DNA from: a virus
Taxonomy: Duplodnaviria > Heunggongvirae > Uroviricota > Caudoviricetes
Virus record (IMG/VR): IMGVR_UViG_2690316311_000021
Length of the DNA stretch: 5,979 nucleotides
Strand: one strand, 5' to 3'
Shown: positions 1 to 5,979 of the stretch, in pieces
How positions within the stretch are numbered: position 1 is the first letter of the stretch
Layout: each line of letters starts with the position of its first letter
Program-made: the position numbers and the translations under genes
The notes under the pieces: generated by a model
Told to the model about the DNA's origin: nothing
The model's input: the letters and a program-made list of their open reading frames with translations, nothing else
Databases searched by the model: none

Positions 1-84
1 TACAATCGTCAGCGTCGTCACTCTCGTCTGGGGAATATCTCCCCGGCAGCCTTCAGGGAAAAATATCATCAGATGGCTGCTTAA
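1..84 (+). CDS. IS3-family DDE transposase (OrfB), C-terminal fragment; 5' end lies outside the window
   Basis: Frame 1 is open from the window edge to TAA at 82-84 and translates to YNRQRRHSRLGNISPAAFREKYHQMAA, which fits the conserved C-terminal signature of IS3-family transposases (YN..R.HS.LG..SP..F). Recognised from memory of the family, not searched. Confidence 0.7.
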   Translation, partial: YNRQRRHSRLGNISPAAFREKYHQMAA

Positions 85-127
85 AAAAAGAACAAATGGT
101 AGTGTCCGCTATTGCCAGTACACCTCA
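1..127 (+). mobile_element. Right end of an IS3-family insertion sequence (transposase 3' end plus terminal inverted repeat ending ...CCTCA at about 127)
   Basis: The reverse complement of 98-127 (TGAGGTGTACTGGCAATAGCGGACACTACC) shares TGA..TAC..GCAATAG.GGACAC with the IS3 terminal inverted repeat as I recall it (TGATCTTACCCAGCAATAGTGGACAC...). The element ends in CA, as IS3-family ends do, about 43 bp after the transposase stop. Confidence 0.6.
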
Positions 128-206
128 GTACTTGTTATTTCACCTTCAGCAAAATAATGATGCTTTTTCGCCATAAGTGGCCTTGCCCAGCCCGGATTCG
201 TTTTAC

Positions 207-563
207 TCACTTGTTGCCTCCTTTGCGAAGCTCTGCGACTAACTCGTCACATATGTGCGTCAAAGAGCAAAGTTTGATTGCTGGATGTTCGCGCACCATC
301 TCCACACCCTGCGCCCGCAATTCTGCCAGAAAAGCGTAGGGGTCAGTTTTTTCACTGTGGTACATGGCATCATAGATAATCATTGCAGCGACACCTGCCT
401 GTCCTGCATCTGTGACGGATATATGCTCAAGGGCTACGGCCATTGCGTGTTTCAACCTCTCATTTTCCACCTCAAGCACCACACGATTAGCCTCCAGCTC
501 TTCTATGCGTTTTTTTGCTGCTCCCAGCTCAACACGCAGCTCCTGATAGTTAATCTCGCTCAT
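207..563 (-). CDS. Hypothetical phage protein, 118 aa, with a predicted N-terminal coiled coil
   Basis: ATG at 563 is preceded by GGGAGGAAGGAGA (strong SD). Its start overlaps the stop of the upstream 74-aa ORF in an ATGA arrangement. N-terminal sequence is a heptad-like E/L/R-rich stretch (ELRVELGAAKKRIEELEANRVVLEVENERLK). No family recognised. Confidence 0.6.
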   Translation of the reverse strand: MSEINYQELRVELGAAKKRIEELEANRVVLEVENERLKHAMAVALEHISVTDAGQAGVAAMIIYDAMYHSEKTDPYAFLAELRAQGVEMVREHPAIKLCSLTHICDELVAELRKGGNK

Positions 564-784
564 TCTCCTTCCTCCCGCACTGCTGTTTTATATGCCCGAA
601 GCACATGCGATGTTTTTCCTGACACAGTGCTTCTCAGAAAGAAAATTCCACTGGTGTTTATTACCAGATACGGGTCAGCAAGACGCAGCATATCCAGTAT
701 GTGATTATGTTTTCTTGTTTCCAGCACCGTACTGGAAATAAGCATATGTGACACGGGGCCGAAATCATGATATCTGATTTTCAT
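560..784 (-). CDS. Hypothetical small protein, 74 aa
   Basis: ATG at 784 with a modest SD (AGGGTGA). Stop overlaps the start of the 118-aa gene (ATGA), and it sits 21 bp downstream of the preceding gene in the same operon. No family recognised. Confidence 0.5.
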   Translation of the reverse strand: MKIRYHDFGPVSHMLISSTVLETRKHNHILDMLRLADPYLVINTSGIFFLRSTVSGKTSHVLRAYKTAVREEGE

Positions 785-805
785 ATCATCACCCTGCTGT
801 AAAAA

Positions 806-1504
806 TTACCCGTTATCTCCTGTCGTTATTTTCTGTATGACATCACGATGCTTATTAATTTCCCGCAGCGCGGCGCATAAGCGCTCCCACTTCTGAACCT
901 GACCTTTTGCCCGGCGCAGCTCGCGGTTAGCCACATGCAGCGATGGTAAAATCAGACCATCCGGATGCTTTCTGATGAACGACGACTGTGACTGCACTGT
1001 GACCGCCACACTTTCAGTTTTAATTTCTTCCTGTGTTTCCGCTTCCCGGACTGGTAACGCAACACCTGCCGGCTGAGGAAAGGCTTTACCATCGGTTTCC
1101 GTTACCGATGCAGCTTTCGGCTCTGCCGGTAAATTATCGCCCGGTATGCAGTAACGATATTGACCGTCCTGATTTACGCGAATCAGACGACCTTTGCTGA
1201 CAGCCATCGCCAGTGATGAATTCGCCCGGCGGGAGGTAATCCCGAACATTAACGCCAGTTCGTCAGCCGACTGAGGACCATGCTGTTCAATCGCGTTAAT
1301 CAGCATCTCTGCAGTGGTTTTTGGGGCCGCTTCAGTTGCCTCACTCGTCAGCCACCACATCGACCCCTTGTTATCAGCTTCGCCACGACGCTTCAGCTTC
1401 CAGAGTTCGGTAACAGCATCGTCACGGCTGATTTCAAGACGGGCTGCAATCTCGTGCGACGAGGCTTTTTTCAGTGCTTTCAGTGCGTCAAAAACGGTTT
1501 CCAT
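806..1504 (-). CDS. Hypothetical protein with two predicted winged-helix-like segments and a C-terminal coiled coil (232 aa from ATG 1504; the ORF stays open to ATG 1570, 254 aa)
   Basis: Internal ATG at 1504 has a near-ideal RBS (GGGAGGAAAATTTA-ATG). ATG at 1570 has only AGGA at 2-nt spacing and would overlap the P-like gene by 32 bp. Two segments ([35 protein letters not shown] and [43 protein letters not shown]) look like wHTH recognition units. Confidence 0.65.
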
Positions 1505-1538
1505 TAAATTTTCCTCCCGGTAAAAATTACTTCTCAAC

Positions 1539-2201
1539 TCAGACAAAACCGGCCGCCTTCCGGCGCTCATATTCCTGTTTCAGCAATTCAATTGGCGTTG
1601 GCCCTGGCGGGCGTTTGGGTGCTGCCAGTTGTCGCCGGACTGGCGGAACACTGAGGCCATTACCAACATGCTTTGCCCATTTCGTCAGCTGCCTTTCCAC
1701 AAGCCGTTTTAACTCCCCTTCGGTCATCTGGCGCTCAATCCCCTTTGAACGCATCTCGAGGCAAATGTGGTACAGCACCGGCTGTGGCCACGGGTATTTA
1801 TCACTCCCGTCGTACCGCCAGGATTCATTCCTCCAGCGACGGTATTCCTCCATCACGGCATCCACCGTCAGGCCAAATGGATTTGCCCCGCTCTCCGAAA
1901 TCAACGCCACAAACTCAGCCAGATCCGGAGGCCACGTTTCACCCGCCCGGCAGCGGTCCATGCACCGACGGCAGATCTGCCGGATTTGCTGTTCAGTCAT
2001 CGCGCCAATCTGAGCAATCCAGAGTTTCGACGGCGCAGCCCCGTTCTTCTGAGTCCAGCGGTTCGAATACACCTCCCCCATAAGCTCCCACAGCTTCCAG
2101 GCCGTTTCCGTTGCTGATAAATCCGTTTTCACGTTCCCACTGTTCGCGTGCAGCCCGGATTTCCTGAACTGCCCGTGATGCGGTGCCACCTGGTGCTGCA
2201 T
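1539..2201 (-). CDS. Phage replication protein P-like (DnaB helicase loader); start uncertain (ATG 2201, 2081 or 2000)
   Basis: The C-terminal half resembles lambda P as recalled (ours ...[22 protein letters not shown]... / ...[23 protein letters not shown]; lambda P ...YPDAESYPWKSNAHYWLVTNLYQNMR... / EPVKQLPVMGGRPLNRAQAL). ATG 2201 has an AAGGGGG SD at 6-nt spacing but overlaps the O-like gene by 209 bp. ATG 2000 sits in a GATGACTGA coupling overlap with the O-like stop. Confidence 0.8.
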
Positions 2202-3030
2202 GGCTTACCCCCTTGCTGACTGGTTTTACCTGTGCCCTGACGTGCTGCACGTGGCGGGCAAATTTCTGCTCCCACTGAACCTGCGTGAAAACCTTCCCCT
2301 CCGCCATCCAGTAATCCCGGAATGCGGCAAGCTCAGCAGGTGTAAACTCAGGCTCAGGCAGAGCCATACCCCACACTGCTGCCCGCTGTCGAAAATCCGG
2401 CGACGGTTGCCAGACTCCAGTCATCGGAAATTTCCCGATCGGTTCGCTCAGGCCGTCCAGGTATTCAGGTTCGGCTGTCTGCAACGACGCGTCATTCAAC
2501 TCACCGGTCGTAGCACTCTCGCGCATGCGCGCGTTATGTGTGGGGTTTAATTCTTTATCTGTATCTGTATCTGTCGTGATTTGTCGTGACATATGCGTGA
2601 CGCGTCGTGACTCATCGTGACAATCAGTGTTCTGCTTCCGCAGTCTTTCCCGCTCCCGCTGCGCTCTCTTGCGCTCTGCCGGGGATTTTGCGGTTTGCGA
2701 AACATTACCGTTATCCTCCTTCATCACCTGGCGTTTTTCCCATCCGGAAATAAGATCACCATCCAGAACTCGCCCCTGCATTGCATGCAAAATTGAATCA
2801 ATCACGTCTTCCGTCACATCAAGCGCACTTGCTAAATCTTCCGTCGTGACATCAATGTGACCACGTAGTGACACGCCGTGACATGTCGTGACATTTCGTG
2901 ACGCACTCACCAGAAGGTGGATATACACCGCCATCACTGTTGCGATTGGCTGTCCTGAGACCCTGGCAATGGTTCGCCATTTGGGATCATTTGGCATGTC
3001 ATGCCACAATCTGAGCCAGGCATTAGCCAT
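1993..3030 (-). CDS. Phage replication initiation protein (O-like replisome organiser, possibly with a DnaT-like C-terminal region), 345 aa
   Basis: The long ORF occupies the position immediately upstream of the P-like gene. ATG at 3030 is preceded by GAGGTGAGT (SD); the ORF track starts at GTG 3036. The coding sequence contains two phased GTGAC repeat arrays (see repeat features), as in lambdoid phages where ori lies inside the initiator gene. The DnaT-like assignment is from memory and tentative. Confidence 0.8.
   Translation of the reverse strand: MANAWLRLWHDMPNDPKWRTIARVSGQPIATVMAVYIHLLVSASRNVTTCHGVSLRGHIDVTTEDLASALDVTEDVIDSILHAMQGRVLDGDLISGWEKRQVMKEDNGNVSQTAKSPAERKRAQRERERLRKQNTDCHDESRRVTHMSRQITTDTDTDKELNPTHNARMRESATTGELNDASLQTAEPEYLDGLSEPIGKFPMTGVWQPSPDFRQRAAVWGMALPEPEFTPAELAAFRDYWMAEGKVFTQVQWEQKFARHVQHVRAQVKPVSKGVSHAAPGGTASRAVQEIRAAREQWERENGFISNGNGLEAVGAYGGGVFEPLDSEERGCAVETLDCSDWRDD
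2556..2573. repeat. (TATCTG)x3 hexanucleotide tandem repeat in an AT-rich tract next to iteron array 1; encodes TDTDTD on the minus strand
   Basis: Direct reading: tatctgtatctgtatctg. The surrounding 2541-2573 is AT-rich relative to the rest of the gene. Confidence 0.9.
2574..2621. repeat. Iteron-like array 1: five direct (T)CGTGA(C) repeats at 10-11 bp spacing; candidate replication-origin iterons
   Basis: CGTGA(C/T) cores start at 2575, 2585, 2596, 2606 and 2616 (gtcgtgat / gtcgtgac / gcgtgac / tcgtgac / tcgtgac). The repeats fall in all three codon phases of the O-like gene, which argues for DNA-level selection rather than an amino-acid repeat. Confidence 0.55.
2845..2902. repeat. Iteron-like array 2: six direct GTGAC repeats at 10-11 bp spacing
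   Basis: GTGAC at 2846, 2857, 2868, 2878, 2888 and 2898 (spacings 11, 11, 10, 10, 10). Same core as array 1, about 225 bp away, also inside the O-like gene and not in codon phase. Confidence 0.55.
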
Positions 3031-3098
3031 ACTCACCTCATCTGATACCGAACTTTACCCTCGAACATCCGGAATAAATCCGGCATGAATATTGTTGG

Positions 3099-3524
3099 TC
3101 AATGCACGACAACAGCATTACCAGGCTGACCACCACTGTTAGTCAGGGTGCCCCAGGCGATCGCCGCTGCGACAAAATCATCCACATCTTTCACCAGCCG
3201 ATCCCTCCGTTCGACGATCTCACGGTAATATTCAGAGCTGTGACTGCGCATACGGGCCACCAGCAGAGGCGGCATTGCCTTTTCGATCGCCGGTAACAGA
3301 GCCTGAATTTTTTCAACAGCATCAGGGGTGTCTTTATCCAGCCAACGGAAAATTTTCTGGGTATTACGAGCCAGGGCTTCCGGATGGCTGTCGTCGTACA
3401 GTTCCGGGAACGTCATCCCCAGCTCGAAATAAGTCCGGGCTATTTCAGCTGCAGGAACTTTCTCACCGTCCGGATAGGCCCAGGCATTGATCGCCATGCG
3501 GATGTGCTCATGTTTGATTTTCAT
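3099..3524 (-). CDS. ydaT: YdaT-family protein (DUF1019; proposed CII-like regulator in cryptic prophages), 141 aa
   Basis: N-terminus MKIKHEHI... matches YdaT proteins of Rac/CP-933P-type prophages as recalled. It lies immediately downstream of the cro-like gene, its ATG (3524) overlaps that gene's stop (ATGA), and it is preceded by an AAGGGGG SD. Confidence 0.75.
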   Translation of the reverse strand: MKIKHEHIRMAINAWAYPDGEKVPAAEIARTYFELGMTFPELYDDSHPEALARNTQKIFRWLDKDTPDAVEKIQALLPAIEKAMPPLLVARMRSHSSEYYREIVERRDRLVKDVDDFVAAAIAWGTLTNSGGQPGNAVVVH

Positions 3525-3748
3525 GAATCCCCCTTTCCTTCGCCCTGAGTGGTATCCTTCTTTTTGTAAAGTTCTGGGTTCAAAGATAATTTCCCCTTGG
3601 AGTATGCAGCAGCTTCCGCAGCCCTCCCCTTCGGAACTATTTCACCAGGACGCTTACGCCACATGTAAATAGCTTCGCGGGTTATCCCATAAAAATCGGC
3701 AACCCTCTGAACAGAACCAAAAAACTGGACAAGTTCATCAACTCGCAT
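3521..3748 (-). CDS. dicC: Cro-like HTH regulator, DicC/YdaS family, 75 aa
   Basis: Strong RBS (AGGAGG-TAAA-ATG). It is divergent from the repressor gene. The sequence LVQFFGSVQRVADFYGITREAIYMWRK has the same pattern as DicC (as recalled) and lambda Cro ([26 protein letters not shown]). Confidence 0.85.
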   Translation of the reverse strand: MRVDELVQFFGSVQRVADFYGITREAIYMWRKRPGEIVPKGRAAEAAAYSKGKLSLNPELYKKKDTTQGEGKGDS

Positions 3749-3758
3749 TTTACCTCCT

Positions 3759-3826
3759 AAATCTAAGTATTTTTAGATTACAAGATAATTTTTTTTAGGT
3801 CAATGCAATCTAAAATAATTTATATT
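3759..3826. promoter_or_regulatory. Divergent operator/promoter region (OR-like): operator inverted repeats plus candidate PR (leftward) and PRM (rightward) elements
   Basis: Inverted repeat ATCTAA(3761-3766)-6 nt-TTAGAT(3773-3778); second imperfect repeat TTTAGGT(3794-3800)...ATCTAAA(3808-3814). Leftward candidate promoter on the minus strand: -35 TTGACC (complement of 3798-3803), 17-bp spacer, -10 TAATCT (complement of 3775-3780). Rightward candidate -10 TATATT at 3821-3826 just upstream of the repressor SD. Confidence 0.5.
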
Positions 3827-3842
3827 CAATTTGCAGGAGAAA

Positions 3843-4490
3843 ATGATGGAAAGCCTTGGCATCAGGCTTAAGAGACTTAGAAAAGATAAGGGGCTGACCC
3901 AAGTAGAACTGGGTAAGCTTTCAGGCGTGACTGGGGTTACTATAGGGTACTGGGAGAAAGATCTAAACGAACCAGGTAGCAAAGCTCTAAGTAAGTTAGC
4001 CCAGGCATTAGGAACTACTGAGTCCTATCTCCTATATGGAGTATCGTCTCCTGAATTATCTTTTGTACAAAGTACCTCAGGCACCAAGATCCCCTACCTT
4101 TCGTGGGGTGAGGCGATTTCTTTCCTAATCTTAAAAGGAGAGAAAACAATGGGAAATGTCGATAGGATCACCACATTCTTTGATGTCGAGGAAGGTGATT
4201 TTGCCGTTTCAATGCCTGATGACACAATGCATAACCCATCAGGATCACCGAGTATCCCAGTTGGTGCTACTGTGATCCTAAGGCCAGGAGAAAGTTATAA
4301 AAATGGCAGCATCGTCGCTGTAATAGTTCCGGATCCGCTTAAAAATGAACCATCTATGACTATAAAGAAATTAGTTATTGATGGGAAGCTTGTGTATTTA
4401 AGCCCTCTCAATCCACGCTATCAGTCATCCTTACTTACACCAGAGTGTAAAATTGTTGCCGTAGCAAAAGGTGTACAGTTCAACTTATAA
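3843..4490 (+). CDS. CI/C2-type prophage repressor: N-terminal HTH (XRE) plus C-terminal S24 LexA-like peptidase domain (215 aa from ATG 3843; alternative ATG 3846)
   Basis: SD AGGAG at 3835-3839. The N-terminus (LTQVELGKLSGVTGVTIGYWEKDLNEPGSKALSKLAQAL) is a classic HTH. The C-terminal region aligns with lambda CI and P22 C2 as recalled: a Ser in ...FAVSM... corresponds to the catalytic Ser of GNSM/GDSM, ...MTIKKLVID... to the catalytic Lys (FTFKKLIRD), and ...YLSPLNPRY... to LQPLNPQYP. Confidence 0.9.
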   Translation: MMESLGIRLKRLRKDKGLTQVELGKLSGVTGVTIGYWEKDLNEPGSKALSKLAQALGTTESYLLYGVSSPELSFVQSTSGTKIPYLSWGEAISFLILKGEKTMGNVDRITTFFDVEEGDFAVSMPDDTMHNPSGSPSIPVGATVILRPGESYKNGSIVAVIVPDPLKNEPSMTIKKLVIDGKLVYLSPLNPRYQSSLLTPECKIVAVAKGVQFNL

Positions 4491-4510
4491 CCCGCCACGT
4501 CCTTTACTTG

Positions 4511-4537
4511 AGGTCGGCAATGCCGACCTTTTTTTTT
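4511..4537 (+). terminator. Rho-independent terminator downstream of the repressor gene
   Basis: Perfect inverted repeat AGGTCGGCA / TGCCGACCT (4511-4519 / 4521-4529) followed by a run of nine T (4529-4537), 21 bp after the repressor stop. Confidence 0.85.
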
Positions 4538-4542
4538 AAATT

Positions 4543-4587
4543 AATCTAGATTTATCTTGACTGAAAAACTAAATACTTTTAGATTTA
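4543..4587 (+). promoter_or_regulatory. PL-like rightward promoter with operator sites
   Basis: -35 TTGACT (4557-4562), 17-bp spacer, -10 TAGATT (4580-4585). Perfect palindrome AATCTAGATT (4543-4552) just upstream, and TTTAGATTTA (4578-4587) overlapping the -10. Both share the ATCTA/TAGAT half-site seen in the cro/cI intergenic region. Confidence 0.5.
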
Positions 4588-4765
4588 TTACATACCACCC
4601 TACCTCGCCCCACAGAACGTCGGGCAATACCTCGAGTTACCCGGCAGTGGTCAGGGGTTAAGTAGCCAGCCCGAGGCGTATGAACATGACGGCGGGAACA
4701 CTTTGTATAACAGCGCAGCAGGTTTTTAGTTCCGCGACCCGGCGTTAAGGGTAAATGAGGTCAAC

Positions 4766-4918
4766 ATGGATATGCTCAATCTTGGCAACAATGAATCTCT
4801 GGTGTGCGGAGTATTCCCCAACCACGACGGCACGTTTACCGCGATGACGTATACCAGAAGTAAAACGTTTAAAACCGAAGCTGGCGCGCATCGCTGGTTA
4901 GCAAGAAACGCTAACTGA
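4766..4918 (+). CDS. Small protein, 50 aa (MDMLNLGNNESLVCGVFPNHDGTFTAMTYTRSKTFKTEAGAHRWLARNAN); probable YdfA/YdaF-like (DUF1391) first gene of the PL operon
   Basis: ATG 4766 is preceded by GAGGT with a 5-nt spacer. It is below the ORF-track size cut-off. Its position (first ORF downstream of the repressor, upstream of DicF/dicB) and size match ydfA of Qin (51 aa); the family assignment is by context and not confirmed by sequence. Confidence 0.6.
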   Translation: MDMLNLGNNESLVCGVFPNHDGTFTAMTYTRSKTFKTEAGAHRWLARNAN

Positions 4919-5180
4919 TTAGCGCCAGTAAAAACAGGTTTCCACAGGTTAATTTACCCTGAAAAGTCAGGGCATAACACGAAAGCGCACGGCGAGATCC
5001 CTTTGCATATAAGTCTTGTCGTTAAATTTCTTCGACCGTGCGCTTCTGGTTGTGGCAATCCGCGAAATGGCGCGGCGGTAAGTATGGCGGGGTTATTCCT
5101 TCCCCCATTGAGGACACCGGGTTGTCAGGTTGACCATACGCTTAAGTGACAACCCCGCTGCAACGCCCTCTGTTATCAAT

Positions 5181-5238
5181 TTTCTGGTGACGTTTGGCGG
5201 TATCAGTTTTACTCCGTGACTGCTCTGCCGCCCTTTTT
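5181..5238 (+). ncRNA. dicF: DicF small regulatory RNA (antisense inhibitor of ftsZ translation), 53 nt plus U-tail
   Basis: 5181-5233 (tttctggtgacgtttggcggtatcagttttactccgtgactgctctgccgccc) followed by TTTTT matches the E. coli DicF sequence as I recall it, and lies immediately upstream of dicB as in Qin. Confidence 0.8.
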
Positions 5239-5407
5239 AAAGTGAATTTTGTGATGCGGTGAATGCGGCTGAGCGCACGCGGAACAGTTAAAACCAAAAA
5301 CAGTGTTATGGGTGGATTCTCTGTATCCGGCGTTAATTGTTAACTGGTTAACGTCACCTGGAGGCACCAGGCACTGCATCACAAAATTCATTGTTGAGGA
5401 CGCGATA

Positions 5408-5596
5408 ATGGAAACGTTATTACCAAACGTTAATACGTCTGAAGGTTGTTTTGAAATTGGTGTCACTATCAGTAACCCTGTATTTACTGAAGATGCCATT
5501 AACAAGAGAAAACACGAACGGGAGTTATTAAATAAAATATGCATTCTTTCAATGCTGGCCCGTTTACGTCCGATACAAAAAGGATGCTGGCAATGA
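5408..5596 (+). CDS. dicB: DicB cell-division inhibitor, 62 aa
   Basis: ATG 5408 with GAGGA SD at 7-nt spacing. The translation METLLPNVNTSEGCFEIGVTISNPVFTEDAINKRKHERELLNKICILSMLARLRPIQKGCWQ is nearly identical to recalled E. coli DicB (MKTLLPNVNTSEGCFEIGVTISNPVFTEDAINKRK...). The ORF-track entry 5303..5596 is an upstream extension in the same frame. Confidence 0.85.
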   Translation: METLLPNVNTSEGCFEIGVTISNPVFTEDAINKRKHERELLNKICILSMLARLRPIQKGCWQ

Positions 5597-5784
5597 ATAC
5601 AGCATTTGCACTTGTTCTGACAGTTTTTCTTGTTTCCGGAGAGCCAGTTGATATTGCAGTCAGTGTTCACAGGACAATGCAGGAGTGTGTGACTGCAGCA
5701 ACCGAACAGAAAATTCCCGGTAACTGTTACCCTGTCGATAAAGTTATTCACCAGGATAATAACGAAATCCCGGCAGGTCTTTAA
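5593..5784 (+). CDS. ydfD: YdfD-like small protein with an N-terminal hydrophobic segment (reported lysis protein), 63 aa
   Basis: ATG 5593 overlaps the dicB stop (caATGAat) and has an AAGGA SD at 8-nt spacing. MNTAFALVLTVFLVSGEPVDIAVSVHRTMQECVTAATEQKIPGNCYPVDKVIHQDNNEIPAGL matches recalled Qin YdfD. The ORF-track entry 5539..5784 is an upstream extension. Confidence 0.8.
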   Translation: MNTAFALVLTVFLVSGEPVDIAVSVHRTMQECVTAATEQKIPGNCYPVDKVIHQDNNEIPAGL

Positions 5785-5876
5785 AACAGTTCCGTAATAA
5801 ACATCCGATTTCATTCTTATATGCCAGAAATGGCAGGGATTTGTTCACCCTTAAATCTGTAATGAGGTAAAACAAA

Positions 5877-5979
5877 ATGAGTAAAGTCTTTATTTGCGCC
5901 GCCATTCCGGACGAACAGGCAATAAAGGAAGAAGGTGCAGTCGCTGTAGCCACTGCCATTGAAGCCGGTGATGAACGTC
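5877..5979 (+). CDS. 5' part of a larger gene running off the window (MSKVFICAAIPDEQAIKEEGAVAVATAIEAGDER...); ydfE-like by position
   Basis: ATG 5877 is preceded by GAGG (5864-5867) with a 9-nt spacer. The frame is open to the window end. The gene order after ydfD in Qin-type prophages suggests a ydfE-like protein. Confidence 0.65.
   Translation, partial: MSKVFICAAIPDEQAIKEEGAVAVATAIEAGDER

Follow-up and report, generated by a model that had tools for sequence, protein, structure and literature searches.

A YdaW/DUF1627-family gene behind the helicase loader of a lambdoid prophage: start codon, domain map and candidate roles

Which protein is encoded directly behind the P-like helicase-loader gene of this prophage, and what might it do there? 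The window, by which we mean the whole analysed stretch of 5,979 nucleotides from a Caudoviricetes virus record, derives from a lambdoid (Rac/Qin-like) prophage, whose immunity and replication region it represents, and several Shiga-toxigenic-type E. coli chromosomes match it with 100% identity. The first-pass annotation, made from the letters alone, had described the gene as encoding a tandem winged-helix protein of unknown function at the position where lambda carries ren. The features of the window are as follows.

207-563: Ead/Ea22-like ORF, downstream of the DUF1627 gene
560-784: PHROG-1001 ORF, downstream of the DUF1627 gene
806-1504, minus strand: DUF1627/YdaW-family coding sequence, 232 aa plus stop codon (806-808)
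1513-1517, minus strand: Shine-Dalgarno sequence GGAGG, 8 nt upstream of the ATG at 1504
1539-2201, minus strand: lambda-P-type helicase-loader ORF (Pfam Phage_lambda_P, E 4e-16; PHROG 109 'P-like helicase loader', E 5e-62)
1993-3036, minus strand: O-like initiator gene with a DnaT-like domain
2586-2621: GTGAC array within the O-like gene, 4 copies at a spacing of 10-11 nt
2846-2902: GTGAC array within the O-like gene, 6 copies at a spacing of 10-11 nt
3099-3524, minus strand: YdaT/CII-like gene
3521-3748, minus strand: Cro-like gene
3831-4490, plus strand: LexA/CI-type repressor gene

Start codon and family membership

Read from the ATG at 1570, the ORF that directly follows the P-like ORF (806-1570, minus strand) would encode 254 aa, and the choice between this start and the ATG at 1504 had been left open. 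On sequence grounds we place the start at ATG 1504, giving a protein of 232 aa whose gene has a strong ribosome-binding site of its own. The N-terminal extension of 22 codons (1505-1570, minus strand) was rejected as a part of the protein, because the PHROG 630 alignment (E 3e-110) begins only at residue 23 of the 254-aa form, full-length homologues start with METV, an in-frame upstream ATG is absent altogether from 67 of 90 related loci, and the RefSeq coding sequence has 699 nt. The extension itself consists of an alternative frame of the P 3' end and the 34-nt intergenic spacer. The codon that begins METV is ATG in 90/90 related loci, and GGAGG is found in all seven of the commonest upstream 16-mers, which account for 79 of the 90.

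The 232-aa protein is identical to RefSeq WP_000450612.1, 'DUF1627 domain-containing protein'. It matched Pfam DUF1627 (PF07789) with an E value of 3e-78 and 261.4 bits against a gathering cutoff of 28.1 bits, and the complete profile (positions 1-155/155) aligned to residues 72-226. The match to PHROG 630, a family annotated as function unknown, was longer (E 1.7e-110; residues 1-229 against profile positions 1-248 of 253) and included the first winged-helix domain, which lies outside the Pfam model; a 47-sequence alignment of the family agreed. By identity and architecture, the product of 806-1504 almost certainly belongs to the YdaW/DUF1627 family, whose members are encoded by lambdoid and Rac-like prophages. 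As this family is already catalogued (PF07789, PHROG 630, RefSeq), the protein is not the orphan that its first description implied. The literature search found no functional study of DUF1627/YdaW proteins; it did turn up a mention of DUF1627 as conserved beside the sRNAs PasA/PasC.

The closest known system for comparison is YdaW of the Rac prophage. Full-length Rac YdaW (MN652886) is homologous to the window protein from end to end with 69% amino-acid identity, has the same domain order, starts likewise with METV behind GGAGG, and follows the loader gene ydaV just as the window gene follows its loader. Two differences were found: the upstream loader is of the lambda-P type in the window and of the DnaC type in Rac, and the motif ahead of the C-terminal helix is QSSF in the window protein versus (I/L)PSF in the family. 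The YdaW of E. coli K-12 is a truncated allele of 186 aa (54% identity to the window protein), in which homology stops at about residue 151 and the linker and C-terminal module are lacking, whereas the window copy is intact. K-12 ydaW was listed among the prophage genes that block the retron-Sen2 toxin RcaT in a TIC/TAC overexpression screen (bioRxiv 10.1101/2020.06.22.160242). This was a single screen, which also caught unrelated regulators and chaperones, and the allele involved was the truncated one with two winged-helix domains only.

Family members are abundant. Of 5426 complete E. coli genomes, 2259 (~40%) had megablast matches, with as many as 7 copies in one genome. Relatives occur in Escherichia, Shigella, Citrobacter and Salmonella. 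The family formed 2269 clusters at 90% identity and, among 1.84 billion proteins, only 148 representatives at 50% identity, indicating high copy number with narrow diversity. A profile search of genome contigs with a narrower alignment returned six loci (Escherichia, Citrobacter, Salmonella and one MAG). The functional phages Rac-SA53, Shigella phage 75/02 Stx, POCJ13 and PhiR5_2 each carry a member.

Domain architecture and conservation

The structure was predicted with AlphaFold2 from the 47-sequence alignment (mean pLDDT 77), and column statistics of charge and conservation were computed from 42 non-redundant family members. Four regions were recognised.

Residues 1-53 (1346-1504, minus strand): winged-helix domain 1 (wH1), pLDDT 88-94, order H-E-H-H-E-E
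Residues 62-121 (1142-1321, minus strand): winged-helix domain 2 (wH2), pLDDT >90
Residues 122-172 (989-1141, minus strand): disordered, acidic, proline-rich linker, pLDDT <50 for residues 128-165
Residues 173-232 (809-988, minus strand): C-terminal module, the constant part of the family

The profile search and structure prediction that had been proposed for this protein thus returned a DUF1627 match and two predicted winged-helix domains. The tandem winged-helix units and the C-terminal helical segment anticipated from the letters both appear in the model, and the profile searches revealed no enzymatic signature, in line with the original reading. A characterised housekeeping homologue without a DNA-binding fold, the outcome named beforehand as speaking against that reading, did not come to light.

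Both units had been described as wHTH-like, but only wH2 resembles a canonical nucleic-acid binder. In wH2 the net charge is +3.5; its conserved residues include R92 and S96, which open helix 3, and the wing residue R109, at places where the nucleic-acid-contacting residues of a recognition helix and wing are expected. This basic, Ren-like domain is probably the nucleic-acid-binding unit. In wH1 the family net charge has a median of -2 and helix 3 is acidic, with D29 and E36 conserved and L34 and W50 as core residues. Since acidic residues are conserved in the third ('recognition') helix, wH1 is unlike a canonical DNA reader and is probably a protein-contact module. This domain also matched PHROG 16668 and PHROG 633.

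The linker ranges from 25 to 68 residues across the family and has a median net charge of -5. The C-terminal module has a net charge of +7 and contains a basic amphipathic helix of 40 residues (189-228, pLDDT 85-93), preceded by the (I/L)PSF-type motif (QSSF here), and a DxLIxP motif. R197 is 93% conserved, R198, K200 and K218 are further basic residues, and hydrophobic residues recur in the helix 3-4 apart in a heptad-like manner. Against the PDB, the profile of this module gave only a weak match, to the oligomerisation coiled coil of BCR (E 0.008). The number of winged-helix units varies among family members (one, two or three) while every one of them keeps the C-terminal module, which is for this reason the defining part of the family.

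Compared with six homologues of 76-93% identity, all four regions had dN/dS values of 0.12-0.47. Against three more distant homologues it was mostly 0.2-0.55; the linker had values of 0.2-0.5 except for the single outlier of 0.94 in the most divergent pair. The low ratios in every region indicate a functional gene under purifying selection, linker included.

Several other families were considered and rejected. Profile matches to MarR/ArsR-type regulators and to the compact winged-helix nucleic-acid binders AspA and Zalpha had E values of 2e-4 to 1e-2, and these families do not have the arrangement of tandem winged helices, disordered linker and C-terminal helix seen in DUF1627. MarR_2 scored 16.6 bits where 27 are required, and in the model the units are bare three-helix winged helices without flanking dimerisation helices; HTH_24 scored 13 bits against 21.9, and every regulator family stayed below its curated cutoff. 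The AlkZ/YcaQ-like DNA glycosylase family (PF06224) reached 25.0 bits against 25.9, only over profile positions 159-242 of 329, which is a winged-helix repeat, and the structural match to AlkX/YcaQ had a TM score of 0.26. The Zalpha signature consists of Asn173, Tyr177 and Trp195 (ADAR1 numbering). In the HMMER alignment, Tyr177 falls on Ala99 (Ala also in the family consensus), and the aromatic residue of the wing, Y118, is the one position retained; binding of Z-DNA is therefore not expected. The only PADLOC defence model matched was SWIM_XIII (E 1e-3, 15.7 bits), with 92 residues aligned to a profile of 509 positions. A PDB sequence search with the single protein gave nothing meaningful (chorismate mutase, E 0.29).

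Relation to lambda Ren and place in the early operon

The comparison with Ren has two sides. Ren and DUF1627 proteins are both small, non-enzymatic and winged-helix-containing, and in the pR operon both genes come right behind the loader. Of 47 family members, 38 matched PHROG 142 ('Ren-like exclusion protein'; best E 6e-9); the window protein matched it marginally (E 1.3e-3) and over residues 57-116 only. Lambda Ren also matches the secondary PHROGs 1687 and 633, as family members do. With hhalign, wH2 aligned to the winged helix of Ren (Ren residues 4-65) over 61 columns with a probability of 75% and an E value of 2.5e-5, versus 36% against Ren alone. We consider common ancestry of the winged-helix units of DUF1627 and Ren, within a group of phage winged-helix proteins, to be probable. 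The resemblance to Ren is weak and spans some 60 residues of a fold that is itself very common.

Beyond the winged helix nothing aligns, and the C-terminal modules are unrelated. Ren has a single winged helix, lacks a long disordered linker and carries another motif at its C-terminus. Whole-protein homology to Ren was not found, and the motif N-x-I-F-K-E-C-R...RVLA is absent from the window protein; by its sequence, the DUF1627 protein is not a member of the Ren family. Moreover, in 36 related loci the next gene after DUF1627 is a Ren-like gene (LygF, 'Ren-like exclusion protein'), whose product carries the C-terminal ECR...RVLA motif of Ren; in the window, the PHROG-1001 ORF and the Ead/Ea22-like ORF come next instead. 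The DUF1627 gene is thus an extra gene between loader and ren, and no replacement of ren. Of the earlier suggestion about the ren position, the accessory place behind the loader stands, but a simple occupation of the slot of ren itself does not.

The position is nearly invariant. Of the 78 loci in which a neighbouring gene lies upstream, 77 have a helicase loader there, and its stop codon is followed after 21-34 nt by the DUF1627 start (34 nt from P in the window); annotated phage records place DUF1627 likewise. The loaders ahead of it are of two kinds (46 lambda-P type, 31 DnaC type), and the initiators of these loci are of at least three types with several unrelated N-terminal domains. With a fixed place behind such changing partners, the gene behaves as an independent accessory module.

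We found no convincing promoter or terminator between P and DUF1627, and matches to such signals in the window had chance frequency: eight promoter-like sites were found versus 6.8 expected. One of them is a hexamer pair at 1537-1508, just ahead of the start, with a score of 9/12. The spacer between the two genes had no unusual structure (z-score 0.43), the Rfam search found no RNA family within the gene, and no conserved inverted repeat or operator-like site adjoins it. When racR is silenced, Rac ydaU-W are derepressed together with ydaS/T (bioRxiv 10.64898/2026.09.06.749655). The chance-level signals and this derepression together indicate that the gene belongs to the repressor-controlled early rightward operon.

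The GTGAC arrays in the O-like gene had been put forward as possible binding sites of the protein. Such arrays were present in 39/39 loci with the initiator type of the window (ANAWLRLW-type) and in 0/18 loci with four other named initiator types, and several array-free loci encode DUF1627 proteins 91-93% identical to the window protein. The arrays follow one initiator type and near-identical DUF1627 proteins occur without them, which argues that they are the iterons of that initiator. As a target of DUF1627 they are disfavoured and not likely.

Candidate roles of the YdaW/DUF1627 protein

As a best guess, offered with low confidence, the protein would be expressed early, form oligomers, bind nucleic acid and serve the phage as an accessory or counter-defence factor. 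The gene would share the early rightward promoter with cro-cII-O-P, so that the protein would be made upon induction or infection and be silent in the lysogen. The C-terminal helix may oligomerise the protein or dock it on a partner, as its length, heptad-like spacing and weak BCR match suggest. Flexible linkers would then present several winged-helix units for multivalent nucleic-acid binding with little sequence specificity; within these units, wH2 would contact nucleic acid and wH1 more probably protein. The product might be a dispensable accessory of early lytic development, whose most likely role would be shielding the replicating phage from abortive-infection or exclusion functions of the host or of prophages, in a Ren-like manner. 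The similarity of wH2 to Ren and the listing of truncated K-12 ydaW as an RcaT blocker are leads in this direction. A sequence-specific regulator or an origin-binding factor appears less likely to us than phage protection. The phenotype of Ren is reportedly an escape from Rex exclusion.

An analogy may be drawn with H-NS-like architectural proteins, which also combine an oligomerisation coiled coil, a flexible linker and a small nucleic-acid-binding domain; in DUF1627 the oligomerisation by the C-terminal module is predicted, and the domains run in the opposite order, with unrelated folds and no sequence similarity. Some observations weigh against the proposal. The structural matches include the tandem winged-helix proteins ScpB, ESCRT-II and UFL1/DDRGK1, which bind protein and not DNA, contrary to the nucleic-acid step, and the tight linkage to the loader also fits a role in replication. 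The explanation as a whole, comprising family membership, architecture and an early accessory role, is tentative, and its mechanistic part, taken separately, is doubtful.

Another reading sees a transcription factor with sequence specificity: a winged-helix repressor or activator that would act as dimer or tetramer on nin-region, late or host genes. Several annotations point in this direction: the EcoCyc-style label for YdaW is 'putative DNA-binding transcriptional regulator', PHROGs 633 and 1687 are both named 'transcriptional regulator', and YdaW is listed among the E. coli transcription factors with function unassigned (PMC9308461). The conserved R92, S96 and R109 of wH2 would suit such a protein, and the C-terminal helix could supply a dimer for palindromic sites. 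But no regulator family was matched above its curated cutoff and beside the gene no operator-like site or conserved inverted repeat was seen. In addition, the greatest conservation is found in the C-terminal module and not in the recognition helix, a number of winged helices varying from one to three is unusual for an operator-specific regulator, the recognition helix of wH1 is acidic, and the long acidic disordered linker is atypical. We regard this reading as rather unlikely.

The spacing of 21-34 nt from the loader gene, kept across two unrelated loader types, speaks for a replication accessory or adaptor working with initiator, loader or DnaB. Its C-terminal module might, for example, anchor the helicase complex or some host factor on the phage DNA. 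Co-expression with the replication genes in Rac is consistent with it. Tandem winged helices are a recurrent fold in replication-loading factors such as Cdt1, although the analogy with DUF1627 is loose. Against this stands the fact that lambda replicates by O and P alone, with no DUF1627 gene in its O-P-ren-ninB stretch; many other lambdoid phages likewise lack DUF1627, O and P being sufficient. DUF1627 proteins of 91-93% identity are combined with different initiators and with both loader types, which argues against co-evolution with a phage-encoded replication partner, and no similarity was found to DnaD, DnaT, PriB/C or other known primosome parts. A replication role is unlikely in our judgement.

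A narrower form of the protection idea would make DUF1627/YdaW a Ren-related counter-defence class, in which the winged helices neutralise abortive-infection effectors (RcaT, Rex-like) or shield their nucleic-acid triggers, and the C-terminal helix assembles multivalent oligomers. Such a class would account for the location of the gene next to ren where the replication operon ends, for the variable number of winged helices, and for the listing of a fragment with winged helices only as an RcaT blocker. It is quite improbable in this specific form. That the gene instead protects the lysogen, as a superinfection-exclusion or defence gene expressed from the prophage (the exclusion factor of the first-pass annotation), is highly improbable: it does lie in the accessory, moron-rich part of lambdoid genomes, with the weak SWIM_XIII match and the hexamer pair upstream of its start, but that pair scores 9/12 among sites of chance number, the gene lies inside the repressor-controlled early operon and in Rac stays silent until racR is silenced, no PADLOC defence model was truly matched, and an effector domain (nuclease, transmembrane segment, NTPase or the like) did not come to light.

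What this locus adds is a settled start codon, a domain map and the removal of the GTGAC arrays as a target, and nothing else that is new; the window offers no special handle on the role of YdaW/DUF1627 proteins. The interest lies in the family. Among the uncharacterised early genes of lambdoid prophages in E. coli and Shigella, DUF1627 is one of the most widespread, and it is also carried by Stx-converting phages. If the protein is indeed a counter-defence factor or a replication accessory, it would bear on the success of Stx and Rac-like prophages after induction, and it could also illuminate the mechanism of lambda Ren.

Probable origin iterons and the overlap of the replication genes

The pentamer GTGAC was found 26 times in the whole window, where 10.2 occurrences were expected, and two arrays of it are situated within the gene of the O-like initiator (1993-3036, minus strand), with repeats spaced by 10-11 nt in both.
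2586-2621, plus-strand motif, GTGAC array of four repeats
2846-2902, plus-strand motif, GTGAC array of six repeats
Such arrays were present in all 39 loci that carry an initiator of the ANAWLRLW type, to which that of the window belongs, and in none of the 18 whose initiators belong to four other named types; therefore, they are probably the origin iterons of the ANAWLRLW-type initiator.

The P-type loader ORF and the O-like gene share sequence at the 3' end of the latter.
1993-2201, minus strand, overlap of the P-type loader ORF and the O-like gene (209 nt)
Read from the ATG at 2201, the loader ORF encodes 220 aa, whereas the P protein in RefSeq comprises 153 aa only and starts at about position 2000. 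The alignment with PHROG 109 begins at residue 20 of the long ORF, and residues 85-192 of this ORF align with residues 94-202 of lambda P, which implies a long N-terminus for the loader. PHROG 15931 (482 positions) aligned collinearly across O and then P, as though O-P fusions exist. The overlap and the conflicting P starts may reflect a wrongly annotated start, dual coding or frameshifting.

Cell-division module and insertion in the nin region

On the other side of the O-like gene, an antisense RNA and a terminator-like structure were detected.
4510-4530, plus strand, strong terminator-like hairpin (9-bp stem with six GC pairs, 3-nt loop, T run)
5182-5233, plus strand, DicF antisense sRNA (Rfam RF00039, 76.7 bits against a threshold of 48)
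5231-5440, plus strand, sub-threshold STnc100-like match following DicF (35.7 bits against 47)
The CI/LexA-type repressor gene (3831-4490) has this hairpin directly 3' of its stop codon. Since dicB is annotated just downstream in the matching RefSeq region, the DicF match indicates that the prophage has a dicF-dicB cell-division-inhibition module.

In many relatives the DUF1627 gene is followed by a Ren-like (LygF) gene; in the window prophage this position (207-784, minus strand) is taken by two other ORFs, which share 4 nt.
560-784, minus strand, 74-aa PHROG-1001 ORF after DUF1627
207-563, minus strand, 118-aa coiled-coil ORF with Ead/Ea22-like C-terminal similarity (PHROG 492, E 7e-24)
In the closest unrearranged genome, an IS600 (IS3-family) transposase gene (L001 4928-6084) ends about 80 nt into the left end of the window (1 to about 85), and IS600 breaks the window region into two to three pieces in other genomes that have a 100% match. 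Thus, downstream of the Ead/Ea22-like ORF, the nin region is interrupted by an IS element.

Variation in the DUF1627 family and the K-12 Rac fragment

Among 34 diverged homologues, synonymous-codon identity was 0.83-0.90 at 950-1190 of the window (codons about 105-185) and somewhat lower, 0.66-0.80, in the rest of the DUF1627 gene.
988-1003, two GTGAC motifs 11 nt apart, within the DUF1627 gene
Pairwise dS was also uneven, with jumps between segments of the gene; for the related locus L019 it was 0.03-0.07 in the N-terminal three quarters versus 0.58 in the conserved C-module. Mosaic recombination within the gene or an embedded element may account for this unevenness.

The family member of the E. 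coli K-12 Rac prophage was found to be incomplete.
L006 (K-12 Rac) 3753-4313, ydaW, 186-aa product
Homology to the family ends after about residue 151, and the linker and C-module are missing because the Rac deletion fuses ydaW to rzpR/trkG. Therefore, the published data on K-12 'YdaW', including the overexpression screen that named it among blockers of the retron-Sen2 toxin RcaT, concern a fragment with the winged-helix domains only.

Follow-up and report, generated by a model that had tools for sequence, protein, structure and literature searches.

The window, i.e. the entire stretch of 5,979 nucleotides analyzed here, belongs to a lambdoid prophage from Escherichia coli O157:H7 and comprises its immunity and replication region. 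A segment of 497 bp within it (positions 2540–3036) is 100% identical to a stretch present in many O157:H7 chromosomes. In strain PV15-279, the prophage adjoins tRNA-Ser/mtfA/yeeJ and its integrase is interrupted by IS1203. This reference prophage may be defective, so that its origin is perhaps out of use. The genes and sequence features at the locus are:

806–1570, minus strand: DUF1627 gene
1539–2000, minus strand: lambda-P-type helicase loader gene (the mechanical open reading frame extends to 2201)
1993–3036, minus strand: replication initiator gene (“O-like”; the RefSeq start is the ATG at 3030)
2546–2573, minus strand: AT-rich purine-asymmetric tract (coding strand CAGATACAGATACAGATAAAGAATTAAA), directly downstream of array B in gene direction
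2574–2621, minus strand: array B, five direct units with the coding-strand core GTCACG(A), the last unit being ATCACG
2813–2817, plus strand: single inverted core copy, GTCAC on the plus strand and GTGAC on the coding strand
2844–2902, minus strand: array A, six direct units with GTCAC on the coding strand, same core as array B
3099–3524, minus strand: CII/YdaT-like gene
3521–3748, minus strand: cro
3831–4490, plus strand: CI/LexA-type repressor gene

The loader gene lies directly downstream of the initiator gene and overlaps its end. Its product matched Pfam PF06992 (E = 4e-16) and PHROG 109 (P-like helicase loader), and it is named “replication protein P” in RefSeq. For the initiator, RefSeq uses only the names “DnaT-like ssDNA-binding domain-containing protein” or “phage replisome organizer”, and none of the database records examined for this gene contains an origin annotation. 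Among 5426 complete genomes, 644 contain the initiator module, and single O157:H7 genomes have up to four copies of it.

The initiator is a protein of the replisome-organizer type, which is composed of a DnaD-like winged-helix N-terminal domain (N-domain; amino acids 3–102), a disordered linker, and a DnaT-like ssDNA-binding C-terminal domain (C-domain; amino acids 203–269, encoded at about 2230–2430). A check of the DNA-binding domain for the DnaD-like winged-helix fold was positive. Replisome-organizer profiles aligned with the N-domain end-to-end at scores below their thresholds (TIGR01714: E = 0.0033, 17.6 bits, cut-off 49.8; PF09681: E = 0.015, 15.7 bits, cut-off 23.3), and a relative (L034) scored E = 0.0014. 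Cluster members carry the NCBI label “phage replisome organizer”. A PDB sequence search with the N-domain profile gave no meaningful match, and the Pfam RepA_N domain had no match in the initiator. The C-domain was identified as PF17948 (E = 1.4e-17), and an assignment as full-length DnaT equivalog was rejected (NF002770, 93.1 bits vs. a cut-off of 201, amino acids 194–271 only). The designation “O-like” in the initial annotation is appropriate for the role of the protein only. Pfam scans for the lambda O domain (Phage_rep_O, PF04492) gave no match with the whole protein (E up to 0.01) or with amino acids 1–165 (E up to 10), and homology to lambda O was rejected because its N-terminal domain is missing in these scans.

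The initial annotation had described five direct CGTGA(C) repeats, which recur every 10–11 bp within the coding sequence of the replication initiator. Both observations were confirmed. On the plus strand, the units of array B are TCGTGAT (2574–2580), TCGTGAC (2584–2590), GCGTGAC (2595–2601), TCGTGAC (2605–2611), and TCGTGAC (2615–2621), with start-to-start distances of 10, 11, 10, and 10 bp. The minus strand (TGT CAC GAT GAG TCA CGA CGC GTC ACG CAT ATG TCA CGA CAA ATC ACG) encodes the peptide C H D E S R R V T H M S R Q I T, corresponding to initiator residues about 139–154 (CHDESRRVTHMSRQIT). The G of GTCAC occupies codon positions 2, 3, 1, 3, and 1, and thus all three phases. Hence, the earlier argument that the periodicity is not caused by a peptide repeat stands, but a secondary repeat of seven residues (SRRVTHM / SRQITTD) does exist and is derived from the DNA, because two units span 10 + 11 = 21 bp or seven codons.

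The earlier finding took in only one of two arrays in this gene and omitted the six-unit array A. The GTGAC copies of array A start at plus-strand positions 2846, 2857, 2868, 2878, 2888, and 2898, which corresponds to distances of 11, 11, 10, 10, and 10 bp (10, 10, 10, 11, and 11 bp in coding direction). Array A is located about 226–230 bp upstream of array B within the initiator gene and encodes a surface loop of the N-terminal DNA-binding domain (residues about 45–64; ASRNVTTCHGVSLRGHIDVT). The inverted copy at 2813–2817 lies about 30 bp downstream of array A.

The frequency and phasing of the repeats clearly depart from chance. CGTGAC occurs 11 times in the window vs. 2.35 expected copies (4.7-fold over-representation; 0 of 200 shuffled sequences reached 11), and 8 of these 11 copies fall in two clusters of one gene. 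The window was also simulated 2000 times with a first-order Markov model. In these runs, the longest chain of any 5-mer phased at 9–12 bp consisted of two copies in 1839 runs, three copies in 159 runs, and four copies in two runs, and was never longer. The observed chains contain five (CGTGA, array B) and six (GTGAC, array A) copies. The only other phased array in the rest of the 24.5 kb prophage is a 2-copy pair.

The sequence adjacent to array B differs in its composition. At 2540–2579, the GC content is 0.375, which is the joint lowest value for 40 bp in the region 2400–3040 (tied with 2780–2819), and the AT skew is −0.52. TRF identified a 6-bp repeat at 2552–2574. A simple scan for sigma-70-like promoters found none at 2300–3900. 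Nearly all homologs, in every class of core sequence described below, have a GATAAAGATAAAG-type or polypurine tract after array B; these tracts are purine-only and A-rich on the coding strand (e.g. CAGATAAAGATAAAGA, CAGATACAGATACAG, and AGAGAAGAGGAGA). The tract at 2546–2573 is a candidate DNA-unwinding element (DUE), as judged from its sequence. With about 28 bp, the tract is short, and its AT content is only moderate; both points count against the interpretation of the locus as an origin.

The initial annotation had also asked whether the GTGAC periodicity recurs at the equivalent position in homologous prophages, and we found it kept across genera. About 30 homologs, which come from Escherichia, Pseudomonas, Aeromonas, Bordetella, Acidovorax, and other genera, have retained the two arrays at unchanged positions in the gene. 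Among these are the phages Evi (E. coli), phita81A (Pseudomonas), and pAEv1818 (Aeromonas), whose initiator N-domains share 62–86% identity with that of the window and which possess both arrays at equivalent positions. Within a set of 68 genome loci gathered by N-domain profile search, both GTCAC arrays were present in 24 of the 26 loci with at least about 54% amino-acid identity; these loci originate from Enterobacterales, Pseudomonas, Bordetella, Acidovorax, Chromobacterium, Aquitalea, Gilvimarinus, and others. Array A is located at gene nucleotides about 116–187 and array B at about 376–500 of the homologs, each with 3–6 copies spaced by 10–11 bp, and almost no GTCAC copies occur outside the arrays in the 3.4-kb homolog loci. 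The position of array B in the gene is shared by all homologs with the GTCACG core. The inter-array distances group at 227–231 bp, near 9 mod 10 (resultant length 0.59 for a period of 10), a pattern that is confounded by the relatedness of the loci and by the counting of degenerate terminal units.

The copy number of the repeats varies among the homologs. Array A mostly comprises four copies and has six in the window and its close relatives, and all close viral contigs (80/80) contain six copies of array A and 4–6 copies of array B. The changes occur via in-frame indels of repeat units, which are 21 bp long in the aligned examples. Relative to Evi, the six-copy array A of the window arises through a 21-bp insertion (two units, seven codons, TCHGVSL), and array B differs among hosts by 21-bp and 9-bp indels. 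As the repeat-unit indels remain in frame, the protein tolerates changes in copy number. In the predicted structure, array A encodes the loop between the helices formed by residues 31–47 and 65–72, with low pLDDT at residues 50–56, and array B encodes a predicted disordered linker with pLDDT below 50. The loop and the linker are thus sites at which the protein can accommodate a sequence dictated by the DNA, and the constraint on the protein is weak there.

We then compared the conservation of cores and spacers in 28 codon-aligned genes (median pairwise nucleotide identity, 0.67). The cores were about 95% conserved at each position regardless of codon phase. At the wobble positions of conserved residues, conservation was 0.946 in the cores (n = 12) vs. 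0.539 outside (n = 62; Mann-Whitney p = 1.2e-7). The spacers vary among homologs and only the 6-bp core is conserved, and the arrays persist across genera at 53–67% nucleotide identity. The single inverted copy was invariant in a four-host alignment and 80–90% conserved in the 28-gene alignment. Homologs that keep the protein and lose the periodicity through synonymous changes had been named beforehand as a refuting case. The opposite was observed, as the cores are held at wobble sites and the rest drifts. This pattern shows that purifying selection acts on the DNA motif and not on the peptide.

More distant homologs do not contain GTCAC. At the same two places, they possess a different core that is also phased by one helical turn (CGAACGC, GTAACG, TGCAACG, or GTGACGC). 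In each locus where both arrays were detectable, the A and B cores were identical, and five core classes, which have ACG in common, were distinguished. The core changes with the lineage of the initiator DNA-binding domain, and it does so in both arrays at once. Some lineages have array B alone (e.g. L041 with seven CGAACGC units, L048, L057, and L063), and in the family members L054, L055, L058, and L059 no array was detectable. In Pseudomonas, the GTCACG, GAACGC, and GTGACG classes all occur. As the classes are defined by the lineage of the very gene that contains the arrays, part of the link between core and protein is co-inheritance and not demonstrated co-evolution; the only two lines of evidence free of this effect are the A/B concordance and the synonymous-site test. 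An inspection by eye of a class-sorted alignment for specificity-determining residues revealed many differing positions and no clean assignment. Restriction or methylation sites were considered and rejected as an explanation, since GTNAC fits the GTCAC, GTAAC, and GTGAC classes but not the GAACGC or GCAACG classes.

The presence of the tract at array B nearly everywhere, together with the existence of lineages that possess array B only, indicates that array B and the A-rich tract form the universal core of the feature and that array A is a frequent accessory, which is kept matched. We propose that array A is an auxiliary set of sites that is dispensable in some lineages and that could serve in looping to array B, or in titration or autoregulation.

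The initiator gene has a mosaic structure. In PPompW and Actinobacillus phages, homology to the window is limited to positions 1993–about 2570 (C-domain), and in Evi and its relatives it is limited to about 2552–3036. These homology breakpoints at 2552–2570 place the joint between the N- and C-modules in the A-rich tract. The N-domain and the arrays move as one mosaic module, and this module is paired with varied C-domains (PF17948, PF09524, or none) and with varied helicase/loader partners.

An arrangement like that of ori-lambda had been proposed for the locus. This comparison holds for the putative in-gene iterons, the AT-rich neighbor, and the P-type loader, but not for the 18–19-bp dyad iterons, which are absent. 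As in lambda, the putative origin would lie within the initiator gene between the sequences for a DNA-binding N-domain and a partner-binding C-domain, with iterons followed by an AT-rich, strand-asymmetric region. Moreover, the gene occupies the pR operon position downstream of cro and cII-like genes, the next gene encodes a lambda-P homolog, and N-domain and ori are apparently swapped as a specificity module; lambdoid phages in general exchange such modules. The four iterons of lambda are 18–19 bp long and internally dyad-symmetric, and each of them is occupied by an O dimer, whereas the window contains 5 + 6 asymmetric cores of 6–7 bp, which are all direct, spaced by one turn, and distributed over two arrays. 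Furthermore, the initiator of the window differs from lambda O in lacking the O domain, in its unrelated N-domain, and in its DnaT-like C-domain.

Direct repeats of 6–8 bp, arranged in several clusters in or near the initiator gene, are also found in satellite origins (P4 ori/crr octamers and the hexamer iterons of the SaPI ori). In P4, the two separate clusters ori and crr are both required for replication. However, the initiators of P4 and SaPI are primase-helicase fusions without a winged-helix replisome organizer or a P-type loader, and the geometry of the sites is different.

In SPP1, oriL is located in gene 38 and consists of iterons bound by the replisome organizer G38P and an adjacent AT-rich DUE; this origin is experimentally proven and drives replication in a reconstituted system (PMC5737612, PMC6316719). 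We found repeats phased by about 11 bp (GAAACGACA-like) at nucleotides 361–405 of gene 38, with GACA at 366, 377, 388, and 399, followed by an A-rich coding-strand tract (80% AT). In our reading of the sequence, which was not matched to the original footprints, these 11-bp repeats would be the published AB boxes. The initial annotation had taken the short repeat unit, which is far shorter than that of lambda, as a sign of a different recognition mode. This contrast applies to lambda but not to SPP1 oriL, where the repeats are also phased by 11 bp. In SPP1, the origin is embedded centrally in the initiator gene, as appears to be the case for the window arrays, and short phased direct repeats precede an A-rich tract in the same order and with the same strand bias. 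In addition, the C-terminal PF09524 domain of G38P is also found fused to a homolog of the window N-domain (P0099). In contrast, the N-domains of the two initiators lack detectable sequence similarity (BLASTP vs. G38P, E = 17), the core sequences differ, gene 38 has no second in-gene array (the second site, oriR, is kilobases away), and the partners are G39P/G40P in SPP1 but a lambda-P-type loader in the window.

Similarities also exist with the RepA_N initiators (pSK41 Rep and pTZ2162 RepA). The rep gene of pSK41 contains four Rep boxes in its central part; they are bound by the DnaD-like winged-helix N-terminal domain and coincide with a sequence whose encoded linker is dispensable; in natural chimeras of pSK41/RepA_N, N-domain and origin are exchanged as a block of about 500 bp (PMC5703833). 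Thus, sites that are central in the initiator gene and linker-encoding, a DnaD-like N-domain, and a C-domain that is host- or partner-specific in the RepA_N initiators resemble the situation in the window. Most iterons of RepA_N systems are semi-palindromes arranged around a poly-A tract (PMC7145576), whereas the window cores are asymmetric and spaced by one turn. The window initiator also differs in having no Pfam RepA_N match, and the RepA_N systems belong mainly to Firmicutes plasmids, not to proteobacterial prophages.

The wobble conservation and the A/B core concordance provide indirect support for a function of the repeats as iterons of the initiator. We consider it highly probable that they are the iterons of a prophage replication origin that resides inside its own initiator gene, with array B as the proposed core origin iterons. 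The origin-iteron interpretation had been put forward in the initial annotation, and those of its predictions that could be tested at the sequence level all held. Beyond the sequence features, we infer a mechanism in which single initiator N-domains would bind the asymmetric 6–7-bp core GTCACG(A). As the direct cores are one helical turn apart, the proteins bound at array B would form a head-to-tail row along one face of the DNA. The resulting nucleoprotein array would destabilize the adjacent A-rich, strand-asymmetric tract at 2546–2573, and the C-domain together with the lambda-P-type loader would deliver the host DnaB helicase to the unwound region. Array A would contribute in one of the ways proposed above.

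Alternatively, the repeats could be initiator-binding sites that serve mainly for control, such as an autoregulatory roadblock on the pR-operon transcript, titration, or handcuffing, and replication would start elsewhere. The presence of two separate arrays with identical sites is reminiscent of plasmid control iterons, and array A, which is situated towards the 5′ end of the gene and has no AT-rich tract nearby, is missing in some lineages. However, array B is joined to the A-rich, strand-asymmetric tract nearly everywhere and occupies a central linker position like the sites in the proven origins of SPP1 and pSK41 (PMC5737612, PMC5703833), and no other phased array was found in the 24.5 kb prophage except for the 2-copy pair. 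We regard a function mainly in control as unlikely for the arrays as a whole; it would suit array A on its own better than array B.

It is considerably less probable that the arrays are bound by another protein, such as a host factor, a phage repressor, Cro, a CII-like protein, or terminase (at a pac-type site), even though pac sites and operator arrays can likewise contain short phased repeats. Changes of the core follow the lineage of the initiator N-domain, whereas the regulators, the type of helicase or loader, and the C-domain vary freely among the phages with GTCACG arrays. A host factor also fails to explain five cores over overlapping hosts, with three classes in Pseudomonas as an example, and DnaA-box-like sites were not enriched (15 found vs. 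12.2 expected, none at the arrays). Finally, that the arrays are a functionless by-product, i.e. a slippage minisatellite in a tolerant disordered region or a result of selection on a repeated peptide or mRNA feature, is compatible with their position in loop- and linker-coding DNA, the unit indels, and the 7-residue peptide repeat, but is hardly credible and is largely refuted by the wobble conservation and the co-switching of two arrays 230 bp apart, since a neutral minisatellite would decay or homogenize whole units instead of conserving the core while the spacers drift, the period of 10–11 bp is not a multiple of 3 and uses all three codon phases, the arrays are kept across genera despite the low nucleotide identity, and Rfam gave no match at the arrays (DicF only, far from them).

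An in-gene origin with repeats and an AT-rich neighbor is an already known kind of arrangement. New are a definition of the sites across the whole family, a second array within the gene, and five natural classes of specificity, with both arrays switching together. Our literature search found no paper describing these in-gene repeats of this initiator family, and a paper on the replication regions of Stx phages made no mention of iterons or origins.

If the repeats are origin iterons, the origin of a prophage replication module that is very common in E. coli would now be located at base-pair resolution, and likewise the origins of its relatives in many Proteobacteria. A more speculative idea, to which we assign a low probability, is a bipartite self-encoding origin. 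In such an origin, the loop encoded by array A (amino acids 45–64, beside the wing) would take part in DNA recognition or oligomerization, so that the same nucleotides would be both a site and a part of its reader. This would provide a built-in route to the concerted switching of origin specificity and, if true, to new incompatibility or immunity groups among co-resident prophages. Interactions between prophages are documented in O157 (PMC2669165). Co-resident prophages with a shared GTCACG specificity could fire each other’s origins once one of them is induced, and such cross-firing would bear on in-situ amplification, lateral transduction, and the prophage-prophage interactions in O157. The five core variants that share ACG, together with their matched initiator domains, represent a data set on how a DnaD-like winged helix reads DNA, and they could serve as mutually compatible, orthogonal origin-initiator pairs.

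The recombination joint at which the module comprising the initiator's N-terminal domain and the origin meets the C-terminal module lies at 2552–2570, within the conserved A-rich tract next to array B of the proposed origin iterons. Therefore, the tract may also serve as a hotspot of homologous exchange between replication modules. Three further elements were noted:

2517–2545, + strand: G+C-rich palindrome CGCGCATGCGCGCG (2520–2533)
2813–2817: single inverted copy of the repeat core, downstream of array A
986–1003, + strand: CTGTGAC pair with 11 bp spacing (GTGAC at 988 and 999), inside the DUF1627 gene

The palindrome directly adjoins the A-rich tract on the side opposite the iterons, and lambda ori has a palindrome in the equivalent relative position. 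It is part of the C-terminal mosaic module and thus is not conserved along with the arrays. The inverted core copy was unchanged across the four-host alignment, and the homologous loci carrying the GTGACG core variant (L066–L069 and L072) contain an inverted GTCAC at or inside the downstream portion of array A (gene nucleotides ~159–180). This copy may represent a boundary or dimer site. Beyond the arrays, the CTGTGAC pair was the only phased core pair in 24.5 kb of prophage, and its orientation matches that of the origin arrays. It may have arisen by chance or be a stray site of the putative initiator.

Two other features have the following coordinates:

1539–2201, − strand: P-like helicase loader, mechanically predicted ORF
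5182–5233, + strand: DicF antisense sRNA, full length (76.7 bits and E = 3.4e-16 against Rfam RF00039)

Compared with the RefSeq start at 2000, the mechanically predicted loader ORF begins 201 nt farther upstream and would overlap the initiator gene by 209 nt, whereas the shorter RefSeq form overlaps it by only 8 nt; both starts are candidates. Based on the DicF match and the annotation of dicB immediately downstream of it in the reference genome, the early-left region of the prophage contains a Qin/Kim-like dicBF cell-division-inhibition cassette.

Some homologues require separate consideration. In L053 (Serratia MAG) and L060 (Pantoea), the N-terminal domain is fused to a C-terminal part whose sequence YVYYV...GISRNPWAR resembles a GIY-YIG nuclease motif. 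Both loci have CTACGTA-type repeats in place of the usual cores and lack the A-rich tract, and their proteins may serve some purpose other than replication initiation. Copies of the proteobacterial prophage gene, near-identical or close, were also found under Gram-positive or Chloroflexi labels, namely in L065 (Collinsella MAG), L029 (Anaerolineaceae MAG), and the protein record P0042 (Staphylococcus saprophyticus). These copies are on very short contigs, with a partial protein record, and the taxon labels probably reflect contamination or mis-binning.

Within E. coli, the N-domain-plus-origin module was present in 644 of the 5426 complete genomes, and in O157:H7 it occupies up to four places per genome. 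Hence, several co-resident prophages share one proposed origin specificity, and cross-activation or incompatibility between them is possible.

Follow-up and report, generated by a model that had tools for sequence, protein, structure and literature searches.

The window, that is the whole stretch of 5,979 bp that was analysed, is 100% identical to chromosomes of Escherichia coli O157:H7, that of EDL933 included. It covers the immunity and replication region of a lambdoid prophage that lies beside tRNA-Ser/mtfA and whose integrase is frameshifted. The module is carried by 644 of 5426 complete E. coli genomes, including those of O157:H7, and often reaches three copies per genome. Current annotations are inconsistent, ranging over "primosomal protein I", "DnaT-like", "pyocin large subunit" and "hypothetical". 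The genes considered here are the following.

3831-4490, divergent from the minus-strand genes downstream of pR: LexA-family CI-like repressor
3521-3748, minus strand: Cro (Pfam P22_Cro)
3099-3524, minus strand: YdaT/CII-like protein (Pfam, PHROG)
1993-3030, minus strand: initiator gene, 345 aa (open reading frame 1993-3036, RefSeq start at 3030), which carries both arrays described below
1539-2000, minus strand: lambda-P-like helicase loader (Pfam PF06992, E = 4e-16; PHROG 109; RefSeq), directly downstream of the initiator gene
806-1570, minus strand: DUF1627 protein (Pfam)

The initiator consists of an N-terminal winged helix (about residues 1-95), a basic linker whose coding sequence carries one of the arrays (array 1) and a C-terminal DnaT-like domain (Pfam DnaT at residues 203-269, E = 1.4e-17; PHROG "replication initiation protein"). 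The N-terminal domain has no significant Pfam match, Phage_rep_O (PF04492) giving none even at E <= 10, and is weakly replisome-organizer-like or DnaD-like. Searches of the initiator against Pfam and NCBIfam returned no plasmid Rep of the RepA/TrfA/Rep_3 types, and no ATP-binding domain was detected in it. Residues 1-135 were modelled with AlphaFold2 from an alignment of 50 sequences (mean pLDDT 75.9). Helices are predicted at residues 4-11, 17-25, 29-45, 63-70 and 74-88, the last one being followed by a short wing; the model also contains a low-confidence hairpin at 48-55 (pLDDT 58-68), with residues 95-116 disordered and residues 117-134 forming a basic helix.

Two phased arrays within the initiator gene

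The initiator gene contains two clusters of short direct repeats, hereafter array 2 (upstream in the direction of the gene) and array 1 (downstream), together with several associated elements.

2845-2902, minus strand: array 2, six head-to-tail GTCACG-type units on the gene strand, encoding initiator residues A43-T63
2866-2886, minus strand: in-frame insertion of 21 bp within array 2, made of two units (10 + 11 bp) and adding 7 codons, TCHGVSL (protein alignment and DNA display)
2813-2817, plus strand: single motif copy in opposite orientation; the gene strand reads GTGAC, within codons for D-V-T, and the copy follows array 2 after 33 bp in the gene direction
2575-2621, minus strand: array 1, four GTCACG units and one degenerate ATCACG, within the part encoding the initiator linker (around residues 137-152), presumably the core iterons of the origin
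2545-2574, minus strand: A-rich (GATACA/GATAAA)n tract that immediately follows array 1, presumably the DNA unwinding element
2520-2531, no strand assigned: perfect palindrome of 12 bp, CGCGCATGCGCG, beyond the A-rich tract; a weak candidate element

On the plus strand, the six GTGAC cores of array 2 start at 2846, 2857, 2868, 2878, 2888 and 2898, with spacings of 11, 11, 10, 10 and 10 bp, and those of array 1 at 2586, 2597, 2607 and 2617, with a degenerate GTGAT at 2576. A first-pass annotation of the same DNA had described array 2 as six cores spaced by 10-11 bp, located in the same gene as another array about 225 bp away and lying out of codon phase while encoding ...ASRNVTTCHGVSLRGHIDVTT...; its coordinates are exact, its reading of phase and peptide is correct, and the gap between the arrays measures 224 bp (2621 to 2846; 229 bp from start to start). 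Such an arrangement is not expected by chance. Indeed, among 2000 shuffles that preserved dinucleotides, chains of any one 5-mer with a 10-11 bp spacing reached at most two copies in 1936 cases and three in the other 64, and never six. GTGAC is also over-represented over the whole window (26 occurrences against 10.2 +/- 3.1 expected), 26 being reached in none of 200 shuffles.

The repeat unit extends beyond the 5-mer and reads GTCACG on the gene strand, with weakly conserved flanks (aaT-GTCACG-(c/a)-n-a), and both this extended consensus and the 10-11 bp spacing are common to arrays 1 and 2. The head-to-tail organization and the period of 10.2-10.4 bp suggest that one protein monomer may bind per helical turn, on a single face of the DNA. 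Array 2 is therefore a real feature of this gene, very probably bound by the initiator as judged from the comparisons given below.

The two arrays differ in what adjoins them. The gene strand directly past array 1 reads ACAGATACAGATACAGATAAAGAATTAAA, and the regional minimum of GC content (0.375, at 2540-2579) corresponds to this A-rich tract, while no AT-rich tract is found beside array 2. The same asymmetry exists among homologs, nearly all of which carry an A-rich tract after the downstream array. In 40 of them, the 30 nt following the downstream array are 70% AT (57% A), usually as (GATAAA)n, versus 46.5% AT for the 30 nt following the upstream array, which is near the gene average of 44.7% (p = 5e-8). 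E. coli strains differ in how many GATACA/GATAAA repeats they carry; array 2 is invariant among E. coli variants. Because the A-rich (GATACA/GATAAA)n tract adjoins it, array 1 resembles the core of a lambda-style origin. The proposal, made from the sequence of this window, that one of the arrays would act as the origin proper fits these data, since only array 1 is followed by an A/T-rich tract and since array 1 occurs alone in one homolog and array 2 alone in none.

Other candidate parts were considered around the arrays. The palindrome CGCGCATGCGCG may correspond to the one that is said to lie beside ori lambda. Since a close E. coli variant (L142) has not conserved it, it was not relied on as a part of the origin. 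No third phased cluster, comparable to oriR of SPP1, was found in the complete genomes of phages Evi and pAEv1818 or in 50 kb of EDL933 around the prophage, and a consensus scan of positions 2400-3900 found no sigma-70-like internal promoter near array 2.

Distribution, conservation and joint change of the arrays

A megablast search with the whole gene shows that other phages match its C-terminal half only (window 1993-2570, 85-88% identity), which indicates that the initiator gene is a mosaic whose junction lies shortly after the origin. Relatives of the N-terminal half with its arrays include the Escherichia phages Evi and Tritos (83-84% identity), the Aeromonas phage pAEv1818 (71%) and seven Pseudomonas phages (67%), and all of them carry both arrays at the same positions of the gene. 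The numbers of copies in arrays 1 and 2 are 5+4 in Evi, 4+4 in the Pseudomonas phage phita81A and 3+4 in pAEv1818. The usual number in array 2 is four, which was raised to six in the O157/E. albertii lineage by the 21-bp insertion.

Larger surveys extend this picture. A species-level scan (one genome per GTDB species) yielded 52 loci in hosts such as Escherichia, Shigella, Aquitalea, Rahnella, Bordetella, Serratia, Pseudomonas, Gilvimarinus, Acidovorax, Chromobacterium, Castellaniella, Variovorax and Janthinobacterium, among others. Phased arrays are present at both positions in 40 or more of these 52 loci, which span Gamma- and Betaproteobacteria, and in most cases lie around nt 116-180 and nt 350-480 of the gene. 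A scan of viral contigs, using three phased GTCACG units as a query, retrieved 120 loci, among which 87 encode the same N-terminal domain as the initiator. These 87 include 70 distinct full-length loci, of which 68 have both arrays, with upstream/downstream copy numbers of mostly 4/5, 6/5 or 6/4. In the other 33 loci, the same phased iteron lies in the linker of other replisome-organizer-like genes or, in some cases, is intergenic; the linker iterons usually form one array or tandem arrays followed by a purine-rich tract. A linker array next to an A-rich tract therefore corresponds to the general plan, and the extra array within the sequence coding for the N-terminal domain is what sets this initiator family apart, one locus (L185) being a possible second case.

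Arrays can also be missing. One locus (L121) has only the downstream array, nine have neither, and some homologs and cyanophage relatives are devoid of any array. Array 2 is thus not needed by every relative, as illustrated by L121 and by several replisome-organizer-like genes that carry linker arrays only. Array-less homologs encode an ordinary ...S(E/A)ERG... connector, and the protein therefore does not need the repeat. A repeat maintained at the protein level was ruled out on this ground, the units being moreover of 10-11 bp and out of codon phase. Inter-array distances in homologs (219, 227, 229, 238, 247, 258 and 340 bp) vary too much for a fixed helical phase between the arrays, which was rejected.

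Array 2 is under strong selection at the DNA level. In the 22 non-redundant homologs whose arrays are of the GTCAC class (less than 90% nucleotide identity; conservation scored as the match to the majority base), third-codon positions within the array-2 cores have a conservation of 0.98 versus 0.56 for other synonymous sites of the domain (Mann-Whitney p = 1e-4). The same test gave 0.87 versus 0.61 (p = 0.004) for the CGAACG class. The final G of GTCACG is 95-100% conserved. Likewise, Val is encoded by GTG in the inverted copy of 19 out of 19 non-redundant homologs; this copy is absent from L095-L097, and in L106, whose arrays read GTAAC, it has become GTTAC by a synonymous change.

Four classes of motif were distinguished, each shared by both arrays of a locus.

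GTCACG, both arrays: 27 loci
CGAACG(C), both arrays: 12 loci and the Caudoviricetes genome MW202785
GTAACG, both arrays: 5 loci
GCAACG, both arrays: Ralstonia phage Hennie, 39% protein identity

No locus combines an upstream array of one class with a downstream array of another (27 GTCAC, 12 GAACG and 5 GTAAC pairs, L099 and L100 being read separately). In a rough neighbour-joining tree of the domain, built after removal of the array-encoded connector, GTAAC appears at four or more positions and array loss at three or more, which suggests several independent switches of motif. Sister loci, with GTCAC in both arrays in L105 and GTAAC in both in L103/L106, point to a recent joint switch.

These data also bear on the identity of the protein that reads the motif. 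Different motif classes coexist within the same host group (GTCAC and GAACG in Pseudomonas, GTAAC and GTCAC in Enterobacterales), which speaks against a reader from the host. Homologs that bear the arrays differ in the C-terminal half of the initiator and also in the downstream gene, which is P-like here, LygF in Evi, of helicase type in pAEv1818 and dnaB in Hennie. Only the N-terminal domain accompanies the arrays throughout and is inherited with them.

Among the alignment columns of the N-terminal domain, no residue outside the array-encoded segments convincingly tracks the motif class. The best-scoring columns correspond to the D-V-T turn that precedes helix 74-88 and that, in the GTCAC class, is encoded by the inverted copy itself. 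The segment encoded by array 2 (residues 43-63) is a low-confidence connector within the winged-helix domain, with an invariant Arg-Gly followed by His, Asn or Arg. Furthermore, L116 (GTAAC) and L097/L098 (GTCAC) differ essentially only in array-encoded residues. The motif-encoded peptides, i.e. the hairpin/connector 43-63 and the D-V-T turn that leads into the putative recognition helix, might therefore help to read the motif that encodes them, an idea that these alignments make conceivable although it is improbable. If it were true, mutating a single base of the repeat would modify site and reader together, and this would explain how arrays and protein moved jointly through four classes on an almost unchanged scaffold.

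Possible roles of array 2

Arrays 1 and 2 can be predicted with good confidence to be iterons bound by the initiator. The origin-related role that the first-pass annotation suggested for the two arrays is strongly upheld insofar as array 2 appears as an array of initiator sites, as supported by synonymous conservation, by the match of motifs in four classes and by co-inheritance with the N-terminal domain; as to whether its role is positive or negative, the data fit both almost equally. The explanation preferred here, with a rough probability of 0.55, is that array 2 provides iterons for the N-terminal winged helix of the initiator and forms the auxiliary arm of a two-part origin, with a cooperative, bridging or wrapping role. 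Such a role is favoured because the arrays are almost always kept and recoded together.

According to this model, expression driven by pR would supply initiator monomers that would occupy the GTCACG units of both arrays head to tail, at one per helical turn. Array 1 and the adjoining A-rich (GATAAA/GATACA)n tract would be the melting site. Array 2, about 229 bp upstream, would load extra initiator, which may bridge or wrap the inter-array DNA and thereby stabilise the complex formed at array 1. Recruitment of the P-like loader and the host DnaB would then fall to the variable C-terminal domain, which is DnaT-like in this prophage. From the sequence comparisons, we infer the binding, its stoichiometry, the bridging or looping and the positive effect on initiation. 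As array 2 lies within the sequence coding for the DNA-binding domain, recombination cannot split specificity from sites, which are inherited and changed as a unit; this fits a mosaic junction located just beyond the origin.

Alternatively, array 2 could be bound by the initiator and act negatively, by titration, by pairing (handcuffing, incompatibility) with array 1 or a further copy of the replicon, or by a roadblock to transcription from pR on its way into the initiator gene and the origin, with autoregulation as the result. The comparative support for initiator binding (synonymous sites, motif match and unit consensus) is the same for this possibility as for the auxiliary arm. The lack of an AT-rich tract beside array 2, its dispensability in L121 and in families with linker arrays only, its location 5' of the origin on the pR transcript and the general precedent of auxiliary iteron clusters in plasmids RK2, P1 and F would all suit a regulatory site, and the presence of up to three copies of the module in many O157 genomes makes cross-talk between them plausible. 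However, a limit on copy number would be of little gain to a lytic burst. Moreover, the arrays are gained, lost and recoded jointly and their co-occurrence in 68 of 70 loci is not that of an optional add-on, and no promoter-like site that could be repressed is present near array 2. A mainly negative role appears less probable than the auxiliary arm but almost as compatible with the data.

It is quite unlikely that the repeats are read by another factor, either a host protein or one of the phage proteins (YdaT/CII-like, Cro or P-like). The failure to find a specificity residue in the N-terminal domain outside the array-encoded segments would speak for such a factor, but the motif class varies among prophages of one host group, and neighbouring genes and the C-terminal domain vary among homologs that keep the arrays, leaving the N-terminal domain as sole constant partner.

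Even less probably, array 2 would have no DNA-level function of its own and would be a side effect of a peptide repeat, of slippage during replication or of gene conversion with array 1 as the donor. The 21-bp duplication of the O157/E. albertii lineage does show that slippage-type events occur, and both arrays encode similar short peptides (NVT, SR, CH). However, this explanation is largely refuted by the near invariance of the synonymous positions of the motif among homologs with less than 90% nucleotide identity, and it also conflicts with the lack of codon phase, with the maintenance of the array across several orders of Proteobacteria and with the normal ...ERG... connector of array-less homologs.

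Finally, an element acting in mRNA as a structure or translational signal is scarcely credible: pairing of the inverted copy with a single GUCAC of the array is conceivable, but direct repeats are unable to pair mutually, the predicted RNA fold of 2795-2915 is no more stable than that of shuffled sequences (z = +0.55, 139 of 200 shuffles being at least as stable), and neither the 10-11 nt spacing nor the match to array 1 would be explained at the RNA level.

The interest of the two arrays goes beyond this prophage. They would map the origin of a common prophage replicon, whose module is also found in prophages across Gamma- and Betaproteobacteria. They also provide a clear case of double coding, in which an array of predicted binding sites is kept in the coding sequence of the presumed binding domain, with selection visible at synonymous sites. 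The four motif classes carried by a nearly constant scaffold amount to a natural experiment on the emergence of origin specificities, an old question raised by comparing lambda, phi80, 21 and P22. Furthermore, prophages that reside together and share an iteron class could activate or titrate each other; such cross-talk would matter when defective or Stx-carrying prophages are induced in enterohaemorrhagic E. coli.

Comparison with known replication origins

In phage lambda, the origin lies within the initiator gene, in the stretch coding for the linker, with an AT-rich tract beside the iterons, and in Stx phages extra iterons add residues to the initiator protein (PMC7466680). The organization described here is similar in several respects: array 1 lies in the inter-domain linker of the initiator, an AT-rich tract adjoins it and a gene for a P-like loader comes next, and the two extra units of array 2 add 7 residues, in line with the extra iterons of Stx phages. 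The iterons of lambda are about 19 bp long, display an internal dyad symmetry and bind dimers of O, whereas the units found here are of 10-11 bp, have an asymmetric GTCACG sequence and are all in one orientation. In addition, the initiator does not match Phage_rep_O (PF04492), and, where lambda has one array, a second array is found here 229 bp upstream, in the sequence coding for the DNA-binding domain and devoid of an adjoining AT-rich tract. Array 1 has the linker position and the AT-rich tract of a lambda-type origin but array 2 (residues 43-63, 46.5% AT) does not, and the P-like downstream gene, present here (PF06992), is not constant in homologs.

The initiator gp38 of phage SPP1 offers another comparison: oriL lies in gene 38 with its own repeats and an AT-rich unwinding element, and the initiator binds two repeat regions (PMC6316719). 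As in SPP1, the presumed origin considered here lies in the initiator gene, associates repeats with an AT-rich element and has two regions predicted to be bound. The resemblance of the N-terminal domain to replisome organizers or DnaD is weak. However, oriL and oriR of SPP1 are about 13 kb apart and each has an AT-rich element, whereas both arrays of the prophage lie in one gene and only array 1 has an AT-rich neighbour.

Two clusters of the same iteron, only one of which is next to a presumed unwinding element, make the locus similar to several iteron plasmids with an auxiliary cluster. These include RK2 (oriV, 5+3 iterons), P1 (incC/incA) and F (incB/incC), in which the essential cluster adjoins the unwinding element and the other cluster has none; this auxiliary cluster reduces copy number through handcuffing and causes incompatibility. 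Their iterons are of 17-22 bp, their Rep proteins are of the WH1-WH2 type and the clusters lie outside the rep gene or flank it. Unlike these plasmids, the prophage has 10-11 bp units, an initiator of another family and both clusters within coding sequence.

In E. coli oriC, low-affinity DnaA boxes in the same orientation, about one helical turn apart, support a head-to-tail filament that ends at the unwinding element. The prophage arrays may be like oriC in their working but not by membership, the initiator being neither DnaA nor an AAA+ protein.

Literature searches, including PMC8044961, gave no description of this two-part type of origin; they covered subscription journals thinly, and a prior description is possible. 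An origin within the initiator gene is known, and what appears new here is the second array, located in the sequence that codes for the DNA-binding domain.

Mosaicism and repeat variation in the initiator gene

The initiator gene carries a mosaic boundary at about window position 2570. Its C-terminal half (1993-2570) displays 85-88% identity to a set of phages including Actinobacillus phage vB_Apl-pPE4, PPompW-type phages and Stx2a phages, whereas the relatives of the N-terminal half, which includes the two phased repeat arrays (array 1 in the linker, array 2 in the sequence encoding the N-terminal domain), are different. The names given to the initiator gene in its homologs vary between records: "Primosomal protein I", "DNA replication protein O", "phage replisome organizer", "DnaT-like ssDNA-binding domain-containing protein" and even "pyocin large subunit".

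The A-rich tract that directly follows array 1 (window 2545-2574) is a hexamer microsatellite, GATACA/GATAAA, which encodes TD/KD repeats and whose copy number varies between close E. coli strains (loci L140-L142), with one unit fewer in WS4202. In a subfamily of homologs from Pantoea, Erwinia and Enterobacter (L103, L105 and L106), the motif copies are denser, some overlapping and some inverted (for example, GTCACGTCACGTCACGTGAC and GTAACGTTAC). These three loci also carry one more copy in the first codons of the putative recognition helix (ERHV where the motif is GTCAC, ERNV where it is GTAAC).

Repeats outside the initiator gene

In unrelated viral contigs (L162, L171, L177/L258, L216/L265 and L228), 3 to 8 phased GTCACG copies form arrays in apparently non-coding DNA, often with AT-rich sequence after them. 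Other replisome-organizer-like genes (L173, L181, L195, L161 and L233) likewise carry phased arrays of the motif in their linkers. This putative iteron type extends beyond the initiator gene family of the window.

Within the window, GTGAC also occurs about 1.6 kb downstream, inside the DUF1627 gene:

988-1003, + strand: two copies at a spacing of 11 bp (CTGTGACTGCACTGTGACC), oriented as in arrays 1 and 2

This pair, which was not flagged by the cluster scan (threshold of at least three copies), could be due to chance.

Module copies and state of the prophage

In many O157:H7 genomes, window 2540-3060 is matched at as many as three sites, the maximum among E. coli genomes being four. The origin module may thus be common to several co-resident prophages in O157:H7 genomes, in which case cross-activation or titration would be possible.

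Two other features concern the prophage itself:

L004 (EDL933 prophage region) 12061-12521 (EDL933 1951120-1952167): prophage integrase, annotated as frameshifted
Window 5182-5233 and 5409-5596, + strand: DicF antisense sRNA (Rfam RF00039, 76.7 bits) and, downstream, dicB

Given the annotated frameshift in its integrase, the prophage may not be able to excise, although its replication module appears intact. It carries a dicF-dicB cell-division-inhibition cassette like that of Qin, located on the repressor side of its immunity region.
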